This document shows positions 1 through 64,000 of a stretch of 64,000 nucleotides of DNA, one piece after another. The notes below the pieces were generated by a model. It was not told where the DNA came from and searched no databases. It saw only the letters and a list, made by a program, of their open reading frames with translations. The DNA is from Octopus sinensis (Eukaryota), in contig NC_043003.1 in assembly GCF_006345805.1 (NCBI RefSeq), forward strand, positions 6,386,001 through 6,450,000. The letters are read 5' to 3'. The position numbers and the translations under genes are program-made. Position 1 is the stretch's first letter; every line of letters begins with the position of its first letter.

Positions 1-341
1 ATGGAGATGTGGTTTCAAATGGAGTTTCCAAAAATCCCTTTTGTACATTAAGTTTTGACTAGAAAACTTGATATGACAGAACTTTGACATCAGACAGGTC
101 AACAGCTGAACATAGAGAAGTCCTGTCCAATATGACAGAAGTTTGACATCAGATATGTCGACGGTTGATAAGTTGTGTGCAATAATAACAGCCTCTCATA
201 AAGAATATGGAATTGGTCCCACAGAGTAAAGGAAAGCAATGCTTGGGTTCATTAAATGCCTTATCCAAATATAAAGTTGAGAAACAGAATGGCTGGAGAG
301 CAGAGGTCCATGGTTCAAGTTCAGTTCTCAGATCAATGAAA

Positions 342-1632
342 TATGAGAGGTGTATGAAAAGTTTTGAGCCTAACCTAGAAATGGGGCTGAAACAATTTTT
401 TCTGGTAAGTACAGTCTTTTTGGAGTATTCTTGCTCATTTTCATGATTCTGATATTTTAATGTTTTTTTGGTTGCAGATTTTTGAATAAACAAGTGTCGA
501 GGCTACAAGGAAAATGGAGAAAACTGAGTACCGTGCTGTCATAAAGTATCTTCATTTGAAAGGCATGACTCCATCAGATATCCATGAAGATATGGTGAGA
601 AGCTTAACAGACAATGCTCCTTCATATGCAACAGTCAAACGCTGGGTAAATGAATTCCAGCGTGGCAGGGAAAGTGTGGAAGATGATCCCAGACAAGAGA
701 AACCTCCAACTGCAACCACTGAGGACAACCTTGGCATTGCTTTTGGTATGATAAGGCAAGATCGCCGAATATCATGTCACCAAATAGCCAAGAGACTGGG
801 CATCTGAACTGAAAGAGCAGACAACATTGTGGACAAAAGAACTTGGGTTCTTAAAGGTTTCCACAAGGTGGATTCCTCACGTTTTGACTCCTGAGCAGAA
901 ACACACCAGGTGCACTTTGTCAACAAGTAATCTGGAACTGTTTGAAGCCGATGAAGAGAATTTTCTTGCATGTTTTATCACTATGAACGAAATTTGGGCT
1001 CTTCACCACAAGCCTGAAACCAAAGAACAATCAAAGCAGTGGAAGCACATATCTTCGCCTACCCCAAAGAAGGTCAGGGTCATTCCTTCAGCTGGCAAGG
1101 TCATGGCATCTGTTTTTTGGGGATTCTCAACGTGTCTTGCTGATCGATTACCTTGCTAAGGGTCACACCGTGACAGGGCTGTATTATTCTCAGCTACTGA
1201 AATGCCTCCAAGAAGCAAAGAAAAAGCCAGGAATCCTCACCAGAGGAGTCCTTTTTCATCACGACAATGCTCCAGCCCACACCTCAGTGGTTCCCATGGC
1301 AATAGTTCGTGATTGTGGATATGAACTTGTTCCCCATCTGCTTTATTCACCAGTCTTAGCCCCCTCTGACTTTCATCTAATCCCAAAAATGAAAAAAGCC
1401 CTGGCTGCTCGCCATTTTGCCAGTGACAATGATGCCATAGACACTGTAGGAAGTTTCTTGGAGTCTCAAACAAAAGAGTTCTTCTACGCCGGGATAATGG
1501 CACTTCAGCACCGCTGGAGAAAGTGTTCAGCCATCGAAGGGGACAATGTTGAAAATTAAATCATCAGAAGTCTTGTATCAGGGTTTTTTTTGTTCTTTTT
1601 GAGGCTCAACACTTTTCATATACCCCCTTCAT
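342..1632 (+). mobile_element. Full-length decayed mariner (Tc1/mariner, DD34D) DNA transposon
   Basis: Imperfect ~29-bp TIRs at 343-371 (atgagaggtgtatgaaaagttttgagcct) and 1602-1632 (reverse complement atgaagggggtatatgaaaagtgttgagcct); ~1.29 kb length typical of mariners; transposase in between. Confidence 0.95.
514..1559 (+). pseudogene. Mariner transposase pseudogene in three pieces (514-807, 827-1159, 1137-1559)
   Basis: N-terminal HTH MEKTEYRAVIKYLHLKG...; WIPHVL (WVPHEL motif); ITMNEIW (first catalytic D changed to N); HDNAPAH and YSPVLAPSDF with exactly 34 residues between the last two Asp; one stop and two frameshifts. Confidence 0.95.
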
Positions 1633-1729
1633 TCAGACAAGATACACACACACACTCAAATATTATATACAAGTACTTTATGCTTTATGTATAACGTATT
1701 AGTCTTACAAACATATACATACATTCATA

Positions 1730-1949
1730 TAAGGTGGCGAGCTGGCAGAAACGTTAGCACGCCAGGTGAAATGCATAGCAGTATTTTGTCTGCCGTTACG
1801 TTCTGGGTTCAAATTCACCACGGTCGACTTTGCCTTTCATCCTTTCGGGGTCGATAAATTAAGTACCAGTTATGCGCTAGGGTCAATGTAATCGACTTAA
1901 TCCGTTTGTCTGTCCTTGTTTGTCCCCTCTATGTGGGTAGTAAAGAAAT
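1730..1949 (+). mobile_element. SINE family A, monomer with internal deletion
   Basis: Head ggcgagctggcagaaacgttagc, B-box-like ggttcaaattc, core cctttcggggtcgataaattaagtaccag; 17-bp TSD atatacatacattcata at 1713-1729 and 1950-1966. Confidence 0.9.
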
Positions 1950-2425
1950 ATATACATACATTCATACACACAAGCAAGCAAGCATATACACATACATATA
2001 TAAATGTGTGTGTGAACATACATATATACATATATACATAACATGTATGCCAATATATACATTATATATACATTTACTTCAATAAAGCAATGGGGTTTTT
2101 TTTATGTGTTATATGAAATTCTGTTAAATCAACACCACCACTACCACCACAACACCACTGGTAGCCATTCATCACAAACATATTTCCACAACCACCACCA
2201 TTACAACTACATAACAGGCCCACATCCATACATCACCATCTTACCACCACCATCCTACCAACATCGACACCACCACCACCCCATCCTAACACCTCTTCAC
2301 CTTCCCTCCACCCACCCCACCACCAACAGCTATTCACCGCTATCACTTGGTACTCGGTACTGCACAAAAGCTCCATTGAAATTCTGCAAAAACATCAATA
2401 CACATAGACACATCTGGAATATATG

Positions 2426-2461
<36 letters not shown>

Positions 2462-2517
2462 GCCAGTTGTATTTCTGTTATTTGTTCTGCCAAACATACA
2501 ATACATACATACCATCA

Positions 2518-2765
2518 TCATCATCATCATCATGTTAGCCATCCACTGTTGCACACTTACAGAAGTCAGATAGAATTTACTGAGGAATTCCTATGGCTGG
2601 ATGCCTCTCTTGTCACCAACCAACCCTCCTCACCATATGTTTCCAAGGTAATATTTCCCCAAAGCCAAACATCTTTTCACAGAAGATTGGACACAAATGG
2701 CACTGCTTGTATGACAGGGACATTCCTTTACGACTACTATACAATGTCAAAGCAAAGAGAGAGAG
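2518..2765 (-). mobile_element. Degenerate retroposon 3' end (RTE-tail-like family G)
   Basis: (cat)n tail plus ggctggatgcctctcttg motif related to the family C ctggatgcccttcct; related copies near 8385-8560 and 39790-39970. Confidence 0.5.
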
Positions 2766-2784
2766 ATACACACACATACACGTT

Positions 2785-3384
2785 TATTTCTTTATTGCAT
2801 ATGTGGGGCTAAACACAGAGAGGACAAACAAGGACAGACAAAAGGATTAAGTCAATTACATTGAACCCAGTGCATAACTGGTACTTATTTAATCGACCCC
2901 AAAAGGATGAAAGGCAAAGTCAACCTCAGCGGAATTTGAACTCAGAACATATTGACGGACGAAATACCTATTTCTTTACTACCCACAAGGGACTAAACAC
3001 AGAGGGGACAAACAAGGACAGACAAACGGATTAAGTCGATTATATCGACCCCAGTGTGTAACTGGTACTTAATTTATCGACCCTGAAAGGATGAAAGGCA
3101 AAGTCGACCTCGGCGGAATTTGAATTCAGAATGTAACAGCAGACGAAATACCTATTTCTTTACTACCCACAAGGGGCTAAACACAGAGGGGACAAATAAA
3201 GACAGACAAAAGGATTAAGTCGATTACATCAACCCCAGTGCATAACTGGTACTTATTTAATTGACCCCAAAAGGATGAAAGGCAAAGTTGACCTCGGCGG
3301 AATTTGAACTCAAACGTAACGGCAGACGAAATACGGCTACGCATTTCGCCTAGCGTGCTAACGATTCAGCCAGCTCGCCGCCTT
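2785..3384 (-). mobile_element. SINE family A trimer (head + 3 x 184-bp units)
   Basis: Unit boundaries at 2785, 2969 and 3153 (period 184); single head at 3337-3384. Confidence 0.92.
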
Positions 3385-3769
3385 CACACACACACACACA
3401 CACACATTACCATATGACCAGAATGGTGCTGCTTCTTATTTCTGACCTTTACTACTACTACTTCTTTTAAGAATTGTCTGATCAGGACAATTTCTTGCTA
3501 AAAGACCAACAACAACTGACCATCAACTGCTGGTCAGTGGAGAGACTGAAGGCCAGTCCAGGCTGCAACACCAAATACATTTGACCACTGGGTAGAGAAG
3601 TATACACCATGTTGCTTTAGTATGGGCCAACAGATGGTAATGGTTGTATATTAGATCTCTGCTGGTTGTAGGATAGACTGCCCCCATGTCCAGAGGAGCA
3701 CTGGACGAGGGTCTTCTCCCACCTCACCACCATTAAATGTAACATGAGCAATGTTATTATCTTTGCTAA

Positions 3770-4070
3770 TGTCGCCCTGACCACCACCACCACCACTGCC
3801 TTTGCCATAGCCATTACTTCAATCAACATCACTCACACCACTACCACCATCACTAGTGTCCCCTCCACCACCACCACCACCAGTATCATCCCCATGGCCT
3901 CCTCCACCACCACCACCACCAAATACCCTCATCATCACTACAACCACTACCATCATCATCACCAACAAGAAGACCACTACCACCGTCACCCCTAATAACC
4001 CCAATACTGTTACTGCCACCTTCACCGCCTCAACATCACTACCACCACCAGCCTGGCCCACCACCACAGA
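3770..4070. repeat. Degenerate (CAC/CAT)n trinucleotide tract
   Basis: Low-complexity accaccacc/catcat runs; source of the poly-T/P/G ORF artefacts. Confidence 0.85.
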
Positions 4071-4327
4071 CAGAGAGCTGCAACAGAAACCCACATGATT
4101 CCTATTTCCTGGTGATATTTACTGTGGTATTAAAGAATCCTGGTAATTAACGGTTATATCATGTGACTGTCTAACGAAGGTTATTAAAGATGTGATGGGT
4201 AATTAAGCAAGTCATCCAAACACCACCCCCACCACCAACCCAACTTCCTGACACAAAAATCCCAGTTAACCCTTGGCTGTGTCCCCTCCCTCTCACTACT
4301 CTACGGCTACTACAACAGCAACTGCTG

Positions 4328-4760
4328 TGGAGGCACAATGGCCCAGTGGTTAGGGCAGCGGACTCGCGGTCGGAGGATAGCGGTTTCGATTCCCAGACCG
4401 GGCATTGTGCATGTTTATTGAGCGAAAACACCTAAAAGCTCCGCGAGGCTCCGGCAGGGGGTGGTGGTGACCCCAGTTGTATTCTTTGGCTCTGGCAGGG
4501 GGTGGTGGTGACCCCTGTGGTACTCTTTCGCCGCAACTTTCTCTCACTCTTTCTTCCTGTTTCCTGTCCCCGACTTCCTACGCAACCGCTGAGCCTGGAT
4601 GCGTATTCATCCATCCATCGATGCTCTCGGTGTCGGGGGTTGACCTGCTTTCTCTTCTGCGGGTCTTGCGAATAGCAAAGGACCACATTTCAGACTTCTC
4701 CCACCTTGCGAGCTCTGGGACGAAGACCGCCTCACTCAACAAACAAACAAACAAACAAAC
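4328..4760 (+). mobile_element. tRNA-derived SINE family D, full length
   Basis: A box tggcccagtgg, B box ggtttcgattccc, internal ~41-bp tandem duplication (4447-4528), (aaac)n tail; partial second copy at 37714-37985. Confidence 0.88.
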
Positions 4761-5206
4761 AGCAACTGCTTCATTCAACCAGTTGGGTTTTATGTCCCCC
4801 ACGACACCAACTTGACGTCAGAAACCAATGGAAACAGCTCTGAGGACACTCTTTCTGGTAGAAAGAGCAGTCAAATCTCCCTTTGATCACACAATACTGT
4901 CTTTGAAAAGAAGAACATACAGGACAATGTGACTTGAGGCAGTTTATGTCTGTTTTGTGGCGATTGTCATCCACGTGGGGGGAGGGATTAAGCGTGAAAG
5001 GAAATTATTAAAAATGGTCCAGTACTTTCTTTATTATGCAGAATATATTAAAAAATAAGACTAGATGCTGATGATGATGATGGTGATGACAATGATGATA
5101 AGGACAATAATGATTGTGGTGATGATGTTGATAATAACAATAAAGATGATGATGGTGGTGGTGGTGCTAATAACGATATTCTAGAAGACAGGAAGACTAC
5201 ACTGAC

Positions 5207-5278
5207 CTTGACAAAGATTGCTATCAGAGTGTTCCCAGCATGCATCACTTACCTGGAAAGAAAAAAAAAAAAAGAAGG
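5207..5278 (-). other. Candidate recursive splice site / 46-nt cryptic exon of the host gene
   Basis: Minus strand reads ccttcttttttttttttttctttccag|GTAAGT (junction 5253/5252); a second donor AAG|gtcagt lies 46 nt downstream (5207/5206). Confidence 0.5.
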
Positions 5279-5396
5279 TAACATATGGTAATCAACGATG
5301 GTATCAAAAGAGGAAATGGTGGAGAATAACACCAAGAGACCATTCCAGAATAATAAGAGAATATTCTGGAATATTAAACAAGATGGCAACATACTA

Positions 5397-5397
<1 letters not shown>

Positions 5398-5443
<46 letters not shown>
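5398..5443. repeat. (AAT)n microsatellite
   Basis: Pure aat run. Confidence 0.97.
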
Positions 5444-5444
<1 letters not shown>

Positions 5445-5820
5445 GAGGCCATACTAAGAGTTAATTTCTCTTATCAAACGGGTTAATATTTCAACAAGTT
5501 GTGTCAACGCCCATCTACTAGAAGAACGGTGGTTCCACAAAGGAAGGATTATCTGCTAGTCTGGTTACAGTGGCTTAATCTATTACAGCCTAAGTATACC
5601 CTACCACATTACCAGAAACCACAACAAAGACACTCAATCTGTGATCCTGGAAGTAAACTGGCAAACAAAATACAATTGGATGGCCACAGTTGGAACGTCT
5701 TGATGATAGATACAGGTGAGATTAATCAAAGAAATACCTAAGTAAATCTGGGACAGAATGCGGATAACTGTTTCTCAGGCTTCCCTGGCCCCTGTGCCGG
5801 TGGCACATAAAAAGCACCAC

Positions 5821-6565
5821 TTGACCAAGAGCAGAACAGGAGAATCGGGTTAGCAGCTTTGACCTTCGCCAAACTAGCTCAAAAACTGTGGTTAAACGGC
5901 AAGCTGATGAGATCCAACAAATTCACAGTCTATAAAGCATGCATCCTCAGTACCTTGCTACATGGTGGTGAGGCCTGGTGCCTTTACGCCAGACAAGAGC
6001 GCCACCTGAATGCCTTTCCACCTGCACAGCCTTCGGAGTATTCTTGGGGTCAAGTGGAACAACTGTATCACCAGCAACGAGATACTCACCCGTTCCCAGC
6101 TATTAACTACTTTCACATTACTGCGGCAACACCGTCTCCACTGACCGGGACACGTGCACTGGATGCCTGATGGGAGGTTACTGAAAGATATACTGTATGG
6201 GGAGATAGCCTCCGGTAGACGTGCTCGCGGACGACCACATCTCCGTTTCAAGGACGTGTGCAAACGTGACATGAAGGCCATGAGTACGAATACCAAAACC
6301 TGGGAGAACATGGCAAAAGACCGTTCCTGCTGGAGACAGGCATTGAATACCACCCTGAAGGAAAGAAGATCACAAACATGAGACAGCAGAGGACAGATGG
6401 TGACGCAGGAAGAATGAATCGACAACAAACGACCGAACACATTTGCGACTGTTGCAGCCGTGACTGTTACTCACGCACTGGCCTTATCAGTCACAGGCAA
6501 TGCTGCAACACCAATCCGATCTAAGGTGCAGATCCATAGTCTTTCGAGACTAACGGATGCCAATC
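5821..6565 (+). mobile_element. RTE-clade LINE 3' fragment (BovB/AviRTE-like)
   Basis: Frameshifted ORF2 C-terminus VYKACILSTLLHGGEAW...HWMPDGRLLKDILYGEIASGRRARGRPHLRFKDVCKRDMK; terminal CDCCSRDCYSRTGLISHRQC zinc finger; 3' UTR ccatagtctttcgagactaacggatgcc. Confidence 0.9.
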
Positions 6566-6870
6566 ATTATCATCATCGTTTAACGTCCATTTTCCATGCT
6601 GGCATGGGTTGGACGGTTTGACTGCGGTCTGGGAAGCCAGGAGGCTGCACCAGGCTCCAGTCTGATCAGGCAGAGTTTCTACAGCTGGATGCCCTTCCTA
6701 ATGCCAACCACTCTGTGAGTGTAGTGGGTGCTTTTTAAGTGCCACCAGCACAGGTGCCAGAAGAGGCTGGCAACGGCCACGATCGGTTGGTGCTTTTTAC
6801 ATGACACCGGCACGGAAGCCAGTCAAGGCGGCGCTGGCATTGACCATGTATGGATGGTTTTTTTTTTAGG
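6566..6870 (-). mobile_element. Family C (RTE 3' UTR) truncated copy
   Basis: (cat)n tail, gtttaacgtccattttccatgct, ctacagctggatgcccttcctaatgccaacc. Confidence 0.9.
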
Positions 6871-6873
6871 TGC

Positions 6874-6911
<38 letters not shown>

Positions 6912-7405
6912 TAGATAGATAGAGAGAGAGAGAGAGACAGAGAAAGAGAGAGAATGATATGGACCTGCAGATCACAATTTGGTTGTAAATCTGTCATAAG
7001 AATACAGATTCAGGACCGACCTAGGGTTACACAACAAGGGTGGAATTCAAGTGTTTGTACACACACACACACACACTCCAAGACCAAGGAAGGCAATAAA
7101 ATATTACTGGCAGTGGGGGGGGGGTAGAGAGAAAGAGAAGGGGGGGGAGCTGGGTCAATGAGACAGTGTTTGGCATTCAACATACAAGATCTCTGTGTCA
7201 CAGAGAGAGAAAGAGAGTCCTCTTCCAGAGATAGGTAGTAGGGGTGGGTTTGAGGGTGGAAGCAGGCAGGGTTGAGGTTAGAGGGGTGGGAAGGGGTGGC
7301 GACAGGGTATCACTAAAACTGTGCTAAACTATTTAAACAGATTTCTCCAGTTGGGCAGAACTTCTTGTAAACATTCCATTGTTCTTCAGTCAAACTACTA
7401 CCACC

Positions 7406-7454
<49 letters not shown>

Positions 7455-7509
7455 AAACAACCACTAATAACTGCATGACTGCTACTGTGAGTTAAATAGA
7501 ATTAGCTGA

Positions 7510-7881
<372 letters not shown>

Positions 7882-8238
7882 TGTTGAGTGTAAATATATA
7901 TAAACTGCTACCCACATATATTCAGTAGCAACAATGTATTCTAAGAATTCACAGGAAGTTCTAAACCATTAACAAAAAAACCATTCCAACATGAATGGTG
8001 AATGGTGAATGGTGGTTCTGTGCGTTGCAAAAGTGTGTCACTGTTTTAGTAATCTTCCTGGTTTTGTTCAGTTACCAACATTGTATATTGTCTCTTCAAA
8101 GTCTACATCAGTATTTCACGGCTGGGATGCCAAACTTGGCATGGCTTGGGGAGAATGCCGGCTGCCTCACAGTGTCTGTGTGTCTGTGTGCTTGTGTCTG
8201 TGTACTTGTGTATGTGTGTGTGCTTGTGTGTGTATGCT

Positions 8239-8276
<38 letters not shown>

Positions 8277-8575
8277 TGCTTGTGTGTGTCTGCTTGTGTG
8301 TGTATGCTTGTGTGTGTGTATGCTTGTGTGTGTATGCTTAGAGAAGTAAAATAATCATCATAACATCTACTGCAACCATGGCTCACATGAAATTCACTGA
8401 GGCAAATTTTCTAAGGTAGGATGCTTTTCCTGTCTATAACCTTCAGTTATATCCCAGAACAGAAGCATTTCCCTAACTCCTTCAAACAAGGAACAGTCCA
8501 GACATGCTTGCAGGGAGTATTGTAAACAAATGACACCATTTTGTATGAACTGAGACATTTGTTTACAATCTGCAT

Positions 8576-8767
8576 AGGTGTAAGAGTGGCTGCGTGGTAA
8601 GTAGCTTGCTTACAAACCACAAGGTTCTGGGTTCAGTCCCACTGCGTGGCACCTTGGGCAAGTGTCTTCTACTATAGCCTCGGGTCGACCAAAGCATTCT
8701 GAGTGGATTTGGTAGACAGAAACTGAAAGAAGCCCGTCGTATATATATATGTATGTGTATATATATA
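8576..8767 (+). mobile_element. SINE family B, 5' half
   Basis: Head gagtggctgcgtggtaagtagc...gggttcagtccc, CORE-like gcaccttgggcaagtgtc; ends in the internal TA tract. Confidence 0.88.
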
Positions 8768-9030
8768 TATCATCGCTTAACGTCCGCTTTCCATGCTAGC
8801 ATGGGTTAGACGATTTGACTGAGGGCTGGCAAACCAGATGGCAGCACCAGGCTCCAATCTTGATCTGGCAGAGTTTCTACAGCTGGATGCCCTTCCTAAC
8901 GCCAACCACTCTGAGAGTGTAGTGGGTGCTTTTACATGCCACCGGCACGGGGGCCAGTCAGGCGGTACTGGCAATGACCTCGCTTTTTACACATGCCAAT
9001 GGCACAGGTGCCAGTAAGGCGATGCTGATA
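8768..9030 (-). mobile_element. Family C copy inserted in the SINE B TA tract
   Basis: catcgcttaacgtccgctttccatgctagc starts directly in (ta)n. Confidence 0.88.
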
Positions 9031-9241
9031 CATATATATATATATTATCTGTGGATGTTCTCACCACCACCCCTACCACCACCACCACCTCCACTCCTCT
9101 ATCCCATCACCCTATCACCACCACTACCACCACCATCAATACATCTTTCAATTTCATCCATCATTTCACATGAATAAAAACGCGGAAACATAAAATGACA
9201 AGCAGTTTATGGCAGAAGCAGATCCCAACCACACCTTGCCT

Positions 9242-9288
<47 letters not shown>

Positions 9289-9629
9289 CGTAGACCTAAT
9301 TGTGTTTGTTCTTCTCTAGCAAACATATTCGTGACACAATAACCCTTTTGTAGGTTCACCCCAACACAAAAGAACATAAACGAATCTCTGTACCCAATAA
9401 CACAGCATTATGGAACAAATTCATTCCACTGCAAAGCCCCTACCAGATATGCAGGCGTGTGTGTGTGTGTGTGCACGTGCGTGAGTATATACCTACAAGT
9501 TTGAATATATATATGTAGATGTATACATGGGCTTGTGTGTGTGTGTGTATGTGATTATGCAGATAAACAAATTAGACACATTAGATATATTAAACATAAT
9601 GGCTTAAGTATTAAATTCAAATTATGTGT

Positions 9630-10052
9630 TCTTTTTCTTTTCTTTTCTTTTACTTGTTTCAGTCATTTGACTGCGGCCATGCTGGAGCACCGCCTTTAAT
9701 CGAGCAACTCGACCCCGGGACTTATTCTTTTGTAAGCCCAGTACTTATTCTATCGGTCTCTTTTGCCGAACTGCTACGTAACGGGGACATAAACACACCA
9801 GCATCGGTTGTCAAGCACTGCTAGGGGAACAAACACAGACACACAAACACACACACACATATATATATATATACATATATACACATATATACAACGGGCT
9901 TCTTTCAGTTTCCGTCTACCAAATCCACTCACAAGGCTTTGGTTGGCCCAAGGCTATAGTAGAAGACACTTGCCCAAGGTGCCACGCAGTGGGACTGAAC
10001 CCAGAACCATGTGGTTGGTAGACAAGCTACCTACCACACAACCACTCCTACA
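9630..10052 (-). mobile_element. SINE family B, full length
   Basis: Tail ttttacttgtttcagtcatttgactgcggcc through head accactcct. Confidence 0.92.
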
Positions 10053-10274
10053 CGCAAAACCAGGGAAAGCAGAAGGTGGAGACATTCAGATGAGGAATCT
10101 TTAAGTAGAAATGTATTAGCTATTAGTATGGATAGGTCCAACTTACACAGAGTACAAACGACAGATGAAATTAAAGCGGTGGAAGAAAGGTGTTATAAGT
10201 CTCAACAGCTGTTTCTGGAGGCTCAGAGATCCATAACAATGTTGATATGATTTTAAATATATAATATGATATGT

Positions 10275-10665
10275 GTAGGGTGAGACTGGTTGAGAAGGTT
10301 GCTTGCCCAACAACATGGTTCTGGGTTCAATCATCCTGCATAGCACCTTAGACAAATGTCTTTATCTATAGCCCCAGGTCAATGAAAACCTTGTGAATAG
10401 ATTTAGTAGATGGAAACAGAAAGAAGCCCATTGTGTGTATGTGTGCATGTGTGTGTATGCACATTTGCATTTGTCCCTCACCATTACTTGATAACTGGTT
10501 GTTTGTTTACCTCCCCAGAGCTTAGTGGTTCAGCAAAAGGGATTGATAGAAAAAGCATCAGGCTTCAAAAAAGAAATAAGCATTGGGGTCAATTTGTTTG
10601 ATTAAACCCTTCAAGGCAGTGAGTGCTCCAGTATGGCCAGTCTAATGACGAAAGAAGATAAGCAC
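10275..10665 (+). mobile_element. SINE family B, old degenerate copy
   Basis: Recognisable head, CORE-like block and gctccagtatggcc tail. Confidence 0.75.
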
Positions 10666-10700
10666 ACATGCACATACATACACGTTATTATATATATCTA

Positions 10701-10738
<38 letters not shown>

Positions 10739-10758
10739 TTATATATAAAGTTTTATTC

Positions 10759-10802
<44 letters not shown>

Positions 10803-10890
10803 TTTGAGGGAATATTATTCGTAACTTACAGGGAAAAATTCAATTTAGAAATACTAAATCAAATTTCACAAAATATAATATATTATATAT

Positions 10891-11537
10891 ATATAAATTA
10901 GAAAAAACCCCACCTTTTATCAATTCAAAATGAACAATTAAATTACACCATCTAGAAAATTACATATAATAGAAATATTAAAAATAAAATAACAGGAGTG
11001 GCTGTGTGGTAAGTAGCTTGCTAACCAACCACATGGTTCCGGGTTCAGTCCCACTGCGTGGCATCTTGGGCAAGTGTCTTCTGCTATAGCCCCGGGCTGA
11101 CCAATGCCTTGTGAGTGTATTTGGTAGACGGAAACTGAAAGAAGCCTGTCGTATATATGTATATATATATGTGTGTGTGTTTGTGTGTCTGTGTTTGTCC
11201 CCCTAGCATTGCTTGACAACCAATGCTGGTGTGTTTACGTCCCCGTTACTTAGCGGTTCGGCAAAAAAGAGATCGATAGAATAAGTACTGGGCTTACAAA
11301 GAATAAGCCCCGGGGTCGATTTGCTCGACTAAAGGCGGTGCTCCAGCATGGCCGCAGTCAAATGGCTGAAATAATATACCAAATATAAACATTAAAATTT
11401 TTTTTGCAATTTACTTAATCTTCAGTATATCATTGTTATTTTAATTTTAATATTTCTATTAGATGTAATTTTCTAGATGGTGTAATTTAATTGTTCATTA
11501 TGAATTGATAAAGGTGGTTTTTTTCTAAATTTTTATA
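10891..11537. repeat. ~103-bp AT-rich inverted repeat pair (10891-10993 / 11435-11537) enclosing a SINE B
   Basis: caattaaattacaccatctagaaaattac matches the reverse complement of gtaattttctagatggtgtaatttaattg; few mismatches over the arms. Confidence 0.9.
10994..11372 (+). mobile_element. SINE family B
   Basis: Full head to gactgaaa-like tail. Confidence 0.92.
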
Positions 11538-11843
11538 AATATATATATATATATATACACACACATACACAGAGAGAGAGAGAGAGAGAGAGAAGAGAGA
11601 GAGAGGCATATATATACATGTCAAGTTTCATTAAGTCTGTGTCAATGAAATCCACTCACAAGACTTTGGTCTGTCCAAGGCTATTATGGGTGGCACTGGC
11701 CCAAGGTGCCACACAGTAGCACTGAACCCAAATCAACGATATCAGGAAGTGAAATGCTTAACTGCATGATGTTCCAACATATATATGTAAATAAAAACAT
11801 GTATTCATTCCAGGGAGTTTCTATATATATCTATAAGAAATAG

Positions 11844-12044
11844 ATACGTGTGTATATTTAGGGCTAAAAAGTCCACTAGGTGGATAGCCATATGCTAGAA
11901 GAAGATCACATATGATCTTGTTCTGGTGTTCGCTGAATTTTCTCTGGAGAACATTCTTTGTTTGTAGTTAGATCGCATGTGATCTTCTTCTAGCATATGG
12001 CTATCCACCTAGTGGACTATTTAGCCCTAAATATACACATGTAT
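11844..12044. repeat. 201-bp foldback: 75-bp inverted arms with 51-bp spacer (MITE- or Penelope-derived)
   Basis: 11844-11918 versus reverse complement of 11970-12044, only ~4 mismatches. Confidence 0.92.
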
Positions 12045-12166
12045 TGAAATTTTTTCAGATTTTTTATATGCTGGGCTACTGGTTTTAAATTGATATTAAT
12101 TAAATTAATATTCAATTTATCTCCCTCATTATTTAAATATAAGAAATAGATAAATATAAGAAATAT

Positions 12167-12332
12167 AGGTGCAGGAGTGGCTGTGTTGTAAGTAGCTTGC
12201 TAACCAACAACATGGTTCCGGGTTCAGTCCCACTGCGTGGCATCTTGGGCAAGTGTCTTCTGCTATAGTCCCGGGCCGACCAATGCCTTGTGAGTGGATT
12301 TGGTAGACGGAAACTGAAAGAAGCCTGTCGTA

Positions 12333-12373
<41 letters not shown>

Positions 12374-12860
12374 ATATATATATATGTGTTTGTGTGTCTG
12401 TGTTGTCCTCCTAGCATTGCTTGACAACCGATGCTGGTGTGTTTACGTTCCCGTCACTTAGCGGTTCGGCAAAAAGAGACCGATAGAATAAGTACTGGGC
12501 TTACAAAGAATAAGCCCCGGGGTCGATTTGCTCGACTAAAGGCGGTGCTCCAGCATGGCCGCAGTCAAATGACTGAAACAAGTAAAAGAGTAAAAGAGTA
12601 AAGAGATAAATATATAAATATATGTGTTTGTGTGTCTGTGTTTGTCCTCCTAGCATTGCTTGACAACCGATGCTGGTGTGTTTACGTTCCCGTCACTTAG
12701 CGGTTCGGCAAAAAGAGACCGATAGAATAAGTACTGGGCTTACAAAGAATAAGCCCCGGGGTCGATTTGCTCGACTAAAGGCGGTGCTCCAGCACGGCCG
12801 CAGTCAAATGACTGAAACAAGTAAAAGAGTAAAAGAGTAAAGAGATAAATATATAAATAT
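12167..12860 (+). mobile_element. SINE family B with a 239-bp tandem duplication of its 3' half
   Basis: Full copy 12167-12603; the 3' half plus downstream flank is repeated at offset 239 with shared private variants. Confidence 0.92.
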
Positions 12861-12869
12861 ATGAATTCA

Positions 12870-13232
12870 TTCATGCATAGAACATGGTCTGCCTGACTGA
12901 CTCCCATACCGGTGGCACGTAAAAAAACATCTGAACCTAGCTGATACCAGTACACCCTGACTGGCCCCCATGCCAGTGGCACATAAAAAGCACTATCTGA
13001 ATGTGATTGATGCCAGGATCACCTGACCGACTCCTGTGCCAGTGGCACGTAAAAAGCATCCACTACACTCTCGGAGTGGTTGGCATTAGGAAGGGCATCC
13101 AGCTGTAGAAACATTGACAGATCGGATTGGAGCCTGGTGCAGCCGCTGGCTCTCCAGACCTCAGTCAAACCGTCCAACCCATGCCAGCATGGAAAACAGA
13201 TGGTAAGCGATGATGATGGTGATGATGATGAT
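12870..13232 (+). mobile_element. Family C copy
   Basis: gtggcacgtaaaaag repeats, ttggcattaggaagggcatccagctgtagaaa, (gat)n tail. Confidence 0.88.
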
Positions 13233-13800
13233 ATAGACATGCCTGTATGCGTGATATCATATGTAATATGCACTGTTGTTTTTGGGTTCTCCCACCCCAT
13301 ATTTCCTTCCAGTAAATTTAACCATCCATATCTATTGCCATGGAAACTGAGTGGAGATGTGGTTAGCAGAGCATGTTGTAGAGTAAGTTGTAACTGGAGT
13401 GGAGGGAAGCTTCTGAAGGATGAGTGGTGACACAGTATCACCAATAATTTTTCCCTCCACCACCACCACCACCACCACCACCATCATCATCACTACCATT
13501 CTCCAGCTGAGTGGGTTACTTGAGGTAACTTAAGTAAAGGTTATTCACCCAAGAGAACCCCAGTAAAGTGGGAAACTGAATGAAGCCTAAGATACATAAA
13601 TTACCCGAGACAACTTATATTATTTGAATCAAGTAGGGTACCCCAGGTACCCTAAACAATAAACTAAGTCAACCCAGTTAGATTAACATAAGTTTCCTCA
13701 GCTGATTAGGAAAAATCTACCCAAAGATTAACGGGTAGAACGATTCTAGAGTAGCTTTGCAAAGTAGATTAAATGCAAATGTACTTTTGAATAATAGATA

Positions 13801-14060
13801 AGCTAGGGTACCCTTGGAAAGTAAGTAAATCTAGGGGTATCCCAAAAGGTAAATTAATCCAGGGTATCATGAAAGAGAGATTGATATAGGGGTATCCTGA
13901 AAGGTAAATTAATCCAGGGTATCATGAAAGAGAGATTGATATAGGGGTATCCTGAAAGGTAAATTAATCCAGGGTGTCATGAAAGAGAGATTAATATAGG
14001 GGTATCCGGAAAGGTAGATTAGACTAAGAGTACCCTGAAAGAGAGATCGTTCCAGGATAC
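13801..14060. repeat. Minisatellite, 55-bp dimeric unit (28+27 bp) x ~4
   Basis: taggggtat recurs at 13832, 13887, 13942 and 13997; each unit contains two gggtatc..gaaag subunits. Confidence 0.92.
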
Positions 14061-14123
14061 TCTTGTTATGTCCCCTAAATTTAAAAATCGATTTCAAATT
14101 CTGGTACAAGACCAGCAATTTCA

Positions 14124-14285
14124 GGGGAGGGGTAATTTGATTAGATTGACCCCCACTATTTATTTTATTTATTCTCTCAATCCCGAAAGGCCAAGTCAAC
14201 CTCGGCAGAATTTGAACTCAGATCATAAGGACAGACAAAACACTGCTAAGCATTTTGCCTGACATGCAAACGATTCTGTCAGCTC
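14124..14285 (-). mobile_element. Old SINE A-like copy
   Basis: aagtcaacctcggcagaatttgaactcaga...ctaagcatttt. Confidence 0.7.
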
Positions 14286-14406
14286 ATTACCGCTTTCCCT
14301 TGAATGAACCCCTGAAATATAATTACAATATTACAATATGGAATAAAAAAAAAAAAGTCTTTCCCAACACCCTCATCATGATATATACATGCAAGGGGGA
14401 GGGGTG

Positions 14407-14439
<33 letters not shown>

Positions 14440-15049
14440 ACAGTTGTAGTAATGTGAATGATTGATGTTCTGTGTGTGTGTGTGTGTGTAATTTAATGTT
14501 AATGCGATGAATTTTGTCAGCTGTGGGCTGCATGTGAGTTGTGTAGCGCATGTTTTATGTAAGATGTGTGGGTGGGGGTGGGGCAGTGCATTGTAATGTG
14601 CTTTGTAGACAAGAAAATCATGTGTGGCATGTAGCGATGGTGTGTATCAATGTAAACACACAAAATCCTCATCCGTAAAAATGATTGGTTCTTCATCTAC
14701 ACGCACACATGCACACACACACACACACGCACGCACGCACGCACACACACCATACATTAACTTTCCCCTGCACACCACACACTTGTCTCCACATCCCACC
14801 CCCCCAAGTAGACAGTTTGTCAAAAAGCCAGGAAAGGAGGCATTAGTAACGCTGCTTAGTTAGCAGGATGTGGGTACATGTGTGACCTCATATCAACACC
14901 ATCTGCTTGACCACTTGTTTCACTGATAACTCTCAATAAATTCATTACAATACTTTCAACCACTGTCTCTTAGCAACAACAGAACAAAATGACAGTTGTA
15001 TGGTGATTGCTCTCCTATTGAAAGGCTTCACTTGCTAAACTGAAATGTG

Positions 15050-15150
15050 TTGTTGTTTAACCCCAGGTCAGGCCTGATCCACCTAACCCTATGATCAAAG
15101 ATATTTTAGCTGGAATCACCCTGTCTTACATTCAATGTCTCTAGGACCAT
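15050..15150 (-). repeat. Dispersed repeat family F, 3' end
   Basis: gttgttgtttaaccccaggtcaggcctgatc...tatgatcaaag; homologous to 18905-19080, 50260-50580, 53035-53195, 58135-58300 and 62260-62630. Confidence 0.6.
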
Positions 15151-15287
15151 AAAATCATGGGGCAGTATTCATGTTTTAAGACAGAAAATCAATAAACCAG
15201 TGATTGATCTGTTAGAAACCTATCACTAATTACTCTACTGTGATTGGCTCCATTGGATATCTATAATTTACAGTGAAACTGTGATTG

Positions 15288-15740
15288 GTTGAGTTAGATA
15301 AGTTAATTTTTTGGCTCAAAAAGCACAAAGCAAGGCCATGTAGGGGGACATGGAGTTATGTACAGGGAGGGTGTTCATGCAAAGAGTTCAGGCCATTTCT
15401 GGTCAAGACAGACTTTGAACCAAGCGGTCGTCGGCATCTTCACTATCTCATCCGGCAGCTTATTCCACAGATCCGCAACCCGGGACAGAGAAAGCCCCTC
15501 TCCTTCGATTGAGATGAAATCGTCACAGATAGAGCTTTTTGGAGTGACCCCGCAGCCGATGCTCTGGAGCAGGAGTGAAGGACAGCTCTTTCGAGAGGTT
15601 ACACTTTCCGCTTATGATGTTGTGAGCAAGAATGAGATCACCACGTCATCATCGTTTTTCTAGAGAATAAAGGTCAAGCGTCTTCAGCCTTTCTTCCTAA
15701 GAAAAATGCTTGAGACCAAGAACCATGCGGGTAGCCAGCT
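15288..15740 (-). mobile_element. CR1-clade LINE 3' fragment
   Basis: Minus-strand translation LATRMVLGLKHFS*EERLKTLDLYSLEKR**RGDLI...RLRGHSKKL...VADLWNKLP...FKVCLD, the CR1/L2 ORF2 C-terminus, followed by a short 3' UTR. Confidence 0.92.
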
Positions 15741-16489
15741 TGAGGGCTGAGACAGGGCTAAACAACAACCCATCTATCAATAAAAAAGCTCTCCCTCGCT
15801 CCATTGACAAGGTGGACTTTGGCAACTCATTTAGAAACGATGAGAGAGAAAAAAAAATTAATCCAAGAGCACCAGGATTTGATCTTACAACTCATGGCTT
15901 TAAAACTAATATCTGACTAGATCCACACAACCAGTTGGTCCCTGAACCCAACATAACTGTGTAAGATATAGCAACAGGGTTACAAACTGGATATTAATTT
16001 TATCAACTTGCAGAGAGATTCACTGCTTAATCGGGGTGGGGGATAAGGTATGTAGCAGGGGGGGTTAGTGATAGTGAGTCGAGGGGGGTAGAGGGGGGGG
16101 ATATGAAGAGAGGTTGTCAATGCAGTGATGTGGGGGGAAGTAAAAAGGGAGGAGGGGAGAGCATTCACCTTTAAATGTCTCCACCCCCCCCACACACACC
16201 ACTACTACAGCTGGGGGTGGGGAAGTGAGGGAGTGAGGGAGGAAAGCGCCAGCAGGCCAGGTTTTCACAGAAGATTACAATAAAATAAACTGGTTCTCAA
16301 TAAAACGGTGAGAAATTTTATGACTCAACAGCTTATCTTTTAGAAAGGGGTCTACACTAGGAGTATAATCTGGGGGTTAATCTCTCATCATCATCATTAC
16401 TATTGTCATTGTTGTTGTTGTTGACTTGGAATAGTTGTGACATTAGAGAGATGGACAGATAGGGATAATGTGCTTATAAATTGATACAC

Positions 16490-16554
<65 letters not shown>

Positions 16555-17077
16555 GATATGCGGAATACCTCAGTTAATAACCCAGATACATTCTTAAAAC
16601 ATTCTTGAAACCATGGCTAACTACTGTCAATTTGACATAGGAGAAGAGATCTGTGCTAGTTTCAACAGTGTTGGGAACAATATTAGAAGGTGAAACACAT
16701 CACCAATTCCACAGACTCATTGGTGGTGCATCCTCAAAGAACTTGACATCTTTGGGTAACCTGACATGATACACTTGTTGCGCATCGTGATTTTCTTAAG
16801 TTAAAGTAAAATTAACAAAGAAGCTTGATTAAGATCCAGTATTACAATAAAATTATAAAACTGGATTAATTAATGAACTTTAATCACACGTATATAAATC
16901 TACTCAGCATTACTTTAATCAAACAGTGAGAAATGAGAGCAAAGTGATAAGATCTAGGACAAAGGTTCAATCTTTGGTTCTTCCTCAACAATACATCAAA
17001 TACCTTTAGTATTTTGGGAGATATTCGCTCATGAAACAATTCACATTTACCAAAATGTCTTATCCAAAAAACATCCC

Positions 17078-17470
17078 TTTGCTTCATCATCATCATCATC
17101 ATCGTTTAATGTCTGTTTTCCGTGCTAGCATGGGTTGGACGGTTCGACCGGGGTCTGAGAAGCCAGGTGGTTGCACCAGGCTCCAGTCTGATCTGGCAGT
17201 ATTTCTACAGCTGGATGCCCTTCCTAACACCAACCACTCCATGAGTGTAGTGAGTGCTTTTTACGTGCCACTTGCACAGGTACCAGGGGAGGCTGGCAGT
17301 GGCCACAATCGGTTGGTGCTTTTTACGTGCCACCAGCACGGAAGCCAGTCATGGCAGCACTGGTATCGGCCACGTTCGGATGGTGCTTTTTACATGCCAC
17401 CAGCACAAGTATCACAACTACAATTTCCATTTGACATTTATATTGATGTTGATGTACTTATCAATTATCA
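17078..17470 (-). mobile_element. Family C copy
   Basis: (cat)n tail through caactacaatttccatttg. Confidence 0.9.
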
Positions 17471-17780
17471 AGAATTGCCTAAAATTCAAGTTTACATTCT
17501 TCACAATAGTTTTTCACTTCTGGACAAAAGCATCAAACAAACTAATGAATGAACATTTCTGATGTTACCCACACTTTCTTAGAATTCTAAATCACAGACC
17601 ATTGAGGGTTAATTTTGACATTTTCCTCGTTAGGCATAATGTTTCTCATTAATAAACATCAACCACTGACATCACCTGAAACCCTACCAACAAATAATTA
17701 ATGTTAAATGTCTTTTGCTAGTTTTGAATCCAAAAGTGTGTTTCTTTCCCTGAAGATGAACATCAGGAATGGCGTAATAT

Positions 17781-17984
17781 TTACCCCTTTTGATACCCAC
17801 CCAAAACTCAATCTGGTTCTATGATACAATTTTTCTGTTTTCAAGTGATCTGAATTTAAACCTTCTGCCATCAAAATTTCTTTCAAATTTATGTTCCAAA
17901 CATAATTAATGGCAAAATTGTTTTGCTAAATTTTTCATTAAAATGTAATTCAACAGAAACAAAATAGAGTAACAAAATGGTTAA
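17781..17984. mobile_element. Possible degenerate TTAA-type MITE
   Basis: Ends ttacccctttt.. / ..aacaaaatggttaa; internal similarity to 27640-27890. Confidence 0.35.
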
Positions 17985-18224
17985 GAACAGCCCCTGATTC
18001 CTCTTCATTGAAATACAAGTCAATTCTCAAGAACCCCTTCACTGCCTGTATTTTTTGCCAAACATATAGAAACTGGCATCAAAATTATGTCAGTATTCAG
18101 GGTCAATTAAATAAGTACCAGTTATGCACTGGGGTCAATGTAATTGACTAGCCCTCTTCCCCAAAAATTTTCAAGGCCTTGTGTCTAGAGTAGAAATAAT
18201 AATAATAATAATTATTATTATTAT

Positions 18225-18830
18225 TATTATTGAAGCAGAAAAGCTGACAGAATCATTAGCATGCCAGAGAAAACACTTAGCAACATTTCACCCGTGCTTT
18301 ACATTCTGAGTTCAAATCCTGAAGTCAATTTTGCCTTACATCATCATCATCATCATTTAACGTCCACTTTCCATGCTAGCATGGGTTGGAGGTATGACTG
18401 AGGGCTGGCAAACCAGATGGCTGCACCAGGCTCCAATCTTGATTTGGCAGAGTTTCTACAGCTGGATGCCCTTCCTATCGCCAACCACTCCGAGAGTGTA
18501 GTGCCACCGGCATGGGGGGGCCAGTCAGGTGGTACTGGCAATGACGTCGCTCGAATCTTTTTACACAGGTGCCAGTAAGGCGACGTTGGTAACAATCACA
18601 CTCAAATAGTGCCCTTTTACGTGCCACCGGCACGGAAGCCAGTTGGCTGCTCTGGTAACGATCACGCTCGGATGGTGCTCTTGCCACCCTACTAGCACAG
18701 GCACAAGTGCCAGTAAGGCGACACTGAATAATTACCAGTTGCGCAGTTGATATAATCGACAAGCCCACCCCACCAAAAAAAAATTTCAGGCCTTGTGCCA
18801 TTATTTGCAATCATCATTATTATTATTATT
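18225..18830 (+). mobile_element. Old SINE A' copy interrupted by a minus-strand family C insert (18340-18725)
   Basis: Head to gcctta(c)atc, C insert, then resumes taccagttgcgcag...tttcaggccttgtgcc. Confidence 0.8.
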
Positions 18831-18904
18831 ATCTAGTGCTGTCCCACCAAAAATATCAACTCCAAGAAGAAATTAACAACACAGCCAGATGTGTAAGGGC
18901 CTGG

Positions 18905-19080
18905 CTAAAAATAGCAGCCAAATACCTTTCAAATGACACCATCTTAAAGCTGGAAACACTGAAGGATGTAGCCTTAGATAAACGATTCTTGAAAATAGAC
19001 AGGAAGGTCATAGTTGGAATGATTTTGATCATAGGGTCTACTGGATCAGAAGAGACCTGGGGTTAAACATCAACAAGAAA
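18905..19080 (+). repeat. Dispersed repeat family F
   Basis: aaatagcagccaaat ... ttgatcatagg ... ggggttaaacatcaac. Confidence 0.65.
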
Positions 19081-19487
19081 TTAAGTGTTTGGTCAGTGAG
19101 GACGAAGTAACAACAACAACAACAACAAAAACACTTAGAGAGTCAGTGACATTTCTCTTTTACACACACACAGAGTAGTCTCCACAGAAAGGAAGCAGGG
19201 TTTTAAGTAGTTTGACAGTTGCCAAGGCAACGAAACAGCAGGTACAACAACAACAAGAACAGTGACTGTTGCTGCTGCTGCAGCTGGGAGGGGAGAGTAG
19301 GGAGTAGAGGAGGAAGGAAGGAAACCAGATGCATTATGTGTGCGTGTGTGTGTGTGCATGCGTGTGTGTGTGTGTGTGTGTGTTTCAGTAGGAAGAATGA
19401 TGTATAGAGGTACTTGCTGCATATAACTGGGTGTAAATGTCTATGTGTATAAACTTACATACATACATACATGTGTGTGTGTGTATT

Positions 19488-19521
<34 letters not shown>

Positions 19522-19562
19522 TGGTGCAAGATGAGAAAGGCTAACACTTGGGAGAAAGAAGA

Positions 19563-19630
19563 CAGCGTGGTGGTGGTGGTGGTGGTGATGGTGGTGGTGG
19601 TGGTGGTGGTGGTGGTGGTGGTGATGGTGA
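19563..19630. repeat. (GGT)n microsatellite
   Basis: Direct reading. Confidence 0.95.
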
Positions 19631-20114
19631 CAGTAGCAAATACTTAGAGTGGTTGTGTGACCCTAGGGCAATGGTGACCTCAGTGCAATTTGCACACACA
19701 CACACACACACACACAGGTATCCACACACCAACACAAAGGACCCCCATGTAGCCCCTCTTCACATCATTACCAAGTGGCATTCATTAGGAAAACAGAGAA
19801 AAGCAATTACGAGACTTGCACAGCCTGTGTTCAACATGTGCGCCCTTATCGCAGCCATTGCACCACACCCACCACCCCTACCACACCCAGCCCCACAGAC
19901 CTGTTCCACACAGTCTCCAACCTCCACCCACATCACCACCATCACTACACACACACTCTCTCCCTTTCACTCCCTAATAAGGGTCTTCAGTGTGGTCTCT
20001 TGACCTGCAAGAAATAGCAGCCATTACACCTGCTATCATATTCTACTGCTTTAAATAATGAAGGACACTTCACCTAATATACTTCAAGATGCAGTGTGTT
20101 ATTAGATGTAATGG

Positions 20115-20741
20115 TCACGGCTGTGTAGTAAGAAGTTTGCTTCCCGGCCACGTGGATCCAGGTTCAGTCCCACTGCATGGCAGCTTGGGCAAGTGTGTTC
20201 TACTATTGCCTCGGGCCGACCAAAGCCTTGTCAATGGATTTGGTAGAAGGAAACTGAAAGAAGCCTCTCATATATGTGTGCATGTGTCTTTTGTCCCCCA
20301 CTACCACTTGACAACTGATGGTGTGTTTACATCCATGTAGGAGTGGCTGTGTGGTAAGTAGCTTGCTTCCCAACCACATGGTCCTGGGTTCAGTCCCACT
20401 GCATGGCACCTTGGGTGTCTTCTACTATAGCCTCGGGCCGACCAAAGCCTTGTGAGTGGATTTGGTAGACGGAAACTGAAAAAAGCCCGTCGTATATATG
20501 TATATAGTGTGTGTGTGTGTGTGTGTGTATGTGTGTGTGTGTGTGTTTGTGTATCTGTGCTTGTCCCCACCAACATCGCTTGACAACGATGTGTTTACGT
20601 CCCTGTAACTTAGCGGTTTGACAAAAGAGACTGATAGAATAAGTACTAGGCTTACAAAGAATAAGTCCTGGGGTCGATTTGGTCGACTAAAGGTGGTGCT
20701 CCAGCATGGCCGCAGTCACATGACTGAAACAAGTAAAAGAC
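20115..20741 (+). mobile_element. Two tandem SINE B copies (degenerate 20115-20335; full 20337-20741)
   Basis: Two heads, one complete tail. Confidence 0.88.
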
Positions 20742-20753
20742 AGAAGATATATA

Positions 20754-21003
20754 CTCTTTTATTCTTTTACTTGTTTCAGTCATTTGACTGCGGCCATGCT
20801 GGAGCACCACCTTTTGTTGAGCAAATCGACCCCAGGACTTATTCTTTGTAAACCCAGTACTTATTCTGTTGGTTACTTTTTGCTGAACTGCTAAGTGACG
20901 GGGATGTAAACACACCAACATCGGTTGTCAAGCGATGATGTGGAGGGGGGGGGGACAAACACACACACACACTAACACATACATACATATATACGACGGG
21001 CTT

Positions 21004-21041
<38 letters not shown>

Positions 21042-21198
21042 GACGGGCTTCTTTCAGTTTCTGTCTACCAAATCCATTCAAAAGGCTTTGGTCGGCCTGA
21101 GACCACAATAGAAGACACTTGCCCAAGGTGCCATGCAGTGGGACTGAACCTGGAATCATGTAGTTGGGAAGCAAGCTACTTACCACACAGCCACTACT
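20754..21198 (-). mobile_element. SINE family B, tail-to-tail with the preceding copy
   Basis: Tail ttttacttgtttcag at ~20765; head ends cacacagccact. Confidence 0.9.
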
Positions 21199-22229
21199 GT
21201 GCCTCTGTGTGTGTATCTATGTATATAGTCCAATACTTCCCAGTGTATGATTTTCTTCATACAGTGTATAATCTGAAGGAGATTTTGGCTGCTATTTTTA
21301 GCTGGTTCAGTTACCACCACAGAGGTTCCTTTTTTGGTTTGCGTGTTCTTCCCTTTGTTAAGGAGAATGATTTGAAGAAAGATTTGGTTGCTATTTTTAG
21401 CACAACAAGCAGCAGACTGAAAGGGAGCCCAGGGTCCCTTGGTTGGCTTCCAGAAACCCCCTCATCACAGTAGTTGGTGAAATAACTGACACTGGTAGAG
21501 GGGGGAGGAGTATGTAGTGTATTAGGATTATAACTGGTGGAGGTGGTAAGATACTCTTGTCACCCCCCACCCCAATCCCCCACCATGCAGAAAAGGGGTG
21601 GGGTGTGTAACCTGACACCCAAGATGGAATAAATGAATGACTGTATGAAGAAGAGAAATGATCAGGGTGGCAGTGGTGTGAGGGTGTGTGTGTGTGGGGG
21701 GTGAAAGACAGCAGGTGGTGGGAGTGGTGAGGGTGGAGGGGGTGGAGGCTCATTGAAAGTCTCTGAATGTACTTCAGCAGTGTCTCCCACACTTGGAGTA
21801 ATTCAATACTGACTGTGGCGGTGGTGGTGCAGAGGGTTACTGTGTTGAGGTGATGATGGTGACAGAGATGATGATGATTAACATGGTTACAGCAATGGCA
21901 GTGGTGGTGGTGGTTGGTTGTGGTGGTTGTGGTGGTGGTGGTGGTTGTGGTGGTGGTGGTGGTGGTAGTGGTGGTTGTGGTAACAAAATGGCAGTGGTGG
22001 AGGAGAGGGGTGATTAACAGTGGAGAGTAAAATCATGAAGCACCACCACCACCATCACCTAAACTTGTTTTAATTTACAGCAGTTGCTATGACAACTGGG
22101 TGGTTTAGTTTATTTAAAAATACAGTTTTAAAGAATAAATTAGTGAAGTTAATACCATTTGTAGAGGGGGGGAAGAAATAACTAGAATGCAAAACCATCA
22201 TCATCATCACAACAATCATCACCATTCTC

Positions 22230-22965
22230 TCTCTTTTACTCTTTTACTTGTTGCAGTCATTTGACTGCGGCCATGCTGGAGCACCGCCTGTAGTCGAGCA
22301 AATCAACCACCAGGACTTATTCTTTATAAGCTTAGTACTTATTCTATAGGTCTCTTTTGCTGAACCACTAAGTGACGGGGACATAAACACACCACCATCG
22401 GTTGTCAAGTGATGTTGGGGGACAAACTGACACACAAACATATACATACACACACACATATATATATATCATCATTTAACGTCCGTTTTCCATGCTAGCA
22501 TGGGTTGTACGGTTCGACCGGTGTCTGGGAAGCCATGGAGGCTGCACCAGGCTCCAGTCTGATCTGGCAGAGTTTCTACAGCTGGATGCCCTTCCTAATG
22601 CCAACCACTCCGTGAGTGTAGTGGGTGCTTTTATGTGCCACTGGCACAGGGGCCAGAGCAGACTGGCAAACGACCACAATCGGTTGGTGTTTTTACGTGC
22701 CACCGACACGGACGCCAGTCAGGCAGTGCTGGCATATGCCACGTTCAGACAGTGCTTTTTACGTGTGAACGTGGCAGATGCTATATATATATACATACAT
22801 AAATACGACGGGCTTCTTTCAGTTTCCATCTACTAAATCCACTCACAAGGCTTTGGTCGGCCCGAGGCTATAGTAGAAGACACTTGCCCAAGGTGCCAAG
22901 CAGTGGGACTGAACCAGGAACCATGCAGTTGAGAAGCAAGCTACTTACCACACAGCCACTCCTGC
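22230..22965 (-). mobile_element. SINE family B split by a family C insertion (22468-22780) in its TA tract
   Basis: 3' half 22230-22465, C element, 5' half 22790-22965. Confidence 0.9.
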
Positions 22966-23624
22966 TACTATGATCATAAGTAATAAATTTAAAAAACCCT
23001 CCCCCTCCTTCCCCCTAAGTGGGGGGGTCTAAGTGATAATGGGTATGACGAGTATTTGTATGTTCATGCTGTGTTATACAACATGTACAAATATTTGTGT
23101 GTGTGTGTGTGCTATACAGGGTATATGTGTATAGAAAACTGCGTGTGTGTGTGTGTGTGCAAAACTGTATGTAAGCATATGACAGTATATGCATGGAATG
23201 TGAGTGTGTGTGAGACGTGTATGCGTGTTTATGAGCATGTATGAGTGTAGGAGAGAGAGAGGGAGAATGTATGTGTGTGTGTGAGTGTGTGTATGCATGA
23301 CGTGTACACCAGAGCAATATACCAGTGAGTGCATACTAACACAGCCATGAGTGCACTAATAACCATAGAGTTGCACCTCACATCACACCACACACACACA
23401 CACACACAAGTGTACTGTGGAAATGGTGGTAAAAGTGATGATCCTATATTTACCCACATAAATAAACAAGAGCAGGTATCAAGGGAGACTGTACAAATTA
23501 GGAGAAATAAAAGATTCAGAAACTATCCACCACCACCACCAAACCCATACACACACACACTCCTAATCCTAGATTGTGTAAGTGCATGCATATATTTGTG
23601 TGTGCGTGTGTCCAGTGCCCCCCC

Positions 23625-24200
23625 ACCGCCATTGTAAATCTTTCTCATCTCGATGTAGAGTGACCCCGCTGTTCTTGAGGAGACCTACTGAGTCAAGTAC
23701 ATCAACATCAAAATAATAATTCAAATGGAAATTGTAGTTAAGACACCCGTGCCGGTGACACGTAAAAAGCACCGTCCGAACGTGACAGATGCCAGTGCCG
23801 CCTGGCTGGCGTCCTTGTCATGACACGTAAAACGCACCAACTGATTGTGGCCATTTGGCAGCCTGCTCTGGCCCCTGTGCCGGTGGCACGTAAAAAGCAC
23901 CATCCGAACATGGCAGATGCCAGCACCGCCTGACTGGCGTCCGTGTTGGTAACACGTAAAACCACCAACCGTTCATGGCCGTTTGGCAGCCTGCTCTGGC
24001 CCCTGTGCTGGTGGCACGTAAAAAAACACCCACTACACTCATGAAGTGGTTGGCATTAGGAAGGGCATCCAGCTGTAGAAACACTGCCAGATCAGACTGG
24101 TGCCTGGTGCAGCCTCCATGGCTTACCAGAGCCCGGGTCGAACTGTCCAACCCATGCTAGCATGGAAAACGGACGTTAAATGACGATGATGATGATAATG
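23625..24200 (+). mobile_element. Long family C copy with ~5 tandem 3' UTR repeats
   Basis: Repeated gtgccggtggcacgtaaaaagcacc cores; upstream gaggagacctactgagtcaag matches the RTE 3' UTR near 40980. Confidence 0.9.
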
Positions 24201-24839
24201 ATATAAATTAGAGTATTTCTTTGTTAATTGCTTTATCAAGTGATTTGATCTCAATGATTGCCAGTTGCTACTAAAACACAATTACATCATCATTGCACGC
24301 CCATTTTCATTAGTCATCCAACCCCCACCCCACAACCACCACCCCACACATATGCAGGTCATTATGTTCATTACTAGTTTTGTTCTCTCCATGTTTGCTT
24401 TCATGTGGGAGTCACAAGACAAACATTCTCCATGGAGTGTGTGACTTCCGTTGGGAAAATATTTTTTTGCCAATTCTGCTAAAACTGTTTTAAATCTCCC
24501 AATAATTATTTTTTTTTTTATTCTCACAAAACAGCTGGCCCCAAAATTCTTAAACCCCCTTTTTTGAAATGATTTTAGAAATAAATTCCATGCAAGTCTT
24601 TACTGTGACAACAACAGATGCACGGGGTTCCGTTGACGTGTGCCCCTCTGTGTTTCAATGATCAAACCTGAAATCTGGTCTTGGAGGGTCTTGCTTGGAG
24701 GTCACTAAGTGCAAACAGGGCTGTGGGATACAATTAGGCAGGGGACGGGTGCAGAACATTTACATTTTCGCTTACTATTTTTGTTTGTTTTTGAGGGTTT
24801 TTTTTGTTTTTGCAATGATTAGACTATCACTGATCAACA

Positions 24840-25082
24840 AATGTGCATGTGCGTGTGTGTGTGCATATATATGTGTGTGTGTGTGTTTGTGTGTATGTGT
24901 GTGCATGTGTGTGTGTGAATGTGTGTGTGCATGTGTGTGTGTGCATGTGCATGTGTGTGTATGTGTGTGCATGTATGTGCATATGTGTGTGTATGTGTGT
25001 GTGCGTGCGTGCATGTGTGTGTGTGTGCATGTGTGTGTGAATATGTGTGTGTGCATGTGTGTGTATGTGTGCATGAGTGTGC
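24840..25082. repeat. Interrupted (TG)n/(TGCA) microsatellite
   Basis: Direct reading. Confidence 0.95.
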
Positions 25083-25138
25083 TTGCATGTCTATCTGTTT
25101 GTCTGTTTGGGCATGTTCTACATTTGTCTAAGCATGTA

Positions 25139-25909
25139 TTGGGTCATCCCATAAATAATGGTTTTTTTTTCAATGGCATGAACTAAAATTCGGAGCGGGG
25201 TGGGATAAACTACCTGCATCAACTTGCCATAAAAACAGGTAGTAATTTTACTTTGTACTTATTCTTAGTGCAAGTTTTGAAGAGTGCAGTTCAATTTTAA
25301 CAGTTACTTTCTCAAAGCCATAATGGAAGTGAGAAAGGAGCATATTTGGCATATTTTGCTTCATGAGTTCAATAAAGGAAACAACATGATGGAAAGTGTG
25401 AGGAATATTAATGCAATATATGGGGATCAGACAATAAGCATAAGCCAGTGTCAATGGTGATTGCAGAAATTCCAAGCCAGAAGCTACAGCCTAGAAGGTG
25501 AGCCTCATCCCGAAAGATCTATAGAGCTTGACGAGGATGTCCTGCAAACCCTGATGGAGAGGAACTAGCAGAGAAGCTTGGATTTGGTCATTCAACCATT
25601 CAACACTACCTGCGTGCCATTGGAAAAGTCAGCAAATTGGGTCAATGCGTTCCTCACAAACTTTCCAAGTCTAATCACATGCAGAGAGCGAATGTGTGTT
25701 CTTTGCTGCCACGTCTCACGAATGAACCTTTTTGGGACCAAATAGTGACTGCTGACAAGAAATGGGTTCACTATAAAAATGTCAAGTGCCAAAAACAGTG
25801 TGTAGGGAAAGGAGAAACACTGGCACCCCAGGATAAAGAAGGTCTTCACCCACATAAGGTGTTGTTATCTGTTTGATAGGATATGAAAGGTTTAGTCCAC
25901 TTTGAACTT
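25139..25909 (+). mobile_element. 3'-truncated mariner of a different subfamily (Hsmar1/Mos1-like)
   Basis: TA + TIR-like ttgggtcatcccataaataatggtttt; from ATG 25323 MEVRKEHIWHILLHEFNKG...GQCVPHKLS...IVTADKKWVHY...HPHKVLLSV**DMKGLVHFEL; cut off by a C insert. Confidence 0.9.
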
Positions 25910-26107
25910 GTCATCATTTATGGTGGCACATAAAAAGCACCCACTACACTCTCGGAGTGGTTGGCATTAGGAAGGGCATCCAGCTGTAGAAACTCTGCCA
26001 GATCAAGACTGGTGCCTGGTGCGGCCGTCTGGTTCACTAGCCCTCTGTCAAAATCGTCCAACCCATGCTAGCATGGAAGGCGGACGTTAAACGATGATGA
26101 TGATGAA
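25910..26107 (+). mobile_element. Family C copy
   Basis: ggtggcacataaaaagcacc ... gttaaacgatgatgatgatg. Confidence 0.9.
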
Positions 26108-26779
26108 AAGAAGTATAAAAAAATACCACATTATCCTGTAGACAGACTGGAAGACCATCAAATGTGAACACTGACACAAATTGTATGCAAGCAGACAAAT
26201 TGATTTGTGTTATGTTAAATGTATTAGATCTAACCCCACCTAGAACCAAAACAGCCCCCAACAATAAGTCCCCATGCAGTTTCACAAGATTGTCTGGGTG
26301 ACCCCCCAAGGTAATGAAGGAGACACGTGACCAAGGTGCAGCAATGGTAGAACTGAACTGCAAGCCATGTAGTTATCAAGCAAGTAGTTTAACCACAAAC
26401 CACCAGGCTTTATTATTTGAAGGCCGTGCATTATCTTATAATTCTAATTAGCACAGGTGCCTGGGTTTTTAATGTGGAGAGAATGTTTAGGTTTGAGGTT
26501 TAACCTTTAACAAGGGAGGGGGAGGGGTGGTTTCACCTTTACCGGGGTGGGTGGGTGGGGTGAAGGGTTGTCACAGACAATAACAAATGTGATAAAGAAT
26601 CCCCGCCAACACCACCACACACACATATCTGACATGACAGATTTCGGAATTTTACAGAAACTTCACGCACACACACACACCAAAACAGTCTCTACTGACA
26701 AATGAAGGAGGCCTCTACGGGGTGGCCATGCAATATCGCAGACATAGCAGTCAAATAAACCTGAAATCAAACCCTATCT

Positions 26780-27167
26780 TTTTTTTTTTTACTTGTTTCA
26801 GTCATTTGACTGCGGCCATGCTGGAGCACCGCCTTTAGTCGAGCAAATCGACCCCGGGACTTATTTTTTGTAAGCCCAGTACTTATTCTATCAGTCTCTT
26901 TTTGCCGAACCGCTAAGTGACGGGGACATAAACACACCAGCATCGGTTGTCAAGCAATGCTAGGGGGACAAACACAGACACACAAACACACATATAAATA
27001 TATATATACATATATACGACAGTCTTCTTTCAGTTCCTGTCTACCAAATCCACTCACAAGACATTGGTTGGCCTGAGGCTATAGCAGAAGACACTTGCCC
27101 AAGATGCCACGCAGTGGGACTGAACCCGGAACCATGTGGTTGGTTAGCAAGCTACTTACCACACAGA
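26780..27167 (-). mobile_element. SINE family B
   Basis: Near full length. Confidence 0.92.
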
Positions 27168-27323
27168 CAAAATATTTTCTCAGATACCTACTCAGGATGG
27201 TCATGTTTGGAATCTCTTTGATCATTAGTTTACTACTTCATTATTTCTGATTTTGTGATAAATTGGCAACCGAACTCAAAATATTGTCATACTTCACATT
27301 AAGGTTTAACTATTTTGATATCA

Positions 27324-27626
27324 TACGTTTATATATTTGTTTTGCAAGATTTTTGATGTGAAATCGTGTGTTGAAACAGATATTGTTGTATTTAGGAATG
27401 GTCATTTTGCCAGTTTAGCCAATAATGGGGAGACACACAAATAAGAAAGAAGAAAGCAAAGGACCACTGATGAGGTCACAGGAGTGTGACAAAAGAACTC
27501 TGGCCGAAATAAGATTAAGATTAATGTAAAAAATGAAAAACGCTGAAGCAAAGTAACACCAAATATATATAATGCGTATTTTTTTATTGGCTAAACTGGC
27601 AAAATGACCATTCCTAAATACAACAA
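27324..27626 (+). mobile_element. 303-bp Penelope-like/retrozyme-like insert with internal inversion
   Basis: 13-bp TSD tattttgatatca (27311-27323, 27627-27639); perfect 46-bp inverted repeat (27380-27425 / 27584-27629); hammerhead core in the spacer. Confidence 0.7.
27461..27505 (+). ncRNA. Type I hammerhead ribozyme motif, G12 mutated to A
   Basis: ggacca CTGATGA g gtcac-aggagt-gtgac aAAA g-aa-c TC tggcc: stem I, core, 5-bp stem II, tiny stem III, CUC site. Confidence 0.65.
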
Positions 27627-27900
27627 TATTTTGATATCAACTTCCCTGAAAGCACAACTTCACTCTATAGTACAAATTCCTCGTTTAAAGGTTATCAGAA
27701 TTAAAACCTTTCCAACGAAATTCCACAATAATTTATGCTCCAAACAGCAGCTTGATAATAATAATAATAATAAACCTATCTGACTTATTCCTTCGTTATC
27801 TTCAAAATTAATTCAAAGATAATTATTTCAACAGAAAGGTAGAGACAGGAGGATTGAAGTGATCTAAATTAAAGATTTCAGGTTAAATATATATTTTAAG

Positions 27901-28155
27901 TGTGGAGGCACGTGGCTTAGTGGTTAGGGTGTCAGCATCATGATCGTAAGATTGCGGTTTCGATTCCTGGACCGGGCGACGCACTGTGATCTTGAGCGAA
28001 ACACTTCATTTCACGTTGCTCCAGTCCACTCAGCCGGCATAAATGAGTAATGCTGCAATGGACTGGCATTCCGTCCAGCTGGGGAACACATACGCCATAG
28101 AAACCGGGCCCATGAGCCTGACTAGGCTTGAAAAGGGCGCATTTATTTTATTTTT
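27901..28155 (+). mobile_element. tRNA-derived SINE family E
   Basis: A box tggcttagtgg, B box ggtttcgattcct, V-domain-like ctgcaatggactggcattccgtccag, tttatttt tail; degenerate relatives at 34700-34830 (-), 42045-42260 and 59045-59175. Confidence 0.8.
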
Positions 28156-28245
28156 CTAATATATTTTAAATAGAAGTTTAATTCAACAGAATTATAAATA
28201 ACAAAAGGAGTTTAAAAGAAAAAACGGTTAGAAATTTAGAAAATA

Positions 28246-28620
28246 ACAGAGTGGCTGTGTGGTAAGTAGCTTGCTTACCAACCACAATGTTCTGGGTTCA
28301 GTCCCACTGCATGGCACCTTGGGCAAGTGTCTTCTACTGTGGCCTTGGGCCGACCAAAGCCTTGTGAGTGGATTTGGTAGACAGAAACTGAAAGAAGCCC
28401 GTCATATATATATGTATATATGTGTGTGTCTGTCCCCCAACATTGCTTGACAACCGATGCTGGTGTTTACGTCCCCGTAACTTAGCAGTTCAGCAAAAGA
28501 GACCAATAGAATAAGTACTAGGCTTATAAAGAATAAGTCCTGGGATCGATATTTTCGACTAAAAAGGCGGTGTTCCAGCATGGCCACAGTCAAATGACTG
28601 AAACAAGTAAAAGAGTAAAA
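28246..28620 (+). mobile_element. SINE family B
   Basis: Head to gactgaaacaagtaaaagag tail. Confidence 0.92.
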
Positions 28621-29294
28621 AAAAGGTATTCTTACCTTCTTTTATAAATTATATTTTGTGTGTTTAACAAAATCATGAAGAAGATGAATTTAGACGATGC
28701 TTAAGCAATATTAAAGGAGATTTTTGGAAAGATTTAAAATATATTTTACAAAATTAATCCATGGTGCACCGACGGAGAAATATTGCACCAGAATACATAG
28801 ATCTCTGTGAGAATGGTATTCCTAAGCTGCTTCCAGCCATGCCAACATAGGAAAACGGATGTGAAATTATGTTATAATAAGCATGATGCTTTTGTACATC
28901 TACACAATATATATATATTGTGTATATATAGATATACATTCAGGAAAATTTAGATTCAGATGAATATGGTACTTAATATCCTTGTTGCTTATTTTGATAG
29001 ATATATATATATATACATACATACATACATACATACATACACACACACAGAGGGAGGCAGAGAGACAGAGAATATAAAAGCAAGAAACATTTACTCCAAG
29101 AATACACATAATCCCTGTAATCCTTGTTTTATCTCCCACAGATTAACAGATTATCAGGATGCACATTTCCAACATTGTGGGATATTCAGCTTTTATGCTT
29201 AACGCACACAAACACACACATACATACACGCACACACACACACAGGTATACAAACAAGTATGTGTACCTATGTGTATATGTGTGTGTATAAATA

Positions 29295-29525
29295 CGTATG
29301 TATGTTTACATGTGACCACGTGTGTACCGTTGGTGATTTTTTTCCCTCCGTCTTCCCTTGCTTGGATCTTTCCTTTTCCTATGTTTCTGACGAAGAGCTC
29401 CGTTCGAAACGTTAAATCCTCCTTCTTTCTTTCCTTTCCTGAGCGTCCAATAACACTATACTTATTCCACGTCCTCGCGTTGTTGTTGTTTTCTCTTTGT
29501 GTTTTCATGTTTGGATTAACTTATA
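29295..29525 (+). mobile_element. Penelope-like pLTR fragment
   Basis: Pyrimidine-rich segment between microsatellites carrying a PLE-type minimal hammerhead; element class is inferred. Confidence 0.55.
29381..29417 (+). ncRNA. Minimal (PLE-type) hammerhead ribozyme with intact core
   Basis: atgttt CTGACGA a gagc-tcc-gttc GAAA cg TT aaat: all core nucleotides present, palindromic ACGT stem III, GUU site, 4-bp stem I. Confidence 0.7.
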
Positions 29526-29677
29526 TATATATACACAAGTATACCTTTATCTGTTTGTGTTAATACACAAACAAATGAAGCCAAGCAAATACAAAAAAAC
29601 ATCAAAAGTTGAAGGGATGTTCATATTTGATGTGAAGGGATGTTTCCTGTTGATGTTAAAGAAGGGGAATAAAAATT

Positions 29678-29710
29678 AAAACATTTCAGAGCAGTCTTTC
29701 TTCAGATGCT
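29678..29710 (-). ncRNA. Degenerate hammerhead-like motif
   Basis: Minus: gcat CTGAAGA a aga-ctgc-tct GAAA tg TT; stem I not recoverable. Confidence 0.35.
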
Positions 29711-30394
29711 AGAGAAGAGAGAAAAGGAGAGCCTGGAGAAAAAATCATGCACAGGTTAAGTTCCCGTGATCAATATCTGTGTATGTGTGTGTGTGTGTGC
29801 ATGCCCATATCATTACATCAGTGTTACAAAGAAGCATCTCCATCCGATAAGCCATATTGCAATCAAGTTGATAAAATTTAGAAAAATAACGACTTGTATT
29901 TATTGCCAAGATACAAATGATAAATTTTATCAAATTTTATTTTATTGTAAGGTAAAAAATATTTTTCTCTAGAAAATTACAATTCATTTCATTTTGTATA
30001 AGAAAACAAGGAATTATTATCATTGTATGTAAGCCATATTTTCTGATACGACCCAACCATGGCACTTCCAAAAGTTATCGATCATCATGGATTACGCTCC
30101 AGTAATAATGATAATTAGCTATTAAGTAAGCAAACAAGATTCATCTTAATTAGCTATAAATTAAATAGTTAAGAGTAATCCCAATTAGTTATTATATAAA
30201 CAATTAAGATAGATTCTAATTAGTAACTAATTTGTATAAATGTCAATTAGTACTAATTAATTTTTAAGTCAACAGTTATGATTCTCATTTTAAGTATGAA
30301 TTATTTTAACTGATTCAAGAGTGAAGGTTGGCAATGAGTAAAGCACTGAAGTCAGCTGACAGGCAGCTGTTCACCAGGGATCAATTCTCAGCCC

Positions 30395-30722
30395 CAGCCT
30401 ACCCTGGCACCTGTGCTGGTGGCATGTAAAAAGCACCATCCGTACGTGGTTGATGCCAACACCACCTTGACTGGCTTCCATGCCGGTGGCACGTAAAAAG
30501 CACCAACCGATCGGGGCCACTGCCAGCCTCCCCTGGCATGTAAAAAGCACCCACTACACTCACGGAGTGGTTGGCATTAGGAAGGGCATCCAGCTGTAGA
30601 AACACTGTCAGATCAGACTGGAGCCTGGTGCAGCCTCCATGGCTTCCCAGCCCCCAGTCGAACCGTCCAACCCATGCTAGCAGGGAAAACGGACGTTAAA
30701 CGATGATGATGATGATGATGAT
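30395..30722 (+). mobile_element. Family C copy
   Basis: Three ggtggcac/gtaaaaagcacc repeats, (gat)n tail. Confidence 0.9.
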
Positions 30723-30744
30723 TCAGGCTATTAACAGAGGAATT

Positions 30745-30962
30745 TAAGACTGGTTACTCTTAGGAGCCATTCTGTGGAAGCCACCACATGGCAAGAGAAA
30801 AGAAGGGCAACTAAAAGCAACTTGGCACCACATCTTCATCGATGACCTCAAAGCCATTGACATTTCATGGGATGAAGCTGAAATTGCCATGGTCGACCAA
30901 CCACATTGGAGAAGCCTTACCACCCAATGTGTCACATGACACAGGAGGACCTAAGACTAAGA
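30745..30962 (+). mobile_element. RTE LINE extreme 3' fragment (separate lineage)
   Basis: AILWKPPHGKRKEGQLKATWHHIFIDDLKAIDISWDEAEIAMVDQPHWRSLTTQC; (ctaaga) tail. Confidence 0.8.
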
Positions 30963-31344
30963 AGCCCTCGGGAGCACCTCTATGTTGATGACCTTGTTCT
31001 TTATAACTAAATCCCTACCAGAACTAGAGAAGAAATTTCAGGTGTAGAAGCAAGGTCTAGAATGAAAGGGCCTTAGAGTTAATTTTTAGAGTGAGTTTAG
31101 CAAAGACCAAAGTCTTGCTAAGTCGGAAAACAGACAAATCACAAATCCCTTCAGGGAGATGGCTCTGTTCAACATGTAGAAAAGGTGTAGGTAGAAATTC
31201 CATAAGGTGTACCTGGTGCAAGCTATGAACAATATCAGAGGAAGATTAACAAGGAAAATAGTTTTTGTGTGTGGAAGGTGTTAAAGTACAATAAATACTA
31301 GAAATGTACAGAAAATGGTTTTTGTCAAATGCCAGGAGGGATAC

Positions 31345-31965
31345 TTAGAATTAGTAGACAGTTTCCATTACCAATGGAAGAGGATGCTCTGAGAGTGCAG
31401 CTGTTAGAATAAGAACAGGTGAGGCAAAGTTCAGGGAGCTTCTGCCTTTGTAACAAAGGGCCTTTCCCTCAGAGTGAAAGGCAGATTGTATGATGCCTGT
31501 GTGTGAACAACCATGCTGCATGGCAGTGAAACATGGGCTCTGATTGTTGAGGATGTGTGTAAGCTTGAAAGAAATGAAGCCAGTATGCTTTGCTGGATGT
31601 GCAATATCAGTGTGCATGTTCAACAGAGTGTAAGCATCTCGAGAGAAAAGTTGGGCATAAGGGGCATCAGATGTGGTGTGCAAGAGGGACGACTATGCTG
31701 GTGTGGTCTTGTGATGTGCATGGACAAGGATAGCTGTGTAAAGAGGTGCAAGTCTCTAATTGTGGAGGGAACCTGTGGAAGAAGTAGACCCAGGAAGATA
31801 AAGAACAAGGAGGTGGAATGTGATCTTCAGATGTTTGAGTCTCAGAGAGACGATGACAAGCGACTAGGACTCTGGCAAATTGCTGCGCTTGAGAAGACAC
31901 ATCAAGCTAAGTAAGATCATGGCCGTAGCCCAATGCTGGTGATGCGTGAATGGCACCTGTGTGTG
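31345..31965 (+). mobile_element. RTE LINE ORF2 C-terminal fragment related to the family C parent
   Basis: KFRELL..VTKGLSLRVKGRLYDAC..MLHGSETWAL...GRLCWCGLV...GRSRPRK. Confidence 0.9.
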
Positions 31966-32062
31966 ATAATGAACAAAAATAAAACACAATAAAGAACTGA
32001 GGAGAGACAAGTTTTAACAAATATGTTGCATTAGTTTAAGGCTTAAAAGGGAGAGGGGAATG

Positions 32063-32097
32063 GGTTAACGTTTTGGACATTAGTCCTTCATCAGAAG
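32063..32097 (-). ncRNA. Minimal hammerhead motif, G12 mutated to A
   Basis: Minus: ctt CTGATGA a ggac-taat-gtcc aAAA cg TT aacc; perfect 4-bp stem II, ACGT stem III, weak stem I. Confidence 0.55.
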
Positions 32098-32769
32098 TAA
32101 AAAAAAGATGAAAGAGATGAGGGTGGTCCAGGGAAGATTATTTTAAGTAATGCAAGGAGCATCTTCCTTTTCTCTCTCTCTCTCTCTCTCTCATTAATTT
32201 TTTTATATATCTGCTATCTCCATACCCTCCCCACCACTACCAGCTGGCTTCTATAACGAGGGAGGGGGGAATCTGTCTGATCTATTTGTTCTGTGTTCTC
32301 TCTATCTTCCAACAAGAAAGACTTCAAACAGCTCCCCATCCACAGCGCCGCCACTTCAGTTCCCTCTTGGGACTTCAAGGAACAGGTAAGTGGGGAGGGG
32401 GGCATGGTAAACTGGGAGGTGTTCAAACAGCTGATATCTTTTCTCTAAACCCCTTCCCTCCCCTTATATCCCCCCTCCAGAACTTTTTTCTTCAATTTGT
32501 TTTATCAAAACACTCAGTACCCCCCCATTCACCCATGTTCTCTCCCCACACGCATTTAGGAGAAAGGGGTTTTGTTGTAGCAGTAGTGATGATTATGATA
32601 GTAAAGGTGGTGGTGGTGGTGGTGCTGTTGATGTTTTAACCCCAGGCCAATCATTATCAAAACCTTGATCCCTACTGTGTTGGATTGAGGGAAACTTTAG
32701 CTCCTATTTCTAGCAAGATGACCAAGCTCTGCATAGAGAAATATTCTCTAAAGTCCTAGTGCAGGGGGT

Positions 32770-33203
32770 GTGGCAAGCTGGCAGAACCGTTAGCACGCCG
32801 GGCGAAATGCTTAGCAGTATTTCGTCTACCGCTACGTTCTGAGTTCAAATTCCACCGAAGTCGACTTTGCCTTTCATCCTTTCGGGGTCGATTAAATAAG
32901 TACCAGTTACGCACTGGGGTCGATGTAATTGACTTAATCCGTTTGTCGGTCCTTGTTTGTCCTCTCTGTGTTTATCCCCCTTGTGGGTAGTTAAGAAATA
33001 GGTATTTCGTCTACCGCTACGTTCTGAGTTCAAATTCCATCGAGGTCGATTTTGCCTTCCATCCTTTCGGGGGACGATTAAATAAGTACCAGTTATGCAC
33101 TGGGGTCGATTAAATAAGTACCAGTTATGCACTGGGGTCGATATAATCGACTTAATCCGTTTGTCCTCTCTATGTTTTAGCCCCTTGTGGGTAGTAAAGA
33201 AAT
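32770..33203 (+). mobile_element. SINE family A dimer
   Basis: Head + 2 units, junction aagaaata|ggtatttcgtc at 33000/33001; extra 32-bp internal duplication ~33078-33141. Confidence 0.9.
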
Positions 33204-33784
33204 GGGTACTGATAGTGATGGTGATGTTGATGGCTATGGTGGTGGTGGTGGTGGGTTTAAAGTTTGAAAAGTTGCTTAAAATGAATAATCATTAGGAATT
33301 CCTTTCCATTTCTCTTGGAAACCCAAATACATCATCATCATCACCATCATAAATGTTGTTGTAGTGATGACAGAGATAAGCGTAGGTGGGTAGATAGAGG
33401 TAGTAGTGGTGGGGTGTGTGGGGTGCATGGTGGTGGCTATGGATGGATTTTACAAGGAGCTAATTATTGTTTTCGTTAGCTTATTTATACACACACACAC
33501 ACACACACACACACCAGAAGCTGTCAAGATGTACAGTCGCCACCACCATCATCATCGTCACAACAACACCAATTAGCATCAAATGAAAGGTTAATATATA
33601 AACTATACACCGCTCACTGCAATCACAGCATCTGTACATCATCATCATCATTATCATCATCATAGTCATCACCATCCGACTCTATGGCCTCCTCCTCTTC
33701 CTTTTCCACCACCACTGCCATTATCGTAGTTATATAAAGTTTATCAGAAACACAAGTCTAGATGATTCACTAACAGCTAAGTTA

Positions 33785-33970
33785 CATTCACCACCACCAC
33801 CACTGCCATTATCACCATCACCACCACCACCACCATCATCATCATCACCACCACCACCACCATCATCACCACCACCATCATCATCACCACCACCACCATC
33901 ACCATCACCACCACCACCACTACCACCATCACCACCACCATCATCACCATCACCACCACCATCATCCTCA
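33785..33970. repeat. (CAC/CAT)n tract
   Basis: Direct reading. Confidence 0.95.
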
Positions 33971-34863
33971 TTTACACACCATCCTCTGACGTGGTGATGA
34001 TCACCAGCCATCATCATATAACAACACCAAAGCTATGTAATTAGGTTCTGAGCACTCCCCCACCATGGAGAGAAACTTGAAGATGACGCCACCGACGATG
34101 ATGATGATAACATCTCTTTTACTTCCTGAAGTCTTACCTCTGACAAAAGAATCCATAATCATCATCGTCACATTATACATACTTGAAGACTTTTTTTTTG
34201 TACACCCACACCCATCCACCCACCTACACACCCATCCACCCACACAACTGCAGTAAGAATGATTAGTTTTCTTTTCCCTGAGGTCCATCCCATTAACAAT
34301 CAGAAGCTGTCATCATCATTGTTACTATTATCATCATGACAGGACCCACCCCAGGGAGCAGTGGTGAGGAGACATATTTTAGTTGTCCCAAATCCTTAAA
34401 ACAATCCATTTGTTGATATGATAAAAGAGACAATGGCAAAGAGAGGAGGAGGGAGAAGAGATAGGAATGAGTGGGGGGGGAGAAAGTGTGAGAGAGTCAG
34501 GGTGGAAGGGAAATAGAATAGTGGAACCCCACCCTCATTAGGAAGCTAACCTGATTTATTAAGGATGGCAGTGCTAAAGTAATGTGTGCCATGTGCCACC
34601 CCAGATACTTAAGCAATTAAGCAGCTGCAAGTACATAACAGCCCCACCACTCTTGAAAGGACATAAGCTCAATCAGATAGCTTAGCCCCTGTCCCCACCC
34701 TGGGACTCATTTTCAGCTGAGTGGGCCAGAAGCAAAAGTGAAATGTCCTCGTTCAAGGGGCACAAGGTACCACCTGATTCAAGAATTGAACCCACAACCT
34801 ATCAACAACATCCTAACCACCAGTACCACACACCTTCACCAGTCATGAACTAGGGTTGGATTT

Positions 34864-35228
34864 ATTTTGTCTGCCGTTACGTTCTAAGTTCAAATTCTGC
34901 CGCGGTCAACTTTGCTTTCATCCATTCGGGGTTGATTAAATAAGTACCAGTTACGTACTGGAGTCGATATAATCGACTTAATCCGTTTGTCTGTCCTTGT
35001 TTGTCTTTTTTGTGTTTAGCCCCTTGTGGGTTGTAAAGAAATAGGTATTTCGTCTGCCGCTATGTTCTGAGTTCAAATTCCACCGAGGTCGACTTTGCCT
35101 TTCATCCTTTCAGGGTCGATTAAATAAGTACCAGTTATGCACTGGGGTCAATATAATCGACTTAATCCGTTTGTCTGTCCTTGTTTGTCCTCTCTGTGTT
35201 TAGCCCCTTGGGGGTAGTAAAGAAATAG
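34864..35228 (+). mobile_element. SINE family A dimer, headless
   Basis: Junction aagaaata|ggtatttcgtc at 35043/35044. Confidence 0.9.
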
Positions 35229-35754
35229 GATTTAATGAACTGTGCCTCTACCCTCCATGGACAACAAAAGCATTTCATCTCCATCACCTTGACACCACCA
35301 TCTTCTTGATGCAGTGATCAAAGAGACTCCAAGCATGACCATCCTGCATGTTTGGATCTGAGGAAATATTTTGTCCAATGTATCTTTTCATTGTAGAAGA
35401 CAATAGTGTGCAATTTGAGGGTTTATTTGACTGCTATGTCAAATATCAACTTGTCAGACCTCACTGAGTAGACTTCTGATCAAAGATAGTCCAGCCATGA
35501 CCAACTCACCTTTCTATTGAGGGTCACATTATTCAATGTATCCTTCCTCAGTTAATACCACAGAGTATGATTTGACTGCTATTTCTAGCAAATCAAGTGA
35601 GTATGTAAATGCACTCATGGTTTGCAAAGCAGCAAGGCATCATTTGAGGCAGATTTGGCTGCCATTACTAGAGGTTCAGTGACCATGTTCCCTTAACTCA
35701 GAAGACCAATGTAATTTAAGAAGAGTGGCTGGTTATTTCAAGAATGATGAACAA

Positions 35755-36150
35755 CAGGAGTGGCTGTGTGATAAGTAGCTTGCTTACCAACCACATGGTT
35801 CCGGGTTCAGTCCCACTGCGTGGCACCTTGGGCAAGAGTCTTCTACTATAGCCTCGGGCCGACTAAAGCCTTGTGAGTGGATTTAGTAGACGGAAACTGA
35901 AAGAAGCCCATCGTATATATGTATATATATGTATATATATGTATGTGTGTTTGTGTGTCTGTCCTCCTAGCATTGCTTGACAACCGATGCTGGTGTGTTT
36001 ATGTCCCCTTCACTTAGCGGTTCGGCAACAGAGATCGATAGAATAAGCACTGGGCTTACAAAGAATAAGTCCCGGGGTCGAGTTGCTCGATTAAAGGCGG
36101 TGCTCCAGTATGGCCGCAGTCAAAATGACTGAAACAAGTAAAAAGAGAAA
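35755..36150 (+). mobile_element. SINE family B
   Basis: Full length. Confidence 0.92.
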
Positions 36151-36654
36151 AAAAGAGAGAACTGTAACTTAGGCTTCACGTTAGATCATAAAATGGTCAA
36201 AGGGTGATTTGAGGGTTATTTGACTGCTATTTCTCACGGGTCAAATGGGGTGGGGGGAGGGCACTGCTGTCCCACATTCAGTGTTTTGTTACAATGTGGT
36301 TTACTGGTTGGGGTTCACCTAAGTTTAAAACTCTTCTTTCTCAACCCTTGTCAGTTTTCACACTTCCCATGTGAAGTGGTGGACTTAATCCATTGCTCCA
36401 GCCCCCATATTATATAAACACTGGGATCAACTCTCCAGTCTGAGGAGACACGCCCACCACATGAAGCTACCCTGCTCCACCCCTCATAAAAATTTACATT
36501 TTTCTAAATTTCATTATCTTTGTATCAGAATCTTGTTTCCCTTAAGATGCGATGATAACACTGTACATTAGATACCATTAATTAATTAGCAAGCTGTCAC
36601 TTTATTCCACTAATTAGTAATGAGAGAGATATTTGGGTGGAGATATCACCACCA

Positions 36655-37005
36655 CTTGACTTGACTTGACAGCATTCACCCGGGGTGGGTTGAGCTGCTT
36701 CATCCTCAATGCTGCATCTCTCACAAGCGCCGACCAGGCCTGGCGATTTGAGGCTAATGACCGCGTGATCTCCAACCACTCCTTATTCCAGCGGTGAATG
36801 CCATAGATATGGGGGCCTAGGTTGGGTTTCCAGATCAGCCTTGACTGTCATCAGCCAGGTTTTTCGTTGTCCACCACATCGCTTTTGCCAACCCTGAAGG
36901 GGAGCTGGGGCAATTGCTTCGTAGATGAATTCTTCCGGTTGACAACAGAAGGCATGACCCAGCCAACACAGACGTCTCATTAGGATGACTTGTCAGAGGG
37001 AGGCG
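36655..37005 (-). mobile_element. RTE LINE 3' fragment, third lineage, (caagt)n tail
   Basis: RRLCWLGH...GWQKRCGGQRKTWLMTVKADLE; same family as 53306-53563. Confidence 0.85.
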
Positions 37006-37296
37006 ATTCTGCACTACCACTACCACCACCACCAACACCCCCACCTGATGGTCAAGAAATGTTTAATTAGTTTTAAGACACTAATAATGTAAAACAGGAC
37101 GAATTAAGTAAAAAGGTGTGGGTGAGGGGGTGCAGGTGACACTGCTAGTAGTGGTAGTGCTCCAGCATGGTCACAGTTTTAATAACAAAAACCAGTAATA
37201 AAATAAAACAACTGTACAATATTGCTAAATATTTTTATGGATTTAGAAATTAAAAAAATAATTTCAAAAAATAATTTCAAAACAAAATGGGTCTAG

Positions 37297-37712
37297 TGCA
37301 GGAGTGGTTGTGTGGTAAGTAGCTTGTCTACCAACCACATGCTTCCGGGTTCAGTCCCACTGCGTGGCACCTTGGGCAAGTGTCTTCTACTATAGCCTCG
37401 GGCCGACCAAAGCCTTGTGAGTGGATTTGGTAGACGGAAACTGAAAGAAGCCCGTCGTATATATGTATATATATATATATATGCGTGTGTCTGTTTGTGT
37501 GTCTGTGTTTGTCCCCTAGCATTGCTTGACAACCGATGCTGGTGTGTTCATGTCCCCGTTACTTAGCAGTTCGGCAAAAGAGACCGATAGAATAAGTACT
37601 GGGCTTACAAAAGAATAAGTCCCGGGGTCGAGTTGCTCGATTAAAAGGCGGTGCTCCAGCATGGCCGCAGTCAAATGACTGAAACAAATAAAAGAGTAAA
37701 AGAGTAAAGAGA
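37297..37712 (+). mobile_element. SINE family B
   Basis: Full length. Confidence 0.92.
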
Positions 37713-37713
37713 G

Positions 37714-37985
37714 TAGTGTTGTTGTTGTTGTTTGTTTGTTTGTTGAGCGAAGCGGTCTTCGTCCCAGAGCTCTGTAGTTTGAGAAGTCCGAAACGTGGTC
37801 CTTTGCTATTCGTAAGACCCGCAGAAGAGAAAGCAGGTCAACCCCCCCCCCCACCAACACCGAGAGTATCGACGGATGGATGAATGCGCATCCAGGCTCA
37901 GCGGTTGCGTAGGAAGTCGGGGACAAGAAACAGGAAGAAAGAGTGAGAGAAAGTTGGAGCAAAAGAGTACAGCCCCCTTCCCACT
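37714..37985 (-). mobile_element. SINE family D, 3' part, tail-to-tail with the SINE B
   Basis: Reverse complement of ~4520-4760. Confidence 0.88.
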
Positions 37986-38554
37986 TATCTCCACCATACC
38001 CATCTTCTCTATCCCTTTCAATCCACCCATCTATTGTGCGTTTGTCTCTAGACTCCCTCAAATCACGAACCCTTCAAATCACAATAACTACCAAGGGGTC
38101 CTCAGTCAGTTTCCAAGATGAGCATACTATAATTTGAATGACTGAGTAAACTATAACTGGGGTATAAGTGGCTGAGTATTCCACAGAGATGTCTAACCTT
38201 TTACAAAGTCCTCAGACAGCACCACCACAATACAAAGTGTGACTAAGTTGTGGATTTTGAATTACAAATACAGCAAGTCCATGTGAAAGGCTTCCACACA
38301 GTTTCCATCAACCTATTTTTACTTGCAAAGCATTTGTTGACCTGAGGCAAGGGTAAAAGATACTTGCTCAAGGTGCCACAGAGTGGGATTGAACATAGGA
38401 CCTCATATTTGTGAAACAACCTTCTTACCCACTGGGCCATGCCTGCACATGACACACAGACAGATTGATAGATAACAGACACACACACAGATATGCACAA
38501 ACATGTATCTACATAGCATAGAAATCAGTGTGTGTATCTGCGTATGTATATGCA

Positions 38555-38910
38555 TCAGTGCTATGGCCGATGCCAGCGCCACCTTGACTGGCTTCCGTGC
38601 TGGTGGCACGTAAAAAGCATCATCCGTACGTGGTCGATGCCAGCGCCGCCTTGACTGGCTTCTGTGCTGGTGGCACATAAAAAGCACCAACCGATCATGG
38701 CCATTGCCAGCCTTCTCTGGCCCCTGTGCCGGTGGCACATAAAAAGCATCTACTACACTCATGGAGTGGTTGGCATTAGGAAGGGCATCCAGCTGTAGAA
38801 ACACTGACAGATCAGACTGGAGCCTGGTGCAGCCTCCTGGCTTCCCAGACCCCGGTCAAACCGACCAACCCGTGCTAGCATGGAAAACGGATATTAAACG
38901 ATGATGATGT
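38555..38910 (+). mobile_element. Family C copy with 4 tandem repeats
   Basis: gatgccagcgcc..ttgactggcttc.gtgctggtggcac.taaaaagca units of ~53 bp. Confidence 0.9.
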
Positions 38911-38915
38911 ATGCA

Positions 38916-38946
<31 letters not shown>

Positions 38947-39559
38947 ATGCTCATTTACATCTACAATCATTTGTACAACCCTTGGTTCTCTTCTCAACAA
39001 ATTGTCCGAGCACTTAATACTTTAGAAGCTGAGTAATAATAATGTATTAGTGGGAGGGAAAGGGGTCTCTTTGACTTGACACTGCATGCTAACTGTAAAC
39101 AAATGTCCCCGTCACACAAGCAGTGTTGTTTATTTACAATCTTCTGTAAAAACATGTCTGGCCACCAGGCTGTTCACGTTTGAAGGACCAGAAGAATGGT
39201 TTGCTTAGCATCAGATGAAGATTGGTGATAGGGAGAGAGAGAGAGAGCATTCAGAAAGCTCTCCCTAAATGAATTTACACCTGACCCACACAACCATTGG
39301 AACAACAACGACGATGATGATGATGATGATGACGATGATGATAATGATGATGATGCACACCTAGAGCAACGGAATCAAAGAAATTCCAAATATTTTTGAA
39401 CATTCCTAGATTGTAATTTGGTTTGGCAGCAGAATTAATGAATCAAAACACATCCTGTGTAATTATCAACATGTGCTTATGGGCAGAACTTGGCAGATTG
39501 GGAGACATAAAGTATCATGTGTGTGTGTATGGGGGGAGGTGTGTATGAATGTATACAGG

Positions 39560-39595
<36 letters not shown>

Positions 39596-39752
39596 ATCCA
39601 GTTAGAAATTATAGCAGGAAACCTTTAAAATATGTAAGTACATATACAGTGACGCACACACAATTTTCACCACAACTCCACCACATACCTCCACTCACAT
39701 CTAAAGATATAGAAATATAATTACTGACATGCATACATACACACACACATAC

Positions 39753-39786
<34 letters not shown>

Positions 39787-40595
39787 CCATTTGTTTGACA
39801 TCTACTTTTCCATGCCAGTATGGGTTAGACAAATACATCATTGAAGCTGGATGCCCTTCCTGTTGCTAACCCTTGCCTGTTTGTCAGGTAAGGATTCCAA
39901 ACATAAGAAAGGATTTCTCATTGCTCCTGACAGCAAAGGCTCGTGCAGCCACAGCACCTAAACACAGAAACTTTGGAATAAACAAACACAAACAAAACAC
40001 AAACACACAAATACACACACGTGTGGTGTGTATGTTGATATATTATACAATAACATAAACATACACACACACACACACACACACGCAATTAGCCTACCAT
40101 TATATATATATGTTGTCATAACCATATGTTTAATTATCATTTATTTACTTAGTCTCCGTGGGACTTAATTTCACAGTTAATTAATTATAGATATATGACT
40201 CCATACACATGCGTCACACATACTTTTATATATGTGTGCGATCATGCATACGCATGTACGTATTTATATGTACATACATAAATATGTGTATATCTATATA
40301 TATATACACACATACACATGTATATATATATATAATTATACACACACACATATATATATGCATCAGCATATACACACGTACATTTATATTTCCTGACACA
40401 CTTCACTTCATGTATTATACATTACATGCATTAACATTATTAGTTGGACATTGAATATATACATCTGTATACATACATATACATTCACCACATAGTAGTG
40501 TGTATATGACTGCACCCATACATGTGCATAAGTGTGTATGTATGTGTGTGCATGTGTGTGTAATTTACCCTCCATAAAACTAGTCTATATGTATG

Positions 40596-41855
40596 TCATC
40601 ATCATCATCATCATCGTTTAACGTCCGTTTTCCATGCTAGCATGGGTTGGACAGTTCGACCAGGGTCTGGGAAGTCAGGAGGCTGCACCAGGCTCCAGTC
40701 TGATCTGTCAGTGTTTCTACAGCTGGATGCCCTTCCTAACGCCAACCACTCCGAGAGTGTAGTGGGTGCTTTTTACATGCCACCAGCACAGGGGCCAGAT
40801 AACGCTGGCAACAGCCATGATTGGTTGGTGCTATTTCCATGCCACCAGCACAGAAGCCAGTTGAGGTGGCGCTGGCATCGGCCACTTTCAGATGGTGCTT
40901 TTTATGTGCTACCGGCACGGGTATCACGACTACAATTTCCATTCAATTTTCATTTTGATGCACTTGACTCAATAAGTCTCCTCAAGCACAGCAGGTTGCC
41001 CTATGATCCAAGGTACTTTTGAATGGGCTGAGGCTGGTTATGTGAAACTGGTGTAGGATACAGCCGTAAACTCACTTTATTTGCCGGGTCTTCGCAGTCA
41101 CAGCATATCTCCAGAAGTCTCAGTCTTTCGTCATTGCCTCTGTGAGGTCCAATGTTCGAAGGTCATGCTTGACCATCTCATCCCATGTCTTCCTGGGTCT
41201 ACCTCTACTCTGGATTCCTTCAACTTTTTGGGAGTGGCACTTCTTCACACATCTCTCCTCGTCCATCCATAGTACATGACTATACCAGTGCAAACATCTC
41301 TTGTGCATGCCACATCCGATGCTTCTTATGTCCAACATTCCTCTCAGGGCGCTTACACTCTGTCGTGTGTGCACACTGACATTACACATCCAGCGTATCA
41401 TGCTAGCTTAATTCCTTTCGAGCCTATGCATGTCCTCTGCAGTCATGGCCCATGTTTCACTGCAGTGAAGCATGGTAATTTGCACACATGCATTGTACAA
41501 TCTACCTTTCACTCTGAACGAGAGGCCCTTTGTCACCAGTAGGGTTAGAAGCTTTCTAAACTTTGCCCAGGCTATTCTTATTCTAGTGGTTACACTCTCT
41601 GAGCATCCACCCCCACAACTAACTTGGTCACCTAGGTAGCGGAAGCTATCAACTACTTCTAGTTTCTCCCCCTGGCATGTGATGGAATCTGTTTTCTGAG
41701 CATCTGTGATGTCCATTGCCCCTGTGCATCTGCCACACACAAAAGCTATCTTCTCGGTTAATCTTCCTTTGATGTTGCTGCACCTCTTATGTGTCCATAA
41801 CTTACACTGTGTACATCCTATGGAGTTTCTACCTACACCTTTTCTCCGTAACACA
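40596..41855 (-). mobile_element. Longest RTE copy: ORF2 C-terminal half contiguous with the family C 3' UTR
   Basis: RKGVGRNSIGCTQCKLWTHKRCS...CGRC, VDSFRYLGD, RIRIAWAKF, MLHCSETW, RGRPRKTW, then uninterrupted into C repeats and the (gat)n tail. Confidence 0.93.
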
Positions 41856-42450
41856 GACTTTACCATGTTTAATTATACACCCTCCAATACCACACACATG
41901 AATATATGAACTCACAGGAGTGTGGGTGTATATAAGGGAGTGTGTGCAGCATTTGTTTACTTTGTGTTCTATAAATGTTCAATACAACTTTATATCACAG
42001 GTGTGTAGAATGTGATGCTAATTATAAACAGAAATTAGATTCCTGGAGTAAACGGTTAAGGTGTTGCACTCATGATTTTGAGAATGTGATTTCAATTCCC
42101 AGGCCAGGTGGTGCATTTAGTTCATGAGCAAACCACGTGATTTCATGCTGCTCTGTGATAAATTCAATTCATCTGACTCACCTGTGCACCACCAGTACAG
42201 GTAATGTCAATTTGATGGAGAGAATGGGCTTGTGTGAACACAAACATTTAATCATCATAAACAAATCGGTTGGCAGGAAAAGGCGGAACAGTCATCCATT
42301 GTCTAATGATGGGGAAAGTCCATGAGAGAGTCCATAGTATTCCAGGAACACATACAGGTATATTCTCAGTCAACCAAACACATCAGTAAAGTGTAAACAA
42401 ACCATATGGAACGGTAGAAAGTCTTCAAATAATAAAAGTCTTCAAATAAT

Positions 42451-42850
42451 AGGCGCAGGAGTGGCTGTGTGGTAAGTAGCTTGCTAACCAACCACATGGT
42501 TCCGGGTTCAGTCCCACTGCGTGGCATCTTGGGCAAGTGTCTTCTGCTATAGCCCCAGGCCGACCAATGCCTTGTGAGTGGATTTGGTAGATGGAAACTG
42601 AAAGAAGCCTGTCGTATATATGTATGTGTGTGTATGTGTTTGTGTGCCTGTGTTTGTCCCCCTAGCATTGCTTGACAACCGATGCTGGTGTGTTTACGTC
42701 CCCGTCACTTAGTGGTTCGGCAAAAGTGTCCCGATAGAATAAGTACTGGGCTTACAAAGAATAAGTCCCGGGGTCGATTTGCTCGACTAAAGGCGGTGCT
42801 CCAGCATGGCCACAGTCAAATGACCGAAACATGTAAAAGAGTAAAAGAGA
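42451..42850 (+). mobile_element. SINE family B
   Basis: Full length; head aggcgcaggagtggctg. Confidence 0.92.
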
Positions 42851-43089
42851 GTAGCCTAATTTGTTGGAATCCTTTGTCATCAGAAGAATTGTCTCTGGAA
42901 CTTTTGAAGAAGAGTTTTTTAAGCCTGTGTTGGCACATCATACTTAGCTAATTTGCTTTTTTGTTTTTTATGGTTTTTTTCCTCTTTTTATTCAGGATTG
43001 AGTACAATATATAGTTTTACCTATAACATATAAGCTGCAGCCCTTTGATTTGTTCCTAAATACTTATGACTTAATATTCCCTACGTTTG

Positions 43090-43282
43090 TGCAGGTGGCA
43101 CGTAAAAAGCACCCACTACACTCGCGGAGTGGTTGGCGTTAGGAAGGGCATCCAGCTGTAGAAACACTGCCAGATCAGACTGGAGCCTGGTGCAGCCCCT
43201 GGCTTCCCAGACCCCGGTCGAACTGTCCAACCCGTGCTAGCGCGGAAAACGGATGTTAAACGATGATGATGATGATGATGAC
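43090..43282 (+). mobile_element. Family C copy (young, CpG-intact)
   Basis: ctcgcggagtggttggcgttagg...gctagcgcggaaaacgg. Confidence 0.9.
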
Positions 43283-43400
43283 ATCAAGTTGATGATCAAT
43301 CTCTGACCCTTAATTTCCAAATGTCATTTGAAATTACTGTGGCGTTTTCCAAGAACCAGTTACAGAATTCCCTTTTGGAATAGCTACAGGTGACTTTTAA

Positions 43401-43617
43401 CCCTATAGTGTTCACATTATTCTGCCAAAACTAATCCCTTTTCACATTGTTTTGAACTAATCATGCATTATCTTGTAGCTATGAGATTTTGATGAGGTAG
43501 CTGTTAATTTTGAAAACGATATTGTAGGGTTTGTGTGAGAGACCAGATCTGGCCAGTTTGACCATAAAACAGGCAGAATACTTTTGGCCGGATATGGCCA
43601 GTTTAAATGCTAAAGGG
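43401..43617. mobile_element. TTAA-flanked MITE (piggyBac-like)
   Basis: ttaa|ccctatagtg ... atgctaaaggg|ttaa; opposite-orientation relative at 49287-49506. Confidence 0.7.
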
Positions 43618-44060
43618 TTAAAAGTAACAAACTGGACAGCTTAATTAGATGGGCTAATTTCCATCCTGTTTTGGGATTTCATCATTAATGCAGTACTTTT
43701 TTACCTGTCGACAGAGACACAGTTTATAAACCCACTATTAGTTCAACATACAGCTACAGATGCAATACCTGGACACATCATCAGTGTTGTATCCTGGGGT
43801 TAATGGTAGTTTCAGGAGTTACACCATAATCCCATACGGAGGTGACCAATCACCCCTTTTCAGTCAGAGCCATCTAGAGGCTTTTATCATTCTGGATTAT
43901 TCTACTTCTGCTCATTCCTGTTTGGCCAGGGTTACATAGGCCTCACTCAGGGAATGACCAGCAAATCCTCAACTGCCCACCTCCACTGACAAGCATGTGA
44001 TTCTGCACCTTTCTCCAGGTATTTAGTTCTCTTCCTCTCTTGCACTGCCCCCATCCTTAC

Positions 44061-44207
44061 CTCCCAGGACACAGTCGGCTCCGATACGATTAGCTGCCAC
44101 ATTGCCTCGCAAACTAAAAGGATACTTGGACTCAGTGAGGGCTCGGCTAATGTGTGACGGGAATCTTAGCTGCTTCTCCGGATCGACTTTCATCTCACAG
44201 ACGCACA
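44061..44207 (-). CDS. Internal coding exon of an unidentified host gene (147 nt, phase 1-1)
   Basis: Acceptor cccttttgccttactttccacag|, donor GAG|gtaagg; only one open frame, xCVCEMKVDPEKQLRFPSHISRALTESKYPFSLRGNVAANRIGADCVLGx; 9 CpGs retained against CpG-poor flanks; non-repetitive. Confidence 0.72.
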
Positions 44208-45536
44208 CTGTGGAAAGTAAGGCAAAAGGGCCGCTGCTGCTGCTGCTACTATTGGATCGAGTAACTTGGATGAACCAATTTGCATATATCCATAACACAT
44301 TCTTGGCAGCTAATTTGATGAATAAATAACAGTCATCCATACCACCACCACCACCACCATCGTGAATGTTTATACTAAAGAAAGTTAGAGGTGCTGTGGA
44401 GATGCGGGGAGGGGAGGAGGACAGGAGAAAATCCTCTAGCTTCCCACTCCCCACCACCTCGTTACCTCGTTAGCAGAGTAAGGGGAAAGTATTGATTAGA
44501 TTCTTGGGTAACTAATTAAACATCTAGGAGCATGGAAAACGGATGTTAAACGATGATGATGATGATGATGATGAAAGTGTGTACATTGGGTAAGTGTGTG
44601 TGTGTGTGTACCTGTTTATGAATGCAAATTTATAAATGGGTATATGTGGGCGTGTAAAATAGAAGTACTTATCTGTAGATAAACATGCAGATATATATAT
44701 ATATCAGAGTGTGTGTGTGTGTGTGTGTGTGTATATAAGCATATGTTGTGTTCTGGTGTACGTGCACGTGTACAGGGACCAACAAGTGTGTGCACATGTG
44801 CAGTTAGTGTACGTGTGTGCATGCAGTGTGTTGCATACTTCACCCTTTTTCACTCCCCCTCCCACTCTTTTTAACAAATTTCTCCTACCCCCCTCATAAA
44901 CATTATTCCCACCTCACTCCCACTCTCATCCACCTTATCAAAACCTCTGTTGCCACCCCCTAATTTACCCCCCCCACACCCACACTCTATCCCCTCCAAC
45001 AGTATACAGAATAAACTGTCAGTCTCTCACACCACCACCGCCACCACTTCCATATTTGTTTATCAGATAGTGATGGCGATGGTGGTGGTGGTAGTAGTGA
45101 GAGTAGTGACAGTGTATGAAGAGTATATGATGATGATGATGATGATGTTGGTGGCAGCATACATGGAAGCTTGTCATAGTATTGGGTCCTGCTCCGAAAA
45201 CAGACCCTCACTTTAACAATACCAGTCCTCATCCCTACACAGAAGACCTTAAAGTACATTTAGGGCACGAGGTGAGGATTAGTGGGTTCATCAAAGGGCA
45301 TTTTGTCCTCCACTACAAGACAGAACATCATTTGTCCCCAACCATGTCATCATTTCTCTCCCTCTCCCTCCTTTTCTCATTTTACTATTGGGAGTTCAAA
45401 TCCTGCAGAGATCAATTTTACTTTTCATCCCTCTTGAGGCAATAAAGTAATGAACCAATTCAAAAACTGGAGTCAATGGTCTCAACCAGTGCCCCATAAC
45501 CTTAAAAATTGCTGGCCTTGGGCCTAAATTTTAAGC

Positions 45537-45570
<34 letters not shown>

Positions 45571-45588
45571 CATTAGTCTTCTTTTTAT

Positions 45589-45822
45589 ATTTCTTTACTA
45601 CCCACAAGGGGCTAAACACAGAGGGGACAAACAAGGACAGACAAAGGTATTAAGTTGATTACATCGACTCCAGTGCGTAACTGGTACTTAATTTATCGAC
45701 CCCGAAAGGATGAAAGGCAAAGTCGACCTCGGCGGAATTTGAACTCAGAACGTAACGGCAGACGAAATACCGCTAAGCATTTCGCCCTGCTTGCTAACGC
45801 TTCTGCCATCTCCTCGCCTTCA
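45589..45822 (-). mobile_element. SINE family A monomer
   Basis: 16-bp TSD ttagtcttctttttat at 45573-45588 and 45825-45840. Confidence 0.93.
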
Positions 45823-46504
45823 ATTTAGTCTTCTTTTTATCCTTTGCTTTCACTGCATTACCGAGTACAGCGTGCCTTGGCTATGTGCAGTGCCTAGTGG
45901 TGCTATTTTCTCTATGTTATACTTGTAAGTTCTGCAGTTTTTGTTATGTATTTGTCTGCATGTTTTGGGTTTTTTTTACTATACCTAATGCACCTTTTGT
46001 GATAAGAATTGTTTCTGTTTTTAGGTTCCACATTCGAGTTACCCCTATTTCCAAATTTTCAGTCACTCCATTCACCCCCGCCCTTTTTTTCTACACGGTC
46101 AGTCATCTCCCCTCTCTTCCACCAGCTTTTCCTCATTTATACTCACACTCTCTCCTTTCCTCTACCTCTATTAACCCCCTCTCTCTCTCTCTTTCTCCTC
46201 ATACACTCTTCCAACCACTACCCATCCACACTTCATGTTCTCTTCTCACTTACTTTGCATCATGAGGGTCCACCACCCTGACACCTCATCACCCTTATTC
46301 TCTTTCCAGCTCCCCCTCTCTCTTCTGTAACACCAGTAGCCATGGAGCTCCTCCTCCTCCTCCACAGCAAGAAACCTCTTCTCACGCATTAATCTCCCCA
46401 TCCTGCAGTATAAAACCACTTCCCCCTCTCTACTGTTGAAGTGAGTCATGGCCTTGCAGGCTCTATGGTAACCTCACTAGGGCTGGTGCCAGGAAAAAGC
46501 ACAC

Positions 46505-46690
46505 AAACACACCTGCCCTGTCCATGCTGTGAAGTGGTTAGCATTAAGAAAGGCATCCAGCTGTAGAAACCATTCCAAAGCAGACATTGGAGCGGGAGAC
46601 AGTTTTGGGATCTGGCTGGATCCTGTCAAGCTGTCCAATCAATGCCAGCATGGAAGATGGATGTTAAGTGATGAGGATGATGATGATGAG
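46505..46690 (+). mobile_element. Degenerate family C-like copy
   Basis: ttagcattaagaaaggcatccagctgtagaaa ... gatgatgatg. Confidence 0.7.
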
Positions 46691-47732
46691 TTGAAGACAT
46701 GGTTGTTATTATTATTAGTTGCTTAACCCTAGGTCGTACCAGACCAAACAAGCTTATTTGTAATTAACAATAACTAATTAATCACTTGTGTTTGTGTAGA
46801 ACTTAACAAGATATGCACTTTTGTTAAGGGGAGGGGGAATGACAAGGTCACAAACACTGTGGGACATCCCCCCCAAACTCACCCACCACCCTAGTTTAAT
46901 TAGGTTTATTAATGAGGGGGGATAGGAAGGATTATCATTATCTACTGAGGTGAGGGGGTAGGGGATATCCTCAGGCCCCTAAAACTCAGACAACACATAC
47001 AATAACCATCATAACTACCACTACAACCACCACCACCACCACCACCAGCATGACAACCATCCCTAACAGCACATTGACCATCACTGCTGGCACCACCACC
47101 ACAGAAAACACCTTCACCCCCTCCAACCCCCAACAACTAGTAAAATCTTTGTAACTATGCAAACCTGATAAGACCAGATACATACACCCCCACCACTACC
47201 ACCACTGCTACCCCACCCACACCAATTCAGACAATAAGCCAGTGTTTTAAGCCCTCTAACCCACTTCAAACCCTCACTCACATCTCTCACCACTTCCCCC
47301 CCCCCCCCCCCCGACATCGGGTTCTTTAATCTTTTAATTACCAGCTTCCTTATCATTACTCCTCATACACCACCATCATCATCACCAATTAAAGTATGCT
47401 ACCATCATACACCACCACCACCATCAACATTCACTGTGACTAGCACATCATCATCACCACAACCATCATCATCACCAGACCACCCATCACACTACTGTCA
47501 GTATGACCACCACCGTGCAACACCATCACATCATAACCTGCACACTGTAAACAGTATGTTAGTCACATCAATCAATATTAGTCACACTAATCAATACACG
47601 TGATTTAACGCATTGCTGACAACATTAAATGTGTAGCTACACACACATACACACAGAGGCACTGTACATACATATACACTCACATCTACTGCAGCCATAC
47701 ATGCTGTGCACAGAGGTAGATTTTACTGCAAT

Positions 47733-48030
47733 ATCATCATCGTTTAACGTCCGTTTTCCATGCTAGCAGATGGCTTCCTGAGGAGAAGAGGAGAAATTAC
47801 CTCATTTTCAGCTCTACAACAATGTCCAGCAAACTGGACTCTCCTACCTTTCACAAGAGATGGTACAGGTGGTAATTTCCCATATATTTGGACTTTGGTT
47901 GGATGACGCTTCCACGGGAGATTTTGAGCTCTCACGAGGAGGCGAGTGTAAGTTCCAGCCAACCGCCTCTCAAGCTTCTTTGATAACGTCCAGGTTTCTG
48001 AGCCATAAGGTAGAATGGTAGAGATGGTGG
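47733..48030 (-). mobile_element. Chimeric RTE fragment (fourth lineage) ending in a family C tail
   Basis: LPYGSETWTLSKKLERRLAGTYTRLL...RRVQFAGHC...LLLRKPS fused to gctagcatggaaaacggacgttaaacgatg. Confidence 0.8.
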
Positions 48031-48111
48031 CAGTGCTGATGGTGGTGGTGGTGATGGGGACAGAATGAAATGTTGTCATGACGGGCTGTGTTGGTGGTAT
48101 TAACGTAGCAC

Positions 48112-48705
48112 AAAGGTGGCGAGCTGGCAGAAACGTTCGCACGCCGGGTGAAATGCTTAGCGGTATTTTGTCTGCCGTTACGTTCTGAGTTCAAATTCCG
48201 CCGAGGTCGACTTTATATTTCATCCTTTCGGGGTCAATAAATTAAGTACCAGTTATGCACTGGGGTCGATATAATAGACTTAATCAGTTTGTCTGTCCTC
48301 TTTGTGTTTAGCCCCCTGTGGGTAGTAAAGAAATAGGTATTTCGTCTGCCGCTACATTCTGAGTTCAAATTCCGCCGAGGTCAACTTTGCCTTTCATCCT
48401 TTCGGGGTCGATAAATTAAGTACCAGTTATGCACTGGGGTCGATATAATAGACTTAATCCGTTTGTCTGTCCTCGTTTGTCCTCTCTGTGTTTAGCCCCT
48501 TGTGGGTAGTAAAGAAATAGGTATTTCGTCTGCCGCTACGTTCTGAGTTCAAATTCCACCGAGGTTGACTTTGCCATTCATCCTTTCGGGGTCGATAAAT
48601 TAAGTACCAGTTACGCACTGGGGTCAATGTAATCGACTTAATCTGTTTGTCTGTCCTTGTTTATCCTCTCTATGTTTAGCCCCTTGTGGGTAGTAAAGAA
48701 ACAGC
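48112..48705 (+). mobile_element. SINE family A trimer
   Basis: Units start at 48162, 48336 and 48520; 14-bp TSD tattaa(c/t)gtagcac at 48098-48111 and 48706-48719. Confidence 0.93.
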
Positions 48706-48959
48706 TATTAATGTAGCACCACCGCCACCACCATACCATCACCATCTACTCCCCAGCCACCCGCCCGCCCACCACAACCATGCAATACATCAAAGCCAAT
48801 TCTGAAATGTTTTGCTTCCCTCCAAATATTTACTGAGCAACAACAATAACAATTTATACGTATTTACACATCTCTATATATATATGCTCACATGCATACA
48901 TATCTACACATACCCATATATATGCACATGTATTTACATACACACACACACACACAGCT

Positions 48960-49262
48960 ACACACATGCTCACATGCAAGTGTACATATACATTTACACA
49001 CACACACACACTCGTGTACACACACAAACGCACACATATTTACATGCTCACACACAAATGTACATACACACACACACTCATGTATACACACACGCACACA
49101 TATTTACATGCTCACACACAAATGTGCACACACACACACACTCATGTATACACACACGCACACATATTTACATGCTCACACACAAATGTACACACACACA
49201 CACACACTCATGTATACACACACGCACACACATATTTACATGCTCACACACACACACACACA
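48960..49262. repeat. CA-based higher-order minisatellite (~62-64-bp unit)
   Basis: catatttacatgctcacacacaaatg...ctcatgtatacacacacgca repeated ~4 times. Confidence 0.85.
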
Positions 49263-49286
49263 CCTAAGAGCCACAAGATTGCTTGA

Positions 49287-49506
49287 CCCTTTAGCATTTA
49301 ATCCGGCCATATCCAGCCCAAATATTCCACTTGTTTTATGTTAAAACTGTCTGGATCCAACCTCTCACACCTACCCTACAATGTCATTTTAAAAATTCAT
49401 TGCCACACCATTTAAATTTTGAAATTACAAAATAAAATGTGATCAATTCAAAACAGCATGAATAAATAAGCAATAAATTTCACAAAGAAGTCTGAAAGCC
49501 AAAGGG
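49287..49506. mobile_element. TTAA-type MITE, second copy
   Basis: ttga|ccctttagcatttaa ... ccaaaggg|ttaa. Confidence 0.7.
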
Positions 49507-49562
49507 TTAAATATGGTGCCTCCATCTTTTGCCCTGCTAGAAATAGCAACCAAATCTCAAAT

Positions 49563-49752
49563 CTATTTCTTTACAACCGACAAGGGGCTAAACACAGAGA
49601 GGACAAACAAGGACAGACAAACGGATTAAGTCGATTACATCAACCCCAGTGCGTAACTGGTATTTAATTTATTGACCCCGAAAGGATGAAAGGCAAAGTC
49701 GACCTCAGCGGAATTTGAACTCAGAACGTAACGGCAGACGAAATACCTATTT
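49563..49752 (-). mobile_element. SINE family A single unit ending at the concatemer junction
   Basis: 5' end reads gaaatac|ctatttc, the inter-unit junction rather than the head. Confidence 0.85.
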
Positions 49753-51099
49753 CCATTAGATAATGAACTCCTTGACGTACCATGCCTTACAATCGTACTC
49801 TTTACTGTACAATATACATTAGATAGTCATCATCATTGTTATCATCATCTTCCTTGCTGGCATCGATCAGGTGGTCTGAGAGGATCCAAGCTTGGGCACT
49901 GTTTTGTGTTCCAATCTCTGCTTTGGAATGGTTTCTGCAGCTAGATGCCTTTCCTAATGCCACCCACCTCACAGAATGTACTGGGGGGCTTTTTTTCTGA
50001 CACCAGCACTTGTGCAGTCACCATGCAACCTGCAAAACTAAGATCCCCTTTGTTTGGGGGAGGTGGGTGGGGGCTACAGTAAAGAGAGGAGAGGCTTTGT
50101 GCAACAGGATGAGGGGTTAACATATGAGAGAAGGGTCCAGAAGAGGTTTCTGGCTAATAATCATGGTCTAGAAGAGAGGGTAGGCATGGCCTGGGTGGGG
50201 CTGGAAAGAGAATAAAAATAAGGGTAATGCGATGTCAGGGTGGACCCTCAAGCCATCTGAATAAATGACAGGTTGGTCATGGTTGGAACAACTTTGATCT
50301 TCACGCTGCTGGATCAAGGCCGACCTTGGGTTAAACAACAATCACCATTAATACTATTATCTATTCGATTATGGAGATCTAGATACAATAGACCATAATA
50401 TAGATACTGTGGGTGGGATGGTCATGAGTGGAGAACTCTTGATCATATTAAGTCTACTAAATGAGGACGTGTCTGAGGGTTAAACAATAAGACACACCAC
50501 ACATTAGATAATGCAGTCCAAATATGGTCATGACTGGACCTGGGGCTAAACAAGGGCAGACACATAAGATAATGTAGTCCTAGGTATATTCAGCCTGAAT
50601 TCAAATTGAGATGGTCATCTTTGATCTGAGATGTCACCAAGATCAAAGTGTTAAAACAACAGAGAACAGGAGGGGGGGGGTAGATCCACGCAGACTGTCA
50701 CCCCACCCACCCTGATGTATAATGTTTATGTTAGTAGGTGCCTAGTGATCCTTTGACAATAGTCCCTGGAATGTTCACAGTGTTTGATCTGGGACTTGCA
50801 CTCCCAGGTTAGACAAATGCCATATCAACTTCAGTTAAGGTTGACCTAAATATTATTAAGCAACATCTTTCTTCCACCACATTCCCTCCTCCTCCCTCTC
50901 CCTCTCTCACACACACACACACACATAACTACACACAATAAATACAATATTTAAACATGTGATTTCCCCCAACATACGCATTCAACCACACACACACATA
51001 CACACTCTCTCTCTCTCTCTTTGTCTATACACACAAACATATACATACACACTGCCAGAAACCTTAGAAGCTGTAATGTGCATACCACACATACAACTA

Positions 51100-51365
51100 C
51101 ACTAACTAATGTGTGTACACACACCAATTGCACGCACACACACACACAGAGCATGCACACACATAAACACACGCACACACAGCATGCACACACATAAACA
51201 CACGCACACACAGCATGCACACACATAAACACACACGCACACAGCATGCACACACATAAACACACACACACACGCATGCACACACACACAGCATGCACAC
51301 ACACACAATACATAAACACACACACAGCATGAACACACACACACACAACACACACCATACACACA
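51100..51365. repeat. CA-based compound minisatellite
   Basis: cacacagcatgcacacacataaac units. Confidence 0.85.
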
Positions 51366-51764
51366 CATGCTGCAACATGTGAAGATCCATTCTTGTGGTA
51401 ACAATATCACTGCTGTCAGTAAGAAGGGTGGTTCTAAAGATAAGACATAGCTTAGCTGTTAGCAGCACCAGTTACCATTTAATAGAGGAGATGATAAATA
51501 TAAGATATATGGAATTGGTTGAAATCTAACAGACCTGACAATGTTATCTGGCACATGGCACCACAGAAGACAAGCATTGTTGTATATAAATCAGCTGATA
51601 ATCTCTAGACAGTTCCTGAAAGAACTGGCAGAGATTGAGACCATCTTCAGTGAACCTAAAAGTTTGGACAATGTCATGTTGTTTACTTTATTCAAACCAA
51701 CACAGGTACGGCCATGATGGAGCAATGCTGGTTTGCTCTTTTTTATGGCTTGATAAGCATGTAC

Positions 51765-52200
51765 TGAGGTGCAGGCTCCAGTCTGATCTGGCAGTGTTTC
51801 TACAGCTGGATGCCCTTCCTAATGCCAACCACTCTGTGAGTGTAGTGGGTGCTTTTTATGTGCCACTGGCACAGGTGCCAGGGGAAGCTGGCAACGGTCA
51901 CGATCGGTTGGTGCTTTTTACGTGCCACCGGCACGGAAGCCAGTCAAGGTGGCACTGGCAATGACCACGTTCAGATGGTGCTTTTTACGTGCCATTGGCA
52001 TATATATATATGTTTGTCACCCCAACATCACTTGACAACCAATGCTGGTGTGTTTATGTCCCCGTAACTTAGTGGTTTGGCAAAAGAGACCGATAGAATA
52101 AGTACTAGGCTTACAAAGAATAAGTCCTGGGGTCAATTTGCTCGACTAAAGGCGGTGCTCCAGCATGGCCGCAGTCAAATGACTGAAACAAGTAACAAAA
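51765..52200. mobile_element. Family C (-, 51765-51998) abutting a SINE B 3' half (+, 52000-52200) at the TA tract
   Basis: Direct reading. Confidence 0.85.
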
Positions 52201-53305
52201 AAAGAAAAAAGAAAAACAGACTTTATAATCAATGTGTATTTGCATCTTTTTCCTTTTTCTTTTTAGTGGATGGACATCTTGTATGAGGGAGAAAGGGAGA
52301 CATTCAGCTTAGAATAAATTAGAGAGAGAGAGAGTGAGTGAGTGAGTGAGTGAGTGAGTGAGTGAGTGAGTGAGTGGAGTGGAGTGGAGTGAGTGAGTGG
52401 TGAGTGAGGAGTGAGTGAGTGAGAGAGAGAGAGTGAGTGAGAGAGTGTGTGTGTGTGTGTGTGTGCTTGTATATTTCTGAATGTCTCAAAGGAACATTCA
52501 AGAATAATCAAAAAACGAAAGAGAAAGCAAAGGGGGTGGGGAAGGAATAGTAATGAAGCTTTCCTCTCTTCTTCTCCCACCAACAGCCTGACTCCCACCG
52601 CTACCGCCACCACCAGGACCCAAGGGAAGGGAGGGGCTATCTGATGGGGACAAATCAGTGCAATATCAACACTCACATATCTGTATAAATAAACTGGGTA
52701 TTCATAGCCCGGAGAAGGTGGCCTAGACGTGCTCCTTTGTCTTGCTAGAAATAGCAACCATTCTCCCTCAAATTACACATTATATCAAACTTAAAGAAAA
52801 CATTCCAAATAACAAAAAACTGGATAACTTTTTTAAGACAGAAGAGCAGGTCGTAGGTGATCAATAGGTTTGTCTGTTCCATTTTAAAGGGTTAACCTAG
52901 GGCTAAATACTAACTTGGTATTTAGGGGCCTAGGTAAGGGTGAGGAGGGTAAGGTTTATAGGGAAGTGTAGTGTTAATAATCATTAGGATAATGCATGAA
53001 AACCAATAAATTCCCTTTCAATATGACTCAGTCCACTAGAAACAGCAGCCAAATCTCCCTCCTGAAATCATTCACTACTGTTTCTGAAAGGAGAAATATT
53101 TTAGATAATGTGACAGATTAAGCAAGGATGGTCACAACTGGAATGTCTTTGATCATAGGTCTGCTTGATCAGAAACTGGGGTCAAACAACAACAGCAGCT
53201 GGCAGTTTAGATGAAGAGGATCTGGAGGTGTTGATGGTCAGGAATAAGGGATGAACATCACCAATTCTCTCTGTGTTAGGATTAAACAAAAGCAAAACGT
53301 TGCTG

Positions 53306-53563
53306 CCCCAGCTCCCCTTCAGGGTTGGCGTAAGCGATGTGGTGGACAATGAAAAACCTGGCTGATGACAGTCAAGGCTGATCTGGAACCCAACCTAGGC
53401 CCCCATATCTACGACGTTCGCTGCTGGAATAAGGAGTGGTTGGAGATCACGCGGTCATTAACCTCCAATCGCCAGACCTGGTCGGTGTTTGTGAGAGATA
53501 CAGCATTGAGGATGACTGAAGCCAGCTCAACCCACCCCGGGTGAATGCTGTCTCAAGTCAAGT
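53306..53563 (+). mobile_element. RTE 3' fragment, (caagt)n tail, with TSD
   Basis: 13-bp TSD caaaacgttgctg at 53293-53305 and 53564-53576; homologous to 36655-36910. Confidence 0.9.
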
Positions 53564-53774
53564 CAAAACGTTGCTGTGTCATATAAGCTGACGGCTTGGA
53601 AGTGAGGGAGGAATGAAAGCCACAACACGTGTGTGTATACACACACACACACACACAAACACAGGTGAAGGAAAGGCTATGCAGTTAAGAAGCCCACTTT
53701 GCAGACCCCATAAGCTTCAGGCTGACCAAAGGCATAGGAAGGAATTTGGTAGAGGGGAAACTGCATGGAAGCCT

Positions 53775-54425
53775 GACACTTGGAGAAAGCCTTTGACAAG
53801 TGGAAGCTAGGGGTAGATGAGTGGCTGGTGGTAGCAGTCCATGCCATGGACAGGAATACTGTCTGTAGTCATCATCATCATCGTTTAACATCTGTTTTCC
53901 ATGCTAGCATGGGTTGGATGGTTCGACTGGGGTCTGGGAAGCCAGGAGGCTGCACCAGGCCCCAGTCTGATCTGGCAGTGTTTCTACAGCTGGATGCCCT
54001 TCCTAAAGCCAACCACTCCGAGAGTTTAGTGGGTGCTTTTTACGTGCCACCAGCACAGGGGCCAGAGGAGCTGGCACCATCCACGATTGGATGGTATAAA
54101 ATTTAATTTTTATGCAGGCTCAAAAATCAAATTTCTAATGGGAGAAAGCTGACAGGGAAGGGGGGAGGGGGGAAGGAGAGAAAGAGGGACATGGAGATAT
54201 TCTATTGAAACAATACAGGGTATTAATCAAAAATAATCCTACACCATAAGGATGAAACAAAAATCTTTATAGTAGCAATGAATTTAGTGAGCAGGTAGGA
54301 GTTCACTAAGGCCCGGTTCTCAGCCCCCTCTTCTTTATCATAGTCCTCCAGACCATAACAGAGGAATATAAAACTGGTTGGCCATAAGAGCTTCTCTATG
54401 CTGATGACCCTTGTTCTATGGCATC
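53775..54425 (+). pseudogene. Fragmented RTE reverse transcriptase core
   Basis: EKAFD..KLGVDEWLVVAVHAM (53780-53860) and VGVH*GPVLSPLFFIIVLQ...ELLYADD (54280-54420), split by a minus-strand family C copy at 53868-54095. Confidence 0.8.
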
Positions 54426-54547
54426 CAGCCATAGAGACCATGCTGGAGGAGACAATAGGGATGGGGGAAAAGGTTCTCAACTTGCCACAGATCCAGTCAA
54501 ACTGTCCAGTCCATGCCAGAATGATAGGAGGACGTTAGATGAGGATG

Positions 54548-54578
<31 letters not shown>

Positions 54579-54579
54579 T

Positions 54580-54768
54580 ACTCTTTTACTTGTTTCAGTC
54601 ATCTGACTGCGGCCATGCTGGAGCACCACCTTTAATCGAGCAACTCGACCCCGGGACTTATTCTTTTGTAAGCCCAGTACTTATTCTATTGGTCTCTTTT
54701 GCCAGACCGCTAAGTAACTGGGACATAAACACTCCAACATCGGTTGTCAAGCAATGCTAGGGGGACAA

Positions 54769-54799
<31 letters not shown>

Positions 54800-54955
54800 C
54801 ATGATGGGCTTCTTTCAGTTTCCGTCTACCAAATCCACTCACAAGGCTTTGGTCGGCACGCGGCTATAGTAGAAGACACTTGCCCAAGGTGCTACGTAGT
54901 GGGACTGAACCCGGAACCATGTGGTTCGTAAACAAGCTACTTACCACACAGCCAC
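54580..54955 (-). mobile_element. SINE family B
   Basis: Near full length. Confidence 0.92.
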
Positions 54956-55204
54956 GTTTATATTTATATTTATTTATTCATGCATATGTGTGTGTGTGTG
55001 CTTTTTAACCCCAAACCAGTGTTGGATTGTAGCTTGTTATTAAGTAAACACAGAGCAGAGAAATAGATACAAGCGTCCAATTTGTCTGACTAAACCCTTC
55101 AGGGCAGTGCCCCAGCATGGGCTGCAGCCCAACGACTAAATCATGTTAAAAAGATATGTATGAGTACATACATACATACATACATACACAAAATCACAAA
55201 TTTT

Positions 55205-55455
55205 ATTTAATTTGCTTTGCAGGAAGGACTGTTTCAACGAAGTTGTGTCTTGCCCTTATCTTCCAAACACAGAGTAGACAAAGCAGGGGCAGCTGAAGAA
55301 GGGGAATATTCCTTGTGTTGTATGTCTTGTTCTCTGTTTTTTCGTTGTTTGAAAAAAGTCCGTTTCCATGGTTTTGTATTTGTTTTCGTTTCTCATTGTG
55401 TTCAACGTTTTTTTGGTGTCCTGTACTCATATATCCATGTATATATACATATAGA
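55205..55455. repeat. Unclassified interspersed element, possibly Penelope pLTR-derived
   Basis: ctgaagaagggg and gtttcaac half-motifs, T-rich tract, ends in a TA microsatellite; class is inferred. Confidence 0.35.
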
Positions 55456-55482
55456 TGTAGGTACATACATATATGTATGTAT

Positions 55483-55881
55483 ACTCTTTTACTTGTTTCA
55501 GTCATTTGACTGCGGCCATGCTGGAGCACCGCCTTTAGTTGAGCAAATCGACCCCGGGACTTATTCTTTGTAAGCCCAGTACTTATTCTATCGGTCTCTT
55601 TTGCCGAACCGCTAAGTGACGGGGAGGTAAACACACCAGCATCGGTTGTCAAGCAATGCTAGGGGAACAAACACAGACACACAAACACACACACACATAC
55701 ATATATATACATATATACGACAGGCTTCTTTCAGTTTCCGTCTACCAAATCCACTCACAAGGCATTGGTCGGCCCGGGGCTATAGTAGAAGACACTAGCC
55801 CAAGATGCCACGCAGTGGGACTGAACCCAGAACCATGTGGTTGGTTAGCAAGCTACTTACCACACAGCCACTCCTGCGCCT
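55483..55881 (-). mobile_element. SINE family B
   Basis: Full length. Confidence 0.92.
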
Positions 55882-55908
55882 ATATGCATGTTTTATTTAT
55901 TATTTTGT

Positions 55909-55943
<35 letters not shown>

Positions 55944-56460
55944 TACATACATATATATGACTAGCTTAAAAGCTGCAGTGCATGTGGACTTTTAAGCTAA
56001 AGAGAGCTAAACAGCATGACTGTTAATGCATCTATAATGACTATATGCCCCAGTGGTGTTTAATATCAGAGATTAATGGCAAATGAGAAAGAATTCTGTA
56101 AAGCAATCGTTCTATTGTTCCAGTCCCAAGTTGAATTCCAACTTTTGGCCAATTTGTCCCAAAGTTCTCATCTTGACATAAATTTAACGAAGCAAATGTC
56201 ATTTATTTCCCCCTTGATCTCCGACGTCATCTGACCAATGCCAACTAAGATGGCATGAATCAGTTAAGCTTCACCTGCTAGAAATAGTAACAACCTAGAT
56301 GCTCTTACATCGGATCCCAATGCTGGATGTTCAAGAACCAAATATGAAGGGCAGATTTCCAATTCTGGGATCATCCCGAATCCCAAAAGGTATAAATATG
56401 TTTTATGTAGAGCAAATGTAGACTGAGATACAAGGGTCCAAGATGGACAGAATTTCCCTA

Positions 56461-57015
<555 letters not shown>

Positions 57016-57083
57016 GTAATACTAAAAATGGGACAAGAACTCAAAACATCCAGACAGTTAGATGATACAAAAAAGGGGACAAA

Positions 57084-57123
<40 letters not shown>

Positions 57124-58564
57124 CAGACAGACAGACAGACAGAGACCCATGTCTTACAGTGCAAAAAACACAGGAGTTTTAACCCCTAGGAAACGATGGG
57201 AGGCAGAGATGAAGTTTTTTTTTTTTTTTGACATGGTAAGTATGGCCATCACAAATCACACACAGCTCTTGCCATGCCCCTCCACCCTCTCTCTCTCTCT
57301 CTCTCTTTGGCACTGCAGTGTTTTGTTTTCTTTTATCAATCAGTTAAAAGGGCGGAGCTATATGTGTGAATAGGTGAAAGGGGTAGGGGTAGACAGGTAT
57401 GTGTTTGTATGTGACGGAGAAGGGGGTAGGGCAAAGAGAGTGTGTCCCCTTGGTGTTTCTAAGGAGAGATGACTTCTGGGGTGAGAAAGGGCAGGAAGTG
57501 GGAAGAAGAGAGAGTGGGTGGGGGCTCAGATTCTTTAGATTGTAGACATAGGAAGGTAAGGTGGGAGGTGAGTAAGTAGGTAAGTAAGGCAATAAGGGGG
57601 AACGTGGGGAGTGAGGTAAATGGGTAAGGTAAACATAGGTAGGTGGATAGGTGGGTAGGTTGGGTATAAAGATAGGTACATATGTAGATGGAGAGAGTAG
57701 GTGAGTTAATAGACAAACAGACAGACAAACAAAGAGGCAGGTAGGCAGCCAAACAGATAAACTCATATCTGAGACTGATCACAACTTTTGAGATGTGAAG
57801 TGGAGGAGTTTGAGGGTGGAAGGGCATGGCAAGAGGTGAGAATTGTCAAGAGAGTGAAGAGGCAGGACCATTTCATAAGCAGAAGGGAATAAGGGTACTG
57901 CTTTTTAAAGGGAAAGGTCATCAACTGAATTATAGTAACAGGACAAAGAAGAAAAAAAAAGGATGAGGGGGACACACAGACACCCTTCCTGATTCTCTTC
58001 TCCCACCACTACAATGGCTTCTACTCTTCCTAAGTGGTCAGTTTTGTATCTCACCTTTCTCTGCCCCCAACCTAATAACAACCACCTCAGCTCTTCCCCC
58101 CACCCAACCCCCACGTTTGCATGGTCACTCAACCTGCTGGAAATAACAGCCAAATTTCCTTCAAACTCCATTTCACTGTTTAAAAAAAAAGACACTGGAT
58201 AATTTAGAGGATGAAAGGGGAGGTCCCTGTACATGAAAAAAGACAGGATGGTCATGGATGGAATATCAGGGCTAAACTGGGGGTTAATCTACAACAGCTT
58301 CTCCATCCTTACTGACCAACACCCACCCCAGCCCACCCACTCAACTACCACTTCAGTACTGACCAATCCTTTCTCTACAAAATATATCCCTCTGAAAATC
58401 AATCCCTTCCCAACAAACAACTTTATCAATCTGTTTTGTCTGGGCATCAACAGAGGTCACAGGCACTGGCCCCTCTTCCTCCAACATTTGGAAAACTCAT
58501 GCAGATGGGAGCTTCTACATGGCTGTTGCACCTCCTAAAAATAGCAGTCAAATCTTCTAATGTC

Positions 58565-58930
58565 ACAACTTTGAACCTACGAGCATGATCATTGCCAGAG
58601 CAGCTATCTGGCCTCCATGCTGGTGGCACATAAAAGACACCATTCAAGCATGATCGTTACCAGCATCGCCTTACTGGCACCTGTGCCGGTGGCATGTGTA
58701 AAAGATTCGAGCAAGGTCGTTGCCAGTGCCGCCTGACTGGCCCCATACTGGTGGGACGTAAAAGCACCCACTACACTCTAGGAATGGTTGGCATTAGGAA
58801 GGGCATCCAGCTGTACAAACTCTGCCAATTCAAGATTGAAGCCTGGTGTAGCCATCTGATTCGCCAGCCCTCAGTCATTCGTCCAACCCATGCTAGCATG
58901 GAAAGCAGATGTTAAGCGATGATGATGAAG
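58565..58930 (+). mobile_element. Family C subfamily copy (as at 8768 and 18340)
   Basis: gtaaaagattcgagc variant; (gat)n tail. Confidence 0.85.
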
Positions 58931-59519
58931 AAGAAGATCAAGTCAGAAATTTTCCTTCCATATTTGCAAGATGTTTCAGCTGAGAGCACAAAACTGCCCT
59001 TGAAACAGGGGCCAACCTGTTGTAGAGTTAATAACACCCGAACCCCTAAGTGCGTAGCCAAGTGGTTAGGGGGTGGCAATCATGATGGCAAGATCATAAT
59101 TTCGATTCCCAGACTAGAAGACAAAACACTTCATTTCACCCTGTTAATGAGTAACAAACTGACATCAGGGGGAATGTTTATAATTTGAGTCACCAAGGAA
59201 ACTGAGTGACTGGCCAGCCGTACAAGGAAACTGAGCAACTGGCCATACGAGTCCTACAACTTTTTATACAAACCCTCCCCACCACAGTCAGATGTATTGA
59301 GGCTCATCGTTTTTTCTAAGATGTAATAATCTTTGAGGATTGTTGTGGTATGAATATGTAAAATATATGGAAGTTCAGGGAATAAACATTAAAATGTTAA
59401 AACCTCACTAATAATAATAACAGCTGATGTTAAAACAGCAGAGGAGAACTGGGGTAGATTCTGTGTTGATAATGGGGTGTGGTGATAGATCATAGTGGGT
59501 TGGGGAGAGGTTGTGTTAC

Positions 59520-59794
59520 TTATCTCTCTCTCTCCATCCATCCATCCATCTATTTATCTCTCTCTCTCTCCATCCATCCATCTATTTATCTCTCTCTCTC
59601 TCCATCCATCCATTTATCTCTCTCTCTATCCATCTATTTATCTCTCTCTCTCTCTCCATCCATCCATCTATCTCTCTCTCTCTCTCTCCATCCATCCATC
59701 TATTTATTTATCTCTCTCTACCAACTTATCCATCTATCTTTCCACCCAGTTATCCATCTACCTATCTGTCCATCTATTTAACCCCACCATTTAT

Positions 59795-59835
<41 letters not shown>
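59520..59835. repeat. Compound (TC)/(TCCA)/(TA) repeat
   Basis: Direct reading. Confidence 0.9.
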
Positions 59836-59838
<3 letters not shown>

Positions 59839-60950
59839 CATTCATGAATGGTATCTTTGTCAGTTGATTCATTCCCAACTCTCCACCCCCTTATTGCACT
59901 CAGCACTTTGTTGTGGTGGGGTGAAATAAAGGTGTATCTGGACAACACCACAGGTGCCTGGCAAACAATCCAGAGGGGAGGGACAGGGAAATAGGGTATA
60001 GATAAAAGGGACTACATCTGAAAAGGGGACAGTATAAAGGGTCTCTTAGTCCCTGTTTCAATATTGGAAATTAATCTCCCTCACCCACAAACCTTTGCTG
60101 TGGAAGAGGTCAAGATTGGGAGCTGGAGGGGAAGGGGGCAGTTTATAGTGTTTGTTCCTTTTTTTTTTCAAATAAAACTGATTTCCAGGTAAAGTGTAAA
60201 AAAGACAATCATTTCATGGCAACCACTTCAACTATTACCACAAGCACAACTTATCACCAGCATCATCATCATCACTACTAGATTCACAATCATCACTACA
60301 ACACCACCACCCCAACACAACCACCGCCACCACCACCACCACCACGACGACCACCCCAACTACCACCACTATCACCTTAAATGTTAACCATCACCAAGAG
60401 TTTTAACACCACATCTCCCACTCCAAGGGAAATGAGATAGGAGTATATATATGGCCAACAAGGGAAGTGCCATGCTCAACCCGCTAGCAATAACAGCTAA
60501 ATCGGATCTTTTCCCTTTGACCGGCAGATTTAAAAAATAATTTTTTGTAACAAAACACTTTTAAACTTCGTATACTAGTAGAAGGTGTCACATAAAACAT
60601 CTTTTTCTTGAGAAAATTCTGTAGTTTGTAAGCTATTTGTTGTTAAATTTCTCGTATTTCCGCAATTTCAACCAATCAATGACGTCTATTGAGGTGAATA
60701 CAATGTGGTCAGTAAGCAAGTTACTTACCACACAGCCACTCCAGCGCCTGTGAAAGATAGATTATTTTAACAGCATGCTTTTCTGTTAGTAAATGGGTTT
60801 TTCTTACACACAGACTCGCTCGATGCAGGGTGAGGTTAAATAAATTTCTTTTTTTACTGTTGTCGCTTAAATCCCAGCAATGGAACCTACTGCATCCAGA
60901 AAATATGTTTATGGTGACAAAAATATTGGAAAATATCAATACATCAATAT

Positions 60951-61116
60951 AGGCATAGGAGTGGCTGTGTGGTAATTAGCTTGATTACCAACCACATGGT
61001 TCCAGGTTCAGACCCACTGCATGGCACCTTGGGTAAGTGTCTTCTACTATAGCCTCAGGTCAACCAAAGCCTTGTGAGTGGGTTTGGTAGAACTGAAACT
61101 GAAAGAAGCCCGTCGC

Positions 61117-61184
<68 letters not shown>

Positions 61185-61380
61185 TTGTGTGTCTGTGTTT
61201 GTCCCCCCAACATCGCTTGACAACCGATGCTGGTGTGTTTACGTCGCCATAACAGTTCGGCAAAAGAGACCGACAGAATAAGTACTAGGCTTACAAAGAA
61301 TAAGTCCTGGGGTCGATTTGCTCGACTAAAGACGGTGCTCCAGCATGGCCACAGTTACATGACTGAAACAAGGAAAAGAG
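60951..61380 (+). mobile_element. SINE family B
   Basis: Full length. Confidence 0.92.
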
Positions 61381-62259
61381 TATATGTGAAAGTGACAAAG
61401 AAACAAGGAAGGTACAAGATGGACGTGGGATGAGCTAGAAACAATAGCCGTTTTAAAAAAAATGGACAAAATCGGCCGGGAAGTGGGGAGAGGGATTCAT
61501 AAATTTTCAAAAACAAGTTTCATAAAAAGTTGACCCCCATCATTTGTCTAGAGTGTAGTGGAAGAAAACATTGAAAAATCCCCGTCAAAACAGAAAATCC
61601 AACAAATGTGGGTGTGTTATTTCAAAAGACTACGAAGGCCATTCGATTGTGAAAATTACCCGGCAACGACGGGATACTCAGCTAGTTGTGTGTGTATGAG
61701 AGAGAGAGAGAGAGAGAGAGATGAAAGATCGTTTATTAACGATTCGTTTCACTTTCACTTGCCACATGTCTGCCATTTTATGTTTTAAAAAAATTCGAAA
61801 AACCGCCGTTTAAGGTAAACCTATCATATCTGATTTATATTCCTATGGTTAATACAGTAAGGAGCCATGAAGACCACAGCATCACAGCTCTCCATTTAAA
61901 ATGTCTGAAGGAAACGATTATTTTTAATTAAAATTTAATAAAAAAAAATTACTTTACAAGATATACAACAGTAAATATATTTCACCTCTAACTTCAATGT
62001 GATGTTGTGATATTCATGTCTTTACCACCATCACCCAACCTGATATTAGAAATGCAAAAGTTGTGATGGTCACGGCGGGAATAAGTTCGATTGTTCAGCT
62101 GGATCAAGATTGACATAACTACATAACAACAACTAAAGTGAAACAAGACTTCTAAAGGGGCTTTACGAGGTCCCAAGACACTTGACTGCCTTAAAATAGG
62201 GCACATTAGATCATGTACTCCTAGATATATTATACATGAATAATAATGAGAGCCTGCAT

Positions 62260-62630
62260 GTGTTCGATCACACGACCTGCTAGAAATAGCAGCTAAATAT
62301 CCCTCAAATTATCTTTTAAAAAAGTGTTAATATCTTGACTAAAAGGCAGGATGGTCACTTCTAGAATGCCCAGTGAAATGAATCAGGGCTGGGTGGGCTG
62401 TGATTAAACAACAAAACACGAGCCAAGATTACTCGATCTGCTAGAAACAACAGCCAAACCTTCGTCAACCACACCTTTTTAATAATGGTTTCAGATGTTG
62501 GCACAGGGATACACTGGACAATATAGTCTACGATGTACACACCAATGGGACGGTCACGACAGGAATGCATCTGATCATTAAAAAGTCTACTACACCGAAG
62601 CTGATCTGAGACTAAACAACAACGCCTACA
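62260..62630 (+). repeat. Two family F copies
   Basis: ctgctagaaatagcagc/aacagccaaa heads; ctgatctgagactaaacaacaac tail. Confidence 0.65.
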
Positions 62631-63114
62631 GACCCACTCGATATGAGATTAAATTAGATGTAATAATTCTTTTGCAATATAATGAAATAATAGTGGTAAT
62701 ATTTCAATAAAATGAAGTAAAGTATTCTAAAACATGACAATCAATTGTTAAATAGTGGAGAAATAATAATATTATGGATGGGGAAAAATGTGAATCTGAT
62801 GGTGGCAGACGACAGTTGAAATTATGGAGGCGGGGGAAATGGCGAACTCACGTGAACTTTCATTGTGAAAACGAATCAATTTGTTTAGTTTGGATTCCTC
62901 TTTGAATAGAAATTGCTTAAATTCTTACGATTAACCAATAATGATATAAAAAGTAATGGTTCTTTCTGTAATAATAATGATTTATTTCAGGTTATTTTTA
63001 GGAATTTAACATTTTTTTCCTCTGCACACAAATTGGTGACCACCGTCCATAAATAGGAACGCCGACGAACGAGATTAATTTTCAATTAGTTAATAGAATT
63101 ATTATTATTATTAT

Positions 63115-63505
63115 TTGAAAGACGGCGAACCGATAAAATCGTTAGCATGTCGGACAAAATGTTTAATGGCATTACAACTTCCGAGTTCAAATTCTGCCGA
63201 ACTCGACCTTACCTTTCATCCTTTTGGGGTCGATAAAATTAGTTGAACACTGGGGTCGATGTAAACGATTTGCCCTTCCCCTCGAAACCTGCTGGCCCTG
63301 TGCCAACAACTGAAACCATTATTAGAAGTTCGGTAAAATGGTGGACCAAATGCCAAGTGTTGTTTAGTTGCATTCCTTCATGTTCTGAATCTAATATTCC
63401 ACCAGAGTTGGTAAAATTAAGTATCAACTGAGAACTGGGGTCAATGTAATCGACTTGTTCCTGCCCCCAAAATTTCAGGTATTGGGCATAAAGCTGAAAG
63501 GGATT
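63115..63505 (+). mobile_element. Old SINE A' copies
   Basis: gagttcaaattctgcc...catccttttggggtcgataaaatt; second copy ends cccccaaaatttcagg. Confidence 0.75.
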
Positions 63506-64000
63506 ATTGGTAAGGCGGAAGAGTCAATGAAGGCAGAACAAAACGTTTCGCAAATTTAAGTCTGTGTTCAAAGACAAAGGAATTTTCCATCATCGTTTTG
63601 GGGGGTTCTTCACATTTGTAACTCTTGAACTTTATTTTTTCTTCTAGAAATTTTAATTATTATTGGCATCCGTTCACGTTCTGAGTTCGAACCCTGCAGA
63701 GGTCGACTTCAACTTTCATCTTTTTGTGGCCGCCCATTTCCTCAAATATGCAGCCCGGTGATGATGTGAGATGAAAAACCTTGTTATTGCCGTTGAATAA
63801 TTAACTGATAATGCCATTAGTGAGACATAAAGCAGCTTAATTGAACAGAATTACCTGCCAGACGAGTTTTGGTGACCTTAAACGTATAACGATTGTCTTG
63901 CTTTTTATACAAGAGTTTGGCCAATATTTGCAGAGGAAAGGTGCATAAATCAATTAAAGTGAGTAGTTTGGGAGTTCCCGATTGTAGCCAGATGGAAATA

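What the first reader, a model, noticed from the sequence alone, without database searches (positions are those of the whole stretch)
5207..5278. Recursive-splice-like site (3'ss directly followed by GTAAGT) on the host strand, deep in a long intron
Seen: the minus strand reads a long pyrimidine tract + CAG followed immediately by the consensus donor GTAAGT, and a second donor (AAG|gtcagt) lies 46 nt further on. It is on the same strand as the exon at 44061-44207, ~39 kb downstream, with no other exon I could find in between. Established: this AG|GT plus short cryptic exon layout defines recursive (ratchet) splice sites in long Drosophila and vertebrate neuronal introns. I know of no description in cephalopods. 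Inference: a recursive site. Alternatives: spliced to the phase-1 exon the 46-nt exon gives ...VLG-G-K-stop (poison or terminal exon); in phase 0 it is open (VSDACWEHSDSNLCQ) and could be a coding microexon.
Basis: partly seen in the sequence, partly recalled or inferred. Interest (0 to 1): 0.72.

Follow-up and report, generated by a model that had tools for sequence, protein, structure and literature searches.

The report
Recursive-splice-like site in octopus DNA
A textbook-perfect "acceptor fused to donor" splice motif with a short cryptic exon sits in repeat-rich octopus DNA and looks able to work as a recursive splice site. Nothing available here shows that it is used, conserved, or inside a gene.

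Summary
The minus strand reads a 24-nt pyrimidine tract (including T13), then CAG|GTAAGT (AG ends at 5253, GT starts at 5252). A second donor, AAG|GTCAGT, lies 46 nt further on. Of 422 AGGT sites in the window this one scores 22.7 bits; the next best scores 10.8.

Every sequence-level hallmark of a ratchet point is met:
- branch-point-like motifs upstream
- a 113-nt zone free of AG
- a regenerated consensus donor that is stronger than the cryptic-exon donor
- a 46-nt exon that is out of frame and carries a stop codon

The context is not established. The supposed upstream exon (44061-44207) has no protein homolog and looks like an exon on both strands, though its CpG cluster suggests it is a real unit. 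No other cellular coding sequence was found in the window. Conservation and RNA evidence could not be tested. By chance, a few to a few hundred such motifs are expected per octopus-sized genome. A second T-run next to GTAAGT on the other strand weakens the chance model.

Verdict: a splice-competent candidate recursive site. I put real use at about 0.4 and a chance, unused motif at about 0.35. If real, it is a new member of a known kind.

The parts
5279..5304 (-). Branch-point-like motifs upstream of the acceptor: gTTAC with A at 5279 (-27), and TTGAT with A at 5292 (-40) and at 5304 (-52). No AG occurs for 113 nt upstream of the acceptor.
   Evidence: motif match only, no lariat data
5255..5278 (-). 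An uninterrupted 24-nt polypyrimidine tract, CCTTCTTTTTTTTTTTTTCTTTCC, which includes T13 (5261-5273).
   Evidence: Acceptor score is 15.2 bits, the best in the window. 16 of 16 upstream pyrimidines occurs at 0.2% of window positions.
5251..5254 (-). The AG|GT junction, i.e. the candidate ratchet point. The acceptor AG is 5254-5253 and the donor GT is 5252-5251.
5247..5252 (-). GTAAGT, the consensus donor that would be regenerated once an upstream exon is ligated at 5252. With the ...GAG end of 44061-44207 it reads GAG|GTAAGT and scores 7.5 bits. TGA at 5247-5245 is the in-frame stop if the 46-nt exon is kept after a phase-1 exon.
5207..5252 (-). The 46-nt candidate cryptic recursive-splicing exon. 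Its length is not a multiple of 3. It is open only in phase 0. It gives Gly-Lys-stop in the phase set by 44061-44207.
   Evidence: No protein homolog in any frame of 4800-5780.
5201..5206 (-). The second, weaker donor AAG|GTCAGT (4.4 bits, with C at +3), which would define the cryptic exon.
   Evidence: The chance of a donor this good within 25-100 nt is about 5%.
5062..5178 (-). A degenerate (CAT/CAC)n microsatellite. It lies in the 139 nt just downstream of the cryptic exon's donor, where there are 18 YCAY motifs against 2.8 expected. This is context only; a role as a splicing enhancer is speculation.
44061..44207 (-). It is 147 nt, with acceptor 7.1 and donor 6.9 bits and one open frame ending in phase 1. 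All 9 of its CpGs fall inside these bounds. It has no protein homolog and is also exon-like on the plus strand (44068-44216).

Best explanation
This is a splice-competent composite acceptor-donor element of the ratchet-point type on the minus strand.

Proposed mechanism (inferred, not shown):
1. The region is transcribed as part of an intron of at least 44 kb in a minus-strand gene.
2. The 46-nt segment 5252-5207 is recognised by exon definition, through its very strong acceptor and the weak GTCAGT donor.
3. The upstream exon is ligated at 5252, removing the first roughly 39 kb as a lariat.
4. This regenerates a consensus donor (GAG|GTAAGT), which outcompetes the weaker downstream donor.
5. 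The 46 nt are therefore removed with the rest of the intron and leave no trace in the mRNA.
6. If the 46 nt were retained, they would introduce a stop codon two codons after the junction.

What is shown: the signals exist, they are exceptionally strong, and their relative strengths fit the donor-competition rule. What is inferred: transcription of this strand, the identity of the upstream exon, and any actual use of the site.
For: Motif and statistics:
- The motif is unique in the window, with 0 of 100 shuffles matching.
- It is the top of 422 AGGT sites by 12 bits.
- Its acceptor, 15.2 bits, is the best in the window, and its donor is at the matrix maximum.

Fit to published criteria:
- Branch-point-like motifs lie at -27, -40 and -52, with a 113-nt AG-free zone. 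PMC6110456 reports branch-point enrichment 20-50 nt upstream.
- The regenerated donor (7.5 bits) is stronger than the cryptic-exon donor (4.4 bits). This is the rule that decides skipping in flies (PMC8605326) and is usual in human (PMC6110456).
- The cryptic exon is about 50 nt, out of frame and contains a stop codon, as described for recursive-splicing exons.
- AGGTAAGT plus a pyrimidine-rich upstream region is what separates recursive from non-recursive AGGT sites in mouse (PMC8797253).
- The implied intron length of at least 44 kb matches the lengths where recursive sites occur.

Context hints:
- The candidate upstream exon holds all 9 local CpGs, with observed/expected 0.90 against 0.40 for the window.
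- T exceeds A by 6.4% on the minus strand in non-repeat DNA, in 7 of 8 bins.

Alternatives not seen:
- The core has no other copy in a window that is 43% self-repeated.
- It has no protein or RNA-family match.
Against: - There is no RNA evidence and no cross-species comparison of any kind.
- The only anchor exon has no homolog in two very large protein searches. The first of these libraries is shown to hold O. bimaculoides proteins.
- That exon is also exon-like on the plus strand.
- No Pfam domain appears on any non-repeat minus-strand ORF.
- Chance expectation genome-wide is not negligible, at about 5 to 500 depending on stringency.
- A second T-run next to GGTAAGT lies on the opposite strand at 57215-57241. 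This suggests the two elements may not be independent in this genome, which would make the chance model too generous.
- The T13 homopolymer could be a recent, unstable feature rather than a conserved tract.
- Recursive splicing has not been described in any lophotrochozoan.
Confidence: 0.4

Rival explanations
1. A chance juxtaposition. A homopolymer-derived pyrimidine tract happens to abut CAGGTAAGT in non-functional, repeat-rich DNA. The site is not used, or only as splicing noise.
For: - Expected chance sites per 2.7-Gb genome run from a few to several hundred, depending on stringency.
- The window is packed with microsatellites and homopolymer runs.
- A T15 followed by GACATG|GTAAGT on the other strand shows that such near-motifs do arise here.
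- No gene could be demonstrated around the site.
- In mouse, only about 20 of millions of genic AGGT sites are recursive.
Against: - The full architecture is rare by chance: about 1e-4 to 1e-2 per window for the ratchet motif, times about 0.05 for the downstream donor.
- Every additional feature checked fits a working site, namely the branch points, the AG-free zone, the donor hierarchy and the stop codon.
Confidence: 0.35
2. An ordinary but unannotated alternative exon that happens to begin with GTAAGT. It could be a poison, terminal or coding micro-exon, or an exon of a non-coding transcript. In this case 5252-5207, or a longer version, is included in some mature RNAs and does not serve recursion.
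For: - In mouse, 46 of 84 AGGT sites with junction reads proved to be unannotated exons, against 19 recursive sites (PMC8797253).
- The segment is open in phase 0.
- The strong acceptor and a usable donor define a plausible 46-nt exon.
Against: - The regenerated GTAAGT donor is much stronger than GTCAGT. By the donor-competition rule, the exon should then be skipped.
- 46 nt does not preserve the reading frame and gives a stop in the only phase that can be proposed.
- The peptide has no homolog.
Confidence: 0.14
3. A plain donor site. In this reading an exon ends at ...CAG (5253), GTAAGT is its normal 5' splice site, and the T-rich tract is exonic, for example in an untranslated or non-coding exon.
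For: CAG|GTAAGT is also the consensus exon-intron junction. Acceptor-like sites exist upstream at 5365, 5646 and 5747.
Against: Those upstream acceptors are weak, at 2.3 to 4.4 bits. A 24-nt pyrimidine run ending in CAG is the signature of an acceptor, not of exon sequence. No ORF or homolog was found.
Confidence: 0.05
4. Part of a mobile element or a plus-strand feature. Candidates are the poly(A) tail of a retroposed fragment (plus strand ...ACTTACCTGGAAAG-A13), a U1 snRNA-derived fragment, or a plus-strand gene. The minus-strand motif would then be a by-product.
For: - On the plus strand, A13 follows ACTTACCTGG, which equals the first bases of U1 snRNA.
- A second locus reads, in the same orientation, ATACTTACC-ATGTC-A15.
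- A 5-nt AGAAG repeat flanks 5187-5273, which would be a possible but very weak target-site duplication (read directly).
Against: - No other copy of 5179-5397 exists in the window.
- The two loci do not align beyond the short motif.
- There is no Rfam hit, even at E up to 10.
- No polyadenylation signal precedes the A-run.
- There is no protein homolog in any frame.
Confidence: 0.04

Closest known systems
Drosophila intronic ratchet points with cryptic recursive-splicing exons (Ubx, kuzbanian, Beadex; Hatton 1998, Burnette 2005, Duff 2015, Joseph and Lai; read here as PMC8605326 and PMC6110457)
   Same: - A T-rich tract followed by AG|GTAAGT.
- A short cryptic exon of about 50 nt that is out of frame.
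- A downstream donor weaker than the regenerated one, which predicts complete skipping.
- A host intron of tens of kilobases.
   Different: - The fly sites are ultraconserved and proven by junction reads, sawtooth coverage, lariats and mutants. None of that is available here.
- The host gene is unknown.
- The organism is an octopod, where the mechanism has not been described.
Vertebrate recursive splice sites and their exons in long neuronal genes (Sibley 2015; read here as PMC6110456 and PMC8797253)
   Same: - An AGGTAAGT core complementary to U1.
- A pyrimidine-rich upstream region and a branch-point motif 20-50 nt upstream.
- A cryptic exon carrying a premature stop codon.
- An intron length above about 40-50 kb.
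   Different: Vertebrate sites are defined by conservation (PhastCons at least 0.5) and by RNA evidence. They sit mostly in first or second introns of identified brain genes. Here both the gene and the intron rank are unknown.
Recursive-splicing-like cryptic exons and unannotated exons at AGGT sites (PMC8797253)
   Same: The same motif and the same exon-definition layout.
   Different: Those are detected as exon-like coverage and are partly included in RNA. Here the donor hierarchy argues for skipping, but inclusion cannot be measured.
Exonisation of antisense poly(A) tails of retroposons (for example antisense Alu exons in primates; from my own knowledge, not tested here)
   Same: A long T-run, which is an A-run on the other strand, supplies the polypyrimidine tract of a new acceptor.
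   Different: No retroposon could be recognised around the A-run. It has no other copy in the window, no convincing target-site duplication and no polyadenylation signal.

Membership tests
Recursive splice site (ratchet point) | Juxtaposed 3' and 5' splice sites around a central AG|GT | tested here: met
   CAG|GTAAGT at 5255-5247 on the minus strand
Recursive splice site (ratchet point) | A strong acceptor: a polypyrimidine tract and a branch point 20-50 nt upstream | tested here: met
   A 24-nt pyrimidine run scoring 15.2 bits, the best in the window. Branch-point-like motifs at -27, -40 and -52, with an AG-free zone of 113 nt. This uses my own weight matrix, not MaxEntScan.
Recursive splice site (ratchet point) | A strong reconstituted donor after the first splicing step | tested here: met
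   GAG|GTAAGT scores 7.5 bits, against 6.9 for the candidate exon's own donor. This is conditional on the upstream exon being 44061-44207.
Recursive splice site (ratchet point) | A downstream donor that defines a short cryptic exon and is weaker than the reconstituted donor | tested here: met
   AAG|GTCAGT lies 46 nt downstream and scores 4.4 bits. The chance of such a donor being there is about 5%.
Recursive splice site (ratchet point) | A cryptic exon that is out of frame or carries a premature stop | tested here: met
   46 nt, giving ...VLG-G-K-stop when joined to the phase-1 exon. This is conditional on that exon and phase.
Recursive splice site (ratchet point) | Location on the sense strand, deep in a long intron (tens of kb) of an expressed gene | tested here: inconclusive
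   - The candidate exon 38.8 kb upstream has good splice signals and a CpG cluster.
- It has no homolog and is exon-like on both strands.
- No cellular domain is found in the window.
- The T>A skew favours the minus strand only weakly.
Recursive splice site (ratchet point) | Evolutionary conservation of the core motif | not testable with these tools
   No cephalopod genome is in the searchable DNA collections. Two metagenome scans found nothing.
Recursive splice site (ratchet point) | Recursive junction reads, sawtooth intron coverage or lariats in total or nascent RNA | not testable with these tools
   No RNA data are available.
Transposable-element-derived or repeated sequence | Further copies elsewhere, or a transposon protein or RNA signature | tested here: not met
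   - No second copy of 5179-5397 exists in a window that is 43% self-repeated.
- No protein homolog in six frames of 4800-5780.
- Copy number across the whole genome was not testable.
U1 snRNA gene or pseudogene (plus strand ACTTACCTGG) | A match to the U1 covariance model beyond the 5' end | tested here: not met
   No Rfam family at gathering score in the window. No U1 hit at E up to 10 in 4800-5700.
Coding micro-exon | A conserved peptide and frame preservation | tested here: not met
   46 nt is not a multiple of 3. No homolog to any frame.

The most novel reading that the evidence does not exclude
Octopus uses ratchet-point recursive splicing, with a skipped cryptic exon, to remove very long introns. 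This site would be the first example outside insects and vertebrates. That would imply either that the mechanism is ancestral to bilaterians or that it arises repeatedly wherever introns grow to tens of kilobases. It would also give a motif with which to map such sites across cephalopod genomes.
Probability: 0.35. Interest if true: 0.55.

Novelty: new member of a known kind. Interest (0 to 1): 0.33.

Why it matters
Recursive splicing has been shown only in flies and a few vertebrates. Whether it is a general answer to very long introns is still debated, for example by the lungfish study read.

Cephalopods have large, repeat-rich genomes and long neuronal genes. A verified site would extend the mechanism to a third major animal lineage. 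It would also make a genome-wide test straightforward, by comparing sense and antisense motif counts in long introns.

As it stands this is one unverified motif. Its value is as a precise, cheap hypothesis that public octopus RNA-seq data can test.

Tried and rejected
1. Identifying the host gene from the upstream exon failed. There was no word-sharing candidate and no phmmer hit among 1.84 billion representatives.
2. Looking for any other cellular exon in the window failed.
   - Pfam on all non-repeat ORFs of at least 40 aa gave nothing on the minus strand and only mariner transposase remnants on the plus strand.
   - A splice-signal and ORF scan gave only 44061-44207, an antisense-LINE candidate at 6090-6354, and two unconvincing ones.
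3. Six-frame peptides of 4800-5780 gave no homolog at E up to 1. A coding or transposon-protein origin for the site is therefore rejected.
4. Non-coding RNA is rejected. Rfam found nothing at gathering score, only sub-threshold noise locally, and there are no tRNAs.
5. The site is not a repeat within the window.
6. Metagenome scans for the site DNA and for a back-translated exon peptide both found 0.
7. Strand-biased hexamers (AATAAA, GTGAGT and others) were considered as evidence of transcription direction and rejected. The differences are explained by base skew and by a (GAGT)n array.
8. Homology between the site and the second T-run/GTAAGT locus was not supported by alignment.
9. A giant concatenated-ORF homology search was considered and dropped, because it would produce millions of spurious word matches.

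Full report
**What is there**

On the minus strand the sequence reads gttaCCTTCTTTTTTTTTTTTTCTTTCCAG|GTAAGTGATGCATGCTGGGAACACTCTGATAGCAATCTTTGTCAAG|GTCAGT. The coordinates are:
- pyrimidine tract 5278-5255, including T13 at 5273-5261
- acceptor AG at 5254-5253
- consensus donor GTAAGT at 5252-5247
- the 46-nt segment at 5252-5207
- second donor GTCAGT at 5206-5201

**Is it more than chance?**

Within the window, yes.
- The strict pattern Y8NCAGGTAAGT occurs once, against 0 in 100 dinucleotide shuffles.
- CAGGTAAGT alone occurs twice, against 0.77 expected.
- This is the only YAG|GTRAG on either strand with at least 13 of 16 upstream pyrimidines.

I scored sites with a simple weight matrix whose frequencies are human-like and written from memory.
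- The acceptor scores 15.2 bits, the best in the window.
- The donor scores 8.56 bits in its native CAG context, the matrix maximum.
- The second donor scores 4.4 bits.
- Among all 422 AGGT tetramers the site totals 22.7 bits against 10.8 for the next best, z = 4.6.

At genome scale the picture is less clear.
- CAGGTAAGT is expected 0.25-0.7 times per 128 kb of strand sequence.
- A 16-of-16 pyrimidine tract precedes 0.2% of positions.
- Combining the window's own tract and core score distributions gives about 1e-4 sites per window at the observed score and about 0.01 at 20 bits or more. That is roughly 5 to 500 chance sites in a 2.7-Gb genome.
- A donor of at least 4.3 bits within 25-100 nt downstream has about a 5% chance.

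So the full layout is rare by chance, but not impossible across a whole genome.

One caveat weakens the independence assumption. The plus strand at 57215-57241 reads T15-GACATG|GTAAGT. This means two of the four longest T runs in the window are followed within 8 nt by GGTAAGT. The two loci do not align beyond the short motif, and I cannot explain the coincidence.

**Anatomy compared with published criteria**

Papers read here list these features of recursive sites:
- AGGT in a long intron
- a strong acceptor
- a branch-point motif 20-50 nt upstream
- a strong reconstituted donor, enriched for AGGTAAGT
- a downstream donor defining a recursive-splicing exon, usually weaker than the reconstituted donor
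- frequent premature stops in that exon
- high conservation
- junction reads, sawtooth coverage or lariats

The sources are PMC6110456, PMC8797253, PMC8605326 and PMC6110457.

At this site:
- Branch-point-like motifs lie at -27 (gTTAC) and at -40 and -52 (TTGAT).
- No AG occurs for 113 nt upstream.
- The reconstituted donor GAG|GTAAGT (7.5 bits) beats AAG|GTCAGT (4.4 bits).
- The 46-nt exon is out of frame and gives Gly-Lys-stop after the phase-1 exon.

By the donor-competition rule shown in flies, this arrangement predicts complete skipping of the cryptic exon, that is, zero-nucleotide recursion.

**What the region is not**

- It is not a repeat within the window, although 43% of the window has another copy in it.
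- It is not protein-coding or derived from a transposon protein. Six-frame peptides of 4800-5780 have no homolog at E up to 1.
- It is not a known RNA family and there are no tRNAs.
- The plus-strand ACTTACCTGG is simply the complement of the donor consensus. There is no U1 hit.
- The reading 'ordinary exon ending at 5253' has only weak acceptors upstream, at 2.3-4.4 bits.

**Context**

The window is octopod DNA. A LINE-type ORF at 41411-41872 is 75-86% identical to Octopus bimaculoides proteins. The window is full of SINE-like arrays and microsatellites.

The host gene is the weak point.
- All nine CpGs of the neighbourhood fall inside its bounds. Its observed/expected ratio is 0.90 against 0.40 for the window, placing it in the top 1.1% of non-repeat 147-nt windows. 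That suggests a constrained or otherwise distinct unit.
- Its peptide has no homolog in the word-indexed search of 5.8 billion proteins, nor in a full phmmer scan of 1.84 billion representatives.
- The same segment is also exon-like on the plus strand: 44068-44216, acceptor 8.1, donor 3.5, open frame.
- No non-repeat ORF of at least 40 aa on the minus strand has a Pfam domain. The plus strand shows only mariner remnants.
- T exceeds A by 6.4% on the minus strand in non-repeat DNA, in 7 of 8 bins. From my own knowledge of vertebrate introns, this is the direction expected for the sense strand, but it is weak evidence.
- The uniformly low CpG content would fit a methylated gene body. That too is an inference from general knowledge.

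**Judgement**

The sequence is a splice-competent recursive-type element. I put the probabilities as follows:
- about 0.4 that it is really used as a ratchet point
- about 0.35 that it is an unused chance motif
- about 0.14 that it is an ordinary unannotated exon
- small shares for a plain donor site or a by-product of a mobile element

**Novelty**

In the held literature, 'recursive splicing' and 'cephalopod' co-occur only in one reference list. A 2024 preprint lists flies, mice and humans as the species where the phenomenon is established. If confirmed, this is a new member of a known kind in a new lineage. It would be interesting but not surprising, and it can be tested with public RNA-seq.

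Noticed in passing
window 57215-57241 (+): T15-GACATG|GTAAGT is a second long T-run directly followed by a consensus donor, on the opposite strand from the finding. Together with the acceptor-like ...cccctag| at 57189 it would bound a 46-nt segment. Two such loci occur against 0.00 expected in shuffles. They share no homology with each other beyond the motif.
   Followed up: partly
window 44061-44216, both strands: The only CpG-retaining, non-repeat, exon-like unit in the window has 9 CpGs in 147 nt, against a window observed/expected ratio of 0.40. It has an open frame and splice-like signals on both strands. The minus-strand peptide has no homolog anywhere, and the plus-strand ORF has no Pfam domain.
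   Followed up: partly
about 15 copies, e.g. 8597, 11009, 12188, 20354, 28262, 37315, 42472 (+); 21183, 22948, 27159, 54944, 55860, 56947, 60728 (-): An abundant SINE-like repeat carries a near-consensus donor near its start, GGAGTGGCTGTGTG|GTAAGTAGCT. It accounts for almost half of all GTAAGT hexamers in the window. Inside the putative intron, 3 copies are in the minus (sense) orientation and 7 are antisense.
   Followed up: no
window 6090-6354 (-): Antisense to a LINE fragment (on the plus strand, about 5811-6550) lies an exon-like segment with strong splice signals (acceptor 8.3, donor GTGAGT 7.0) and an open frame. It sits only about 840 nt upstream of the candidate recursive site. Its phase does not fit the 44061 exon.
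   Followed up: partly
window 5062-5178 (-): A degenerate (CAT/CAC)n microsatellite follows the cryptic exon. The 139 nt after the exon's donor hold 18 YCAY motifs against 2.8 expected. In vertebrates and flies, YCAY clusters downstream of an exon are Nova/pasilla enhancer sites. Here it may be nothing more than a microsatellite.
   Followed up: no
window 2805-3334, 34863-35233, 48162-48709: Tandem arrays of 2-3 copies of a 184-nt unit containing a tRNA-like GGTTCAAATCC-type box. They look like SINE-derived satellite-like arrays and occur in both orientations. ARAGORN and Rfam call nothing in them.
   Followed up: no
window 520-1556 (+) and 25281-25873 (+): Frameshifted remnants of Mos1/mariner-type transposases (Pfam HTH_48 and Transposase_1).
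   Followed up: partly
window 41411-41872 (-): A LINE-type ORF with a PHD-like zinc finger, 75-86% identical to several Octopus bimaculoides 'uncharacterized' proteins. This identifies the window as octopod.
   Followed up: yes
whole window: CpG is strongly depleted (observed/expected 0.40; 0.22-0.48 in 4-kb bins, except 0.67 at 60-64 kb). A exceeds T on the plus strand by 6.4% in non-repeat DNA. This is compatible with a methylated unit transcribed from the minus strand, but there is no genome-wide baseline to judge it against.
   Followed up: partly
window 12373-12863: A 239-nt unit duplicated in tandem at 98% identity, containing a SINE-like segment. This looks like a very recent local duplication.
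   Followed up: no
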